DNA from: Halococcus hamelinensis 100A6
GTDB lineage: Archaea > Halobacteriota > Halobacteria > Halobacteriales > Halococcaceae
Length of the DNA: 40,000 bases
NCBI RefSeq assembly: GCF_000336675.1
Contig: NZ_AOMB01000006.1
Coordinates: forward strand, 17,221-57,220
Direction: 5' to 3'
In this document: piece by piece, positions 1-40,000 of the stretch
Layout: each line of letters begins with the position of its first letter
How positions within the stretch are numbered: the first letter of the stretch is position 1
Notes under the pieces: generated by a model
Told to the model about the DNA's origin: nothing
Database searches by the model: none
Seen by the model: only the letters and a program-made list of their open reading frames with translations
Program-made: the position numbers and the translations under genes

Positions 1-305
1 CCCAGAACGCCCACAACGACTCCCAGCTGGTGGTCACCGGCACCGAGGGGCAGATCGAGTTCCGACCCGCCTTCCACGGCGAGTGCCGTCTCCGGATCGC
101 CCGCGACGGCCGCTCGGTGGACTTCGACCGCGAGGAGTTCGGAGCCGTCGAGGAGATGCGCGAGGAGTTCGATTACTTCGCCGACCGGCTCCTCACCGAC
201 GCCCCGATCGACCCCGACGGCGAGCACGGCCTGGTCGACCTCCAGGTCGTCGAGGCCATCCACGAGGCCACCGAAACGGGTGGAACGGTCGACGTCGGGC
301 GATAA
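1..305 (+). CDS. Gfo/Idh/MocA-family NAD(P)-dependent oxidoreductase, C-terminal fragment (5' end lies outside the window)
   Basis: The frame is open from the window edge (codons from nt 3: QNAHNDSQLVVTGTEGQIEF...) to TAA at 303-305. The C-terminal ...DPDGEHGLVDLQVVEAIHEATETGGTVDV resembles the C-terminal domain of sugar dehydrogenases in this family. The product is acidic with high GC3. Confidence 0.6.
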   Translation, partial: QNAHNDSQLVVTGTEGQIEFRPAFHGECRLRIARDGRSVDFDREEFGAVEEMREEFDYFADRLLTDAPIDPDGEHGLVDLQVVEAIHEATETGGTVDVGR

Positions 306-344
306 GCGAGCCGTTTTCGATCCCGATGGCGGGGTGCTTCGGCG

Positions 345-1112
345 TTACTCGGTCTTCCGATCGACCGCGTCGGTGACGTCCGCGAGGTGCTCGGTGAACA
401 GCCCGACCTCGACGCCGAGGGTGACGTACTGGACGCCGGCCTCGATCCAGCGGTTCGCGACCTCGGGGGTGTCGGCGAACGCGCCAACGACGACGTCGGC
501 CTCGGCGGCCCGCTCGCAGACGTGGTTCATCAACTCGACGACCCGGTCGTCGGTGACCTCCCCGGGGATCCCCAGCGACTGCGAGAGGTCGTAGGGGCCG
601 AGGAAGACCACGTCGATCCCCTCGACCGCGAGGATCTCGTCGATGTTCTCGACGCCGCGCTCGCCCTCGACCTGGACGACGAGCAGGGTCCGCTCGTTCT
701 GGTCCTCGGTGTAGGTGTCGCTCCCGACGTACTCGCCGGCGCGGACGTACTGGGAGAGCCCGCGGCTGCCGACCGGGTCGAACCGGGCGGCCTCGACCGC
801 CGCCTCGGCGTCGGCGCGCGTCTCGACCTGTGGCACCTGGACGCCCGCGGCACCGAGGTCGAGCGCGCGCTGGATCTCGGCCTCCTCGTTGGCACGGACC
901 CGAACGAGCGGGGCGACGCCCGCGTTCTGGGCCGCGGCCGAGAGGTCGAGCGTGGTTTCGGCGGTCAGCGGGCCGTGCTCCTGGTCGTAGACCACGAAGT
1001 CCATCCCGGCGACGCCCACCATCTCGGAGACCATCGCGGAGTCGAGGAGTTGGAAGGTCCCGACGGCCACCTCGCCGTCCCGAAGCCGGTCGCGGATCGA
1101 GTTCGTTAGCAT
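345..1112 (-). CDS. HpcH/HpaI-family 2-keto-3-deoxy-sugar-acid aldolase
   Basis: The start is trimmed to ATG at 1110-1112 (MLTNSIRDRLRDGEVAVGTF...). The upstream part of tracked ORF 345..1277 is basic and unlike haloarchaeal protein. The length (255 aa) and blocks such as GMDFVVYDQEHGP, VRVRANE, GVQVPQVET, VQVEGERGVENIDEI and DVVFLGPYDLS fit class II HpcH/HpaI aldolases. Confidence 0.8.
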   Translation of the reverse strand: MLTNSIRDRLRDGEVAVGTFQLLDSAMVSEMVGVAGMDFVVYDQEHGPLTAETTLDLSAAAQNAGVAPLVRVRANEEAEIQRALDLGAAGVQVPQVETRADAEAAVEAARFDPVGSRGLSQYVRAGEYVGSDTYTEDQNERTLLVVQVEGERGVENIDEILAVEGIDVVFLGPYDLSQSLGIPGEVTDDRVVELMNHVCERAAEADVVVGAFADTPEVANRWIEAGVQYVTLGVEVGLFTEHLADVTDAVDRKTE

Positions 1113-1805
1113 ACCCTCTCTTCCTCTTCGAGGGGATAAGAAACACCCGATGGACCGACGTATCGCCCGTATCGATCCCCGTCGATGGTCCCTCGTGTAG
1201 GGGATCGGTCGCTTCCGGGGGCGGTGGAGCAGCCGGGACTCGTAGGTTCTCGCGAAGAGCGTGAGGACTGGTTCCACGATGAAGAACGTTCGGCGTGCCA
1301 GCGGCGGTAGAGTTCCAGCCGACGAAATATCGTTCAGTAATCAAGAACGAAGCGCCCGGGTTCGAAACGGAGTGGATATCGGAAGGGAGCGGCGGATCGG
1401 CCGGTCACGGCGTATAGAGTGCGTCCGGTTGGAGACGAGCGCCGGTGCGAACCGTGGCACGGCGCATCGTCGGTCGTCGGAGGGAGCACCGTCGAACCGA
1501 TGGGGTTCGACAGTCCTGAATTTCGAAGAAGTGAACGCTGTCGTCGCATTCGTTCTGTTCTCGAACAATTGTCGTCCGTCTTCGGATAAGAGATCAGAGA
1601 TAACAGCGAGTATCGATGCCGAACCGGAGAAGAGAGCATCACAGCAGTCGAGCGGCGTTCATCCATAACGAATGCGATGGATCCGGCTCACGGTGGCGTC
1701 ACCGGACCGTTCCCACGAGGTTCGCCGGGCCGGGGTCGTTCGCCGGCGGTCGGTTCGGCACCGGAGCCGACAAGGGTTAATAGCACACCGGCGAAGGGAG
1801 ACCGA

Positions 1806-2432
1806 ATGCAGCAATCGAGCACGGCGTCGAGAGCCGAGAGCGACGAACGGACGTGCAAGATCGACCGGATCGCGGTCGAGTACGACCTCGGCGACATCGC
1901 CGAGGAGCTCGGGGAGCTCTGGACGCGCGAGGAGGAACGGTACAGCCTCCGACGGCTTGCGACCCACTTCAACCGCCGCCTGCTCCGGGCCGCGATGGAG
2001 CGAAACGGGATGGACGTCCTCGAGGGCGAAGCCGAGAACACCTACCGGCTCCTCACCGACGACGACGTGAGCGTCGGGACCCGAACCCAGGCCCGCAACC
2101 GCCTCCGGAAACAGGGGGTCGACATCGAGGCGGTCGAATCCGCCTTCGTCTCCTACCAGACCGTCAACCGTCACCTGAAGGGCTGTCTCGACGCCGAACG
2201 TCCGGCGGAACCGGACGAGGACGGCGTCGAGAAGGCGACACAGCGCATCGCCGCCCTCCGCAACCGGACCGTCGTGGTCACCGAGAACACCCTCTCACAG
2301 CTCCGCTCGGCCGACGAGATCACCCTGGGCGATGCCGACGTCTTCGTGGATATCACCGTCACCTGTGCGGACTGCGGAACCCACACCACCGCCCGGGAAC
2401 TCATCGCCGACGGCGGCTGCGACTGCGAGTGA
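1806..2432 (+). CDS. RdfA-like haloarchaeal protein (tentative) with a C-terminal Cys cluster
   Basis: ATG at 1806 (MQQSSTASRAESDERTCKIDRIAVEYDLGDIAEELGELW...). The tracked upstream extension from 1677 is Arg/Pro-rich and unlikely to be coding. The N-terminal CKIDR...Y.LGD block and the RRLATHFNRRLLRAAM helix resemble what I recall of proteins annotated as rod-determining factor RdfA. The C-terminus carries CADCG...GGCDCE (CxxC...CxC), a likely metal-binding knuckle. Confidence 0.45.
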   Translation: MQQSSTASRAESDERTCKIDRIAVEYDLGDIAEELGELWTREEERYSLRRLATHFNRRLLRAAMERNGMDVLEGEAENTYRLLTDDDVSVGTRTQARNRLRKQGVDIEAVESAFVSYQTVNRHLKGCLDAERPAEPDEDGVEKATQRIAALRNRTVVVTENTLSQLRSADEITLGDADVFVDITVTCADCGTHTTARELIADGGCDCE

Positions 2433-2795
2433 GCGCGAGCCGTAACACCCATACTTGTGTTATCGGATTCGGAGACGGGTCGAGACGGGGATTTTCGACG
2501 GTAACCGGGTCGATCCCCAGCGAACGGATCGGCTATCGCCCGTCGAAGCAGTCGTCGAACCCGTGGTATCGTTCTCGCCGGGCGCGTGACGGCTTCACCG
2601 AGACGACCGTCGACGACCTCGCCCGACCTCGATACCGAAAGACACCCGAATAGCGTCAGAAAAATCCACTCGTTCCGCGACCGCCGATCGCGACGTTCTC
2701 ACCGCTCGGTAGTGCTCTCGACGAAGCGGAAACCGGACTCGACACCCGGCGTTCGATCGAATATCTTCAGGACACGGATCGCTGATCGAGCGACG

Positions 2796-3323
2796 CTACG
2801 ACCGCGTCGCGCTCCAGACCCGGTCCCGGCGGCCGTCGGTTCCGGCGTCGGCCGCCACCGACCTCGTTCGAGCCGTGGTACACGAGAGTCCCGCCTCCGA
2901 CATCAGCCGGCGAACGTGCCGTCGGCAGTACTCCACGTCGAAGGTCTCCCCGATGTATCGCTGTGCCAGGGTCGTCGTCCACGCTGTGGCGTCGTAACCG
3001 ACCGCCGTCGGTGAGTCGTGGAGTGCCGCCGCGAGTTGGTCCGACTGGTCCGGCGAGAGCGCCCGCGACTGTCCGGGTTTGGGGCCGCGTTTCTCGTCGT
3101 AGAGCACCTCCTCGGGGGGGTCGGTTTCGAGCCGGTCGAGTCGGGCGAGCCAGTTGTGGACGGTCCCCTCCGAGACGCCGTAGCGCGAGGCCAGCGTGGG
3201 CTGGGTAACCGACTCCTCCTTGTAGTTGAGCGCGAGCATCAGGCGCTGTGTCGGTCGTTTACCCTCGACGTCGTCCAGCAGGGCACGGAGTTCGTCGGCG
3301 GTCACGTTCTCGAGGTGGGGCAT
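2796..3323 (-). CDS. Stand-alone IS630-type transposase N-terminal HTH domain protein (no DDE domain follows)
   Basis: 175 aa. Two HTH-like segments (PTQRLMLALNYKEESVTQPTLASRYGVSEGTVHNWLARL and TAWTTTLAQRYIGETFDVEYCRRHVRRLMSEAGLS) are typical of the N-terminal DNA-binding part of IS630/Tc1-like transposases. No DDE catalytic ORF is visible downstream in any frame. It is a paralog of 19514..19996. Confidence 0.7.
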   Translation of the reverse strand: MPHLENVTADELRALLDDVEGKRPTQRLMLALNYKEESVTQPTLASRYGVSEGTVHNWLARLDRLETDPPEEVLYDEKRGPKPGQSRALSPDQSDQLAAALHDSPTAVGYDATAWTTTLAQRYIGETFDVEYCRRHVRRLMSEAGLSCTTARTRSVAADAGTDGRRDRVWSATRS

Positions 3324-3474
3324 ACCACTCCTCGGGACCCTAGCATCAAATAACTTGAGCCATCTCGGTTCGAGCTGACCGAAACTGCGACTCGTGGTCT
3401 GCTTTGTTCGGTATCGGTTCGTCTGGGGCGATTCTATCCTCGGTTCGAATCGAGTGGGGAGTTTTGATTCCGCG

Positions 3475-5220
3475 TCAGTTGCCGACGCGTCCCTCGTAGA
3501 CCACGCCGCGGCCGGCGTCGAGGGTGACCTCGTCGCCGTCGGCGAGCGAGTCCGGGAGCGAGACGTTCGATATCATCGGCAGACCGGTCTCGCGGGCGAC
3601 GATCGCGGCGTAGCCCGTCACGCCCTGATGGGCGCTCACGACCCCGCCGAGTTTCCGTGGGTCGCCCGCGAACTCGCCGTCGAACGTCTGCGAGACGAAG
3701 AGAACCGCCCCCTCGGGAACGGTCGTGAGGTCGCCGTCGGGCGCGTGGTGGAGCGGACCGGCGACCCGACCCGTGACCACCGACCGGCCCGAGGCGAGCA
3801 CCTCGGCGGCGACGTGGAGTTTGAGCATGTTGGTCGTGTTCGCGCCTTCGAGGTCGGTCATCAAGCCCGCGAGCACGACGACCGTATCCCCGCTTTCGGC
3901 GACCCCCGCCGCGAGCGTGGTCCGGACCGCGTTCCGGATCACGTTGTCGGTCCCCTCGCCCTCGCCGGTGAGCGGCGCGTACCGGGGGAGGACGCCCGCC
4001 GAGAGACAGAGCCGCCGGCGCACCCGGTCGTCGGGCGTGACCGCGACGATCGGGACTTCGGGGCGGTATTTCGCGGTCTTGAGCGCGGTGTAGCCCGACT
4101 CGGTGGCCGCCACCACCGCGGTGGCGTCGGTGTCGCGCGCGAGGTAGCGCGCCGACCGCGCGAGGACACCGGTACGGGAGTCGTCGGGCTTCGGGACGGC
4201 CTGCTCGACGTGGTCGTCGTACTCGGGGCTCCGTTCGACCTCACGGACGATCCCGCTCATCGCCTCGACCACCCTCACTGGGTGGTCGCCGACCGCGGTC
4301 TCGCCCGAGAGCATCACCGCGTCCGTCCCGTCGAGCACCGCGTTCGCGACGTCCGAGGCCTCCGCCCGCGTGGGCCGACGCGAGTGGGTCATCGTGTCCA
4401 GCATCTCGGTCGCCGTGATCACGGGCGTCCCCTCGTCGAGACACTCCCGGATGATCCGTTTTTGGATCAGCGGGACCTCTTCGAGCGCGCACTCGACCCC
4501 GAGGTCGCCGCGCGCCACCATCACGCCGTAGGCCGCCTCGACGATCCCCTGGAGGTTGTCGACCGCGTCGGCGCGCTCGATCTTCGCCACGACGGGGATG
4601 TCGGCGTCGCGGGCTTCGAGCGCCTCGTTCACGGTGTAGACGTCCGCGGCCTCGCGAACGAAGCTCATCGCCACGAAGTCAACCTCGGCTTCGGCCGCGA
4701 GGTCGAGCTCGCGTTCGTCGGCCTCTGTCAGCACGTCGAAGCCGAGGTCGACCCCCGGAACGTTGACGCCCATCCGCCCGCGCATCGAGCCGCCGGAGTC
4801 GACGTGGGCGCGGACGACCTCGCCATCGACCCCCTCGACGGTGGTCTCGATCCGGCCGTCGTCGAGCAGGACGGTGTCGCCGGGTTCGACCGCGGTGATG
4901 GACTCGGAGAGGCCGACCCGCTCGGCCGACGTTTCGGCACCCTCGACGAATTCGACCACTGTCCCCGCGGGGAGGTCGAGGTCGGCGTCGAGCGGCGCGG
5001 TTCGGACTTCGGGGCCCGAGAGGTCGAGCATGGTCGCGACCGAGTCCTCGGTGGCCTCGTCGACCGACTTCACCCGGTCGATCAGGTCGGCGCGTTCGTC
5101 GGTGCTCCCGTGGCTCGCGTTGAACCGCGCCACCGACATCCCGGCCTCGACGAGCGCCTCGATGGTCTCCCGGGACCCCGAGGACGGCCCGAGCGTGCAG
5201 ACGATCTTGGTGTTGTTCAT
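3475..5220 (-). CDS. pyk: Pyruvate kinase with a C-terminal PEP-utilizer mobile-domain extension
   Basis: ATG at 5218-5220 (MNNTKIVCTLGPSS...). The tracked start at 5232 is a GTG four codons upstream. Canonical PK blocks are present: TKIVCTLGP, ARFNASHG, DFVAMSFVR, IPVVAKIE, MVARGDLGVE and ITATEMLDTM. The last ~100 aa (...GYAAIVARETGLPMISNV...VTLDAGRGVVYEG) resemble the swivelling PEP-utilizing-enzyme domain. Confidence 0.93.
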   Translation of the reverse strand: MNNTKIVCTLGPSSGSRETIEALVEAGMSVARFNASHGSTDERADLIDRVKSVDEATEDSVATMLDLSGPEVRTAPLDADLDLPAGTVVEFVEGAETSAERVGLSESITAVEPGDTVLLDDGRIETTVEGVDGEVVRAHVDSGGSMRGRMGVNVPGVDLGFDVLTEADERELDLAAEAEVDFVAMSFVREAADVYTVNEALEARDADIPVVAKIERADAVDNLQGIVEAAYGVMVARGDLGVECALEEVPLIQKRIIRECLDEGTPVITATEMLDTMTHSRRPTRAEASDVANAVLDGTDAVMLSGETAVGDHPVRVVEAMSGIVREVERSPEYDDHVEQAVPKPDDSRTGVLARSARYLARDTDATAVVAATESGYTALKTAKYRPEVPIVAVTPDDRVRRRLCLSAGVLPRYAPLTGEGEGTDNVIRNAVRTTLAAGVAESGDTVVVLAGLMTDLEGANTTNMLKLHVAAEVLASGRSVVTGRVAGPLHHAPDGDLTTVPEGAVLFVSQTFDGEFAGDPRKLGGVVSAHQGVTGYAAIVARETGLPMISNVSLPDSLADGDEVTLDAGRGVVYEGRVGN

Positions 5221-5272
5221 GCGATCATCCACTCTCGGGCTGGTACTTCGGTCCGTCGGTCGGCCCGGTCGC

Positions 5273-6706
5273 TCATAGCACGACGGTCTTGCGGCGGACG
5301 AACCGCTCGATGCTCACCCCGATCCCCTCCCGACCGATCCCGGAGGCCTTGTTGCCGCCGAACGGGAGGTCGCCGAGGCCGTGGGAGGGCGCACCGTTGA
5401 TCCGCACCGCGCCGGCGTCGATCCGGTCGGCGAGGGCCATCGCGCGGTCGTGGTCGGCGGTGAAGACCGCGGCGTCGAGCGCGAGGTCGCCCGCGTTCGC
5501 CACCCGCACCGCGTCGTCCTCGTCTTCGATCGTGGTCACGGCGACCACGGGCCCGAACTGTTCCTCGGTCACGATCCGCGCGTCGTGGGGCACGTCGGCG
5601 AGGAGGGTCGGTTCGACGAACCGGCCCTCTCGACCGCCGCCGCGAACGAGCCGTGCGCCCTTCTCGAGCGCGTCCTCGATGAGTTCCTCGACCCAGTCTG
5701 CCTGGTCTTCCGAGATCAGCGGCCCGAGGTCGGTCTCCTCGTCGAAGAGGTCGCCGACGACCCACTCGTCCATCGCGGGCTCGATCCGCTCGACGAGGTC
5801 GTCGTGGATCGATTCGTGGGCGAGCACGCGCGAGACCGCCGAACACCGCTGGCCGGCGTACTTCAACGAACCTTTCGCACACGCCGCCGCTGCGGCGTCG
5901 AGGTCGGCGTCCGGGAAGACCACCGCGGGCGCGTTGCCGCCGAGTTCCATCAGGAGGTTGACCATCCCGCTCTCACGCGCGACGTGCTCGCCCGCGCCCG
6001 ACGAGCCCGTCATCACGATCGCGCCGATCGTGTCCGACCCCGCGAGCACGTCGCCGATCTCGCTCGCCGCACCCGGCACGAAGTTGAACGCGCCCTCGGG
6101 GACCCCGGTCTCGGCTATCACCTCGGTGAGGATCCGACCGGTGACGGGGGTCTGGCTCGCGGGCTTGAGGACCACACAGTTGCCCGCCGCGAGCGCGGGC
6201 GCGATGTGGAGCGCGGTCGTCATCAGGGGGTAGTTGTACGGCGCGATCGAGAGCACGGTGCCGACGGGTTCGGGTTTGACGAGCGCCTCCCAGCCCTCGT
6301 GACCCGCGGTGGTCCCGGTGCGGTGCTCGCCGGTGAGGCTCCGGGCCTCGCCGGCCGCGCGTCGGAAGCGCTCGGCGGCCGAGTCCACCTCGCCGCGGGC
6401 GCTCGATATCGGCTTGCCCGCCTCCCGGACGATGGTCTCGGCGAGTTCGTCCTTCCGGGCTTCGAGCCCCGCGGCGATCGCGTCGAGCCACTCGACGCGT
6501 TCGGGGATCGTGGTCCCGCGCATCCGCGCTTCGGTCTCCGCCGCCGCGTCGAGCGCCGCGGTCGCCTCCTCAGGACCGGCGGCCGGGATGCGTGCGAACG
6601 TCTCGCCGTCCTCGGTGAGGTCCTCGACCGACAACCACCCCTCGGTCGTTACCCACTCGCCGCCGACGTACGGACCGCTCCGCTGCTGCTTGGTTGCGGA
6701 AGCCAT
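5273..6706 (-). CDS. Aldehyde dehydrogenase family protein (lactaldehyde / non-phosphorylating GAP dehydrogenase-like)
   Basis: ATG at 6704-6706 (MASATKQQRSGPYVGGEWV...), 477 aa. ALDH hallmarks are present: VLSIAPYNYPL, KPASQTP, FVPG, MELGGNAP, the catalytic-Cys region YAGQRCSAVSRV and EEQFGPV. Confidence 0.88.
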   Translation of the reverse strand: MASATKQQRSGPYVGGEWVTTEGWLSVEDLTEDGETFARIPAAGPEEATAALDAAAETEARMRGTTIPERVEWLDAIAAGLEARKDELAETIVREAGKPISSARGEVDSAAERFRRAAGEARSLTGEHRTGTTAGHEGWEALVKPEPVGTVLSIAPYNYPLMTTALHIAPALAAGNCVVLKPASQTPVTGRILTEVIAETGVPEGAFNFVPGAASEIGDVLAGSDTIGAIVMTGSSGAGEHVARESGMVNLLMELGGNAPAVVFPDADLDAAAAACAKGSLKYAGQRCSAVSRVLAHESIHDDLVERIEPAMDEWVVGDLFDEETDLGPLISEDQADWVEELIEDALEKGARLVRGGGREGRFVEPTLLADVPHDARIVTEEQFGPVVAVTTIEDEDDAVRVANAGDLALDAAVFTADHDRAMALADRIDAGAVRINGAPSHGLGDLPFGGNKASGIGREGIGVSIERFVRRKTVVL

Positions 6707-6864
6707 ACCCGATCTTTCGCGGGCGGACACAAGAACGTTACTACGACGATGGTATTTCCGCAGTTCGGCGACCCGACAGGATGTCGTCGGTTCGGTCCCG
6801 AATCGGTTGGACGAGACGACCGAAGACCACCCGGACCGGAGTACTCGTCGTCCGAGCCGAGGGA

Positions 6865-6879
6865 TTCTGTACAACAGAA
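6865..6879. promoter_or_regulatory. Perfect palindrome TTCTGT-ACA-ACAGAA in the divergent ALDH/IclR intergenic region (candidate IclR operator)
   Basis: Read directly at 6865-6879. It lies almost exactly midway between the ALDH ATG (6706) and the IclR ATG (7039). Related copies occur at 6993-7007 and 7836-7850. Confidence 0.45.
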
Positions 6880-6992
6880 CGAATTCGAGTCGTTATCGGT
6901 CTCTCACACACCGACCCGGACGGGCCGAACGGTCTCACGGAACCCATACCGATGGAATCGGTAGGATCGTACGACGAGAGGGACCCCATTCG

Positions 6993-7007
6993 TTCGGAAA
7001 GACAGAA
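6993..7007. promoter_or_regulatory. Degenerate copy TTCGG-AAAGA-CAGAA of the same palindrome, about 32 nt upstream of the IclR ATG
   Basis: Read directly. There is one mismatch in the left arm relative to TTCTG-N5-CAGAA. The position is compatible with autoregulation. Confidence 0.3.
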
Positions 7008-7038
7008 CACTGATGTGGGTACGCGACCGACGCGACGT

Positions 7039-7812
7039 ATGGATGCCCCCGAAACGCCCAACGTCCCGGTGAAATCGGTCGAACGGTCGATACGGTTGGT
7101 CGAGGCGGTGCAGAGCCGCGGCGGGGCGAGCCTCACCGAGCTCGCGGACGACCTGGACGTAGCGAAGAGCACCGTCCACAACCACCTCCTCACGCTCGAA
7201 CGCCACGGCTACCTCGTCCGGACGGACGACACCTTCCACGTCGGATTCCGGGCCCTCGACCACGGCGGCTTCGCACGCGAACGGGTTCCCGGCTATCGGT
7301 TCGTGCGCTCGGAGCTCCACGACCTCGCCGACGAGACCGGCGAGCTCTGTCAGTTCGTCGCCCGACAGGGCGGCGAGGGCTTCGTGCTGTTCCAGACCAG
7401 GGGTTCGGACGCCGTCGAGACCCAGTTTCGGGTCGGGTCCCACGGCCCGCTCCACAGCCTCCCCGGCGGCAAGGCCGTCCTCGCCCAGCTCCCCGTCGAA
7501 CGCATCAGCCGGATCGTCGAGGAGAACGGGCTCGCGACGACGACCCCCGCGACGATCACCGACCTCGGGGATCTCTTCACGGAGCTCGAACGGACCACCA
7601 ACCGTGGCTACGCCGTCAACGACGGCGAACACAGCCCCGGGCTGAACGCGGTCAGCGTCCCGGTCGAGTCGGAAGCGGCGGTCCTGGGCGCGCTCTGTGT
7701 CGTCGGGCCAACCCACCGACTGAACGACGACGCCACCGAACGACGCCTCTCGAACCGACTCCTCGAAGCCGCCAACGAACTCGAACTCAACGTCACCTAC
7801 TCGCGGGCGTAG
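7039..7812 (+). CDS. IclR-family transcriptional regulator
   Basis: ATG at 7039 (MDAPETPNVPVKSVERSIRLVEAVQSRGGASLTELADDLDVAKSTVHNHLLTLERHGYLV...), 257 aa. It has an N-terminal winged HTH plus a C-terminal IclR effector domain (...GYAVNDGEHSPGLNAVSVPV...LGALCVVGP). Confidence 0.88.
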   Translation: MDAPETPNVPVKSVERSIRLVEAVQSRGGASLTELADDLDVAKSTVHNHLLTLERHGYLVRTDDTFHVGFRALDHGGFARERVPGYRFVRSELHDLADETGELCQFVARQGGEGFVLFQTRGSDAVETQFRVGSHGPLHSLPGGKAVLAQLPVERISRIVEENGLATTTPATITDLGDLFTELERTTNRGYAVNDGEHSPGLNAVSVPVESEAAVLGALCVVGPTHRLNDDATERRLSNRLLEAANELELNVTYSRA

Positions 7813-7834
7813 ACGAACCCCGACCCGACATCGA

Positions 7835-7851
7835 GTTCTGGATAACAGAAC
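7835..7851. promoter_or_regulatory. Third copy GTTCTG-GATAA-CAGAAC of the palindrome, just downstream of the IclR stop
   Basis: Read directly. It has 6-bp perfect arms and lies 23 nt after the IclR TAG (7810-7812), at the edge of the AT-richer segment. Confidence 0.35.
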
Positions 7852-8475
7852 ACGCGGACGCGAGGGGGGGTCAAGACCGAATCACGATGGGACGAATAGG
7901 ACGTGACCCATCCCGTAACAGATATAGTTCTGTTCCATATACGACCATCGGACGGTCGGTCCGCCGGCGATGAACCCAACAGAGTTCATAAGAAAATACT
8001 CGATTTTGCTCCATCGACTCGCTCCACTTCGGGATGACTTCCAAATTCGATTCCCCGACGGATTTGAGGAGCACATATGGGAACGTCCTGGCTTCGATTT
8101 TCAGACCACGTCAGGTACGGCTCAGACGGTATTTCGACGCCATCCGAGACGGAGTGGCCGTCAGTAGTAACGACTGAGATTCGACGGGACGACGTATCAT
8201 CCAACGAAACGGAGCGGACGTTACCGAACGACCGTCGAAGTACGAAATCGGAGCTTTTAGAGCACAGTAGTAGTCTATACAACGAACGAGAAGACGATCA
8301 AGTGTTGTCTCATCTTCTTTTGCCAGTAGATGTATCCCGTCAGGAGAGCCCTCATGCTCTATCGTTGGTGAGTAAATTTTTATGAATATTTCTTTGCCGT
8401 CTCTTATCACGGAGACCAGTCTGTGGCCGTATTCGCGAGTCGACTGATGAACGAAGACGACGACCGACTGAACGA

Positions 8476-9186
8476 TCAGTCCACGTGCTCCCCGTAGAGT
8501 GCCGACCGGTCGACGATGTTCTGGACGGTCGTTCTCGTGACCCCCGCCAGTTTCGCGGTCGAGCGCTTGCTCTTGCCGTCGCGGAGTCGTTCGATGACCA
8601 GGAGCGCGGTGTTGAAGTCGTCGTTGGGAACCAATCGTCCGTTCTCGCTGTCGAAGCCGTACGGGGGCCGACCGACGTGTTTGCCGCTCGCCTTCGCGGC
8701 GTGGATCCCCTCGCGCGTTCGTTCCGTGCTCACCGACGCCTCGATATCCGCGGCGATCGATAGCCCCTGTAGTATCGCGCTCTCGTCGGGGGAGTCGGTT
8801 CCATCGGCGCGAGCCGTCCCCTGCTCGCCCAATGCGAGACCGATGTCGAGGATGTGGAGCGCGACCCCCGCATCGAGGAGCGTCTCGACGAACTCGTTGA
8901 AGTCCACGACCGTCTTCGCGACGCGAGCGGCATCGGTGACGATGACCCGGTCTACTGCCGTCGCAGCGATCCGGTCGAGCATCGTTTGATAGCCCGACGA
9001 CTGGTCGGCACGCGCTTCCACGCCCTCATCGACGAACACCGAGACGTCGTTCGGGTCGAGGTCGAAGTTCCGTTCGGCGTAACTGAGGATTTGCTCGCGC
9101 TGGTTCGCTCCCCTCCCCGTACTAACGACGCGGACATAACCGATGGTCGCCTTTTCTCTCGTATCTCCGCCACTATCTACTGCCAT
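8476..9186 (-). CDS. Serine-recombinase (resolvase/invertase) family protein with C-terminal HTH and divergent catalytic motifs
   Basis: 236 aa. The N-terminus IGYVRVVSTGRGANQREQ resembles the YxRVSTxxQ nucleophile motif but carries insertions. The C-terminal HTH is RSTAKLAGVTRTTVQNIVDR, preceded by GRPPYGF. It is flanked on both sides by AT-richer non-coding DNA. Confidence 0.75.
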   Translation of the reverse strand: MAVDSGGDTREKATIGYVRVVSTGRGANQREQILSYAERNFDLDPNDVSVFVDEGVEARADQSSGYQTMLDRIAATAVDRVIVTDAARVAKTVVDFNEFVETLLDAGVALHILDIGLALGEQGTARADGTDSPDESAILQGLSIAADIEASVSTERTREGIHAAKASGKHVGRPPYGFDSENGRLVPNDDFNTALLVIERLRDGKSKRSTAKLAGVTRTTVQNIVDRSALYGEHVD

Positions 9187-9472
9187 CGATCAACGTCTGT
9201 TGACGGTCTCGGCTGCTGCTGATATGTGCGTTGCGAATAACCACGGCCCGACAGGCCGTCCGCATCGGTTTTTGGCATCGGTTACCATTGATTACCAAGG
9301 CCTGTATTTAACACAGGGGTTATTAACACCCTGCCGGTACAAGCCGATGTGCTATTCGCCTACTATTCCGATACACCGTACGTCTCTCTCGATGCTGCGG
9401 TGACCGACACGTCAAGGGAGGGTGCTAGAAACCAATGTTTACAAATACTCGATTGATGGACGGGGGTATGCA

Positions 9473-10639
9473 ATGACTGGCGATCGAGGGTCGGCCTCGA
9501 CGCGACGGAACGTCCTCCGTGCCGGGGCACTCGCGGGGGTTGGAGCACTTTCGGGATGTATCGGAGCCGGAGCGACGACCGGGCGAGAGCTGACGATCGG
9601 CTATCAACCGTACTACGCGGAGGCGTGGTCCGCCGTGGTGATAAAGAACGCCGGGCTGGCCGAGGAGTTCCTCCCCTCGGGCTACTCGGTCAAGAACTGG
9701 GACTCCGCGCTGCAGGGGTCGATCGTCGGGACGCGAATGATATCGGGGAAGAACCAGGTCGGCTACACGGGCGATATGCCGACGATCACGGCGATCGCGA
9801 ACGACAGCACCCCGATCAGCGTCGTCGGTCTCGCGGGCTACTCGGAGGGCCAGCAGTGCAGCCTCGCGGTGCGACCCACCGGTTCGGGGGTGACGAACGT
9901 CCAGCAGATGGACGGGCGCGACGCCGCAGTCACGACCGGGAGCTGTACGCATCGGTTCTACCTCAACGTCGTCGAACAGACCGGCGTCCAGCCGAACCTC
10001 GTCGACAACTCGATCGGGAACATCCTGGCCGAGATCCGCCAGGGCTCGCTGCCGGTCGGCTTCGGCTGGGAACCGAACATGGCCCGAACGGTCTACCAGG
10101 AGGACGCCGCCGAGTACTTCATCAGCGGTTCGGAGTTCGATACCGGCGACGCGGCGGGGATCATCATGCCGGATTCGTTGATCGAGAACGACCGAGAGGC
10201 CGCGATCGGCTGGCTCAAGGCCGAGCTCAGGGCCAAGGAGATCATGGCCAACGACCACGAGCGCACGCTCGACCTCGTCGCCGAGGAGGGCGACCTCGCG
10301 ACCTACGACCGGGACGTCCTGCGCTCGTGTCTCTACGAGAGCCTCCGGCTCGACCCCTCGACCAATCGGCTCGAACTCATCACGGACTACGCGGCCGTCC
10401 CACAGGCCAACCGGTTGATGACCCAGCAGGGCCCGCGATTCCTCCAGGAACAGGGCGCTATCTCCGCGCTGCCGGCCGATTCGAGATACAAGCCCGGACT
10501 CACGAAGACGGCGGCCGACGAACTCGGCGTCGGGACCGGACTCGACCGCTTCGGCGGGTCGAACGGATCGAGTGGGTCGAACGGGTCGAATTCGAGCGCG
10601 GCAGGGGCGAACGCGAGCACGTCCGGGGACGGACGATGA
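9473..10639 (+). CDS. ABC transporter substrate-binding lipoprotein, NitT/TauT (NMT1/THI5-like) family, Tat-exported
   Basis: ATG at 9473 (MTGDRGSASTRRNVLRAGALAGVGALSGCIGAG) gives a twin-arginine motif plus a lipobox Cys. The body resembles nitrate/sulfonate/taurine/HMP-type binding proteins. The C-terminal tail GGSNGSSGSNGSNSSAAGANASTSGDGR is low-complexity and holds five N-X-S/T sequons. The stop overlaps the next ATG (ATGA at 10636-10639). Confidence 0.8.
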   Translation: MTGDRGSASTRRNVLRAGALAGVGALSGCIGAGATTGRELTIGYQPYYAEAWSAVVIKNAGLAEEFLPSGYSVKNWDSALQGSIVGTRMISGKNQVGYTGDMPTITAIANDSTPISVVGLAGYSEGQQCSLAVRPTGSGVTNVQQMDGRDAAVTTGSCTHRFYLNVVEQTGVQPNLVDNSIGNILAEIRQGSLPVGFGWEPNMARTVYQEDAAEYFISGSEFDTGDAAGIIMPDSLIENDREAAIGWLKAELRAKEIMANDHERTLDLVAEEGDLATYDRDVLRSCLYESLRLDPSTNRLELITDYAAVPQANRLMTQQGPRFLQEQGAISALPADSRYKPGLTKTAADELGVGTGLDRFGGSNGSSGSNGSNSSAAGANASTSGDGR

Positions 10640-11484
10640 GCACGCAGTCGTTCTCCGAGCGGTTGCTCGGCGACCGGGCGGGCCTCGGCGTTCCGCGTCG
10701 AGTCGTCCAGCTCGGGTCGGTGCTCGGGTTCCTCGTCGTCTGGTGGGCGCTCGTCCGGTTCGGCGTCCTCGGCTTCGAGTACCTGGCCGGCCCGGTCGAG
10801 ACGGGGACGAACATGCTCGCCTATCTCGCCGGCGAACCGATGGCGAGCGGCGGGACCATCTATCTGCACGCGGCGTACTCGACCTTTCGCGTCGTGTTCG
10901 GTGTCGGCATCGCGGCGTTGCTGGCCGTCCCGCTCGGGCTCGCGATCGGGACGAGCCAGCGGTTCGAGGACTACACGTTTCCGGCGCTCGAGATCCTCCG
11001 ACCGATCCCGCCGGTCGCCTGGGTCCCGATCAGCGTCCTCCTGTTGCCGGCGCTCGACCTCCTCGGCGTCGAGGTCAGCCTCGCCGTGCTGTTCGTGGTT
11101 TTCATCGGGGCCTTCTTCCCGATCCTCATCAACACGGTCGAGGGCGTTCGCACGATCGAAGAGGAGTACACGCGAGCCGCCCACAGTCTCGGTGCGGAGG
11201 GCCTCCAGGTCTTCCGGTACGTCGTCTTCCCGGCGACGCTCCCGTCGATCCTCACCGGGATATCGATCAGCATCGGGCTCGGCTGGATCACGGTCGTCGC
11301 CGCCGAGATCATCGCCGGCAACTACGGCCTCGGGTACACGATCTTCCAGGCCTACCGCCTCCTCCAGACCGACGTCGTGCTCGTCGGGATGGTCGTGATC
11401 GGCGTGCTCGGCTACGCCTCCTCGGCGCTGGTGAATCGCTACGCCGCACGGCGGATGCCCTGGAGCGAGCGTGAGAGCCGATGA
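10636..11484 (+). CDS. ABC transporter permease (NitT/TauT family, BPD_transp_1)
   Basis: MSTQSFSERLL... is read in the frame of tracked ORF 9556..11484. It is multi-TM and carries the EAA-loop-like block EEEYTRAAHSLGAEGLQVFRYVVFPATLPSILTG. The start is coupled to the SBP stop. Confidence 0.88.
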   Translation: MSTQSFSERLLGDRAGLGVPRRVVQLGSVLGFLVVWWALVRFGVLGFEYLAGPVETGTNMLAYLAGEPMASGGTIYLHAAYSTFRVVFGVGIAALLAVPLGLAIGTSQRFEDYTFPALEILRPIPPVAWVPISVLLLPALDLLGVEVSLAVLFVVFIGAFFPILINTVEGVRTIEEEYTRAAHSLGAEGLQVFRYVVFPATLPSILTGISISIGLGWITVVAAEIIAGNYGLGYTIFQAYRLLQTDVVLVGMVVIGVLGYASSALVNRYAARRMPWSERESR

Positions 11485-11590
11485 CGACGAGGGGAATGCA
11501 CCACGACCGCGTCGCCGTCCCGCCGGCCGCCGGTCACACGACCGTATCGACCATCGAACGAACCACCCAACCGCGAGCGACCAACGACCA

Positions 11591-12466
11591 ATGAGCAACA
11601 CCGACCAGAACACGACCGAGGCTGTGAGCAGTACCGAATCGAACACCGCGGCAGCGAGAAACGGGACGCAGAAGGCCGAAACGGGGGCGATCGAGATCGA
11701 CGACGTCGCGAAGGTCTACGACCCCGACGGCGACCACGTCGTCGCCGTCGAGGACATGAACCTCGACATCGAGGCCAACGAGTTCATCACGATCCTCGGC
11801 CCCTCCGGGTGTGGCAAGAGCACGGTGATGGAGTGCGTCGCGGGCTATCTCGAACCGACCGAGGGCGAGGTCCGCGTCGACGGTACCCGCGTGAACGGTC
11901 CCGACCCCTCCCGGGGGGTCGTCTTCCAGGCCAACCGCCTCTTCCCGTGGTTGACGATCGCCGAGAACGTCCGGTTCGGCCCACGGATGCGGAGCGAGGT
12001 CGACAACGAGCGCGTGAACGGCCTGATCAAGCAGATGGGGCTGGACGGCTTCGAGGACTCCTATCCCCACGAACTCTCGGGCGGGATGCAACAGCGCGCC
12101 GAGCTCGCCCGGCTGTTCGCGAACGACCCGGACATCATGCTGATGGACGAGCCGTTCAGCGGACTCGACGCGATGACCAAGGAGCTGATGCAGGAGGCGC
12201 TGCTCGAGGTCTGGGAGAACGAGAGCCGAACGGTGATCTTCATCACCCACGACGTCGAGGAAGCGATCTTCCTCGCCGACCGGGTCGTCGTGATGAGCGC
12301 CCGGCCGGGTCGAGCCAAGGACGTCCTCGACGTCGATCTCGAACGACCCCGGAGCCTCGATATGATCACGACCGACGAGTTCACCCGCGTCAAACGCCGT
12401 GCGCTCGACCTCATCCACGAGGAAGCCGAACGCGCGATGGAACAGGCCGCGGGACGGGTCGATTGA
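11591..12466 (+). CDS. ABC transporter ATP-binding protein (NitT/TauT family)
   Basis: ATG at 11591 (MSNTDQNTTEA...). It has Walker A GPSGCGKST, signature LSGGMQQR and Walker B IMLMDEPFSGLD. VFQANRLFPWLTIAENV is typical of SsuB/TauB/ThiZ-like ATPases. Confidence 0.92.
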   Translation: MSNTDQNTTEAVSSTESNTAAARNGTQKAETGAIEIDDVAKVYDPDGDHVVAVEDMNLDIEANEFITILGPSGCGKSTVMECVAGYLEPTEGEVRVDGTRVNGPDPSRGVVFQANRLFPWLTIAENVRFGPRMRSEVDNERVNGLIKQMGLDGFEDSYPHELSGGMQQRAELARLFANDPDIMLMDEPFSGLDAMTKELMQEALLEVWENESRTVIFITHDVEEAIFLADRVVVMSARPGRAKDVLDVDLERPRSLDMITTDEFTRVKRRALDLIHEEAERAMEQAAGRVD

Positions 12467-13308
12467 TGGCGACCGTCGAGAACGAACGTGGCTCCGGGTC
12501 GGGGTCCGGTTCGGGGACCGGTGGTTCGGTCACCGTTCCGCGACCGGTCCGTCGTGTCACCTCGGTGCTCGCCCTGCTCGTGCTCTGGGCGCTCGCGACC
12601 AACCTCGGGTTGCTCAGCGAACTGCCCTCGCCGTTCGCCGTCGGGACGACGTTCCTCGACCAGTTCGCCGAGGTGTCGTTCTGGAGCGCCGCGGCCGTGA
12701 GCACGGCTCGAATCTACGTTTCGTTCGTCCTCGCGCTCGTCCTCGCCGTCCCGATCGGGTTGCTGATCGGGTGGAATCAGACGTTCTCGGACGCGGTCTA
12801 TCCGGCCCTCGAGATGCTTCGCCCGGTCCCGCCGGTCGCCTGGATCCCGGTCGTCGCGCTCGTGTTCCCGATCGTCTCGGTCGGTGCGGGCGCGCTCGAC
12901 TACCCGGTCGATACGGGCATCCTCTTCATCACCTTCCTCGGGGCCTTCTTCCCGATCCTGCTCAACGCGATCAGCGGGGTCAAACAGATCGACGAGGAGT
13001 TCCCCCGGGCGGCCCGGTCGCTCGGGACGTCGCCGTTCCAGACGTTCCGATACGTGGTCTACCCCGGCGCGTTGCCGTCGATCCACGCCGGAATGGTGAG
13101 CGGGATGGGGCTCGCGTGGGTCAACCTCGTCGCCGCGGAGATGATCGCCGGAAGCGGGCTCGGCTATCTCACCTGGTCGTCGTACATCGCCGGCGACTAC
13201 GCGAGCATCGTCGTTGGCATGCTCTCGATCGGCCTGCTGGGATACTGCTCCTCGCTCATCGTTCGCCGGATCGGTACGCGTCTGCTCCCGTGGAGCAGCA
13301 CGGAGTGA
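12466..13308 (+). CDS. Second ABC transporter permease (NitT/TauT family)
   Basis: ATG at 12466 overlaps the ATPase TGA by 1 nt (TGATG). It starts MATVENERGSGSGSGSGTGGS... and is a paralog of 10636..11484, sharing LRP(I/V)PPVAW(V/I)P and (E)E(E/F)..AA.SLG....F.YVV.P.ALPSI. Confidence 0.88.
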   Translation: MATVENERGSGSGSGSGTGGSVTVPRPVRRVTSVLALLVLWALATNLGLLSELPSPFAVGTTFLDQFAEVSFWSAAAVSTARIYVSFVLALVLAVPIGLLIGWNQTFSDAVYPALEMLRPVPPVAWIPVVALVFPIVSVGAGALDYPVDTGILFITFLGAFFPILLNAISGVKQIDEEFPRAARSLGTSPFQTFRYVVYPGALPSIHAGMVSGMGLAWVNLVAAEMIAGSGLGYLTWSSYIAGDYASIVVGMLSIGLLGYCSSLIVRRIGTRLLPWSSTE

Positions 13309-13548
13309 GCGGCCAGTACCGGCGAGGAGAACGTCGGTGCGGCCGTCGACACCGGGACGATCGAATCGGCCGTCGACGAATATCGGTTGGGGACTGCCGT
13401 GGACGTCGGCGATGTGCGGTCCCAAGCGGAAGAGACGGCCGACGACCTAGGTGAAGATTCGGACGCGGACACGACTCAACGACCTCTTCTCGACAGAGTT
13501 CACAGGGGAGCACCGAACCGATGTCAGAAGACGAACGGCGGACAGTTC

Positions 13549-14361
13549 CTACGCTCCGAACCCACCCACCGCGAGGAATCGTTCGTACTCCGGTTCGGTG
13601 AGGCCCGTCTGCCCGAGGTCCCTCCCGTGGGCGTCGCTCCCACCGGTGACGAGGAGGTCGTGGCGCTCGACCGTTCGTCGGTCGCGACCGGAATCGTGGG
13701 CTGGGTTGGACGGGGAGTAGGGGTAGCGACACTCCACCGCGTCCAGTCGGGCAGCCAACTCGAAGACGTCGTCGAGCGCGCCGTACCGATACGGATGTGC
13801 GAGGCTGACGACGTTACACGCCTCCGAGAGCAGTGAAACGCCCCGCTCGAACGAGGGGATCTCGCGCGGGACGTTACAGGGACCGTCGTCGCCGATGAGT
13901 TCGTCGAAGGCGTCCTGATAGGTGTGATCGGTCCCGGGGTGTGCATCGACCGCGCGGGCGATGTGTGGACGACCGATGCCCTCCTCGACCTCGACGTCCA
14001 GCGTGATGTCCAGCTCGCGCTCGACCAGTTCGATGATGCGTGCGCCACGGGTCTTCCGGTCCATCTGAAGGCGGTCGAGCTCGGTACGGAGTGCGGGTGA
14101 CCCCGTCACGCCGTACCCGAGCAGGTCGATCCCGTCGGGAAGCGAATCGACCTCGACGCGGAGTTCGATCCCGTGGATGACGTCGATGCCGTCGACCCGC
14201 ACGAGCGGTGCGTCCAGATCAGGGTGGGTCCTGTCGTGGTCGGTGACGGCGACGGCGGCGAGGCCGGCTTCGGTCGCCGCGGCCGGAACCTCGTCGAGGG
14301 CGAGTTCGCCGTCGGAGTTCGTCGTATGGACGTGCAGATCCGCGTAGACCGGCTCTTTCAT
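13549..14361 (-). CDS. PHP-domain metal-dependent phosphoesterase (COG0613 / TrpH-YciV type); candidate 3',5'-bisphosphate nucleotidase
   Basis: ATG at 14359-14361 (MKEPVYADLHVHTTNSDGELALDEV...AVAVTDHD...GIELR...LAHPYRY...GGSDAHG). The DLHVHTxxSDG, TDHD, GxE, AHP and GSDAHG blocks are the PHP metal ligands. It is transcribed divergently from the sulfotransferase operon. Confidence 0.85.
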   Translation of the reverse strand: MKEPVYADLHVHTTNSDGELALDEVPAAATEAGLAAVAVTDHDRTHPDLDAPLVRVDGIDVIHGIELRVEVDSLPDGIDLLGYGVTGSPALRTELDRLQMDRKTRGARIIELVERELDITLDVEVEEGIGRPHIARAVDAHPGTDHTYQDAFDELIGDDGPCNVPREIPSFERGVSLLSEACNVVSLAHPYRYGALDDVFELAARLDAVECRYPYSPSNPAHDSGRDRRTVERHDLLVTGGSDAHGRDLGQTGLTEPEYERFLAVGGFGA

Positions 14362-14675
14362 TTCGGTCACCGACCGTCCATCGGACCTCCAACCCATTAA
14401 CGGAGCGGATGCTCGGCGCTCGCCCGTATGATCCGCCGACAGCGGCGCGGGAGCGGTGCCTGCAGGCGAAGGCAGCACTCACTTGCTAACTCATCGCAAT
14501 CGTACGGTCGTTCGTCCATTTCGATCGACAACGACTGGCCCGACGCGGGAACCCCTCAGTCACTGTCGGTGTGACGACCGACGATTCTCATGATGACACA
14601 CAGAGCACGCCCGACGAAACCGAGTCAGCAGCCCCGACGACGCGTCGATCCGATGACGACACCGAACGGTGATGG

Positions 14676-15899
14676 GTGGTGAGCAGCGAAGGATCGAGTC
14701 GTCTCCGGGAACGGGCCAGACGGAACTACGGGTACATCGAGCGCGAGGTTATCTCGGAGGGGAAACGCTCGGTCCTCTCGAACCATCGGATCGACGACTT
14801 CGACAGCGTGTTGCTCATCGCGTCCGCCCCGCGGGGCGGCAGCAGTCTCCTCTTCGACGTTCTCCGGCACCACGAGCGGACGTGTAGCCTCGACGGCGAA
14901 CACGACCGATGGTTCATGCTCCACGACCTCTGTTACCCCACGTTCGAGTCGGACGTCATCCCGGCGGACTTCGATTCGTTCGACGGGGAGACCCTCGGAA
15001 GGGACCTCCTCGCCGAGGTCGGGGCGACCGAACGCGCCGGCGAGCACACACATCGCGTGGACAACACGCTCGTCCGACTCCCGTTGCAGTTCCCCGACCG
15101 GGAGCTCCCCTACGAGTGGATACGCGACCGGCTGCTCGACGGCGTACCGCTCGACGAGGTCCTTCGGGAACTCGACATCTCGCCGCTGCAGTACGACGAG
15201 TACGCGACGCGGGACGCCCCTCATCCGCTCGGAAACGAGACGATCGAGGACCGGCCGTTCGTCTCCTCGCACGACCACAAGCGGGCCCTCAGGGAGGACG
15301 ACTTCGAGCGCACGCTCGTCCTGAAGGCGAGCGGCGACGCGTACCGACTCCCGTGGATCCGAAACCAGCTCCTGCCCGAGACCGACGTCACCCTCGTTCA
15401 CCTCACGCGGAACCCGGCGGCGTCGATCAACGGCCTCTACGACGGGTGGCGACTGAACAGGGGTTTCCAGACGTACGACGTGGGCGACCTCGACCTCGAG
15501 GGCTACGACGGCTCGCTGTGGTGCTACGACCTCCCGCCGGGCTGGACCACGGAGGGAGACCTCATCGACGTCTGCCTGCTGCAGTGGCTCCAGGCCCACC
15601 GCCACATCCTCGACGCCCGCGACGCGTTCGACGACGTCCTCCGGGTCCGCTTCGAGGACGTGCTCACCGACACCCCGTCCGTCGTTCAGGAGGTCCTCGA
15701 GTTCGCCGGGCTCGGCGAGTCGGCGCTGCTCTCCGAGAACGTCGACGACCCCAACGAGGTCATGACGACGAAGGAGCCGAGGCGCGCTCGCTGGCGGGAC
15801 AGGGAGGACCTCATCCAGGGGACGCTCGACCGGGCCGACGGGACGTACTCCGAGGTCGTCGAACGACTGGGCTACACGGCGGAGTCCGAATGGATATGA
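14676..15899 (+). CDS. PAPS-dependent sulfotransferase family protein (acceptor unknown)
   Basis: 407 aa, with the start provisionally at GTG 14676 (no in-frame ATG nearby). LLIASAPRGGSSLLFDVL matches the 5'-phosphosulfate-binding loop (P-x-x-G-S/T-S/T). LVHLTRNPAASINGLYDGW matches the 3'-phosphate-binding R-x-P-x(5)-S motif. Confidence 0.8.
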   Translation: MVSSEGSSRLRERARRNYGYIEREVISEGKRSVLSNHRIDDFDSVLLIASAPRGGSSLLFDVLRHHERTCSLDGEHDRWFMLHDLCYPTFESDVIPADFDSFDGETLGRDLLAEVGATERAGEHTHRVDNTLVRLPLQFPDRELPYEWIRDRLLDGVPLDEVLRELDISPLQYDEYATRDAPHPLGNETIEDRPFVSSHDHKRALREDDFERTLVLKASGDAYRLPWIRNQLLPETDVTLVHLTRNPAASINGLYDGWRLNRGFQTYDVGDLDLEGYDGSLWCYDLPPGWTTEGDLIDVCLLQWLQAHRHILDARDAFDDVLRVRFEDVLTDTPSVVQEVLEFAGLGESALLSENVDDPNEVMTTKEPRRARWRDREDLIQGTLDRADGTYSEVVERLGYTAESEWI

Positions 15900-16078
15900 G
15901 CGAGCGAACGACGACCACGAGGGTCACACCCACGACGGACGAGCCAGCCCGGACGACCCGGGACGCATCGACTGTCGAGCCGGCGCCGACGGAGGCGTAC
16001 ACGCACGAACCCCCCGTCAGTGAGCTTGGGGGAGGAGTGGGAGGAACTCTCCTCCCCACGGGAGGGGGAGATCCGTGA
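15890..16078 (+). CDS. 62-aa Thr/Pro/Glu-rich micro-protein, translationally coupled at both ends (hypothetical)
   Basis: MDMSERTTTTRVTPTTDEPARTTRDASTVEPAPTEAYTHEPPVSELGGGVGGTLLPTGGGDP. The ATG at 15890 (and 15896) overlaps the sulfotransferase stop (ATGGATATGA). Its TGA (16076-16078) overlaps the next ATG (16078). By hand count 45 of 62 codons end in G/C, 36 of the first 43. The ORF exactly fills an otherwise unexplained 178-nt gap in an operon whose other junctions overlap. Confidence 0.45.
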   Translation: MDMSERTTTTRVTPTTDEPARTTRDASTVEPAPTEAYTHEPPVSELGGGVGGTLLPTGGGDP

Positions 16079-16965
16079 TGGGTGACACCCTGTGGCTCTT
16101 CGGGCTGCCCTGTTCCGGGAAGACGACGCTCGCCGAGGGGTTGGTCGGTCCGAGCACGGTCCATCTCGACGGGGACTACCTCCGGAACACCCTGAGTTCC
16201 GACCTCGGGTTCTCGAAGGCGGACCGGACCGAGAACCTGAGGCGGGCCGCCGGGGTCGCCCAGGCGTTGAACGAGCAGGGGTTCGACGTCGTCGCGTCGT
16301 TCATCACCCCCTATCGGTCCCAGCGGGAACTGGTCGCCGAGGTGGTCGAGAACGTCTCGTTCGTGTTCGTCGACACGCCGCTCGAAGTCTGTGAGGAGCG
16401 TGACGTGAAGGGGATGTACGAGCGAGCCCGTCGGGGCGAGATAGAGGGCTTCACCGGTATCGACGCGCCGTTCGAGGGGCTGGCGAGCGACGAGGCCGGG
16501 CTCGAAGTCCGAACGGCGACGAACTCGAAGGAGCGGATCATCGCGGAGATCAACGAGACGCTGGACCGCAAGCTCGATCCGAGCCACGTCTTCATCGGTC
16601 GTTGGCAGCCGCTCCACGACGGCCACCGGACGATCATCGACTCGGCCGCCGACAACGGGAAGGACGTCGTCATCGCGATCCGTGACACCGAACTCAGCGA
16701 GAAGAACCCGCTCACCGCACAGGAGCGCCGGGACCTGATCGAGACGGTCTACGAGGACCACCCGAACGTCGAGACCATGATCGTCCCGGACATCGACACC
16801 GTCGCCATCGGACGGGACGTCGGCTACTCCGTCGTCGCGGTTCCCGAGGACATCTCCGGGATAAGCGGCACGGAGACCAGGGAGAAGTACGGGAAGAGCG
16901 AACTCCTCGAAGGGCGACACTTCAGGGAGCGATCGGTCGATACGCGGCTTCCCGACCATGAATAG
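16078..16965 (+). CDS. cysC: Fusion protein: N-terminal adenylyl-sulfate (APS) kinase plus C-terminal NMNAT/cytidylyltransferase-like nucleotidyltransferase domain
   Basis: The N-terminal ~165 aa carry LFGLPCSGKTTLA (P-loop), LDGDYLR, DLGFSKADRTENLRR, SFITPY, VDTPLEVCEERDVKGMYERARRGEIEGFTGIDAPFE, collinear with CysC. The C-terminal ~125 aa carry VFIGRWQPLHDGH (the GRFQPxHxGH motif of archaeal NMN adenylyltransferases), KNPLTAQERRDLI and ISGTETRE (ISxTxxR motif). A GTG at 16075 is an alternative start. Confidence 0.85.
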   Translation: MGDTLWLFGLPCSGKTTLAEGLVGPSTVHLDGDYLRNTLSSDLGFSKADRTENLRRAAGVAQALNEQGFDVVASFITPYRSQRELVAEVVENVSFVFVDTPLEVCEERDVKGMYERARRGEIEGFTGIDAPFEGLASDEAGLEVRTATNSKERIIAEINETLDRKLDPSHVFIGRWQPLHDGHRTIIDSAADNGKDVVIAIRDTELSEKNPLTAQERRDLIETVYEDHPNVETMIVPDIDTVAIGRDVGYSVVAVPEDISGISGTETREKYGKSELLEGRHFRERSVDTRLPDHE

Positions 16966-17701
16966 GACGGGGCTGCTGTTCGACCAGCCGGAACTGGAGG
17001 ACGCGATAGCAACGGACGAGTTGCTCGATTGGAAGGAGAAACGGTACCTCGAGTTCAGGGAGACGATGCGGAACTCCCGGTACCCGTGTTACTTCGCGGT
17101 GAACGCCGAGCGGGACGACTCCGCCCGATACCTGTTCGCGGAGAACGCCCGTGACCGTGATACGCTTCTCAAGATACGGGAGGGGCTACAGCAGTACCTC
17201 CAACGGTATCGCTCCATCGCCGAACGCACGACCCTCGTCATCTTCTTCGGGCCCGCCGCCGAGGAGCGGAGCGAGCGCGACTACCACGAGCAGTTCTGGA
17301 GGGTGCTCGAGTTCCTCCACCGGCGGGACCCGGAGCCGTGGCCCGCCGACATCCCGACGGAGCCCGACGACCCCGAGTGGGAGTTCTGTTTCGCGGGGGA
17401 ACCGATGTTCGTCGTCGGGCGTGCGCCGTTCTATACGGACCGACGGAGTCGGTACACACCGTATGGGCTCGAGATAACGATCCAACCACGCGAAACCCTC
17501 GACGACATCCGTGGGGACACGGTGGAGGGCCAGCGGATCCGCTCGGTCATCGAGGGCCGGTTGGACGAGTACGACGACGTCGCTCCCCACCCCTCCATCA
17601 GCGATTACGGCGACCCCCACACCCGGGAGTGGAAACAGTACCTGCTCCCGACGTCGAACGAGGAGCGACTGAACGAGTTTCCGTTCGAGATGAACCCATA
17701 G
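16958..17701 (+). CDS. YqcI/YcgG family protein
   Basis: 247 aa. The ATG at 16958 overlaps the preceding stop by 8 nt (ATGAATAG). YPCYFA near the N-terminus and WEFCFAGEPMFVVGRAPFYTDRRSRYTPYGLEITIQPRE match the family signature (WxFxFxGExxFVxxxxPxYxxRxSRxxxxxxxxxFQPR). Confidence 0.8.
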   Translation: MNRTGLLFDQPELEDAIATDELLDWKEKRYLEFRETMRNSRYPCYFAVNAERDDSARYLFAENARDRDTLLKIREGLQQYLQRYRSIAERTTLVIFFGPAAEERSERDYHEQFWRVLEFLHRRDPEPWPADIPTEPDDPEWEFCFAGEPMFVVGRAPFYTDRRSRYTPYGLEITIQPRETLDDIRGDTVEGQRIRSVIEGRLDEYDDVAPHPSISDYGDPHTREWKQYLLPTSNEERLNEFPFEMNP

Positions 17702-17896
17702 CGGTCGCCGAACCCGCTCGGTCGGTCCTCGACTCGCTGAGACCGACGAAGCGAACGGACAGGAGGAACGGCACGGTCCGATCGCCAGTGAGCCCTTTTC
17801 GGACGGGGAGGAGGACACGAGACGGATCCGCTGCAGGTCGGACGGGCGCAAGCTCAATCGTTAATAGCGCTACTCGCCTGAATAGCTACCGAGACC

Positions 17897-18412
17897 ATGT
17901 CCGTTATCGCACTCCTGAGTACTACCCCAGCCCGAAGCGAGAACACCAGCGAGGAGGTCGCCGGAGCCGTCGAAGCCCTCGGCGACTACGACGTGGACCC
18001 CACCCTCACCGCGATGGGAACGATCATCGAAACTGACGACGTCGGCGAGCTGTTCGCCGCCGTCGAGGCTGCCCATCGAGCCGTCGACGCGGACCGGGTG
18101 ACGACGAAGCTCGAGATCGACCACGAACGGGACCGCGACCGGGGCGCATCCGCACGAGTCTCCGCCGTCGAGGAGATGCTCGGGGACGGGAGCGCCTCCG
18201 ACGGTCCCGCGGGAACGAACACCACGACGGACGACTCGGAGGAACTGGACAGCGTCGACATGAGTGGTCACGCTCCCGAGGACACCGAGGACGCGCCCGA
18301 GGAGGACGCCGGTATGAAGGGCGGGGACTACAAGACTGCGGACTCCGAGGCGGACGACGAACCGATAAGCGAGAAGTACGGGGAGGAGACCGACGGCTCT
18401 TCGAGCGATTAG
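17897..18412 (+). CDS. MTH1187/YkoF-family (DUF77) thiamine-binding-fold protein with a long acidic disordered tail
   Basis: The first ~95 aa (MSVIALLSTTP...EEVAGAVEAL...LTAMGTIIETDDVGELFAAVEAAHRAV..DRVTTKLEIDHERDR......RVSAVEEML) follow the MTH1187 pattern (PMGTxIEG..., KID.R.D). About 75 aa of D/E/S/T-rich sequence follow. An AT-rich TTAATAG at ~17862-17868 lies ~30 nt before the ATG, consistent with a leaderless transcript. Confidence 0.75.
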   Translation: MSVIALLSTTPARSENTSEEVAGAVEALGDYDVDPTLTAMGTIIETDDVGELFAAVEAAHRAVDADRVTTKLEIDHERDRDRGASARVSAVEEMLGDGSASDGPAGTNTTTDDSEELDSVDMSGHAPEDTEDAPEEDAGMKGGDYKTADSEADDEPISEKYGEETDGSSSD

Positions 18413-18645
18413 TCGCTCATCCGTGTACTACTCCGCTGCTGAAGCCCCGGACCAGACTCCCCCTTCCCGTGTCTCTGTAGTTCGTCTCCAGCTCCACAGC
18501 GGTCGACGGTCCTCCCAGGGGTGAGCCGTTAGACTGGTACTTGGATGTGAGCCCCAGCGCTTGGTGTCCTCGTTCCGTTTCGGTGTGGCCTAGGTCTGGG
18601 AGCGACCCGATTCGTCGCCCGAAGCGGGCGTCCGGCCGAACGACG

Positions 18646-19011
18646 TCACTCGCTCAGATAGTCGATGATCGCATCCGCGCTCGAGATGTTCGTCGCGAAG
18701 GGGACGTCGTGAACGTCACAGACGCGGAGGAGGGCGGTGATGTCCGGGTCGTGGGGTTGGGAGGTGAGTGGGTCCCGCAGGAAGATCACCGCATCACACT
18801 CGTCGGTGGCGACGGCGGCACCGATCATCATGTCGCCACCGTGTGAGCCCGAGTTCAGCTGCTCGACCTCCAGTTCGGTTTCCTCACTGAGTCGCTCGCC
18901 GGTCGAGCCGGTCGCCATACAATCGAACTGTTCGAGGAGCTCGACGTGTTCGTCGACGAATTCGACCATAGCTTGTTTCTTCTCGTCGTGTGCCAAGAAC
19001 GCTAACTGCAT
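18646..19011 (-). CDS. mgsA: Methylglyoxal synthase
   Basis: LAFLAHDEKKQAMVEF..., ATGSTGERL, SGSHGGDMMIGA, AVIFLRDPLTSQPHDPDITALLRVCDVHDVPFATN match the MGS signature (AHDxxK, ATGTTG, GPxGGDQQIG, DPLxxQPHDPDVxALLR). The start is placed at ATG 19011. The tracked ORF extends to 19098, so the N-terminus is uncertain. Confidence 0.85.
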   Translation of the reverse strand: MQLAFLAHDEKKQAMVEFVDEHVELLEQFDCMATGSTGERLSEETELEVEQLNSGSHGGDMMIGAAVATDECDAVIFLRDPLTSQPHDPDITALLRVCDVHDVPFATNISSADAIIDYLSE

Positions 19012-19173
19012 CACGTAGAGACTGTCGAGCCGGCGTCTTGAGACTATGTTCACCCGTTTGATACGTGGGTGGTTGTGGTACGAGCGTGATTTCGGCATGG
19101 AACGCCACGATAGTGTGATATCAGCCGATCGAGTGCAACCCGAACGTAGTTCGACGGGACTACCCGGACCGTA

Positions 19174-19287
19174 TCACTTCATCGAGGACATCTCGTCCAT
19201 GTGTTCCGCTTCCACGTGAGCAGTGAGTTGCTGTTCACTGTCGAATCCCTTGCCACACTCCTCGCACGTCTGTTCGCTTTCACTCAT
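19174..19287 (-). CDS. 37-aa classical C2H2 zinc-finger micro-protein (absent from the ORF track because it is under 60 aa)
   Basis: The reverse complement of 19174-19287 reads ATG AGT GAA ... AAG TGA, giving MSESEQTCEECGKGFDSEQQLTAHVEAEHMDEMSSMK. It fits C-x2-C-x3-F-x5-L-x2-H-x4-H exactly. It is acidic and lies in an AT-richer intergenic stretch. Confidence 0.6.
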   Translation of the reverse strand: MSESEQTCEECGKGFDSEQQLTAHVEAEHMDEMSSMK

Positions 19288-19513
19288 CGCCACCGGGTTC
19301 GGGTTCGACGGTCATCACTGACTGGCTTGCTGGTATAGCTCCAGCGTGCTCGTGGGAGGGAAAGCTACATTCACGGATTCGTATCGTCGTGTGTAATTTA
19401 TCGTCGATGGCGTGAATAGCACGGGTCGTACGGCGGATATCATATCTATTCACTCGAAGCAACGAGGAGCGAGGTGACCGAACGACACGAGCGGCCCCGA
19501 CGACGGAGGGCTG

Positions 19514-19996
19514 TTACGGTACCCAGCCGCCGGACTCGTCCGATCCGTCCGAGTCGGTTCGGCGCGCCGGTCGGTAGGAGAGCCCCGCTTCCTTCATCAG
19601 ACGTCGACAGCTCGGTCGCGAGTACTCGACGCCGAAGGTGTCGCGGAGGTAGCGCTGTACCAGCGATGGGTTCCACGCCGAAGCGTCGACACCCGCCTCC
19701 GAGGGGGGCTGCTGGAGGGTCTCCTCGAAGGTCTCACGCTGGTCGGCGGTGAGCTTCCGTGGGCGACCCGAGCGGTCGGCGTCGACGACCGCGTCGGCGA
19801 GCGGCCGTGATTCGAGCCGCATGAGCCAGCTGTAGATGGTTCGGCGCTGGATCCCGTACCAGTCGGCGAGGTCGGTCTGGCTGACGCCGTTCTTGTAGGC
19901 GATCGCCGCGAGAAGGCGCTGTGTGGGTTTCGCCCCGTCGACCTCGTCGAGGGCCGCCTGCAGTTCCTCGACGGAGATCTCGTCGAGATGGTCCAT
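19514..19996 (-). CDS. Stand-alone IS630-type transposase N-terminal HTH domain protein (paralog of 2796..3323)
   Basis: 160 aa. It aligns by eye with 2796..3323 over its whole length (PTQRLL/M.A..YK, ...W(L/M).RL(D/E), A(W/S)(T/N)..L.QRY...TF.VEY.R...RRLM.EAGLS), at roughly 40% identity. There is no DDE ORF downstream. Confidence 0.7.
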   Translation of the reverse strand: MDHLDEISVEELQAALDEVDGAKPTQRLLAAIAYKNGVSQTDLADWYGIQRRTIYSWLMRLESRPLADAVVDADRSGRPRKLTADQRETFEETLQQPPSEAGVDASAWNPSLVQRYLRDTFGVEYSRPSCRRLMKEAGLSYRPARRTDSDGSDESGGWVP

Positions 19997-20111
19997 ACCG
20001 TGAGTGGGTCGGGTGAGCGGATAGTTCTAGCGGTCCTCGTAGGGATGGTGTGAACCGTCGCGGTATCGGTCGGGAGCAAGCGGTTTATCCGCCCGACCGC
20101 GAACCACGAAC

Positions 20112-20390
20112 ATGGTCGAGAACGTCATCTGGCCGGCGTATCTGGACGCCGGATGCAGTCGAACCGAGGGTCGACGGGTGCCCCGACGCGTCGCGGTGCC
20201 CGAGCCGACCGTCGACGAGATCGCTCGTGCGGCCGGGCAGGTCGGTTACGACACCGTGATCGAACGCGAGAAGACCTATCCACGCGAGCACGCCGCACGC
20301 GGCCGTGTGCTGGTGAAGGACGCCGACGACGACGGGAAGTCGGACCTCCTCCAAGCCGTCGCGGCCTACGTCGCCGCGCTCCGGGAATGA
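20112..20390 (+). CDS. srp19: Signal recognition particle protein SRP19
   Basis: [37 protein letters not shown]...EKTYPRE...GRVLV matches the archaeal SRP19 signature (IWPxYxDxxxSRxEGRRVP ... YPR ... GRVxV). 92 aa. Confidence 0.9.
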
Positions 20391-20608
20391 AACGCGCGGG
20401 CGAGGTGGTCGGTACCGCCCAGGGACTCGCCATCGTCCGATGTGACGACGAGGGCTACCCGACCATCGGCACCCAGCTCGTCGACCAGAGCCTCTCGACG
20501 GTCGGTCGGGTCGTCGACGTGTTCGGCCCGACCGACCGCCCGTTTCTGGCGCTGAAGTCGACGAACTCGCCGGCGGGGCTGCTCGGCGAGCGTCTCTACA
20601 GCGAGTAA
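20387..20608 (+). CDS. gar1: H/ACA ribonucleoprotein complex subunit Gar1
   Basis: The ATG at 20387 overlaps the SRP19 stop (ATGA). 73 aa: [57 protein letters not shown] is a typical archaeal Gar1 barrel (G.V.DVFGPV..PY). It is read in the frame of tracked ORF 20153..20608. Confidence 0.85.
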
Positions 20609-20609
20609 C

Positions 20610-21476
20610 CTACCACCGCCACCGGTCCGACTCCTCGACGTCGAAGAGGCTGGGTCCGTCCACCGTATTGCCCTCGTCGAGGTAGCTCGACCGCCCCGCG
20701 AGGACGACGTTCGTGACCGCGCCGAACAGGAGCACGAGACAGCTGTAGTAGAGCCAGATGAGCACGAGGAGGACGCCCCCTACGATGCCGTAGGCCGTGT
20801 ACTGACCCGCGTAGCTCACGTAGATCTGGAAGGCGAACTGGGTCAGCGCCCACCCGATCGCCGACAGCACCGTGCCGGGCAGGACCTCGGTGGCCGAGAC
20901 GTCGACGTCCGGGACGAAGTAGTAGACCGGGAAGAAGACGAACGTGAGCCCGACGACGAGGTAGAGCGGGCTGAGGCGACCGAGAAGCGGGATCGGGAGG
21001 TCGGGGACGAACGCGAGCACGCCGCCGGTGAGCACGACGGCCACGACCCCGAGCGCGACGCCCGCGAGCACGACGAGGGCGTCCCGGAGCTGTTTGGGGA
21101 GGGACTTGACGTCGCGCACGCCGTAGACCGCGTCGAACGCGATGTCGAGCCCCCGGAAGAGCTTGAGCGCGCTCCAGAGCAGGGTCGCGATACCCAGCAC
21201 GGACGCGCCGGTCTGGCCGGACGAGTCGGTGAGGGCGTCCGCGAGCAGTTCGCGCGCGCTCCCGGTGAGCGTCGAGTTGAACAGCGCGGTGATCTGGTCG
21301 GCGAACGCCTCGCCCCCGACCACCGACGCCGCGATGAAGCTGAGCAGGAACAGCGGGATCAGCGAGAGGAAGGCGTAGAACGCGAGGCTCCCCGCCATGA
21401 AGGTGAGGTGGTTCTGGGTGACCTCGGCGACCATCGCGCGGGCGAGGACCACCGGGCGGGAGGAACGAAAGCTCAT
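20610..21476 (-). CDS. YihY/BrkB (formerly called ribonuclease BN-like) family membrane protein
   Basis: 288 aa and multi-TM. N-terminal ...LTFMAGSLAFYAFLSLIPLFLL..., then LLWSALKLFRGLDIAFDAVYG, and ...LIWLYYSCLVLLFGAV are family hallmarks. Confidence 0.85.
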   Translation of the reverse strand: MSFRSSRPVVLARAMVAEVTQNHLTFMAGSLAFYAFLSLIPLFLLSFIAASVVGGEAFADQITALFNSTLTGSARELLADALTDSSGQTGASVLGIATLLWSALKLFRGLDIAFDAVYGVRDVKSLPKQLRDALVVLAGVALGVVAVVLTGGVLAFVPDLPIPLLGRLSPLYLVVGLTFVFFPVYYFVPDVDVSATEVLPGTVLSAIGWALTQFAFQIYVSYAGQYTAYGIVGGVLLVLIWLYYSCLVLLFGAVTNVVLAGRSSYLDEGNTVDGPSLFDVEESDRWRW

Positions 21477-21653
21477 GGGCGTTCGTCCGTCCAGAAACGT
21501 GCGGAATCAACCTAATGGTTCGGTTTTCGATGTGGTTTTGTGACCCCCCGTCCGGGGCGGTCGATCCCGATTCGAATTTCGCGGGTGACCGGCAGGTCGC
21601 TCACACGAGTCGACGAACGAAACCCCGAAGACGGCGGCGGGGGTGGTGGGGGT

Positions 21654-22658
21654 ATGGACCAGCGCAAGCGGCTGTACGCGGCGGGCGCGATGGCGGTCGC
21701 GGTCTTCGTGCTGATCCAGCTCGGGGCGGTGGCGCTGGTCGGCCCGTTCGAGCGCGCGGGCTACCAGGCCGTCGAGAACCCGACGGACCCCGCGAACAGC
21801 GCGGTCTACATCGGCGCGATCCTCGTCGCCACCGCCGCGATGCTCGCGGTGATCAAACTCGGTATCCAGTGGCTCCTCCGGGGGTTCGTGGTGTTCTCCA
21901 GCGGACTGGTCTCGCTCTACGTCTTCTCGGTGCTCGCGCCGCCCGTCTCGGCGAGCCTCGCGGGGGTGACCTTCAACCCGCTCGCGGTGGGCGGGGCGGT
22001 CGTGCTCGCGATCGCGCTGCTCGCCTATCCCGAGTGGTACGTCATCGACGCCGCCGGGGTGGTGATGGGCGCGGGTGCGGCGGGCATCTTCGGCATCAGT
22101 TTCGGGCTCCTGCCCGCGATACTCCTCCTGGTCGCCCTCGCGGTCTACGACGCCATCTCGGTCTACGGGACCGAGCACATGCTGACGCTCGCCGACGGCG
22201 TGATGGACCTCAAACTACCGGTCGTGCTCGTGATCCCGCTCACGCTCTCGTACTCGTTCCTCGACGATTCGCCGACGGCGAACGCGGACGAGAGCGTCGA
22301 AGCCGACGGCGGGGAGGGTGAGGGGAGCGAGACGAACCCACCGCCGGCAGCCGGCGACCGCGACGTGTTCTTCGTGGGGCTCGGCGACGCGGTGATGCCG
22401 GGCGTGCTGGTGGCGAGCGCCGCGTTCTTCGCGCCCGCTCGCCCCCTGATCCCGGGCTTCGCGCTCTCGCTACCTGCGCTCACCGCGATGGTCGGCACGG
22501 TCTGTGGCCTCGTGGTCCTGCTCCGATTGGTGATGAAGGGCCGTGCCCACGCCGGTCTGCCGCTGCTCAACGGCGGCGCGATCGCCGGCTACCTCGTGGG
22601 AGCGATCGCCTCGGGGATCCCGGTCGTGACCGCGCTCGGGCTCGGGCCGTATCTCTGA
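21654..22658 (+). CDS. Presenilin/signal-peptide-peptidase-type intramembrane aspartyl protease (archaeal PSH, peptidase A22)
   Basis: ATG at 21654 (MDQRKRLYAAGAMAVAV...). It is polytopic and carries the three diagnostic motifs in order: LAVYDAISVY (YD), FVGLGDAVMPG (GxGD) and LSLPALTAMVG (PAL). Confidence 0.85.
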   Translation: MDQRKRLYAAGAMAVAVFVLIQLGAVALVGPFERAGYQAVENPTDPANSAVYIGAILVATAAMLAVIKLGIQWLLRGFVVFSSGLVSLYVFSVLAPPVSASLAGVTFNPLAVGGAVVLAIALLAYPEWYVIDAAGVVMGAGAAGIFGISFGLLPAILLLVALAVYDAISVYGTEHMLTLADGVMDLKLPVVLVIPLTLSYSFLDDSPTANADESVEADGGEGEGSETNPPPAAGDRDVFFVGLGDAVMPGVLVASAAFFAPARPLIPGFALSLPALTAMVGTVCGLVVLLRLVMKGRAHAGLPLLNGGAIAGYLVGAIASGIPVVTALGLGPYL

Positions 22659-22710
22659 ACCCGGCAAGTCCCGACCGCAACCCTATGGAACTCGAAACCC
22701 TCGTAGACCC

Positions 22711-23193
22711 ATGAACAGCGCCGAGACGAACGATGGGACGCCGAGCGACGAGCACACCCGGCCGAGCCTCTCGCTCGCGACGGTCGCGACCGGGCTCGAA
22801 GCCGGGCTGTTCGCCACGGTCGTGATGACCGTCTTCCGCGAACCCACTGCACGCGCCCTGCCGCCCACCGCGGAACTTCTCACTAAGTGGTTCGGCGGCG
22901 ACGCCGACGACTACCACCTGCGCTCGCTGGGGCTCCACCTGGTCTACGGGGCCATCGCCGGCGGGCTGTTCGCGCCGATACTCGCGGCGCTGGACGCCGA
23001 GCGGACGCACCCGGAAGCCGTCGGGCTCGTCGTCGGCGGCGTCTACGGCCTCGCCCTCTCGGTCTTCGGCGAGGCGGTCCTCCTCCATCGCTATCTCGAC
23101 ATGGACCTCGCGACCGACGAGTCGGCGGTGTTCCACGCCGGCCACCTCATCTACGGGCTGGCGCTCGGCGCGTGGCTCGGGTCGCGGGCCTGA
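22711..23193 (+). CDS. Hypothetical membrane protein (about 4 TM segments)
   Basis: 160 aa with high GC3, hydrophobic segments (LATVATGLEAGLFATVVMTVF, LGLHLVYGAIAGGLFAPILAAL, GLVVGGVYGLALSVFG, HLIYGLALGAWLG) and an acidic N-terminus. I recognise no family. Confidence 0.6.
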   Translation: MNSAETNDGTPSDEHTRPSLSLATVATGLEAGLFATVVMTVFREPTARALPPTAELLTKWFGGDADDYHLRSLGLHLVYGAIAGGLFAPILAALDAERTHPEAVGLVVGGVYGLALSVFGEAVLLHRYLDMDLATDESAVFHAGHLIYGLALGAWLGSRA

Positions 23194-23262
23194 ACCGAAC
23201 GAGGTTTTTCGGCTCGCCGAAAGATCGGAACGGCTATGGTTCGTTAGGCGAGCCTAAATCAC

Positions 23263-24504
23263 ATGGCACGCGACGCTGCCGACGGCTCGACGCGTCGCCG
23301 GTTCCTCAAGACCGGCGTCGGTGTCGGCCTCGCCGGGCTGTTCGCCGGTTGTTCGAGTGGAAACGACGCGGGGAGCAACGACACGAGCGGAGCGGGCGAT
23401 GGGGCCGACGCGACGAGCGCGACGGCCGGGGGGTCGACCGCCGGGAAGTCGACGGACGGGGCCACGAGCCAGGGCGGAGCCACGAAGGGCGGCGGGACGA
23501 CGACCGGCGGTTCGTACTCGGTCTCGATGGCACCGGTCGGGAGCGTCACGTTCGATTCCGTCCCGCGGAAGTGGGTCCCCTTCACCGGCGACTACGCCGA
23601 CATGGGCGTCGCGCTCGGTCGGTCGGACGGGCTCTCGGCGATCGGCGTCGCCGCCCGGTACGGCTCGTTCTACTACGACGACCTCCCGGGGGTCTCGGTC
23701 GATACGAGCAGCCTCACCGAACTCTACCAGGGCGACAGCGTCGGCAAGGAGGTCTTCTACGAGATCGACGCCGACGTCCACGTCGTCGACCCAAACTTCA
23801 TGGTCAACAGGCTGGGCTGGAGCCAGGGCGACGTCACGGAGATAACGAACCAGGTCGCACCTTTCTTCGGCAACACCACCTTCACCCGGGTCTACGACTG
23901 GCACGACTACCGCTACTACACGATGGAGGAGCTGCTGGGGAAGCTCGGCGCGGTGTTCGACCAGCGGGCACGCGCCGAGGCGTTCACCCAGCTTCTCGAC
24001 GAGGTGCATTCCACAGTTAAGGGGACCCTCCCGAACGAGACGCCCTCGGTCGCGCTGCTCTATCCCGCCGACGTCCCGCCCGAGTCGTTCTACCCCTACC
24101 TCGTTGGCGAGGGGACGACCTCGAAGCAGTGGCGGACCCTCGAGGTCGAGGACGCGCTGGCGGCGAACGACGTGGCCGACGCCCAAGCGGGCGGGAGCGC
24201 GATCGACTTCGAGACGCTGCTCGAGATCGACCCCGACGTGCTCGCGGTGCGCCTCCAGGGCGAGATCACCGACCAGTACTTCCGGAAGAACGTCGTCCGG
24301 CCCCTCGAGAACCACGAGGTGGCCTCACAGCTCAGCGCGGTGCAAAACGACCGGGTGGTCTACGCCGGCCTGACCTACCAGGGCCCGATCATCTACCTCT
24401 TCCAGCTCGAACGCGCGGCCCAAGGGGTCTACCCCGACGCGTTCGGCGGCAGCCAGCTCTTCGACCGCCAGCGCGTCGCGGACATCGTGAACGGGGACGG
24501 ATGA
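23263..24504 (+). CDS. Tat-exported lipoprotein, periplasmic-binding-protein type (iron-siderophore/cobalamin-like ABC substrate-binding protein), orphan
   Basis: MARDAADGSTRRRFLKTGVGVGLAGLFAGCSSG has an RR motif and a lipobox. A Ser/Thr/Gly-rich linker follows. The body, with LLEIDPDVLAV and a tail like YQGPIIYLFQLERAAQGVYPD, resembles Peripla_BP_2 proteins. No permease or ATPase gene is adjacent. Confidence 0.7.
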   Translation: MARDAADGSTRRRFLKTGVGVGLAGLFAGCSSGNDAGSNDTSGAGDGADATSATAGGSTAGKSTDGATSQGGATKGGGTTTGGSYSVSMAPVGSVTFDSVPRKWVPFTGDYADMGVALGRSDGLSAIGVAARYGSFYYDDLPGVSVDTSSLTELYQGDSVGKEVFYEIDADVHVVDPNFMVNRLGWSQGDVTEITNQVAPFFGNTTFTRVYDWHDYRYYTMEELLGKLGAVFDQRARAEAFTQLLDEVHSTVKGTLPNETPSVALLYPADVPPESFYPYLVGEGTTSKQWRTLEVEDALAANDVADAQAGGSAIDFETLLEIDPDVLAVRLQGEITDQYFRKNVVRPLENHEVASQLSAVQNDRVVYAGLTYQGPIIYLFQLERAAQGVYPDAFGGSQLFDRQRVADIVNGDG

Positions 24505-24590
24505 CCGACCGCGACGTCGTGGTCGGTCCCGAGCGGGTCCTCGACGCGCTCGACGACGAGGCGATCCGCGAGTATCTGGACGGGAACTGA
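24501..24590 (+). CDS. 29-aa acidic micro-ORF translationally coupled to the binding-protein gene (hypothetical)
   Basis: The ATG at 24501 overlaps the SBP stop (ATGA). The product is MTDRDVVVGPERVLDALDDEAIREYLDGN. By hand count 27 of 29 codons end in G/C, a strong coding-like bias for this genome. Confidence 0.4.
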   Translation: MTDRDVVVGPERVLDALDDEAIREYLDGN

Positions 24591-24593
24591 GGG

Positions 24594-25598
24594 CTACTCG
24601 CCGGTGAGGGCCTGGCTGCCCGGCGCGAACGCGAGTTCGGTGCCGAGACCCTCCTCACGCGCCTTCTCGTAGACCAGATAGCCCGCCGCGACGGTCTCGA
24701 TGCCGGTGCCACCCGAATCGAAGACCGTTATCTCGTCGTCGGACTCGCGGCCGGGGGCCTCGCCCGCGACGACCGCGCCGAGTTCGGCGTGGACGTCGTC
24801 CTCGCTCACGACGCCTTCCTCGACGGCGTTGATGAACGACCCGGCGTCGTTCATGACCCGCTCGCGGAGGTCGGGGACGTACTTCGCGCGCTCGACGGTG
24901 GTCGCGTCGAGTTCGTGTTTCTCGGGGTGGTACTGGCCCATCGCGGTGACGTGCGCGCCGTCCTCGAGGAGTTCGCCGTCGAAGACCGGTTCGGATGCAC
25001 TCGTCGCGGTGATCACCACGTCCGCACCCTCGACCGCGGCGTCGCTCGACGCGACGGCGGCCACCGCGGCGTCGAGGTGTTCGTTCATCTCGGCGGCGAA
25101 CGTCTCCCTGTTCTCCGTGGTCGGGGAGTAGACGTTCACCGTCTCGAAGTTCCGGACGGTGGCACAGGCCCGGAGCTGGCCGCGAGCCTGGGCACCGCTT
25201 CCGATGACCGCGAGCGTCGTCGCGTCCGTTCGCGCGAGCGCGTCGACGCCGACCGCGCCCGCCGCGCCGGTCTTGAACGGGTTGATGCTCGCGCCGTCGA
25301 GCAGGGCGATCAGGGCCCCGGAGTCGGCGTCGAAGACCGGCTGGACGAACCGCGCGTCGCGGTCGCCGAAGCCCGCGGCGTACATGTAGCCGCCCATCGC
25401 ACCCGTCTCGGGCAGGATGGCGGTGTAGCCCGTGAGCATCCCCGGCGGGTCCTCGTTCGTGAGCTTCGTTCGCGGCGCGGCCGGCGCGCCCTCGCCGCGC
25501 TGGCGGTAGCCCTCGCGAACGGCCCGGACGTACTCCTCGGGCGTCGCGAGCCCCGCGCACTCCTCGCTGGTCAGAAACAGCGTTCCGTCGTCGGTCAT
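24594..25598 (-). CDS. Ornithine cyclodeaminase / mu-crystallin family protein
   Basis: 334 aa. It has the Rossmann motif LAVIGSGAQARGQL and the family blocks PFKTGAAGAVGVDALAR and ...ITVFDSGGTGIETVAAG. Confidence 0.85.
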   Translation of the reverse strand: MTDDGTLFLTSEECAGLATPEEYVRAVREGYRQRGEGAPAAPRTKLTNEDPPGMLTGYTAILPETGAMGGYMYAAGFGDRDARFVQPVFDADSGALIALLDGASINPFKTGAAGAVGVDALARTDATTLAVIGSGAQARGQLRACATVRNFETVNVYSPTTENRETFAAEMNEHLDAAVAAVASSDAAVEGADVVITATSASEPVFDGELLEDGAHVTAMGQYHPEKHELDATTVERAKYVPDLRERVMNDAGSFINAVEEGVVSEDDVHAELGAVVAGEAPGRESDDEITVFDSGGTGIETVAAGYLVYEKAREEGLGTELAFAPGSQALTGE

Positions 25599-25704
25599 AT
25601 GGGTACGAGGGCGAGCGTGGCTTTATGGATGGTGGCTCCGGTCGCCAGCCGACGACGGCCGGGGTGCTCACGGGCGAGACGGTGGGGCGAGCGCGGTCGA
25701 CCGG

Positions 25705-26424
25705 TCACGCCGGCGATTCCGAACCGAGGAACGCACGGCGTGTGCGGCGCGTCCGCGAACGCCCCGTCGGGCCGAGGAGGTGCCGTTCGTCGGGGAGGGT
25801 GAGGCCCTCCCGGCACTCCGGGAAGGTCGTCCGGATTCGGGGACCGATCGTTCGAGCCGGGAAGAACGGGTCGTCGGCCGCGATGGTGTCGCGGACGACT
25901 GGCGGGAGCGACGCGGGCAGTTCGGTCGCCAGCGATCCGAGCGCGCGGTCGAGCAGCCAGCACCGCGGCAGGAAGCGGTAGGCGAGCGACGGGACCCCAA
26001 CCCGCGCCAGTCCGGCTGGCGGTTCGACGCCGAAGCCCGCCGGAACGACCAGCGAGACCGACTCGAACCGGTCGGGGGCTTCGAGGAGCACCCCCGCACC
26101 GTGGGAGATGCCGACCGCCGGAACCGCCTCGACCCCGAGCGCATCGAGGAGTGCCACGAGCCACCGGCCGTAGTCCGCCGCTCGGGCCGTCGTCTTTCTC
26201 GGCTGTCCGGGCGTGTCGGGTGCGAGAAGCCGGTACTCGTTCGCGAGTGCCTCGACCCACGCGAGCGTGACCGGGGTCGTGACGTTCCCACCCTGGGGGA
26301 CGAGCAGCGGTTTCGCGTCGGGGTCACCGGCGAGTAGCAGGTGAGTTTCGCCCACGGCGGTCTCGACGTGGTGCTCCTCAACTGGGCCGTCGAGGAGCGC
26401 CGCGACGGCCCGGTCGTAGAGCAC
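25705..26424 (-). CDS. Alpha/beta-fold hydrolase
   Basis: 239 aa with a GTG start at 26424. It has the nucleophile elbow GISHGAG (GxSxG) after a beta-strand and an upstream oxyanion-type region LLVPQGGN. The alternative tracked frame 25668..26450 is Arg/Ser/Pro-rich and is rejected. Confidence 0.65.
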   Translation of the reverse strand: MLYDRAVAALLDGPVEEHHVETAVGETHLLLAGDPDAKPLLVPQGGNVTTPVTLAWVEALANEYRLLAPDTPGQPRKTTARAADYGRWLVALLDALGVEAVPAVGISHGAGVLLEAPDRFESVSLVVPAGFGVEPPAGLARVGVPSLAYRFLPRCWLLDRALGSLATELPASLPPVVRDTIAADDPFFPARTIGPRIRTTFPECREGLTLPDERHLLGPTGRSRTRRTRRAFLGSESPA

Positions 26425-26544
26425 GTCGACGGTTCAGTGGTGGCGCTCATGTGATGCGCTCCAGCGTGAAGTGACTTGAAACGGACCGCGGAAGGAATGG
26501 GGGTCGGAGAGGTCTACAACGGAAGCCGACGAAAGGGAAGAGCG

Positions 26545-26769
26545 CTATTCGGCGGAGTTGAGCTGGCCGCCGTTGGGCTGCGGGGAGGACTGGGAGTCGG
26601 ACGCGCCCGGCGAACGGACGAACAGACCGTGACCGATGAGCGCGACCGCGACGGCCGCCGCGAGCGGAACCGCGAGGGTTATCGAGACGCCGAGGGCGAC
26701 GAGAAGTGTGGTGATGCCACCGAGCGCGAGCGGAATGAGTCCGAGGATGTAGTCGTAGTACTGAGCCAT
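26545..26769 (-). CDS. Small two-TM membrane protein (hypothetical)
   Basis: ATG at 26767-26769 (MAQYYDYILGLIPLALGGITTLLVALGVSITLAVPLAAAVAVALIGHGLF...). The tracked start at 26778 is a TTG. Confidence 0.55.
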   Translation of the reverse strand: MAQYYDYILGLIPLALGGITTLLVALGVSITLAVPLAAAVAVALIGHGLFVRSPGASDSQSSPQPNGGQLNSAE

Positions 26770-26934
26770 TGTACTCAAGGATACTGGAGTGCGTCACATA
26801 AGTGTTTCTCATAGGTGGTCGATGAGCGAGAAGTACGAATCGCTGAGATTACACGGTGGTTCTTCGTAAGTTATAGGTTGGAAACCCCGACGTGAATCGT
26901 CGGAAATCGAACGGCGAAAACGAGGGAAGGCGTC

Positions 26935-27387
26935 TCAGAAGCGACCGGCGAGCGCGGCGACGGCGACGCGCCACGGGACCAGGAGGACGAGTCCGACGCC
27001 GAGCGAGACGAGGACGAACGCGAGCGCGAAGTCCCCGTGGAAGAGGGCGGTCGCGCGGAGCGCCTGACCGACGAGCGCCGCGCCGACCCATGCGAGGGCC
27101 GTGCGGACGGCGGCCGAGCGGGGGACACGATACACCGTGGAGGTGTAGACGCCCGCGAGCACCGACGCGACGACCCAGCCGATGACGAACGGGAGCGCGG
27201 TGCCCACGATCCGGCCGGGCTGGGCGGTGAGGCTGTAGCCGTGCTGGAGTTCTCCCGCGACGACGAACAGGCCGATCAGGACGAGGTCGCCGACCGCGAG
27301 CCCGAGGGTCGTCCCCGAGACGTCGATACGACCGCCGAGGGAACCGACGGCGTTGCTCATGGGTCGGGCGAGGAGCGCGAGGGGCAT
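26935..27387 (-). CDS. DUF3054-like integral membrane protein
   Basis: The second half of tracked ORF 26935..27603 from ATG 27385-27387 (MPLALLARPMSNAVG...) gives 150 aa and 4 TM. GDLVLIGLFVVAGELQHG and LPFVIGWVVASVLAGVY resemble DUF3054. An alternative ATG lies at 27360. Confidence 0.6.
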   Translation of the reverse strand: MPLALLARPMSNAVGSLGGRIDVSGTTLGLAVGDLVLIGLFVVAGELQHGYSLTAQPGRIVGTALPFVIGWVVASVLAGVYTSTVYRVPRSAAVRTALAWVGAALVGQALRATALFHGDFALAFVLVSLGVGLVLLVPWRVAVAALAGRF

Positions 27388-27406
27388 GTAAGACTCGTTT
27401 TCGCGC

Positions 27407-27979
27407 TCAGCGCTTGACGCCGGCGACGGTGAAGCCGAAGCCGCGAACCGGGATCGCGGCGTCGAGTCCGACGCGCTCGACCGCGAACGCGAGCTCGTCG
27501 GGGGTGAAGAACTCGGAGTCGAAGCCCACGAGGCGTTCGCCCGTCGCGAGCAGGAGCCCGGGGAGGGTCGAGCGGTCGAACTCGCGACAGACGAGCACCC
27601 CACCCGGTCGGAGGACGCGTTCGGCCTCCGCGAGCGCGCCCGTCCGGTCGGCGACGTGATGGAGCGCGTCCACGATCAGGACCGCGTCGACGCTGGCGTC
27701 GGCGACGGGGAGTCGTGCCGCATCCCCGAGAACACAGCCCAGCCCCCGTCGGCGTGCCTCGGCGAGCATCCCGGGAGCGGCATCGACCACGACCCGCTCC
27801 GGGATGCCGAGCGCGCGCACCGCCCGGCCCGTTCCGCCGCCGACGTCGAGCACGCGGTGGAGCTCGCGGTCGGCGAGCACGAGCCCCGCCTGTATCGGGC
27901 CGACGTCGCTTGCGGGCATGAGTCGCTCGTAGTAGCGCGCGAACCGATCGAATCGCGCGACGTCGCCCGGCGGCTGCAT
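27407..27979 (-). CDS. Class I SAM-dependent methyltransferase
   Basis: ATG at 27977-27979 (MQPPGDVARFDRFARYYE...). It has motif I VLDVGGGTGR, an acidic post-I residue in VVVDAAPGML, and motif III LRPGGVLV. Confidence 0.85.
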   Translation of the reverse strand: MQPPGDVARFDRFARYYERLMPASDVGPIQAGLVLADRELHRVLDVGGGTGRAVRALGIPERVVVDAAPGMLAEARRRGLGCVLGDAARLPVADASVDAVLIVDALHHVADRTGALAEAERVLRPGGVLVCREFDRSTLPGLLLATGERLVGFDSEFFTPDELAFAVERVGLDAAIPVRGFGFTVAGVKR

Positions 27980-28046
27980 GACTCTCACTCGCACCGGCCG
28001 CCGCTTAAGTCGTGCGGCGAAGGAGGGATGGCGCTCGCGCCGAAGG

Positions 28047-28580
28047 ATGGGTATGGAGTACGCGGTCCGTGGCTGGCCCGAGGACGGGCCGACGCTCGAC
28101 CTCGACTACCGGGAGTTCGCGTACGCCGGGAAGTTCGTGATGTCCTCGACTGGGAAGGCGGTCGTGCGCGAGGGGGACGGGATCGTTGGAGCGGTCGCGT
28201 TCAACGAGGACCGCACCGACTCGACCACCCTCTGGCTCCGGTACATCACCGTGCGAGCCGACCGTCGTGGCGAGGGACTGGGCGCGCGCCTCGCGGCGTT
28301 CGCCGCCGAGCGGGCGCTCGCGCGCGGCTACGACCGCCTCCGGATCGCGGTCAACAACCCGTTCGCCTACGAGGCGCTCCACAAGGCCGGTTTCGGCTAC
28401 ACCGGTCGGGAGACCGGCCTCGCCGAACTCGTGCTCGAACGGCCGGGCGAGCGCTCGCGCGCGGCCTACCAGTCGGGGCTCGACGTCTACCGCGCCCGCG
28501 ACCTCTCCGACGACGAGGCCGCGTTTCTGGCGTCACGAGCCGACCGCGGCCCGCCGGCGGTGCTCGACCCACCCACGTAG
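28047..28580 (+). CDS. GNAT-family N-acetyltransferase
   Basis: ATG at 28047 or 28053 (MGMEYAVRGW...). It has the acetyl-CoA-binding motif A, ITVRADRRGEGLGARLAAFAAERA, then NNPFAYEALHKAGF. It is divergent from the methyltransferase. Confidence 0.75.
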   Translation: MGMEYAVRGWPEDGPTLDLDYREFAYAGKFVMSSTGKAVVREGDGIVGAVAFNEDRTDSTTLWLRYITVRADRRGEGLGARLAAFAAERALARGYDRLRIAVNNPFAYEALHKAGFGYTGRETGLAELVLERPGERSRAAYQSGLDVYRARDLSDDEAAFLASRADRGPPAVLDPPT

Positions 28581-28646
28581 GAACGCGACTCGTCGTCGGC
28601 GGGGAGTGCAACAGGGTTAACACCCGGTGGCGAGGTCGGGGTAACG

Positions 28647-29417
28647 ATGGTCGAAAACGAGACGGCAATCGTCACGGGATCGAGCAGGGGTATCGGGAAA
28701 CAGGTCGCGAAGACGCTCGCGGCGGACGGCGCGAACGTCGTGGTCTGCTCGCGGTCGGTCGAGGACTCGGAAGCGGTCGCCGAGGGGATCGAGGCGGACG
28801 GCGGGTCGGCGCTCGCGGTCGAGGTCGACGTGAGCGAGAAGGAATCGGTCGAGCGGCTGGTCGAGCGGACCGTCGAGGCGTTCGGCCGGGTCGACACCCT
28901 CGTGAACAACGCGGGGATCAACATTCGCGGGCCCGCCGAGGAGATGGCCCCCGAAGACTGGCAAAAGGTCATGGACGTGAACCTTACTGGCCCCTTCTAC
29001 TGTGCCCAGGCTGTCGGCAAGCGACTGATCGAACAGGGCGACGGCGGCGACATCGTGAACATTTCGAGCATGATGGGCGAGATGGGCCAGCAGGACCGGA
29101 CGCCGTACAACACCTCGAAGGGCGGCATCAACAACCTCACGCGGTGTCTCGCCGTCGAGTGGGCCGAACACGACATCTACGTCAACGCGCTCGCGCCGGG
29201 CTACATCATGACCGACATGGCCGCCGAGGCCCAAGAGGAAGCGGACTTCACCGAACAGGACGTTCGGGATCGGACGCCGCTGGACCGGTTCGGCACCCCA
29301 GAAGAGATCGCGAACTGTGTTTCGTTCCTCGCCTCGCACGACCACTACATGACTGGGGAAGTGCTCCACGCCGACGGCGGCTGGACCGCGTTCGGCTGGG
29401 GCGCGAAGGACAGGTAG
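28647..29417 (+). CDS. SDR-family oxidoreductase (FabG / glucose-1-dehydrogenase-like)
   Basis: 256 aa. It has TGSSRGIG (TGxxxGIG), NNAG, the catalytic S...YNTSKGG (YxxxK) and PGYIMTDM. Confidence 0.9.
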   Translation: MVENETAIVTGSSRGIGKQVAKTLAADGANVVVCSRSVEDSEAVAEGIEADGGSALAVEVDVSEKESVERLVERTVEAFGRVDTLVNNAGINIRGPAEEMAPEDWQKVMDVNLTGPFYCAQAVGKRLIEQGDGGDIVNISSMMGEMGQQDRTPYNTSKGGINNLTRCLAVEWAEHDIYVNALAPGYIMTDMAAEAQEEADFTEQDVRDRTPLDRFGTPEEIANCVSFLASHDHYMTGEVLHADGGWTAFGWGAKDR

Positions 29418-29474
29418 GGATCGGTTCCGGACGCGGGCGACAGTTTCATTCGCGAACGCACCGAGTTCGGACCA

Positions 29475-29687
29475 ATGGACAAGTCGGGGTTCGTGAAGCT
29501 CTCGTTCGTCGCGTTCGGGCTGATCCTCGTGAGCTTCGTGATCCTCGGGTTCTCGCGGCTGGTGCTCCCCTACCGCACCGCGCGCGTGCTCGCCGCGCCG
29601 ACGACGCTGCTCGCCTTCGGGTTGATCTGCTACCTGCTCGTGCGGGCGACCCTCTCGAAGCTCGGGGTCGCTGCGATCCGGGAGTGA
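29475..29687 (+). CDS. Small two-TM membrane protein (hypothetical)
   Basis: 70 aa, MDKSGFVKLSFVAFGLILVSFVILGF...LLAFGLICYLLVRATL. Nearly every codon ends in G/C, so it is very likely translated. Confidence 0.6.
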   Translation: MDKSGFVKLSFVAFGLILVSFVILGFSRLVLPYRTARVLAAPTTLLAFGLICYLLVRATLSKLGVAAIRE

Positions 29688-29727
29688 GACACCGCAAACA
29701 GTTTTGATGCCCGCGGCAAGGGGAGGT

Positions 29728-31032
29728 ATGGACGTGAGAGCCGTCGCCGACCTCTCGCCCGACGAGCGCCGCGCGGTGTTCGAGCGCGACGCGGGGATCG
29801 ACGACATCGAGGGCGACGTGGCCGAGATCGTCGAGCGGGTTCGCACGGAGGGTGACGTCGCGCTCCGGGAGTTCGCCGAGGAGTTCGACGACACGACCGT
29901 GGGCTCGCTCGACGTGACCGACGCGACCGATCGCGCGTACGACGAGATCGATGAGGGTCTGCGAGACGCCATCGAGGATGCTGCCGGAAATATTCGCGAG
30001 TTCCACGAGCGCCAGGTCCCCGACGACTGGCGCGAGGACTTCGATGGCCGAGAACTCGGGCGGCGATATCGGCCGATAGACCGGGTGGGCGCGTACGTTC
30101 CGGGCGGGGCGGCGGCCTACCCCTCCAGTGCGCTGATGACGGTGATTCCAGCAAAAGTCGCGGGCGTCGAGACGGTCGCGGTGGCGACGCCGCCCGCCGA
30201 CGAGCTCAACCCCGCGACGCTCGCGGCGCTCCACGTCGCCGGCGCGGACGAGGTCTACCAAGTGGGTGGCGCGCAGGCGGTGGCGGCGCTGGCGTACGGG
30301 ACGGAATCGGTCTCACGGGTCCAGAAGGTCGTCGGGCCGGGGAATCGCTGGGTGACGGCGGCGAAGGCCGCGGTGCGAAACGACTGCGCGATCGACTTCC
30401 TCGCGGGGCCGAGCGAGGTCTGCGTGCTGGCCGACGAGACGGCGGACCCGGAGTTCGTGGCGGCGGACCTGATCGCCCAGGCCGAACACGACGCGAACGC
30501 GTCCGCCGTGGCGGTGACGGCCGACGAGGAGCTCGCGAAGCGGGTCGCGAGGGCGGTCGAATCCGGAATCGAGGGCGAGCGCGCGGAGACGATCCGCGAG
30601 GCGCTCGAAAGCGACGCCAGTGGGGTGTTCCTCGCGCGCTCGATGCCGGAGGCGGTGCTGTTCTGTGAGGAGTACGCTGCCGAGCACCTCTCGATCCAGG
30701 CCGACGACGACGAGGCGCTGCTCGACCGGATCGATAGTGCGGGAAGCGCGTTTTTGGGTCCGTACTCGCCCGTGGCGGCCGGCGATTACGCCGCCGGACC
30801 GAACCACGTGCTGCCCACCGGCGGTGGCGCACGAATCACGGGCGGGCTGTCCGTCGAGACGTTCCTGCGCTCGACGACGGTGCAGCGGCTCTCGGCCGAT
30901 TCCCTCGACGACATCGGTGACACCGTCGAGACGCTCGCGCGGGCCGAGGGGCTGGACGCCCACGCCGAAAGCGTCGCCGTCAGGCTCCGCGAGCGCGAAC
31001 CGGGGGAAGACGACGAGCGACTTCGGGAGTGA
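29728..31032 (+). CDS. hisD: Histidinol dehydrogenase
   Basis: The ATG at 29728 is preceded by GGAGGT. MDVRAVADLSPDER... is followed by PIDRVGAYVPGG.AAYPSS, AGPSEV.VLAD, DLIAQAEHD, HLSI and FLGPYSPVAAGDYAAGPNHVLPT, which are canonical HisD blocks. Confidence 0.93.
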   Translation: MDVRAVADLSPDERRAVFERDAGIDDIEGDVAEIVERVRTEGDVALREFAEEFDDTTVGSLDVTDATDRAYDEIDEGLRDAIEDAAGNIREFHERQVPDDWREDFDGRELGRRYRPIDRVGAYVPGGAAAYPSSALMTVIPAKVAGVETVAVATPPADELNPATLAALHVAGADEVYQVGGAQAVAALAYGTESVSRVQKVVGPGNRWVTAAKAAVRNDCAIDFLAGPSEVCVLADETADPEFVAADLIAQAEHDANASAVAVTADEELAKRVARAVESGIEGERAETIREALESDASGVFLARSMPEAVLFCEEYAAEHLSIQADDDEALLDRIDSAGSAFLGPYSPVAAGDYAAGPNHVLPTGGGARITGGLSVETFLRSTTVQRLSADSLDDIGDTVETLARAEGLDAHAESVAVRLREREPGEDDERLRE

Positions 31033-31039
31033 GGTGTGG

Positions 31040-31319
31040 TGCGGAACGGTTGGCGCGCACTCGCGGTCGTGCGTGAGCGACAGCGAACGCCGACCGCGAA
31101 CACTGTGCGAGGGATGAGTGGAGTGAGCGCAGCGAACGGAGCGAATCGGCTGGGGAGGCGTGTGGCGGTTGGGGGGCAGTGGCGGGTCAGTAGTGATTGT
31201 ACCGCGAACGAGCGCGAAGCGCGAGTGAGCGGCTTTTTTAGTCCAGGTTTTTGCGAGGAGCGGTGCGTGAGCGAGGCGAAGCCGAGCGAGCGCACCCGAC
31301 GAGGAAAAAAGTGGGGCGT
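31040..31319. repeat. Left arm of an imperfect ~280-bp inverted repeat bracketing the IscA-type gene (GCGAGCGAAGCG-rich)
   Basis: The core at 31191-31233, TAGTGATTGTACCGCGAACGAGCGCGAAGCGCGAGTGAGCGGC, matches the reverse complement of 31811-31850 (TAGTGATTGCACCGCGAGCGAGTGAAGCGAGCGAGCGGGC). The inner end at 31306-31319, AAAAAGTGGGGCGT, matches the reverse complement of 31716-31730 (AAAAGGTGGGGGCGT). The outer boundary is approximate. Confidence 0.6.
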
Positions 31320-31343
31320 CATGGTTAACTTTCTTCGGCGGAT

Positions 31344-31715
31344 ATGAGTGGTATGAGCACGGCTGGAACCGCCGACACCGCGACCGAAATCGACGTCTCG
31401 GCGTTGGCCGCCGAACAGGCACTCGACCTCCTCGAAGGCGAGGGCATGGACACCGACGTCGCCGGGCTTCGGTTGTTCGTCCAGCAAGGCGGCTGTGCCG
31501 GTCTCTCCTACGGGATGCGCTTCGACGGCGAGCCCGAGGAGGACGACCAGATCTACGAACACCACGACCTCCGGATCTTCGTCGACCCCGCGAGCATGAA
31601 CTACATCGGCGGCAGCGTCCTCGACTTCGAGGGCGGCCTCCAGGGCGCGGGCTTCCACGTCGAGAACCCCAACGTGGTGAGCGAGTGCGGCTGCGGCGAG
31701 TCGTTCCGAACCTAA
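31344..31715 (+). CDS. Iron-sulfur cluster insertion/assembly protein, IscA/ErpA/HesB family
   Basis: 123 aa. It has GGCAGLSYGMRFD, and a C-terminus ending ...SECGCGESF that matches the CxCGxSF signature of A-type carriers. Confidence 0.9.
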   Translation: MSGMSTAGTADTATEIDVSALAAEQALDLLEGEGMDTDVAGLRLFVQQGGCAGLSYGMRFDGEPEEDDQIYEHHDLRIFVDPASMNYIGGSVLDFEGGLQGAGFHVENPNVVSECGCGESFRT

Positions 31716-31999
31716 ACGCCCCCACCTTTTGCTGCGCTTCGCTCGCTAGCGCTCGCTTCGCTGGCAAAATGTGGATCAAAAGCCTCCTCCTTCCCTCCGG
31801 TCAGTCGTCGGCCCGCTCGCTCGCTTCACTCGCTCGCGGTGCAATCACTATCCGCACAGCACCGCATCCGCACCGCCGAAGCCCTCGCGCTCCCTCCGGT
31901 CGCGGTGCTCGCTTCGCTCGCACTCTCGCCTCGCCCTTCATCCGCCAGGACCGCTCCCACAACCGCAGGCGCTCGCGGGGCGGGCCCCGCTTGAGCACC
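31716..31999. repeat. Right arm of the inverted repeat bracketing the IscA-type gene (CGCTTCGCTCGC-rich)
   Basis: It starts directly after the TAA of the IscA-type gene and runs to the stop of the MBL gene. Reverse-complement matches to the left arm are listed there. Tracked ORFs 31685..32023, 31771..32010 and 31801..32085 lie inside it and look like repeat artefacts. Confidence 0.6.
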
Positions 32000-32983
32000 T
32001 CACTCGCTAATGTCCGGGAATAGCTCGTCGAGGTCGGGATCCGATTCGACGAGTCGGTAGCCGTCGTCCGTCGATTCGACCACATCGTGGGCCGAGAGGT
32101 GGTCGAGGTGCGCGTAGGCCTCGCCCGGCCCGTGGAGGATGTGGATGTGCGAGAGCTCGCCGAACAAGTGGCTGCTCACCGTCCACGCGTCCGCCGGGCC
32201 GTCCTCCCGGAGCACGTCGAGCACGTTCTCGGTGCGCTCGCGGTGGTGCGCGGCGATGTCGCGGGCGCGGCCTGCGGGATCCTCGATGACGTCGCGGTGA
32301 CCGGGCCACGCCCGAACGAACTCCCCGTCGATGATCCGCACCAAGGTGTCGAGGTACTTCGCCAGCGGGCGCTCGACACGAACGTCCGCCCCACCCACGT
32401 TCGGGGTGTAGTGGGGCAAGAGCGCGTCGCCCGAGAGGAGTTCCCGACCGTCCGCGCCCTCGAAGACGAACCCCGAGAGCCCCGCGGCGTGGCCCGGAAG
32501 GTGGAGCGCTTCGAGGTCGCCCTCGGGGGTCGAAAAGCGCTCGCCGCCCTCGAAGGACTCGACCCTCGCCCGCCCCGAGAGCCCGTCGTAGCCGTCGAGG
32601 AAACCGAGAAGCTCCTCGCGCGGCTCCTCCGGCACTCCCCACTCGTCGAGAAGCGCGCGCTGGCGACCCTCCATCGCCTCCCACGCGTCGGTATCGCCCG
32701 CGACCAGCGGCGCGTCGGCGGTGTGGACCCGAACGACCGCGTCGCTTTCGTCCTGGATCTCGCTCGCGAACCCCGCGTGGTCCTCGTGCCAGTGGGTCAG
32801 GAGGATCTGGTCGATGTCGGCGAGCTCGACCCCCAGGTCGGCGAGACCGGTCGAAAGCGCCTCGCGGGTTTCGGACGCGGCGGTCCCGGTGTCGACGAGG
32901 GTGGTGGTATCGGCGTCCGCGCCGAAGACGTAGACGTCGTTCAGCCCCTCGAAGACCGCGTTGCCGAGCTGGATCCGGTTCAT
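32000..32983 (-). CDS. MBL-fold metallo-hydrolase with a C-terminal winged-helix-like extension
   Basis: 327 aa. It has LVDTG, the metal motif LLTHWHEDHAG (HxHxDH), then LHLPGHAAG and ...WPGH. Confidence 0.85.
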   Translation of the reverse strand: MNRIQLGNAVFEGLNDVYVFGADADTTTLVDTGTAASETREALSTGLADLGVELADIDQILLTHWHEDHAGFASEIQDESDAVVRVHTADAPLVAGDTDAWEAMEGRQRALLDEWGVPEEPREELLGFLDGYDGLSGRARVESFEGGERFSTPEGDLEALHLPGHAAGLSGFVFEGADGRELLSGDALLPHYTPNVGGADVRVERPLAKYLDTLVRIIDGEFVRAWPGHRDVIEDPAGRARDIAAHHRERTENVLDVLREDGPADAWTVSSHLFGELSHIHILHGPGEAYAHLDHLSAHDVVESTDDGYRLVESDPDLDELFPDISE

Positions 32984-33171
32984 CGGCCCGAGCGCACCTC
33001 ACACCCCGTCCATTCGACCGCGTGCCGCCGGATAGCCGTCTGCATATCGGAACGACCGGCCGCCGGCTACATACCACCCCCGATCGGCCGAACCGGGGTT
33101 GGTGGGTCGTCGCGAGGGTGCTGTGAGCCGTCTCCAGTGGGATTTATTCGCATCGAGGGACGAGCGGAGGC

Positions 33172-34152
33172 ATGACGCGTTCATCGGGCCACGAACCGAC
33201 CGACGGACCACCCGGTCCGGACGCGAAGCGACGGGTCATCGTGAACCCGAACAGCGGGGCGGGCGACCACCTGCCGACGGTCCACCGGCTCGCCGACCAC
33301 TGGGGCTACTCGGTCGCCGAGACGGCGGCGGCGGGCGACGCGATCGACCTCGCGCGCGAGGCCGCCGCCGACGGCGTGGACGTGCTCGCGGCCTGTGGCG
33401 GCGACGGCACGGTCCACGAAGTCCTCTGCGGGCTCGTCGACGCCGACGCGCTCGGTGGGGTTCGGTTCGGAGTGGTTCCCGTGGGGACGGCGAACATCTT
33501 CGCGGACGACATCGGGGTTCGCGGGATCGAACACGGCTTCGAACTCCTCGAGGACGGCGAGGTTCGCCGGATAGACCTCGGGCTCGCCGACGGCGTGCCG
33601 TTCGTGAAATCGTGTATCGCGGGACTCACTGCCGACACCAGCGCGGCCACGACGTCGGACCTGAAGGCCCGGTTCGGACCGCTCGCGTTCGTCATCACCG
33701 GCGTCCAACAGGCCCGCGAGTTCGACGCGCTCGACATCGAGGTCGACGCCGTCACCGAGGGGGAAACACGGACTTGGTCGGGCGAGGCGCTCTGCGTACT
33801 CGTCGGGAACGCCCGGCGGTTCGCAAAGCAGTTCGGCCAGGCGAACGTCGAGGACGGGCTGTTCGACGTCACCCTCATCGAGCGAATGCCCGCGGGCGAG
33901 GCGGTCGCCGAAGCCATCGTTCAGCAGCTCCTCCGCCGGGACACCGAGCACGTCACACAGCTCCGGGCCGAACGCCTCGCGATCGAGAGCCGATCGAGCG
34001 CGATCGACTTCAGCCTCGACGGCGAGATCTACACCCGGAACCGTCTCGACCTCCGGGTTCGGTCGGAGGCGCTCTCGGTCTGTGTCGGCACCGACTACGA
34101 ACCCGACCCGACGATGCAGGCCGAGAAAGACTCGTTCGGTCGATACCTATAA
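33172..34152 (+). CDS. Diacylglycerol kinase-family lipid kinase (YegS/DAGK catalytic domain)
   Basis: 326 aa. VIVNPNSGAG, VLAACGGDGTVHEV and VVPVGTANIFA are the DAGK_cat signatures. Confidence 0.85.
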   Translation: MTRSSGHEPTDGPPGPDAKRRVIVNPNSGAGDHLPTVHRLADHWGYSVAETAAAGDAIDLAREAAADGVDVLAACGGDGTVHEVLCGLVDADALGGVRFGVVPVGTANIFADDIGVRGIEHGFELLEDGEVRRIDLGLADGVPFVKSCIAGLTADTSAATTSDLKARFGPLAFVITGVQQAREFDALDIEVDAVTEGETRTWSGEALCVLVGNARRFAKQFGQANVEDGLFDVTLIERMPAGEAVAEAIVQQLLRRDTEHVTQLRAERLAIESRSSAIDFSLDGEIYTRNRLDLRVRSEALSVCVGTDYEPDPTMQAEKDSFGRYL

Positions 34153-34545
34153 ACTGTTGACCTGTGTGGGTCGATTCGAGACCCTCGCATGACCTGTTTG
34201 GCTGCTCGACCGTTCATTCCTCTCGTCGCGATAGTCGCGACCGTTTAGCGACCGCCGCATAGCAGCAGCGCCCGGGTCGCCCCGTTTCGCTACGGGTTCC
34301 GTAGTCGCAGTTTCTCGACGATGAACACCAACGCAAATGCAGACAGTCGCCGGGTCTTCGGTCGGCAGCAGCCGGAGGCCCACTCGAACGCGAATCGATT
34401 CGCGCTCCGGATCGGCATCGGTCGGTAGACAGCTAGCGGTCGTCGCTCTCGACGCTCGGCGGAACCGTCTCGGTTCCCCGGGTCGTGGGGTCCCGTTCGA
34501 GCTCGCCGACGAGCGGACGCCACACCTTTCGTCCAGGGTGTGGAT

Positions 34546-35859
34546 ATGAGCCAGCGACGGGAGGGAACGGAGACCTCGGACGCGGATACGGCCTCCCTCC
34601 GGGACAACGTGGATTTCCTCCGTCTGCTGTTCGGGCGGTTCGTCACGAACGCCGGCGATAGTCTCTATACGATCGCCGGGACGTGGCTGGTCTACGACCT
34701 CACGGGGTCGAGTTTCTACACCGGTCTGGCGAGCGCGCTGCTCCTCCTGCCGCCGGCACTGCAGTTCGTCTCCGGGCCACTCGTCGACCGGTGGCCGCTC
34801 GTCCGGACCCTCGTGTGGACGCAACTCGTCCAGGCCGGCCTCATCCTGTCGATACCCCTCGCAGCATACTTCGACCGCCTCTCCGTCGGGTTGGTCCTGG
34901 TAGTGATCCCGGCCCTCTCGCTCCTGAACCAGTTCGTCTACCCCGCTCAGAACGCGGCACTCCCCCGGATCGTCGCGGAGAGTCAGCTCACGCGCGCCAA
35001 TTCGGCGTTCTCGTTCGCCAATCAGGGGACGAACATGGTCTTCGACGCGCTCGGCGGCGTCCTCATCGCCGCGGTCGGCACCGTCTCGCTGTTCGTGCTC
35101 GATTCGGTCACGTTCGTGGTCGCAACCCTCTCGTTCGTCGGTGTTCGGGTTCCGGAACGCACCGAGACGAGCGACCGAGCGACTGCGATCGACGTTTCCG
35201 GCTATCCCTCCGACCTCCGCGATGGCGTTCGGTGGCTTCGGGGAACGGTCTTCGCCGAGATGATGCTCACCACGGCGGTCACCAACTTCGGGACCGGTGT
35301 GATGCTCGCCGTACTGCCGGGGTTCGCCGCGGTTCGTGGCGGCTCGATACTCTACGGAGCACTGCTCGGCGCGATCGGCGCGGGTGGCCTCCTCGGGGCG
35401 CTGGTCGCGTCTCGATTGGCCCATATCGGATATGGCACTCTCCGGATCGTCGGGCTCGGGGTCGGATTCGTCCTCTGGGTCGCCGCGGTCTACTCCCCGT
35501 GGCCAGCGCTCTCGGTCGTCCTGTTCGCGATAACCGGGATCCCGATCGGTGTCACGAACGTGATGGGTCAGACGCTCATCCAGACGGTCGCTCCGGAGGA
35601 GCTCCTCGGCAGGGTCACGTCCGTCGACGCGAGCGTCTCCACGCTCACGGTCCCTGTCGGTTCGTTCCTCGGCGGAATCGTGGGCAGTCGGGTCGGTGTC
35701 GTCACGACGATGGCTGTAGCTGCATTCGGATTCGCGTTCGTGAGTCTCTACTTCGCGATCCGTCCCCGTCTACGCTCCCTCCCGGCGATGGACGATATCG
35801 ACCGAGGGGAATTCGGAACTCGTGAGAGACCGTCGTCGGCGTCGCGGGATCCCGACTGA
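34546..35859 (+). CDS. MFS transporter (EntS/MFS_3-like)
   Basis: ATG at 34546; the tracked start at 34540 is a GTG two codons upstream. It has about 12 TM, and the N-terminal FLRLLFGRFVTNAGDSLYTIAGTWLVYDLTGS is typical of this MFS subgroup. Confidence 0.85.
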   Translation: MSQRREGTETSDADTASLRDNVDFLRLLFGRFVTNAGDSLYTIAGTWLVYDLTGSSFYTGLASALLLLPPALQFVSGPLVDRWPLVRTLVWTQLVQAGLILSIPLAAYFDRLSVGLVLVVIPALSLLNQFVYPAQNAALPRIVAESQLTRANSAFSFANQGTNMVFDALGGVLIAAVGTVSLFVLDSVTFVVATLSFVGVRVPERTETSDRATAIDVSGYPSDLRDGVRWLRGTVFAEMMLTTAVTNFGTGVMLAVLPGFAAVRGGSILYGALLGAIGAGGLLGALVASRLAHIGYGTLRIVGLGVGFVLWVAAVYSPWPALSVVLFAITGIPIGVTNVMGQTLIQTVAPEELLGRVTSVDASVSTLTVPVGSFLGGIVGSRVGVVTTMAVAAFGFAFVSLYFAIRPRLRSLPAMDDIDRGEFGTRERPSSASRDPD

Positions 35860-35939
35860 GGTCGGTAGGCGGCTCGTTTCCTCCTCCTGACGAGCGGGAT
35901 GCGGACGAACGACGCACAGGAGCGACCTCGTCCCCCGCC

Positions 35940-35987
35940 TTCGAACCGGGTTATATATCGTATAGTACGATACGAAATCGGTTCGAA
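35940..35987. promoter_or_regulatory. Nested palindrome: TTCGAACCG ... CGGTTCGAA (9-bp perfect arms) enclosing TTATATA and an inner TCGTAT/ATACGA hairpin
   Basis: Read directly. It lies 80 nt downstream of the MFS stop, at the start of a ~750-bp AT-richer stretch with no convincing ORF. Confidence 0.35.
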
Positions 35988-36610
35988 ACCGGACTACTCG
36001 ATCGGTATCGCGCCGGTGTCAAACCACAAGCCGCTCGAAGAGCACTACAGAGCCGTCGAGCGGTTCTCAGTGGGACGACGTAGTCCACGAACGACCGGCA
36101 GCCGGTCCGCGGTCGCAACCGCACGCATGACTCGACCACGAACTCGGTGAATTAGATCAGAAATGACAACTCATCTCTGAGTGTGAGCCGTTACGGTTGA
36201 GACCGGACTCAAACGAGGAGTTCTACGGTGGAAACGTCGGTCAGGGTGGTCGAAAGCAGTAGGATGGCAACGGTCTCGGTTCCGGTCGGTAGCGGTTGAT
36301 CGCCGTCGATCGATTGTCGTCGGTCGATTTTTTTGCCGCTTCTTTCGGTATCCGTTTGATTACAGCCCGCTAATTAGTTTCTTAGGATGAGATTCACCAC
36401 CTATTTCGATATATCCAAGTTATAGCTTCCGAACCTCCAGTCGAGTGATTTTATTTGAATCCGATCTGTACGTGCTGCCGTGAAACCGAGCTAGGAGTTG
36501 CCGGATCCCGACCGGAGAACGTTCGATCCGATCGAGAGGGCGAGGTCGGAGGTTGTCGGGTGGCGATCGCTACGCCGTCGGTTCGTGAGGTTCGTCGGAG
36601 TGGGTGAGGG

Positions 36611-37045
36611 TCACGACCCGGTCGTGACGGTGACCGGCCCGTCGAACTGGAGGATGACCTGTTGTGCGACGTCCCCGAAGACCGCTTTCCCGACCGCCGT
36701 TCGGCTCTGTGCGTCGATGAAGACGTGGTCGCAGTCGTGCTCGTCGGCCACCGCGAGTATCTCGTCGGCGCTGTCGTCGGCGATTCCGACCACGTCGTAC
36801 TGGACGTCGTCGCCGAAGGTGTCGGCGGCGATCTCGGCCGCGGCCGTCTCGGCGGCGTGTTGGTCGATCTCGCCGGCCTCCCGGCCGGCCCTGCTTCGGC
36901 GCTGGATAGTGTTCTGGCGGAAGCCCTCGGTGTTGACACAACAGAGGACGACCCTCGATTCGGTCCCCGTGACGTGTCGGTCGGCCTCCGCCAGCAGAGC
37001 CTCGTTCGGCTCGTCGCTCGCGACGACGACCAGGATGGTCTCCAT
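36611..37045 (-). CDS. Universal stress protein (UspA family)
   Basis: ATG at 37043-37045 (METILVVVASDEPNEALL...). The C-terminal ATP-binding-type block is DHVFIDAQSRTAVGKAVFGDVAQQVILQFDGPVTV (G-x2-G-x9-G(S/T)-like). Confidence 0.85.
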   Translation of the reverse strand: METILVVVASDEPNEALLAEADRHVTGTESRVVLCCVNTEGFRQNTIQRRSRAGREAGEIDQHAAETAAAEIAADTFGDDVQYDVVGIADDSADEILAVADEHDCDHVFIDAQSRTAVGKAVFGDVAQQVILQFDGPVTVTTGS

Positions 37046-37202
37046 AACGGATACCCCGTCGTCTTCCACCACTAAAAAGCTATCCGACGACGGCCGGCTG
37101 ACGGGCCGATAGTCGAGCGGTGCGGCCCGGGGTCGGCTGTGAGCCGATGTCGTATCGTGGGTCCGTCCGGGGAGATGGGGATTACCTCGGTAGTGAAGCC
37201 AT

Positions 37203-38570
37203 TCAGATCTGGAGTACCAGCACGGCCGCCAGCATCACGAAGGTCGCGATCAGCGAGGCCCACCCGAGGGCCTTCGCGGGCAGCGAGAACTGGAACTCGG
37301 GGTCGCGCTCGTCGTCCTTATAGAGGATCCACATCGCGGTGACGATCTCCGGGAAGAGCGCCATCGTGTTGATGAACCCGCCGAGGAAGAGGAGCGCGAC
37401 GATCGAGCCCGTGACGGTCCCGCCCACGAGCCAGATGATCGGCGAGACGATGCCGACGAACAGCGCGACCCGGCGCATGTCGAGGTCGGAGAACCGCTCG
37501 GTCTGGTTGAGGATGTCGGGCCAGACCTCGGTGAGGAGGTTGAGCTTCCCGAAGATGGTGGAGTAGAGCGCGAAGAACCCGCCGATGATCAGGATCCAGT
37601 AGCCGAACGGTCCGAACAGCTCCTGATACGCGCCGGCGAGGTAGACGGCCAGCTGTGCGCCGTCGGGGTAGGCCCCCGAGTTCGCGAGGATCGACGCCCC
37701 GATGATGAAAAAGGAGGTCGTCACGAACGCTTCGAGGATCACGGTGAGGCCAACGTCGGCCCCGAGCACACGGAGCCAGCCCTGCATCCGGTCCTTCCAG
37801 CCCTCGGAGCCCCGCTCCCCCGCGAGCTTCCCGTAGCCCGCTTTGTTGACGAACAGCGCGTAACCGATGATCTCGCCGGTGCCGACGCCCGTGATCCCGA
37901 TCACGCCGAAGATGATGTAGAAGCCGCTGTCCGGGATGTTGAACGAGAGCCCGTAGGCGATGTCGCCGGCCGAGAGCGCGAACGGCGAGAAGAAGGAGAG
38001 CACCGCCGCCGCGACCGTGACGACGACCAGGATCATCACGAGCACCGTCGAGAAGTCCTCGACGAAGTCGTACTCGCGGAGCGCCGGGATGGTCACGCCG
38101 ACGAGTACGATCAACGTACAAAGGAGGATCGGGATCGTCTGGCCACTCAGGTAGTGCAACAGCGTCGCAGCCCCGAAGAACACCCCCATGTACTGGATGT
38201 TGTCGGAGAAGAACCACTTGATCACGATGAACCAGTACGACCAACTGTGGCCGAATATCTTCCCGGGGACCTCGTCGAAGATCCGATGGGGCGTCTTGTT
38301 CTCCAACATCGCGTACTTCGCGATGATGTACTGGATCCCGACCTTGATGAAGAGGCTGATGAGGAGGAACCAGAGCACGACGATCCCGACCTCCGCCCCC
38401 GTCGCGGTCGTCCCGATCAGCTCGCCGGAGCCGATGACGATCGCGAGGGTCGCGAAGGACGGTCCGAGATATTTCAGTACGCCTCGCCAAGTTCGTGGCG
38501 GTTCACGGTACTCCGCCGTCGGGTCACCCGACGGTCGAGACTCATCGTTCCCGCTGCTGTGTTCGCTCAT
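37203..38570 (-). CDS. Nramp-related (COG1914-like) cation transporter family membrane protein
   Basis: 455 aa with 11-12 TM. The N-terminal YLGPSFATLAIVIGSGELIGTTATGAEVG resembles the GPGxL...G.G(D/E)L TM1 region of Nramp-like proteins but lacks the canonical DPGN. The family assignment is tentative. Confidence 0.5.
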   Translation of the reverse strand: MSEHSSGNDESRPSGDPTAEYREPPRTWRGVLKYLGPSFATLAIVIGSGELIGTTATGAEVGIVVLWFLLISLFIKVGIQYIIAKYAMLENKTPHRIFDEVPGKIFGHSWSYWFIVIKWFFSDNIQYMGVFFGAATLLHYLSGQTIPILLCTLIVLVGVTIPALREYDFVEDFSTVLVMILVVVTVAAAVLSFFSPFALSAGDIAYGLSFNIPDSGFYIIFGVIGITGVGTGEIIGYALFVNKAGYGKLAGERGSEGWKDRMQGWLRVLGADVGLTVILEAFVTTSFFIIGASILANSGAYPDGAQLAVYLAGAYQELFGPFGYWILIIGGFFALYSTIFGKLNLLTEVWPDILNQTERFSDLDMRRVALFVGIVSPIIWLVGGTVTGSIVALLFLGGFINTMALFPEIVTAMWILYKDDERDPEFQFSLPAKALGWASLIATFVMLAAVLVLQI

Positions 38571-38653
38571 ATCGGTTACACTCCATGCTGCACTGGTTTG
38601 GTAATAATTGTTACGATCAGACCGGCGAACGGGACCTCGAAGAAACGCCCGTC

Positions 38654-39703
38654 TCAGGTCAGTTCGAGGTCGTATCGGTCGGCGAGCGCTTCGAGGCTCT
38701 CCAGCAGGCTCCCCGAGACCGGGATCCCGGCTTCGAGCCGGTCGGTCTTGGTTCGCGCCTCGGGTTCGCCCGGCAGGAGGACCTCGTCGACGTCCTCGGC
38801 GGTTCGAACGCCCTTGACGCCGGTCGCCAGCCGCCCCATCCGGTCGACGAACCCGTCAAGGTCGGTGAACGCGTCCACGTCGATGGCACAGACGACGTGA
38901 CCCGCGCGCTGGGGCGCATCGAGGCTGTCGTACATCCCGGCCACCTCGTCGCCGAAGTCGGCGTCGAGCAGCACGCCACACATCGCGTCGACGAAGAAGG
39001 CCAGCCCGTAGCCCTTCGGGCCACCCATCGGCCGCAGCGCGTGGAACGCCTCGGGGTCGGTGATCGGGTCGCCCTCCTCGTCGATCGCCCACTCGGGGGG
39101 GATCTCGCGACCCTCGTCCTCGGCGACCATGACGCTCCCCTTCGCCGTCACGCTCGTCGCCATGTCGAGGGTGATCGGAAAGTCATCGCTGGGAAGGCTG
39201 AACGAGAGCGGGTTCGTTCCGAGGTAGGGGTCGGCCCCGCCGAACGGCGCGACGCTCGGGCCCGCGTGGGTCATCGCGATGGCGATGTAGCCCCGCTCGG
39301 CGGCGTGGTTGGTGTAGAACGACGCCGCGCCGAAGTGGTTGCTGTTCCGGACCCCGACGAACGCGCTGCCCGCCTCCTCGGCGAGGGCCATCGCCGTCTC
39401 CATTCCACGCATCGTCGTGACCTGGCCGGGACCGTCGTCGCCGTCCACGACCGCCGCTCCCGCGCCCGATTCGGTCACCGAGACGTCGGGGTCGGGGTTG
39501 ATGCCGCCGCGCTCGACCGCCTCGACGTAGGGGTCGAGTCTGACCACGCCGTGGGTGTCGATCCCGCGGCGGCTCGCGTCGACGACGCCCTCGGCGACGG
39601 TCGCCGCGTGGTCGTCCCCCAGACCCGCTTCGCGAAGTACGGCCGCACTGAAGGTTTCCAACTGGTCGTGGTCGAGACGCGTCGCCGGGCCCGATGATTC
39701 CAT
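38654..39703 (-). CDS. Ldh_2-family (malate/L-lactate/sulfolactate/ureidoglycolate dehydrogenase type 2) oxidoreductase
   Basis: 349 aa. The blocks GIDTHGVVRL, GQVTTMRGMETAMALAEEAGSAFVGVRNSNHFGAASFY, GTNPLSFSLP and MGGPKGYGLAFFVD are typical of this family. Confidence 0.85.
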   Translation of the reverse strand: MESSGPATRLDHDQLETFSAAVLREAGLGDDHAATVAEGVVDASRRGIDTHGVVRLDPYVEAVERGGINPDPDVSVTESGAGAAVVDGDDGPGQVTTMRGMETAMALAEEAGSAFVGVRNSNHFGAASFYTNHAAERGYIAIAMTHAGPSVAPFGGADPYLGTNPLSFSLPSDDFPITLDMATSVTAKGSVMVAEDEGREIPPEWAIDEEGDPITDPEAFHALRPMGGPKGYGLAFFVDAMCGVLLDADFGDEVAGMYDSLDAPQRAGHVVCAIDVDAFTDLDGFVDRMGRLATGVKGVRTAEDVDEVLLPGEPEARTKTDRLEAGIPVSGSLLESLEALADRYDLELT

Positions 39704-39781
39704 CCGTTCACTCGCCGCCGTCGGTGCTTAGGTTTTTGGGCAGTCGAGGAGCACGGAAGTCGGGGAGAAGAAGCGAGGCCG

Positions 39782-40000
39782 TTATCGGCTGTGGCTTTCG
39801 AGGGTCTCCTCGTCGAACGCGACGCCGTGGCCTGGGGTGTCGGTGATGCTCACCCGACCGTCCTCGACGACGTATGGCTCCTCGCTGTGGTCGAGCAAGG
39901 CGTGGCTGCAGCACTCGACGTAGGTGACGTCGGGGAGCGCGAGGCCGGCGTGGACCGCCATCGCGTCGGTGCCGTGGTCGGTGCTCATCGCGACGTCGAT
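39782..40000 (-). CDS. Enolase-superfamily (mandelate racemase/muconate-lactonizing, sugar-acid dehydratase-like) protein, C-terminal fragment
   Basis: The frame stays open to the window edge. The tail ...HGTDAMAVHAGLALPDVTYVECCS...VEDGRVSITDTPGHGVAFDEETLE matches the typical C-terminus of MR/MLE enzymes (...G.v.vpd.PGlGve.de..l). Confidence 0.6.
   Translation of the reverse strand: MDVAMSTDHGTDAMAVHAGLALPDVTYVECCSHALLDHSEEPYVVEDGRVSITDTPGHGVAFDEETLESHSR

What the first reader, a model, noticed from the sequence alone, without database searches (positions are those of the whole stretch)
13549..17701. Self-contained sulfation cassette with an unusual gene combination: sulfotransferase, micro-ORF, APS-kinase fusion and YqcI/YcgG, plus a divergent PHP phosphoesterase
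Seen in the sequence: four + strand ORFs are joined by overlapping stop/start codons, so they almost certainly form one translationally coupled operon. The junctions are ATGGATATGA at 15890-15899, GTGATG at 16075-16080 and ATGAATAG at 16958-16965. The first ORF has both PAPS-binding motifs of sulfotransferases (PRGGSS loop; TRNPAASINGL). The third has a complete CysC-type APS kinase. A PHP phosphoesterase is transcribed divergently across a 314-bp shared control region.

Established knowledge: sulfotransferases consume PAPS and release inhibitory 3',5'-ADP (pAp). COG0613 PHP enzymes, such as Cv1693 from Chromobacterium and E. coli YciV, hydrolyse pAp. Haloarchaea make sulfated diglycosyl/triglycosyl archaeol lipids and sulfated N-glycans. 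To my knowledge the responsible sulfotransferases have not been genetically assigned.

Inference: this is a donor-synthesis, transfer and by-product-removal module for an unknown acceptor. I do not know of a described system that adds a YqcI/YcgG protein and a coupled micro-ORF to such a module. The locus sits in an accessory-looking segment bounded by AT-rich DNA, a recombinase and IS-derived genes.
Basis: partly seen in the sequence, partly recalled or inferred. Interest (0 to 1): 0.85.

Follow-up and report, generated by a model that had tools for sequence, protein, structure and literature searches.

The report
Arginine-nitrogen sulfonation operon with built-in PAPS supply
This salt-loving archaeon carries a compact operon related to the still-unsolved machinery that makes the sulfur–nitrogen bond of sulfamate antibiotics. 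It combines an unusual sulfotransferase, a probable new type of PAPS-making enzyme and a heme enzyme that hydroxylates arginine-type nitrogens, and the "micro-gene" in it is only the wreck of a lost partner gene.

Summary
In Halococcus hamelinensis 100A6, four + strand ORFs overlap stop-to-start at the stated junctions, and a PHP gene diverges across 314 bp. Domain calls are confirmed: sulfotransferase, APS kinase fused to a small NMNAT-like nucleotidyltransferase (NT), and YqcI/YcgG.

The interpretation needs revision in four places:
- **Sulfotransferase.** It is the AcmO/NucO type. Its relatives sit in gene sets that match, in content and order, the sulfamyl-forming genes of ascamycin and nucleocidin.
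- **Micro-ORF.** It is the decayed remnant of the AcmN/NucN-type (DDAH-like) gene that follows this sulfotransferase in 50 of 65 bacterial loci and intact in 4 haloarchaeal operons. Its dN/dS is about 0.85–1.2, it has no coding GC pattern, and the catalytic Cys is lost.
- **YqcI.** It is a heme-thiolate guanidine N-hydroxylase. It occurs only where the DDAH-like gene is degraded, so it probably displaced it. Three of the four intact operons also carry an argininosuccinate synthase, which points to arginine/citrulline chemistry.
- **NT.** It sits beside APS kinase, fused in both orders or unfused, including 76 of 80 viral loci, often with sulfotransferases. It is a candidate minimal ATP sulfurylase.

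PHP linkage appears in only 3 lineages. Glycolipid or glycan sulfation is not supported. The product is unknown.

The parts
13549..14361 (-). PHP-domain phosphoesterase (COG0613-like, 270 aa from the Met at 14361). It is a candidate 3'-phosphoadenosine-5'-phosphate (pAp) phosphatase and an optional accessory of the cassette.
   Evidence: Pfam PHP 1.9e-7. The best NCBIfam hit is 3',5'-nucleoside bisphosphate phosphatase, 4.6e-19, but at 68.6 bits against a cutoff of 400. It lies divergently upstream of ST only in Halococcus, L003 and L010. dN/dS is 0.19.
14362..14675 (.). 314-bp divergent spacer between PHP and the sulfotransferase, presumed to hold promoters.
   Evidence: It is 84% identical to the nearest relative, about the neutral level. 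No Rfam family matches it. No function was tested.
14676..15899 (+). AcmO/NucO-type PAPS-dependent sulfotransferase (407 aa).
   Evidence: Sulfotransfer_3 6.4e-8. The 5'-PSB motif RGGSS and the 3'-PB motif RNPAASxNGL are conserved. The AF2 model has pLDDT 93, and all 50 top PDB matches are sulfotransferases, led by Ols and CurM ST. Relatives sit in gene sets identical in content and order to nucJ-K-L-Q-P-O.
15890..16078 (+). Micro-ORF (62 codons). It is the relic of the AcmN/NucN-type pentein (DDAH-like) gene and now at most a translational relay between ST and the kinase fusion.
   Evidence: A full 286-aa gene occupies this slot in L010, L013, L014 and L097, and ~80-aa relics elsewhere. Residues 12-61 align with the last 51 residues of the full protein (17/51 identical), with the catalytic Cys lost. 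dN/dS is 0.85, with a 51-bp indel relative to the nearest relative. GC1/2/3 is 0.66/0.66/0.73, unlike real genes. It is not annotated by NCBI.
16075..16569 (+). APS kinase (CysC) domain of the fusion protein.
   Evidence: APS_kinase 2.5e-43. TIGR00455 scores 150.7 bits, above the 138.7 cutoff. PDB APS kinases match at 1e-24 to 4e-33. The P-loop GLPCSGKT and the LDGD motif can be read in the sequence.
16570..16965 (+). Small NMNAT-like nucleotidyltransferase (NT) domain, a candidate minimal ATP sulfurylase.
   Evidence: CTP_transf_like 4.5e-8. The nearest PDB matches are NMNAT and PPAT. Subfamily-invariant motifs are GRWQPxHxGH, IAIRD, GRxVGY and IS(G/A)TxxR. It is linked to APS kinase fused in both orders and unfused, including 76 of 80 viral loci.
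16958..17701 (+). YqcI/YcgG heme-thiolate N-hydroxylase (247 aa).
   Evidence: Pfam 2.6e-73. AglA crystal structure chains match at 9e-41, with the YPCYF Cys44 heme ligand conserved (PMC12866846). dN/dS is 0.09. It is present only in loci where the pentein gene is degraded.

Best explanation
This is a mobile, selection-maintained operon of Halococcus hamelinensis that puts a sulfo group on a nitrogen function derived from the guanidino group of arginine or a close analogue. It descends from the sulfotransferase/pentein gene pair required for sulfamyl (S-N) group formation in ascamycin and nucleocidin producers.

Steps:
1. The C-terminal NMNAT-like domain adenylylates sulfate (ATP + sulfate -> APS + PPi). 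Inferred from gene linkage; about 0.6.
2. The fused CysC domain phosphorylates APS to PAPS. Strong homology.
3. YqcI, a heme-thiolate enzyme needing an external reductase, N-hydroxylates the guanidino nitrogen. Family-level homology to AglA, DcsA and GntA.
4. The AcmO/NucO-type sulfotransferase transfers the sulfo group from PAPS to that N-OH or to the guanidino N. Inferred; about 0.4.
5. Where present, the PHP enzyme hydrolyses the inhibitory pAp. Plausible; about 0.45.

In the ancestral haloarchaeal form the operon was ST / pentein / APS kinase-NT / argininosuccinate synthase. There the DDAH-like hydrolase would cleave the sulfonated guanidine to citrulline plus sulfamate, and ArgG would recycle the citrulline. 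In the window's lineage YqcI displaced that enzyme. Its gene collapsed to the 62-codon micro-ORF, which no longer encodes a selected protein but still bridges the ST stop and the kinase start.
For: Anatomy, junctions and domains. Source organism.

The same order is conserved in 11 of 15 haloarchaeal loci and in close relatives. dN/dS is 0.09-0.19 for PHP, ST, APS kinase-NT and YqcI.

ST has the sulfotransferase fold, with Ols/CurM as top neighbours.

An ST + ADI/DDAH-like gene pair occurs in 50 of 65 bacterial loci. The surrounding genes are rSAM-B12, a canonical ST, a 250-aa MT, a rubrerythrin-like protein, a 658-aa GyrB-ATPase+MT, and sulfatases. These match the published acm/nuc sulfamylation genes in family, size and order J-K-L-Q-P-O (PMC4257720; PMC10946740).

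Pentein gene history:
- Intact pentein with no YqcI in L010, L013, L014 and L097. Pentein relic or pseudogene with YqcI in 12 loci plus Halococcus.
- Relic sizes differ: 45, 62, ~80 and 127 aa, and a frameshifted near-full copy in L009. Decay was therefore progressive or repeated.
- An ArgG-like gene lies 7 bp after APS kinase-NT in L010, L013 and L014.
- The pentein's closest solved relatives are bacterial DDAHs, which yield citrulline.

YqcI is an AglA-type enzyme, and all characterised members hydroxylate guanidine N-H (PMC12866846). A second-tier haloarchaeal YqcI overlaps a LysE basic-amino-acid exporter gene.

NT-APS kinase linkage.
Against: - No product, substrate or activity has been measured.
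- The window itself lacks the pentein enzyme, so sulfamate cannot be made by the proposed ancestral route. The YqcI variant's product is guesswork.
- Direct sequence comparison with AcmO/NucO and AcmN/NucN was not possible. Equivalence rests on matching published domain descriptors, sizes and gene order.
- The NT domain matches NMNAT/PPAT, not ATP sulfurylase, in sequence and fold. Its C-terminal half modelled poorly, with pLDDT about 50.
- No reductase partner for YqcI is in the cassette.
- In nucleocidin producers, nine or more genes are needed for sulfamylation. A 3-4 gene system may therefore not suffice, or may do something different.
- The complementary YqcI/pentein pattern involves related loci, so it represents few independent events.
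- ArgG is absent from the fourth intact operon (L097).
Confidence: 0.45

Rival explanations
1. The cassette is a self-contained O-sulfation module for an unknown lipid, glycan or small-molecule hydroxyl acceptor (for example sulfated archaeol glycolipids or N-glycans), with PHP removing pAp. YqcI and the micro-ORF are novel accessory components.
For: The ST, APS kinase and PHP domain calls hold. The closest structural relatives (CurM/Ols ST) are O-sulfotransferases. The Streptomyces version of the pair sits with a GT2 glycosyltransferase, a melibiase and an MFS exporter.
Against: - The family is found in only 17 haloarchaeal species loci, several on plasmids. None of the named haloarchaeal hits is a Haloferax or Halobacterium; from my own knowledge, those are the classic sulfated-glycolipid producers.
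- Its near-universal partner is a guanidino-modifying pentein enzyme. In the window the partner is a guanidine N-hydroxylase.
- ArgG sits in the ancestral operon.
- The micro-ORF is a neutral relic.
- PHP is linked in only 3 lineages.
Confidence: 0.15
2. The NT domain is not a sulfate adenylyltransferase. It is an NMN/FMN/other adenylyltransferase or a regulatory nucleotide-binding domain. The cassette relies on the host's ordinary ATP sulfurylase for APS.
For: The nearest sequence and fold relatives are NMNAT and PPAT. There is no match to the ATP-sulfurylase Pfam family. Streptomyces versions of the cluster carry APS kinase alone.
Against: - It falls far below the NMNAT equivalog cutoffs (33.9 against 181 bits).
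- It is about 40 residues shorter than NMNAT and has its own invariant Arg-containing motifs (IAIRD, GRxVGY).
- It is fused to APS kinase in both orders, or encoded next to it, in archaea, Omnitrophota, Planctomycetia, a Patescibacteria prophage and 76 of 80 viral loci.
- Sulfotransferases are the commonest neighbours. No canonical ATP sulfurylase, CysD or CysN appears among the top families.
Confidence: 0.3
3. The window's cassette is a functionally broken leftover of the sulfamate-type operon. Loss of the pentein gene inactivated the pathway, and YqcI is just a neighbour with an unrelated role.
For: The pentein gene is destroyed. Other haloarchaeal YqcI genes occur in unrelated contexts.
Against: - ST, APS kinase-NT and YqcI all show strong purifying selection, with dN/dS 0.09-0.19.
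- The relic-plus-YqcI arrangement persists across at least 8 genera with overlapping stop/start codons.
- The cassette-type YqcI forms its own 66-79% identity clade, matching the ST divergence.
Confidence: 0.1
4. The micro-ORF encodes a functional small protein or a Thr/Pro-rich precursor peptide that the sulfotransferase and YqcI modify.
For: The frame is open, overlaps both neighbours, and stays open in 10 of 14 relic-bearing loci. An 80-aa version is annotated as a hypothetical protein in Haladaptatus salinisoli.
Against: - dN/dS is 0.85-1.2 in the closest comparisons (0.3-0.6 in four others), against 0.12-0.27 for the neighbouring genes.
- A 51-bp indel and only 56% aa identity separate it from a relative whose ST is 93% identical.
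- There is no codon-position GC signature.
- It is split by frameshifts in L001, L004, L009 and L011.
- It is demonstrably the tail of a 286-aa enzyme gene.
- The conserved 'MDL/MDM' start is forced by overlap with the ST C-terminus.
Confidence: 0.05

Closest known systems
AcmO/NucO + AcmN/NucN of the ascamycin and nucleocidin gene clusters (sulfamyl group formation; PMC4257720, PMC10946740, PMC9113183)
   Same: - The ST has the same signature as published for NucO: about 444 aa, only a weak Sulfotransfer_3 hit near 1e-8, and CurM (4GBM) and Ols (4GOX) as closest folds.
- Its bacterial relatives lie in the same order rSAM / ST / MT / rubrerythrin / GyrB-MT / ST as nucJ-K-L-Q-P-O. They usually sit next to an amidinotransferase/DDAH-like gene of AcmN size (319-341 aa).
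- PAPS-supply genes are embedded in the cluster.
   Different: - The window has no intact pentein gene, and none of the other seven sulfamylation genes.
- It adds YqcI and an NT-APS kinase fusion instead of CysN/CysD-type ATP sulfurylase.
- It is archaeal and probably makes a different, unknown product.
- Orthology to AcmO/NucO was inferred from descriptors and synteny, not from a direct alignment.
Bifunctional PAPS synthases (metazoan PAPSS: APS kinase then ATP sulfurylase; fungal/Aquifex Sat then CysC)
   Same: A CysC-type APS kinase is fused to a HxGH nucleotidyltransferase-superfamily domain, in both possible orders in different lineages. It is embedded next to sulfotransferases.
   Different: The partner domain is a ~125-residue NMNAT-like core, not the ~400-residue ATP-sulfurylase (PF01747) architecture. 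Activity is untested. Databases call these proteins only 'adenylyl-sulfate kinase', 'NMNAT' or 'kinase'.
YqcI/YcgG heme-dependent guanidine N-hydroxylases (AglA, DcsA, GntA, ChmN, AmbT, Mhr24)
   Same: Full-length Pfam match, E 9e-41 to the AglA crystal structure chains, and a conserved thiolate ligand Cys44 in YPCYF (PMC12866846).
   Different: It falls below the GntA equivalog cutoff (56.9 against 145 bits). The substrate is unknown. No characterised member is coupled to a sulfotransferase; a full-text search found no paper holding both terms.
Guanitoxin pathway logic (GntA N-hydroxylation followed by O-phosphorylation of the N-OH)
   Same: The proposed sequence is N-hydroxylation of a guanidine by a YqcI enzyme, followed by esterification of the N-OH with an acidic group from an activated nucleotide donor.
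   Different: Sulfate from PAPS replaces phosphate from ATP. The analogy is purely inferential, and there are no other shared genes. The description of the guanitoxin pathway itself is recalled from my own knowledge, apart from GntA's family membership (PMC12866846).
COG0613 PHP phosphoesterases (Cv1693-type 3',5'-nucleoside bisphosphate phosphatase; YciV/RNase AM)
   Same: It has a PHP domain, and the best NCBIfam hit is the pAp phosphatase model. It lies divergently adjacent to a PAPS-consuming operon in three lineages.
   Different: It scores 68.6 bits against a 400-bit cutoff, and related models (cyclic phosphate dihydrolase, RNase RNM) score nearly as well. It is absent from most copies of the cassette.
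Bacterial dimethylarginine dimethylaminohydrolase (DDAH; PDB 1H70, 3RHY)
   Same: The intact gene in the micro-ORF's slot is closest to DDAH (about 1e-9 for a bacterial member). It ends with the pentein catalytic-Cys motif GGLACLTG.
   Different: In the window only the last ~51 codons survive, and the Cys is replaced (GGTLLPTG). It is no longer an enzyme.

Membership tests
PAPS-dependent sulfotransferase superfamily | 5'-phosphosulfate-binding loop and 3'-phosphate-binding motif | tested here: met
   RGGSS (R53, G55, S57) and RNPAASxNGL (R245, N252, G253, L254) are invariant in 61 sequences. Pfam Sulfotransfer_3 scores 33.5 bits, above the 27 cutoff.
PAPS-dependent sulfotransferase superfamily | Sulfotransferase fold | tested here: met
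   The AF2 model has pLDDT 93.3. All 50 best Foldseek PDB matches are sulfotransferases, with TM only 0.40/0.56 because of large insertions.
AcmO/NucO-type sulfotransferase (sulfamylation clusters) | Published signature: ~444 aa, weak Sulfotransfer_3 hit, CurM/Ols closest folds | tested here: met
   Window ST: 407 aa, E 6.4e-8, top hits 4gox and 4gbm. Actinobacterial family member L029: 461 aa, E 1.6e-7. These match PMC10946740 and the AcmO size in PMC4257720.
AcmO/NucO-type sulfotransferase (sulfamylation clusters) | Synteny with the other sulfamylation genes (J-K-L-Q-P-O order; amidinotransferase partner) | tested here: inconclusive
   Met for bacterial family members. In the window only the relic of the amidinotransferase-like partner remains, and none of the other genes.
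AcmO/NucO-type sulfotransferase (sulfamylation clusters) | Direct sequence orthology to AcmO / NucO (WP_233452305) | not testable with these tools
   The sequences could not be fetched. Only accession numbers are given in the supplement.
Adenylyl-sulfate kinase (CysC, TIGR00455) | Equivalog-level profile score; P-loop and LDGD motif | tested here: met
   150.7 bits against a cutoff of 138.7. GLPCSGKT and VHLDGDYLR are in the translation. PDB APS kinases match at 1e-24 to 4e-33.
ATP sulfurylase (Sat, PF01747) for the NT domain | Profile or fold match to ATP sulfurylase | tested here: not met
   No Pfam hit even at E<=10. No ATP sulfurylase among the 50 best structural matches. Only the superfamily HxGH motif is shared. 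'Works like' rests on gene linkage alone.
NMN adenylyltransferase (archaeal, TIGR01527) | Equivalog score; full-length NMNAT with NMN pocket | tested here: not met
   33.9 bits against a cutoff of 181.2. Alignments cover only the first ~60-70 residues. The domain is about 40 residues shorter.
YqcI/YcgG heme-thiolate N-hydroxylases | Full-length family profile match and conserved axial Cys | tested here: met
   Pfam 246.8 bits over 211/211 positions. AglA 9e-41 with YPCYF aligned to the Cys44 ligand (PMC12866846).
YqcI/YcgG heme-thiolate N-hydroxylases | Heme binding and guanidine N-hydroxylation activity | not testable with these tools
   Requires biochemistry. The GntA equivalog model is not reached (56.9 against 145 bits).
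3',5'-nucleoside bisphosphate (pAp) phosphatase, PHP type (NF041577) | Equivalog-level score | tested here: not met
   68.6 bits against a cutoff of 400. Neighbouring PHP families score similarly. Only general PHP-domain membership is met.
Pentein / DDAH-amidinotransferase enzymes (for the micro-ORF) | ~280-aa fold with C-terminal catalytic Cys | tested here: not met
   It is 62 codons with no Pfam hit. It aligns only to the last 51 residues of the intact homologue, and the Cys position is Leu.

The most novel reading that the evidence does not exclude
Two linked claims.

(a) The ~125-residue NMNAT-like NT domain is a third, previously unrecognised kind of ATP sulfurylase. Together with APS kinase it forms a minimal PAPS synthase that is widespread in phages, candidate-phyla bacteria and haloarchaea.

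(b) The haloarchaeal ST / pentein / APS kinase-NT / ArgG operons are the minimal natural machinery for making a sulfur-nitrogen bond. Arginine would be N-sulfonated and cleaved to citrulline plus sulfamate. The window would then be a derived version in which a heme N-hydroxylase reroutes the chemistry to an N-O-sulfonate.
Probability: 0.3. Interest if true: 0.9.

Novelty: new variant of a known kind. Interest (0 to 1): 0.72.

Why it matters
How nature makes the S-N bond of sulfamate and sulfamoyl natural products (nucleocidin, ascamycin) is unresolved. In the producers it needs at least eleven genes (PMC10946740, PMC9113183). This locus shows three things:
- The AcmO/NucO-AcmN/NucN pair is the conserved core of a family found in at least ten named bacterial groups.
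- The haloarchaeal relatives, not the window itself, keep the pair in 3-4 gene form with its own PAPS supply and an argininosuccinate synthase. That gives a concrete and easily tested hypothesis: arginine as nitrogen donor, citrulline as co-product.
- A YqcI guanidine N-hydroxylase can take the place of the pentein enzyme.

Separately, the NT-APS kinase module may be a new route to activated sulfate. It was found on 411 stretches of viral contigs. That would matter for annotating sulfur metabolism and phage auxiliary genes, and for engineering PAPS regeneration.

Tried and rejected
- **Micro-ORF as a RiPP-like precursor or small protein.** Rejected on dN/dS, indels, GC-by-codon-position, frameshifted copies and homology to the pentein C-terminus.
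- **RNA elements.** Rfam at gathering threshold and ARAGORN over the whole window found nothing.
- **Defence system.** There are no PADLOC hits for PHP, ST, the fusion or YqcI.
- **ABC transporter (9422-13308), thiamine-binding-like gene and methylglyoxal synthase as cassette members.** Rejected. The transporter is absent from the closest relative. The two downstream genes are conserved only within Halococcus.
- **A P450 in place of YqcI in intact-pentein loci.** The 442-aa gene I suspected turned out to be argininosuccinate synthase. A P450 occurs only in L097, 2 kb away.
- **NT structure model.** It gave only a confident N-terminal half (pLDDT 73 overall). The fold search returned PPAT/NMNAT, which does not settle the substrate.
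- **Literature searches.** Searches for YqcI + sulfotransferase, APS kinase + cytidylyltransferase, and ST + DDAH + radical SAM returned nothing relevant.
- **tblastn of the window with the full pentein protein.** No significant hit. Homology of the window's relic became visible only through intermediates and a direct pairwise alignment.
- **Retention of the open frame as evidence for selection on translational coupling.** I judge this only suggestive: 10 of 14 non-independent loci, and a chance expectation of roughly 0.1-0.4 by my own rough estimate.

Full report
**1. What is in the sequence**

The window comes from Halococcus hamelinensis 100A6. The sulfotransferase (ST) is EMA41226.1, the kinase fusion is EMA41227.1/WP_007690449.1, and YqcI is WP_007690451.1.

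- ST spans 14676-15899.
- A 62-codon ORF spans 15890-16078. It overlaps the ST stop by 10 nt and ends inside GTGATG, where the next gene starts.
- The APS-kinase fusion spans 16075-16965.
- YqcI spans 16958-17701 and overlaps the fusion by 8 nt.
- The PHP gene, started at the Met used in relatives, spans 13549-14361 on the minus strand. This leaves a 314-bp divergent spacer.

Profile searches confirm every domain call:
- Sulfotransfer_3: 6.4e-8.
- APS_kinase: 2.5e-43, with TIGR00455 above its cutoff.
- CTP_transf_like: 4.4e-9.
- YqcI_YcgG: 2.6e-73.
- PHP: 1.9e-7.

**2. Conservation and selection**

A scan of one genome per species with an alignment of the ST family returned 80 loci, 17 of them haloarchaeal and several on plasmids.

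- In 11 of 15 informative haloarchaeal loci the order is ST / short gap / APS kinase-NT / YqcI.
- Four metagenomic contigs from a close Halococcus relative have the whole arrangement, including PHP.
- Against that relative, dN/dS is 0.19 (PHP), 0.19 (ST), 0.12 (fusion) and 0.09 (YqcI). All four genes are therefore maintained.
- PHP is adjacent only in Halococcus, Haladaptatus salinisoli (L003) and Halalkalicoccus salilacus (L010).
- PHP reaches only 68.6 bits against the 400-bit cutoff of the pAp-phosphatase model. It is a plausible but optional accessory.

**3. The micro-ORF is a gene relic**

- In L010, L013, L014 and L097 the slot between ST and the kinase fusion holds a 286-aa gene with the same overlapping junctions.
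- That gene ends in GAGGLACLTGRVD. It has weak ADI/DDAH Pfam hits, and its bacterial counterparts pass the ADI threshold and are closest to bacterial DDAH structures.
- The other haloarchaeal loci keep only the first ~30 and last ~50 codons. Some have different deletion sizes (127 aa in L006) or frameshifts (L001, L004, L009, L011).
- The window's ORF has shrunk further. Residues 12-61 align colinearly with the last 51 residues of the intact protein (17/51 identical), with the catalytic Cys replaced.
- It differs from its nearest relative by a 51-bp indel and is only 56% identical, where ST is 93% identical.
- Its dN/dS is 0.85 here and 1.0-1.2 in other close pairs. Deeper or very close comparisons gave 0.3-0.6. 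The neighbouring ST and kinase genes give 0.14-0.27.
- Its GC by codon position is flat (0.66/0.66/0.73). Real genes here show GC2 of 0.41-0.56 and GC3 of 0.79-0.99.
- The conserved 'MDL/MDM' start is imposed by the overlapping ST C-terminus.
- The frame remains open in 10 of 14 loci. This might reflect selection to keep ribosomes running into the kinase gene, but the evidence is only suggestive.

**4. What the sulfotransferase is**

The AlphaFold model is confident (pLDDT 93). All top PDB matches are sulfotransferases, led by the Ols and CurM 'activating' ST domains.

Across bacteria the ST is followed by the ADI/DDAH-like gene in 50 of 65 loci. Three recurrent contexts appear:
- **Streptomyces:** melibiase / ST / ADI / GT2 / MFS / APS kinase.
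- **Omnitrophota and Planctomycetia:** canonical ST / ST / ADI / NT-APS kinase fusion / MT / rSAM.
- **Actinobacteria and deltaproteobacteria:** rSAM-B12, a canonical ST, a 250-aa methyltransferase, a rubrerythrin-like protein, a 658-aa HATPase/GyrB + methyltransferase protein, the ST, ADI and sulfatases.

The third set matches the genes shown by knockout to be needed for the sulfamyl group of nucleocidin: nucG, I, J, K, L, N, O, P and Q. It also matches their ascamycin counterparts in family and size. Order was checked for nucleocidin only, where it is J-K-L-Q-P-O. The published description of NucO also fits: a weak Sulfotransfer_3 hit near 1e-8, with CurM and Ols as closest folds (PMC10946740; PMC4257720).

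I therefore assign the window's ST to the AcmO/NucO type, and the relic to the AcmN/NucN type. I could not align the actual Acm/Nuc sequences, so this rests on descriptors and synteny. How these enzymes make the S-N bond is still described as cryptic (PMC9113183).

**5. Clues to the chemistry**

- YqcI/YcgG proteins are heme-thiolate enzymes. All characterised members hydroxylate guanidine N-H groups of arginine derivatives (PMC12866846). The window's protein matches the AglA crystal-structure chains at 9e-41 and keeps the Cys ligand.
- In the haloarchaeal loci, YqcI and an intact pentein gene never co-occur: 4 loci are intact without YqcI, and 12 loci plus Halococcus are degraded with YqcI.
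- The Halocatena locus L009 is an apparent intermediate. It has YqcI on the other strand and a frameshifted, near-full-length pentein pseudogene.
- Three of the four intact operons continue, after a 7-bp gap, with an argininosuccinate synthase homologue.
- A DDAH-type hydrolase yields citrulline, and ArgG consumes it. This fits arginine acting as a recyclable nitrogen carrier.
- A more distant haloarchaeal YqcI overlaps a LysE-family basic-amino-acid exporter gene.

The inference is as follows. In the ancestral operon the ST sulfonates a guanidino nitrogen and the pentein enzyme releases sulfamate plus citrulline. In the window's lineage YqcI supplies an N-hydroxyguanidine that the ST sulfonates instead. 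None of these steps has been shown.

**6. The NT domain**

The C-terminal ~125 residues resemble the N-terminal half of archaeal NMNAT. They fall far below NMNAT and PPAT cutoffs and have their own invariant motifs: GRWQPxHxGH, IAIRD, GRxVGY and IS(G/A)TxxR.

The domain is linked to APS kinase in several forms:
- Fused after APS kinase in haloarchaea, and before it in Omnitrophota and Planctomycetia.
- As a separate ~130-aa gene directly beside APS kinase and sulfotransferases in metagenomic contigs.
- In a prophage, as NT / APS kinase / Sulfotransfer_2 between capsid and tail genes.
- In viral contigs. Of 411 viral matches, the 80 fetched include 76 with APS kinase within 4 kb.

Among 149 sampled neighbour ORFs in those viral loci, sulfotransferases are the commonest family. 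No ATP sulfurylase, CysD or CysN appears in the top 25 families.

PHROG 10255, annotated only as 'kinase', is such a fusion. Databases name these proteins 'adenylyl-sulfate kinase' or 'NMNAT'.

ATP sulfurylase itself belongs to the HxxH nucleotidyltransferase superfamily (established knowledge). I therefore consider a minimal sulfate adenylyltransferase the best reading, at about 0.6. Sequence and fold searches do not place it in the ATP-sulfurylase family.

**7. Verdict**

The cassette is a new, archaeal variant of a partly known but mechanistically unsolved system. It is not a glycolipid or glycan sulfation module, and the micro-ORF is not a new component.

Its value lies in three testable leads:
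- a minimal context for S-N or N-O sulfonation chemistry on arginine;
- displacement of a pentein hydrolase by a heme N-hydroxylase;
- a candidate new PAPS synthase that is common in phages.

The product and all activities remain unmeasured.

Noticed in passing
L099-L178 (viral contigs); L098:8001-9155; L089-L094: The small NT gene family is abundant in viral contigs (411 matching stretches). It nearly always sits next to an APS kinase gene, and often next to sulfotransferases, DUF2061 and sugar-nucleotide enzymes. In a Patescibacteria prophage, NT / APS kinase / Sulfotransfer_2 sits between capsid and tail genes. This suggests phage-encoded sulfation with its own PAPS supply.
   Followed up: partly
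L010:9906-11234, L013:9909-11186, L014:9939-11348: An argininosuccinate synthase homologue lies 7 bp downstream of APS kinase-NT in three intact-pentein haloarchaeal operons, with no argH beside it. I could not tell whether it is the housekeeping argG or a dedicated paralogue.
   Followed up: partly
L179:6001-7397 (Natrinema pallidum chromosome): A YqcI/YcgG gene, 50% identical to the window's, overlaps by 4 nt a LysE-family exporter gene. This is a separate two-gene module, perhaps for making and exporting a hydroxylated basic amino acid.
   Followed up: no
L018, L023, L024, L027, L035, L037, L038, L051, L052, L081: A conserved actinobacterial operon (nine Streptomyces/Streptacidiphilus loci and one Promicromonospora): melibiase (GH36-like) / AcmO-type ST / ADI-like / GT2 / MFS, with a short APS kinase in most of them. 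It lacks the other sulfamylation genes. It may make a glycosylated sulfo- or sulfamoyl compound, and I found no description of it.
   Followed up: no
window 8476-13308: A serine recombinase (resolvase, 8476-9186, minus strand) is followed by a four-gene ABC transporter: a 405-aa ORF without Pfam match, a permease, an ATPase and a permease. This block lies just upstream of PHP. It is replaced in the nearest relative (L085) by a DAO/Rieske oxidoreductase gene, so it looks like a recent insertion or swap.
   Followed up: partly
window 19514-19996 (minus strand): A 160-aa ORF carries only the HTH half of an IS630-family transposase (92 bits against a 100-bit cutoff, profile positions 1-119 of 299). 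It is conserved at the same place in the relative L086. It is a domesticated or truncated transposase fragment next to SRP19.
   Followed up: no
window 17897-18412 and 18646-19098: An MTH1187/YkoF-type thiamine-binding-like protein with a long acidic C-terminal tail (dN/dS 0.39) and a methylglyoxal synthase lie downstream. They are syntenic only within Halococcus and are not part of the cassette.
   Followed up: partly
L055:4909-5835 and L028:3461-4600 (families 'c26' and 'c38'): Two conserved proteins without any Pfam match recur in the bacterial sulfamylation-type clusters: c26 in 9 loci, upstream of the canonical ST, and c38 in 6 loci, overlapping sulfatase genes. c38 may be an antisense artefact. 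c26 looks real and uncharacterised.
   Followed up: no
L009:6017-8755 (Halocatena pleomorpha): This is an apparent evolutionary intermediate. YqcI (52% identical) is divergently upstream of ST, and the pentein gene is present as two overlapping frameshifted pieces covering residues 1-119 and 135-285.
   Followed up: partly

Follow-up and report, generated by a model that had tools for sequence, protein, structure and literature searches.

The window analysed here is a stretch of 40,000 nt from Halococcus hamelinensis 100A6 (contig NZ_AOMB01000006.1). A gene at positions 16078–16965 of its forward strand, with a GTG at 16075 as an alternative start, encodes a protein of 295 aa plus stop that was identified with Pfam and NCBIfam as a fusion of an APS kinase with a small nucleotidyltransferase, referred to below as the mini-NTase. 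Pfam placed APS_kinase at residues 2–134 (E = 2.5e-43) and CTP_transf_like (PF01467) at residues 171–233 (E = 4.4e-9; 37.1 bits, gathering threshold 21). All of the motifs quoted in the first-pass annotation, including the HxGH-type and ISGTETR motifs, were recovered in the translation. The protein is 100% identical to an H. hamelinensis protein annotated as 'adenylyl-sulfate kinase'. The first-pass annotation had named a frameshift or sequencing artefact as a possible origin of the fusion and had suggested looking for the architecture elsewhere; the same kinase–NTase arrangement was found in many haloarchaeal genera at 65–83% identity, which excludes a frameshift or assembly artefact and marks the fusion as real, conserved and functionally meaningful.

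The N-terminal domain (residues 1–165; 16078–16572, forward strand) scored 150.5 against the NCBIfam apsK model TIGR00455, above the cut-off of 138.7, and 148.2 against PF01583 (versus 21.1). The P-loop, LDGDxxR, FSxxDRxEN, FITP and the lid (DVKGMY...FTGI) are all present in the translation, with GLPCSGKTT at residues 9–17, LDGD at 30–33, DLGFSKADRTENLRR at 42–56, FITP at 75–78 and DVKGMYERARRGEIEGFTGIDAPFE at 109–133. Across 54 homologs, R36, F45, R50, K111, G112, F125 and T126 were invariant, and the APS-binding residues of solved APS kinases are presumably among them. Foldseek aligned the domain to 5cb6 (TM 0.88, rmsd 1.6 Å, 42% identity) and also to 2ofx, 1m7g and 7yq1, with 1xjq, 1i2d and 1m8p among the other hits. 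The earlier assignment of residues ~1–165 to a CysC-type APS kinase thus holds, and a canonical enzyme predicted to catalyse APS + ATP → PAPS + ADP is well supported by these conserved features. The lid segment is absent from many of the partner kinases in CPR bacteria, phages and SAR11, and is complete in the kinase of the window.

Ancestry and motifs of the C-terminal domain

The mini-NTase core comprises residues 166–268 (16573–16881, forward strand), as delimited by PF01467, a profile comparison with the PDB, the structure model and Foldseek. Its place in the PF01467 superfamily follows from the score, the HxGH and ISxTxxR motifs and a PPAT/NMNAT-like fold. In the HxGH nucleotide-binding signature GRWQPLHDGH (residues 174–183; 16597–16626, forward strand), G, R, P, H, G and H show little or no variation in family alignments A2, A3 and A4. 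ISGTETR (residues 262–268; 16861–16881, forward strand) is the other nucleotide-binding signature typical of HIGH NTases, and its S and R were invariant in A2 and A3. Two conserved arginines have been gained relative to archaeal NMNAT. One lies in IRDT (residues 201–204; 16678–16689, forward strand), which occupies the place of the archaeal NMNAT GIGSA in the alignment to 1f9a; this family-specific Arg is invariant in A2 and conserved at ≥90% in A3 and A4. The other lies in GRDVGY (residues 245–250; 16810–16827, forward strand), a family-defining GRxVGY loop of which G, R, V and G were invariant in A3, and whose Arg was kept by all full-length members checked except that of locus L095.

When the family profile was compared with the PDB, the best relative was the archaeal NMNAT MJ0541 (1f9a, E = 2e-12). 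The alignment spans profile positions 4–72 and 81–102, with ~34 residues of the NMNAT between them left without a counterpart: the segment matching MJ0541 residues 76–110 has been lost, and ~8 residues (SVAIGRxV) stand in its place. We take the lost segment to carry nicotinamide-binding residues. A glycerol-3-phosphate cytidylyltransferase was matched in the same comparison at E ~0.02 only. The model of the domain (pLDDT 84.7) matched PPAT and NMNAT in Foldseek, the best E-values being those of PPAT (1od6, 2.5e-4, rmsd 1.7 Å over 72 columns); its least confident part is the C-terminal third including GRxVGY (pLDDT 72–87 in the domain model and 64–78 in the full-length model). Archaeal NadM (MJ0541, 1f9a; M. 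thermautotrophicus, 1ej2/1hyb) shares GRxQPxHxGH, NPxTxxER, SGTxxR and the first three strand–helix units with the mini-NTase, but has GSA after strand 2 where the mini-NTase has RDT, and the GRxVGY loop belongs to the mini-NTase. The best NCBIfam models for the C-terminal part were likewise those of NMNAT, all far below their cut-offs (TIGR01527, NadM, 33.9 against 181.2; PRK01153, 41.6 against 127), so that the domain has the motifs of NadM but neither its curated score nor its complete scaffold.

ATP sulfurylase was absent from the PDB profile matches at E ≤ 10 and from the top 50 Foldseek matches of the mini-NTase model, and PF01747 gave no match on the window protein at E ≤ 0.1. Weak Pfam ATP-sulfurylase matches in 36 of 148 relatives (best E = 2e-5) were rejected as a sign of affinity to Sat; they carry no weight because 2 of 19 genuine NMNATs, used as a control, give them also. 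The active-site motifs of canonical Sat are QxRNPxHxxH and GRD(H/P)AG, and only HxxH and GRD coincide with GRWQPLHDGH, which has an NMNAT-type context, and GRDVGY. Nor is the layout of Sat seen, in which a PUA-like domain at the N-terminus goes with a catalytic domain of ~200 aa: the mini-NTase has ~115 aa in all and no extra domain. The HMM and structure comparison proposed in the first-pass annotation therefore places the domain in the NMNAT/PPAT group and retrieves no Sat; judged from its sequence, the mini-NTase is a HIGH-type nucleotidyltransferase of about 110–115 aa derived from archaeal NMNAT and not a degenerate Sat. The idea of an independent and smaller solution to sulfate activation is upheld as to ancestry and size, but the profile and fold are no more Sat-like than those of a genuine NMNAT. 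If sulfate is the substrate, the HIGH superfamily would have supplied the mini-NTase for this reaction independently of Sat.

Could the domain then be a genuine NMN/NaMN adenylyltransferase whose fusion to CysC is unrelated to sulfur? Its closest solved relatives are archaeal NMNATs with which it has GRxQPxHxGH and NPxTxxER in common, and NMNAT is one of the names given to family members in source annotations, the others being APS kinase, PPAT or none. The low TIGR01527 score, the ~34 missing scaffold residues and the lack of an adjacent APS kinase at all 19 loci of real NMNATs, haloarchaeal ones included, make this extremely unlikely. Normal NMNATs are kept separately in haloarchaea (L158, L161).

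Near-invariance of the motifs also bears on a non-catalytic or regulatory role, in which the mini-NTase would be a nucleotide-binding partner serving as an allosteric sensor or as a stand-in for the kinase lid. Fungal ATP sulfurylase, with its non-catalytic APS-kinase-like domain, shows that an enzyme of sulfate activation can carry a degenerate domain, and 1i2d and 1m8p represent this case among the kinase-domain matches; a bound partner could also complete the active site of the many partner kinases that have no lid. Such a role is nevertheless distinctly improbable, given that HxGH, ISGTxxR and other residues hardly vary, if at all, among hundreds of divergent members, a pattern typical of an active enzyme, and that the kinase of the window has a complete lid of its own.

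The haloarchaeal cassette and canonical sulfate activation

Immediately upstream of the fusion lies a gene for a sulfotransferase-like protein of 407 aa (14676–15899, forward strand; Sulfotransfer_3 at 6.4e-8, above the gathering score), in which PRGGSS (residues 52–57) and TRNPAASINGL, read by eye, are candidate PAPS-binding loops. On the other side is a gene of the YqcI/YcgG family (16958–17701, forward strand; PF08892 at 2.6e-73), whose ATG overlaps the stop codon of the fusion by 8 nt, indicating an operon. The protein matched 9ubb, 'YqcI/YcgG family protein AglA', in the PDB (9e-41), and the GntA N-hydroxylase model below its cut-off (2.7e-15). In Halorarum, Halopelagius and Haloarcula the fusion gene is likewise preceded directly by a gene for a 407-aa homolog of the sulfotransferase-like protein, which constantly accompanies the haloarchaeal fusion, and the YqcI/YcgG gene is conserved 3' of the fusion in Halorarum and Halopelagius. 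The chromosomal site of this three-gene cassette differs between haloarchaeal genera.

Divergent from the sulfotransferase gene is a gene for a PHP-domain phosphoesterase (13549–14478, reverse strand; NCBIfam, PDB 3e0f and 2yb1). The best NCBIfam model for its product was that of 3',5'-nucleoside bisphosphate phosphatase (4.6e-19), and the protein is possibly a PAP (3',5'-bisphosphate) phosphatase. It is a doubtful member of the cassette, and it was rejected as the PAP phosphatase of the cassette because the score of 68.6 is far under the cut-off of 400 and the gene is not found beside the cassette in other genera. The ABC transporter of the window was also rejected as a sulfate importer, being SsuA/TauC/NitT-like rather than CysPTWA, with all scores below cut-offs.

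Pfam scans of all GC3-supported ORFs detected no canonical Sat, CysD or CysN in the window, and signature-motif scans and phmmer with real CysD and CysN sequences were also negative, in agreement with the first-pass statement that a canonical ATP sulfurylase is missing from the window. The three-gene sulfation cassette hence has the fusion with neither sat nor cysDN in its surroundings. Sat signature motifs were found nowhere in 3.9 Mb of loci, and phmmer with real sequences placed CysD/CysN near only one mini-NTase locus, each neighbourhood being taken as ±10 kb (20 kb). In many biosynthetic clusters cysC stands by itself, dependent on the housekeeping ATP sulfurylase, and for this reason the lack of sat in a 20-kb neighbourhood is weak evidence. 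At the exceptional locus, L095 of an Acidobacteriota member, cysD and cysN lie directly beside the fusion and the Arg of GRxVGY is replaced by His, the sole such case found among full-length members. The replacement would fit a constraint relaxed by the presence of a canonical sulfurylase; the arrangement may just as well indicate that the function of the NTase differs from that of CysDN.

Coupling to APS kinase across genomes

The mini-NTase family comprises at least 858 clusters at 50% identity, with thousands of clusters at 90% identity in marine metagenomes, and its pair with APS kinase occurs in phages (hundreds), CPR bacteria, DPANN, Poseidoniales, haloarchaea and SAR11. We found no description of the family or of its pairing with APS kinase in the literature. 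APS_kinase is fused to the mini-NTase in 73 of the 148 family representatives (50% identity), both kinase–NTase and NTase–kinase orders exist, and the two are also encoded by adjacent genes, which in the CPR locus L004 are separate and overlapping. An APS kinase was fused or adjacent at 78 of 80 viral mini-NTase loci and at 57 of 61 cellular loci with a full-length mini-NTase, in contrast to 0 of 19 genuine NMNAT control loci. In the reverse direction, starting from viral APS kinases, a mini-NTase was found at only 35 of 80. It is thus the NTase that needs the kinase, while the kinase can do without the NTase, an asymmetry expected if the product of the NTase is the substrate of the kinase. 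That the mini-NTase and CysDN exclude each other near viral APS kinases (35 versus 3, with 0 having both) was not retained as a result, the numbers being too few for significance. The viral loci L185, L189 and L209 carry the canonical joining of sulfate activation to APS phosphorylation, of the Sat–CysC and CysN–CysC kind.

The same asymmetry would be predicted if the mini-NTase acted after the kinase and consumed its product, taking PAPS, PAP or APS as substrate, or converting APS + PPi to ATP + sulfate. We know of no HIGH NTase that uses a 3'-phosphorylated nucleotide in such a way, and sulfotransferases already serve as consumers of PAPS. The reverse sulfurylase direction is not a true rival, since it is the same enzyme activity as ATP sulfurylation. 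SAR11 strains are reported (PMC5069961) to possess aprA together with cysC and cysQ while lacking sat, and in such strains APS could come from AprBA. The SAR11 pair is surrounded by genes for C1 and osmolyte catabolism; a sulfotransferase is not among them, and the kinase of the pair has no APS-kinase lid. No aprBA was found near it, the region being occupied by DMGDH, ETF and ETF-QO, so that adjacency to aprBA was dropped as support for a Sat-replacing role, and its absence also counts against action after the kinase. Overall, we consider that order of action quite unlikely. Distant members, as in SAR11, may have a different substrate.

Sulfotransferases are a recurrent third partner, in the window and three other haloarchaea, in 31 of the 80 viral loci and near the mini-NTase of the Omnitrophota-like locus L001; at L008, a sulfotransferase gene is followed by those for the NTase, a CHR-type anion transporter and the kinase. 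Glycan clusters, with genes for glycosyltransferases and epimerases, account for many of the viral loci, and at L006 and L038 the mini-NTase occurs in sugar-nucleotide contexts without the kinase. These settings would suit an enzyme whose acceptor already bears a phosphate (for example a sugar phosphate, glycerol phosphate or a phosphorylated precursor of what the cassette makes) and is turned into an NDP-linked intermediate for the glycan or natural product that later receives the sulfate, a reading to which the acceptor adenylylation considered in the first-pass annotation also belongs. To our knowledge, the characterised PF01467 enzymes other than Sat all use phosphate esters, and the CysDN already present beside the L095 fusion would fit as well. 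We regard phospho-acceptor activation as unlikely on balance, because it leaves the near-constant linkage to APS kinase unexplained, because the pairing also holds in the housekeeping context of CPR L004, without glycan genes, and in the minimal haloarchaeal cassette, and because the loss of ~34 NMNAT residues argues for a smaller rather than a larger acceptor; the faint glycerol-3-phosphate cytidylyltransferase match speaks against it too.

A putative miniature PAPS synthase

From the gene context we infer, with somewhat better than even confidence, that the mini-NTase is a non-orthologous ATP sulfurylase and the fusion protein a miniature PAPS synthase. Besides the coupling to APS kinase, this reading draws on the canonical nature of the kinase, on the recurrent sulfotransferases, on the Sat/CysDN slot of known PAPS modules, which is empty with the exception of L095, and on the deletion of ~34 NMNAT residues together with the separate normal NMNATs of haloarchaea; one family member also gave a weak match to a fused DHHA1 domain, of a family that includes pAp phosphatases and pyrophosphatases. 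The grouping of the mini-NTase with NMNAT/PPAT by profile and predicted fold counts against the reading, as may the CysDN at L095. That the domain constitutes a further class of ATP sulfurylase, the third besides Sat and CysDN and recruited independently of them, derived from NMNAT and forming with the kinase the smallest known PAPS synthase, we rate at about an even chance.

In such a PAPS synthase, the C-terminal mini-NTase would join sulfate to the α-phosphate of ATP, giving APS and PPi, and the N-terminal kinase would phosphorylate the 3'-OH of APS to yield PAPS. The gene context suggests that PAPS would be used by the 407-aa sulfotransferase, and that the YqcI/YcgG enzyme encoded downstream probably produces or modifies the acceptor of sulfation. 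Fusion or tight pairing would allow the thermodynamically unfavourable APS to be passed straight to the kinase, an arrangement known from metazoan PAPSS, Sat–CysC and CysN–CysC.

Metazoan PAPSS1/2 is also a single polypeptide with an N-terminal APS kinase, homologous to the one described here (2ofx, 1xjq), and a C-terminal adenylyltransferase of the HIGH superfamily, but its C-terminal part is a ~400-aa ATP sulfurylase (PF01747 plus PUA-like) whereas that of the fusion is ~115 aa and NMNAT/PPAT-like. The Sat–CysC and CysN–CysC proteins (Aquifex 2gks, NodQ, M. tuberculosis CysNC, 1zun) similarly join activation with APS phosphorylation and often adjoin a sulfotransferase, following the nodPQ–nodH logic; here, however, the partner is neither Sat nor CysDN, is a fraction of the size and has no GTPase subunit. 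The bifunctional CoA synthase, PPAT with dephospho-CoA kinase, offers a parallel in which the product of a small HIGH adenylyltransferase is then phosphorylated at the 3'-OH by a P-loop kinase, but the kinase of the fusion is of the APS-kinase family, not DPCK, and the neighbours are sulfotransferases rather than CoA genes. HldE/RfaE likewise joins a kinase and a PF01467 adenylyltransferase (~130 aa), which uses heptose 1-phosphate, in one protein; its kinase is ribokinase-like, has a sugar substrate and acts first, unlike the nucleotide 3'-kinase found here, and a heptose-type context was seen at one locus only (L038).

Should the mini-NTase prove not to be a sulfurylase, an NTase so tightly bound to APS kinase would still be an unexplained enzyme pair. 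If it is one, it would show how an NMNAT, by losing a single segment, can be turned towards an inorganic oxyanion as substrate, and a PAPS synthase of ~290 aa would be an attractive means of regenerating PAPS when sulfation is done by biocatalysis. Metabolic reconstructions that take sat or cysDN as the marker of sulfate activation would then miss a widespread route, and lineages now scored as lacking sulfate activation would gain it, including SAR11, which is reported to lack cysDN as well as sat and for whose puzzle of an orphan cysC with no sat the mini-NTase would be a candidate answer. Hundreds of phages would likewise carry a self-contained module leading from sulfate through PAPS to sulfated glycans.

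The two-domain gene and its APS kinase half

We confirmed an open reading frame of 295 aa at 16078–16965 on the forward strand, the translation of which holds all of the motifs listed in the first-pass annotation. APS_kinase was matched at residues 2–134 (Pfam, E = 2.5e-43) and CTP_transf_like at residues 171–233 (37.1 bits, gathering score 21), and the NCBIfam apsK model TIGR00455 was passed with 150.5 against 138.7. The protein was 100% identical to a Halococcus hamelinensis entry labelled only ‘adenylyl-sulfate kinase’, and the GC content of the window (66.7%) and its acidic proteins were of haloarchaeal character. The same architecture, which the annotation had proposed to seek in further genomes, was found at 65–83% identity in Halalkalicoccus, Halorarum, Halopelagius, Haladaptatus, Natronococcus, Haloarcula, Haloterrigena, Halocatena and other haloarchaeal genera. 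Because of this recurrence, we ruled out a frameshift or assembly artefact as the origin of the fusion.

In a full-length AlphaFold model (pLDDT 84), the kinase half was close to 5cb6 (TM 0.88, rmsd 1.6 Å, 42% identity) and also to the human PAPSS1, Penicillium and Archaeoglobus kinases. Residues R36, F45, R50, K111, G112, F125 and T126, which we take to be those that bind APS in solved APS kinase structures, were invariant in an alignment of 54 homologs. The N-terminal domain is a genuine APS kinase, and the kinase step of the pathway proposed below is well supported.

The C-terminal nucleotidyltransferase domain

The C-terminal part, ∼115 aa long, is a HIGH nucleotidyltransferase (hereafter mini-NTase) with the conserved motifs FIGRWQPxHxGH, (I/V)AIRDT and NPxTxxxR, followed by PDI, GRxVGY and ISGTxxR in the alignments. 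Among NCBIfam models it matched only those of NMNAT and PPAT, all far below their cut-offs (33.9 against 181.2 for arch_NMN_Atrans). A mini-NTase profile first matched archaeal NMNAT (1f9a, E = 2e-12), then PPAT (5e-6) and glycerol-3-phosphate cytidylyltransferase (0.02), and ATP sulfurylase was absent among the matches at E ≤ 10. For its first 72–80 residues, the model of the isolated domain (pLDDT 84.7, core >90) could be superposed on PPAT and NMNAT with an rmsd of ∼2 Å, and it was divergent beyond; the canonical ATP sulfurylase Sat was absent from its top 50 structural matches. The suggested comparison with NMNAT, PPAT and Sat thus placed the domain closest to the first two by both profile and fold, with no affinity to Sat, and on these grounds it is an NMNAT-derived minimal transferase and not a reduced Sat. 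Weak PF01747 matches in 36 of 148 family members were worthless as a sign of Sat affinity because genuine NMNATs gave them too (2/19).

The alternative that the domain is simply a bona fide NMN adenylyltransferase was not borne out, as its score was far below the cut-off and an internal segment was missing. The mini-NTase–NMNAT alignment spanned positions 4–72 and 81–102, and ∼34 NMNAT residues (MJ0541 76–110), presumably those holding the nicotinamide-binding residues, were replaced by ∼8 residues with GRxVGY. After strand 2, the ‘GSA’ of NMNAT was replaced by ‘RDT’. As judged from the alignments and models, the acceptor side has been remodelled, is probably smaller and has gained two arginines. 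The fusion protein also had no PF01747 match, none of the expected Sat active-site motifs and no PUA domain; in terms of families, an APS kinase is here joined to a new PF01467 subfamily.

Association with APS kinases and sulfotransferases

A profile search with just the NTase part retrieved 1713 proteins, mostly standalone and of 104–135 aa. In the 54-sequence alignment the fusion occurred in both domain orders, kinase–NTase in haloarchaea and some lysine-rich non-halophile sequences and NTase–kinase in Omnitrophota-like and many metagenomic proteins, and on a ∼1-Mb CPR-like contig (L004) standalone mini-NTase and APS kinase genes overlapped by 4 nt. When 1.84 billion representatives were searched exhaustively with phmmer, 858 matched; among the best 148 of these, which were domain-scanned, PF01467 was found in 144 and APS_kinase also in 73. 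In IMG/VR the domain was present on at least 336 viral contigs, and in 78 of the 80 loci examined an APS kinase was either part of the same protein or encoded by the directly neighbouring gene in the same orientation; of the remaining two loci, one was truncated by a contig end. From one genome per GTDB species we obtained at least 501 relatives and examined 80 loci, 61 of which held a full-length mini-NTase, 57 of them with an APS kinase. The other 19 matched the N-terminal two-thirds only and were genuine NadM/NadR-type NMNATs, haloarchaeal ones included, and no APS kinase was found beside any of them (0/19). In the reverse search, 80 viral loci around lid-containing APS kinases comprised 35 with a mini-NTase, 3 with canonical cysD and cysN-cysC and 42 with neither, and no locus had both. 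Given these counts, the dependence is one-way, where the mini-NTase needs an APS kinase and the kinase is often alone.

Many partner kinases were short (∼140–150 aa), lid-less relatives of APS kinase, with the P-loop, LDGDxxR and FSxEDR but without the RDxKGxY...FTGI lid; such genes adjoined the mini-NTase in loci L004, L008, L010, L016, L025, L060, L094, L100, L104 and L146. In four phage loci (L030, L031, L045 and L052, ∼9024–9983) a 320-aa fusion of an APS kinase with a HAD-type hydrolase lay directly upstream of the mini-NTase, and in one representative (P0415, 432 aa) the mini-NTase was fused to a weak DHHA1 domain; each of these hydrolases may act as a PAP phosphatase or pyrophosphatase. 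A third fusion partner, lacking any Pfam match, was the N-terminal stretch of ∼245 aa ahead of the mini-NTase in P0386, P0394 and P0461 (∼375 aa).

Sulfotransferases were found in 31 of the 80 viral loci alongside glycosyltransferases and epimerases. An Omnitrophota-like cluster (L001) contained two sulfotransferases, a DDAH/ADI-type enzyme and radical-SAM enzymes, the gene order in L008 was sulfotransferase, NTase, CHR-type anion transporter and kinase, and a putative sulfotransferase was recognized by eye immediately upstream of the mini-NTase in L006. A ∼292-aa family with no Pfam match (e.g. L070 6002–6880) was about as frequent as the sulfotransferases, lying by the kinase/NTase pair in 32 of the 80 viral loci.

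Proposed sulfate activation in haloarchaea and SAR11

In the window, a sulfotransferase-like gene of 407 aa (14676–15899, +; Sulfotransfer_3 above the gathering score), in which the PAPS-binding-loop motifs PRGGSS and TRNPAASINGL were recognized by eye, lies before the fusion gene, and a YqcI/YcgG gene (16958–17701, +) follows, the start of which overlaps the stop of the fusion gene by 8 nt. This cassette recurred in Halorarum salinum and Halopelagius longus, where its chromosomal locations are unrelated, and Haloarcula amylovorans kept the first two genes with the third replaced by a 286-aa protein and an argininosuccinate-synthase-like enzyme. The YqcI/YcgG product matched PDB ‘AglA’ at 9e-41 and the NCBIfam GntA (pre-guanitoxin N-hydroxylase) model at 2.7e-15, below the cut-off. 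From these genes and the DDAH/ADI-type enzyme of L001, the cassette (window 14676–17701 and loci L003, L172 and L170) seems to be directed at chemistry of the guanidino or arginine type, and a sulfated N-hydroxy-guanidino metabolite is a plausible candidate product.

A PHP-domain phosphoesterase gene (13549–14478, −; best model 3',5'-nucleoside bisphosphate (pAp) phosphatase, 69 against a cut-off of 400 bits) is divergent from the sulfotransferase, and its place beside the cassette is not conserved in other genera. Just upstream of the cassette is a putative sulfonate/taurine/nitrate-type ABC importer (9422–12466, +; SsuA/TauA-like binding protein, TauC/SsuC-like permease and ATPase), with every score below equivalog cut-offs. 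Two IS-type HTH (transposase-like) genes and a serine resolvase (2796–3323, 8476–9186 and 19514–19996, all −) flank the region with the transporter, PHP gene and cassette, which suggests a mobile island.

In known PAPS modules an APS kinase is combined with a sulfate adenylyltransferase, and a sulfotransferase is often close by (PAPSS, Sat-CysC and CysDN-CysC; nodPQ-nodH). Here the cassette has a kinase and a sulfotransferase but nothing in the place of the sulfurylase, and joined to the kinase is an adenylyltransferase of the same superfamily that is catalytically intact. The annotated absence of a canonical Sat from the window held more widely, with no Sat signature in 3.9 Mb comprising the window and 253 loci. 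We propose that the mini-NTase would convert ATP and sulfate to APS and PPi and hand the APS to the kinase; this sulfurylase role, for which gene context, loss of the internal NMNAT segment and the gained arginines argue, we consider moderately likely. The fusion protein would then work much as PAPSS and Sat-CysC do, as a PAPS-synthase-like system in which the first enzyme is miniature and non-orthologous. Against this reading, the sequence and predicted fold give nothing for Sat over NMNAT or PPAT, and clusters with cysC only, which use housekeeping APS, are common. In searches with real CysD/CysN sequences (phmmer), these canonical ATP sulfurylase subunits were found near a mini-NTase in one locus only, L095 5120–13620 (Acidobacteriota MAG DATGWN010000087), where cysD and cysN are divergently adjacent to an NTase–kinase fusion, and an ABC exporter and a sulfotransferase–glycosyltransferase fusion belong to the same cluster. 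This cysDN looks redundant if the mini-NTase is a sulfurylase, which also counts against that role. The GRxVGY arginine of this locus is histidine, solely among the full-length members checked, which fits decay of a superseded domain but is a single case readable either way. A full-text literature search found no description of the mini-NTase/APS kinase pairing, and the fusion was not listed in an archaeal fusion-protein survey.

The SAR11 subfamily comprised at least 7961 clusters at 90% identity and was very abundant in marine metagenomes. Its mini-NTase was paired with a lid-less kinase of 136 aa, and the pair lay in a region of C1 and osmolyte catabolism in ∼45 genomes (L103–L150, e.g. L146 9567–10348 in Ca. 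Pelagibacter sp. HIMB1495), syntenic with DMGDH, ETF, ETF-QO, Rieske oxygenase and creatinase-like genes; three loci (L113, L114 and L134) had no kinase. Since this kinase is lid-less and neither a sulfotransferase nor aprBA was found in the surrounding region, distant members may differ in substrate. Ca. Pelagibacter ubique has been described as being without cysDNCHIJ and sat (Smith et al. 2016, PMC5069961), and Table 3 of that paper lists cysC, cysQ and aprA for one and the same set of five strains; the short kinase is plausibly that ‘cysC’. The system is widespread and mis-annotated, and a sulfurylase activity of the mini-NTase would close the gap that leads to AprBA and CysC in SAR11.

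Follow-up and report, generated by a model that had tools for sequence, protein, structure and literature searches.

The YqcI/YcgG proteins studied so far number six (AglA, DcsA, ChmN, AmbT, Mhr24 and GntA); all are bacterial and all are linked to guanidine N-hydroxylation (PMC12866846). An earlier note on the DNA described here had taken the family to be largely uncharacterised, with GntA as its one biochemically assigned member, a view that these six have overtaken. AglA, from the argolaphos pathway of Streptomyces monomycini, is the closest solved member of the family (PDB 9UB3), and in the wild-type enzyme Lys196 and Lys225 serve the phosphonate (PMC12866846). The K196R/K225E variant hydroxylates free arginine, at N-delta, and in AglA variants the Arg/Glu pair anchors the backbone of the free amino acid. 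The substrates of AglA and GntA themselves are arginine derivatives, not free arginine. ChmN of the chalkophomycin pathway hydroxylates free arginine at N-delta with ferredoxin, and ChmN-type enzymes are replaceable modules. DcsA of the D-cycloserine pathway binds heme, its activity not having been confirmed in vitro. In the guanitoxin pathway, GntA and GntI accomplish N-hydroxylation and then O-phosphorylation of the N-OH group. Guanidine cleavage is reported for no member of the family (PMC12866846).

The second point of comparison is the sulfamate group of nucleocidin, for which nucN and nucO are both required; NucO, a protein with a weak Sulfotransfer_3 match and with 4GBM and 4GOX as its nearest folds, is needed for the S–N product in Streptomyces (PMC10946740, PMC4257720). 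The literature searched, with most subscription journals outside its scope, yielded no biochemistry of NucO or NucN, no case of hydroxyguanidine O-sulfation and no natural product carrying an N-(sulfooxy)guanidine group.

The sulfation cassette of Halococcus hamelinensis

The window (the whole stretch of 40,000 nucleotides that was analysed, from H. hamelinensis 100A6) contains a cassette in which a YqcI gene follows sulfation genes. Its features are:

13549..14361, minus strand: divergent PHP phosphoesterase, an optional cassette member (PF02811; NF041577 below cut-off)
14676..15899, plus strand: predicted NucO/AcmO-type PAPS-dependent sulfotransferase (PF13469; nearest solved relatives 4GOX/4GBM)
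15890..16078, plus strand: 62-codon remnant of an internally deleted gene for a NucN-like pentein (DDAH/amidinotransferase fold), recognised by its slot and by remnants in relatives that match the ends of the intact pentein
16078..16965, plus strand: APS kinase fused to an NMNAT-like nucleotidyltransferase, predicted PAPS supply (TIGR00455 above cut-off; PF01583 and PF01467)
16958..17701, plus strand: predicted YqcI/YcgG heme-thiolate guanidine N-hydroxylase of a cassette-specific clade (PF08892; AglA E 3.5e-40, TM 0.81; median dN/dS 0.11)

The PHP phosphoesterase, whose gene lies at the same position in six other cassettes of both types described below, is probably a PAP phosphatase. A profile search of the host genome (96% complete) found no PF01747 ATP sulfurylase; a role as a small sulfurylase is therefore possible for the NMNAT-like domain. 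Omnitrophota loci carry the APS kinase and NMNAT-like domains in the reverse order. The slot of the pentein remnant is occupied in 11 loci by an intact pentein of 286 residues, and relatives of the window cassette have remnants that match the ends of this protein. The 62-codon open reading frame is thus a pentein remnant, which rules it out as a peptide substrate. The rest of the H. hamelinensis genome yielded no intact pentein.

An upstream NitT/TauT ABC importer, a thiamine-binding-domain gene, mgsA and an IclR gene were rejected as parts of the cassette because the other haloarchaeal cassettes that were checked lack them. The cassette contains no conserved exporter or reductase.

The YqcI protein

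The open reading frame at 16958–17701 encodes 247 amino acids and contains the motif YPCYFA and the block WEFCFAGEPMF...IQPRE. The YqcI/YcgG signature that had been read from these letters is borne out by a match to the full PF08892 profile (positions 1–211 of 211; E 2.6e-73; 246.8 bits against a cut-off of 27). The protein is about 34% identical to AglA. Its predicted model (pLDDT 93) matches the AglA sandwich fold, the 9UB3 comparison giving an E value of 2e-18. It is not an equivalog of GntA, as NF041366 scored 56.9 bits against a cut-off of 145 and covered residues 27–170 only.

Cys44, Phe151, Arg165, Gln176, Arg178, Arg195, Glu224 and Gln227 of the window protein align with functional sites of AglA. 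The equivalents of AglA C44, F152, R166, Q177, R179, G187 and Q228 are identical in all 20 cassette YqcI proteins compared. With respect to the axial cysteine and the basic residues at the heme propionates (AglA C44, R166, K196 and R200), the window protein keeps C44, R165 and R195. The R200 position is variable: it is Arg in 17 of the 20 clade members, Gln in most of the common paralogues, and Glu in the window protein only. AglA further differs from the window protein in having Lys196/Lys225 where the latter has Arg/Glu, and Phe182 where it has Leu181, a residue fixed throughout the cassette clade; its partner, too, is different, that of the window protein being a sulfotransferase. Arg and Glu stand at AglA positions 196 and 225 in 20/20 cassette proteins. 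Since Arg195/Glu224 is also the family consensus, this pair favours a free amino acid and fixes neither the substrate nor the regiochemistry.

By alignment, then, the residues predicted to form the heme ligand and the guanidine pocket are retained, and the signature of a heme-thiolate guanidine N-hydroxylase is intact. Purifying selection acts on the cassette clade (median dN/dS 0.11 at dS about 1). Several 2Fe-2S ferredoxin domains are encoded in the H. hamelinensis genome and are possible electron donors. The window YqcI is in itself an ordinary member of a now-characterised enzyme family. An amine or a guanidine, amino sugars included, had been suggested as its substrate; the evidence retains the guanidine, most likely arginine, and makes amines and amino sugars too broad a choice.

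ChmN and DcsA, which were likened to the window protein through their descriptions, belong to the same family and have other downstream partners (a SznF-like enzyme in the case of ChmN).

Of 401 Halobacteria genomes, 265 encode a PF08892 protein. H. hamelinensis itself has a second copy, of the common haloarchaeal type, beside an isochorismatase-family gene and in a context unrelated to the cassette; such pairing with an isochorismatase-family hydrolase is usual for the common paralogue (e.g. L062:908-2241), and the family is present in two thirds of genomes. On the tree, cassette YqcI forms a separate clade (support 99), whose nearest kin are Bacillus-type YqcI–LysE pairs; LysE exporters beside these kin are in line with a small arginine derivative. 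The common paralogue and the YqcI–LysE proteins share the family and the catalytic residues with the window protein, from which they differ in forming separate clades, 40–54% identical. In Halorussus, a YqcI gene lies behind a DUF1989 gene (L136:4266-5744), another guanidine link; we take DUF1989 to be urea-carboxylase-associated.

Linkage of YqcI to the sulfation genes

YqcI begins with an ATG at 16958, and the preceding APS kinase/nucleotidyltransferase gene ends with a TAG at 16965, an overlap of 8 nt that the earlier note had observed. This overlap does exist in the window, and also in three related MAG loci (L004, L010 and L014; junctions read by hand). It is not conserved: 16 of 20 cassette loci have a spacer of 21–26 nt, and conserved translational coupling through the overlap was therefore ruled out. 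In the window the APS kinase fusion reads through the ancestral stop (TGA changed to CGA), so that its C-terminus is extended, and the overlap is a by-product of this lost stop codon. What is conserved is the tight linkage.

As PF08892 is so common in haloarchaea, chance adjacency needed to be excluded. In the 401 haloarchaeal genomes, 13 copies of the cassette YqcI clade were scored, and every one immediately follows this sulfotransferase and this APS kinase gene; the association supposed in the earlier note is thus upheld. In two more genomes both halves stand at contig ends. The cassette itself is patchy, its sulfotransferase being present in 18 of the 401 genomes and in none of the seven other genomes of the same genus. 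Ten haloarchaeal plasmid records carry it, and resolvase genes are often close by. Such a distribution indicates that the cassette is mobile. In the window, a resolvase gene and two IS630-type HTH genes (8476–9186, 2796–3323 and 19514–19996) bracket the region, which fits a mobile segment.

Two types of cassette

The haloarchaeal cassettes fall into two types. Type A (11 loci) consists of the sulfotransferase, the intact 286-residue pentein and the APS kinase fusion, without YqcI; in nine of these loci argG (argininosuccinate synthase) holds the slot that YqcI holds in type B. These argG genes are spare copies, additional to the housekeeping one. Type B (21 loci, the window included) has YqcI and a pentein remnant and is devoid of argG. 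None of these loci combines an intact pentein with YqcI. Further, five type B genomes searched for an intact pentein outside the cassette yielded none, and three type A genomes (G239, G244 and G402) yielded no YqcI. The type A pentein has a Cys-His-Glu triad, with C280, H186, E140 and D92 invariant in the 11 intact copies and a dN/dS of 0.15; the Arg of FxRD and the Asp of EGxD are replaced. One type A locus, L008:7001-11234, is a four-gene cassette (sulfotransferase, pentein, APS kinase fusion and extra argG) and offers a minimal system for NucO/NucN chemistry.

Halocatena salina presents a third form, with a pentein remnant of 122 residues and a more distant YqcI placed head-to-head with the sulfotransferase. 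This YqcI (L096:7066-7821) has Ala where every other row of the alignment keeps the equivalent of AglA Arg179. Halocatena was not accepted as an established case of independent YqcI recruitment, as monophyly with the main clade was not rejected (p-AU 0.19).

When the sulfotransferase tree is rooted on its long-branched bacterial relatives, type B and Halocatena together make up one clade (100/99) nested inside type A. With a single YqcI-linked clade, the swap counts as one event, and the locus counts are not independent trials. The YqcI-linked sulfotransferases are 63–72% identical to the pentein type and carry the fixed changes E192D, T218A, N283C/S, S52P, K78R/Q and L359P; V220G and G77D are fixed in the main YqcI clade (type B) only. 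Positions 218 and 220 flank Lys217, positions 77–78 follow Glu75-His76, and at position 192 every type A and outgroup row has Glu. Several of the changes are to smaller residues. Judging by their neighbours in the sequence, these clade-specific substitutions may line the acceptor site.

The sulfotransferase and its relatives

The window sulfotransferase has a weak Sulfotransfer_3 (PF13469) match, and among solved structures it comes closest to the CurM and olefin-synthase (Ols) domains, 4GOX and 4GBM, the pattern also described for NucO; its Arg53, Lys217 and Arg245 align with the PAPS-binding motifs of these structures. Its counterpart in the loci L010 and L113 is 379 residues long, an in-frame deletion inside the gene having removed some 28 residues.

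A Streptomyces J-K-L-Q-P-O cluster, with proteins of 558/358/254/155/660/442 residues, matches the acm table (557/356/250/155/658/444) gene by gene in size. The window protein is 30% identical (E 1e-41) to the 442-residue protein of this cluster, which is assigned to O by cluster position and size. The Streptomyces clusters L124:1291-11329 and L040, likewise of the J-K-L-Q-P-O kind, have no pentein gene inside the region examined. NucO/NucN and AcmO/AcmN resemble the cassette in the sulfotransferase subfamily, the pentein neighbour and the PAPS supply, and the cassette sulfotransferase has relatives in acmJ-K-L-Q-P-O-type clusters, as recognised by size and domains. Unlike those systems, the window has no NucK, J, L, P, Q, G or I, its pentein is deleted and YqcI is added; of the full nucleocidin/ascamycin set (nucG, I, J, K, L, N, O, P and Q), the cassette has only the O-type gene and the N-type remnant.

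Among 126 non-halophile loci, a pentein was found in 89 and YqcI or argG in none; a natural sulfotransferase–pentein fusion also exists (P0303). Bacterial relatives of the sulfotransferase are clustered with a second sulfotransferase, a pentein, a methyltransferase, a B12 radical SAM enzyme, a GyrB–methyltransferase fusion, a rubrerythrin and a sulfatase.

Relatives were seen in phages as well. The viral contig L137:2203-7981 (identical with L218, IMG/VR) carries an HD nucleotidase, two P-loop kinases and an amino acid:DNA transferase (PF18724), and then the sulfotransferase and pentein pair, all placed between DnaB and primase; it is possible that this locus serves sulfur-nitrogen hypermodification of DNA bases. 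The same sulfotransferase occurs on further viral contigs (L219, L221, L222, L224, L225, L226, L227 and L230), with a pentein nearby in six, an ADDT-like neighbour in three, and some neighbours that look thymidylate-synthase-like by eye.

Discussion

Pentein, ArgG and YqcI are all enzymes of arginine chemistry, which points to arginine as the acceptor. Our best reading, held tentatively and at rather less than an even chance, is that arginine is N-hydroxylated and then O-sulfated by a three-enzyme mobile cassette, a narrower version of the route proposed in the earlier note. The APS kinase fusion would supply PAPS, the kinase being assigned by family and the second domain perhaps acting as sulfurylase. 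YqcI, binding heme through Cys44 and working with a host ferredoxin, would N-hydroxylate the guanidine of L-arginine or of a simple derivative, and the sulfotransferase would move SO3 onto the new N-OH to give N-(sulfooxy)arginine. As type B is without the genes for cleavage and recycling, its product should keep the arginine skeleton, with one added oxygen and SO3 (arginine + 96 Da).

O-sulfation is favoured by the fixed changes in the sulfotransferase and by the precedent of GntA and GntI, where N-hydroxylation is likewise followed by an acyl-type group transfer onto the N-OH; the window differs from that system in that its YqcI fails NF041366 and in having no genes for a cyclic guanidine scaffold, no kinase of that pathway and no methyltransferase. 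The residues of the cassette YqcI, the 13/13 linkage, the exchange of pentein and argG for YqcI, the Halocatena arrangement and the YqcI–LysE kin also favour the reading as a whole.

The main rival, unlikely in our estimate, is that the ancestral guanidine N-sulfonation is kept and YqcI hydroxylates another nitrogen (e.g. N-delta) before or after it, giving an N-hydroxy-N'-sulfo-arginine with no N–O–S bond. The ancestral cassette does without YqcI, the S–N product of Streptomyces depends on NucO, and both K196R/K225E AglA and ChmN hydroxylate N-delta; Leu181 could, moreover, admit a bulkier substrate. This residue, however, is present too in the YqcI–LysE relatives that have no sulfotransferase, and the fixed changes adjoining the catalytic residues of the sulfotransferase coincide with the gain of YqcI. 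An N-OH group is also the better nucleophile. The strict mutual exclusion of pentein and YqcI would suit a scheme in which YqcI replaces the pentein as the releasing step, with oxidative or spontaneous cleavage yielding a small N–S or N–O–S molecule (sulfamate or hydroxylamine-O-sulfonate), and ChmN-type enzymes do stand in functionally for an inactive domain in another pathway. We consider it improbable: the loss of argG along with the pentein speaks against continued formation of citrulline, and cleavage would be new to the family.

It is quite improbable that another guanidine (agmatine, guanidinoacetate, or peptide or protein arginine) is hydroxylated and sulfated. AglA and GntA act on derivatives and not on free arginine itself, and the phage relatives of the sulfotransferase–pentein pair lie among DNA-modification genes; against this, no cassette has a gene for a guanidine other than arginine, the equivalents of Arg195/Glu224 anchor a free amino acid in AglA variants, and argG points to arginine. 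That YqcI is a passenger, captured once and not working with the sulfotransferase, appears very improbable, even with its single origin on the tree, the abundance of PF08892 in haloarchaea and the unconserved overlap. YqcI has stayed intact in 21 loci at the low dN/dS given above while the neighbouring pentein decayed, copies of its clade were never found away from the cassette, and Halocatena provides a second arrangement.

On the trees, the ancestral cassette had the sulfotransferase, the pentein, the APS kinase and a spare argG. Pentein cassettes in genomes where no YqcI was found, together with the 126 non-halophile loci, indicate that the ancestral sulfotransferase acted on something other than a product of YqcI. 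Type A chemistry would then be N-sulfonation of arginine, hydrolysis to sulfamate and citrulline, and recycling of the citrulline. In one lineage YqcI was gained, the pentein deleted, argG dropped and the sulfotransferase active site probably altered, so that the arginine skeleton would now be kept in the product. The full proposal is that a NucO-type enzyme changed from N- to O-sulfonation, whereby haloarchaea produce an amino acid with an N-(sulfooxy)guanidine group, and that sulfamate is formed from arginine by NucO and NucN, the citrulline being recycled. It is rather unlikely to hold in all its parts.

What is new here is the context, namely a YqcI protein paired with a NucO-type sulfotransferase, and in archaea: none of the six characterised members is archaeal (PMC12866846), and none is reported as paired with a sulfotransferase in the literature consulted. 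Between them, the two cassette types form an experiment of nature in which partners were exchanged, and each is represented by cultured strains: for example, Haladaptatus and Natrinema for the YqcI type, and Halalkalicoccus salilacus and Haloarcula amylovorans for the type that has pentein and argG. Three or four genes suffice to probe both the proposed N–O-sulfate and the NucO/NucN sulfamate step, compared with the eleven required genes of the Streptomyces pathway. If the proposal is true, the ancestral four-gene cassette would be a candidate answer to how the S–N bond of nucleocidin is formed.
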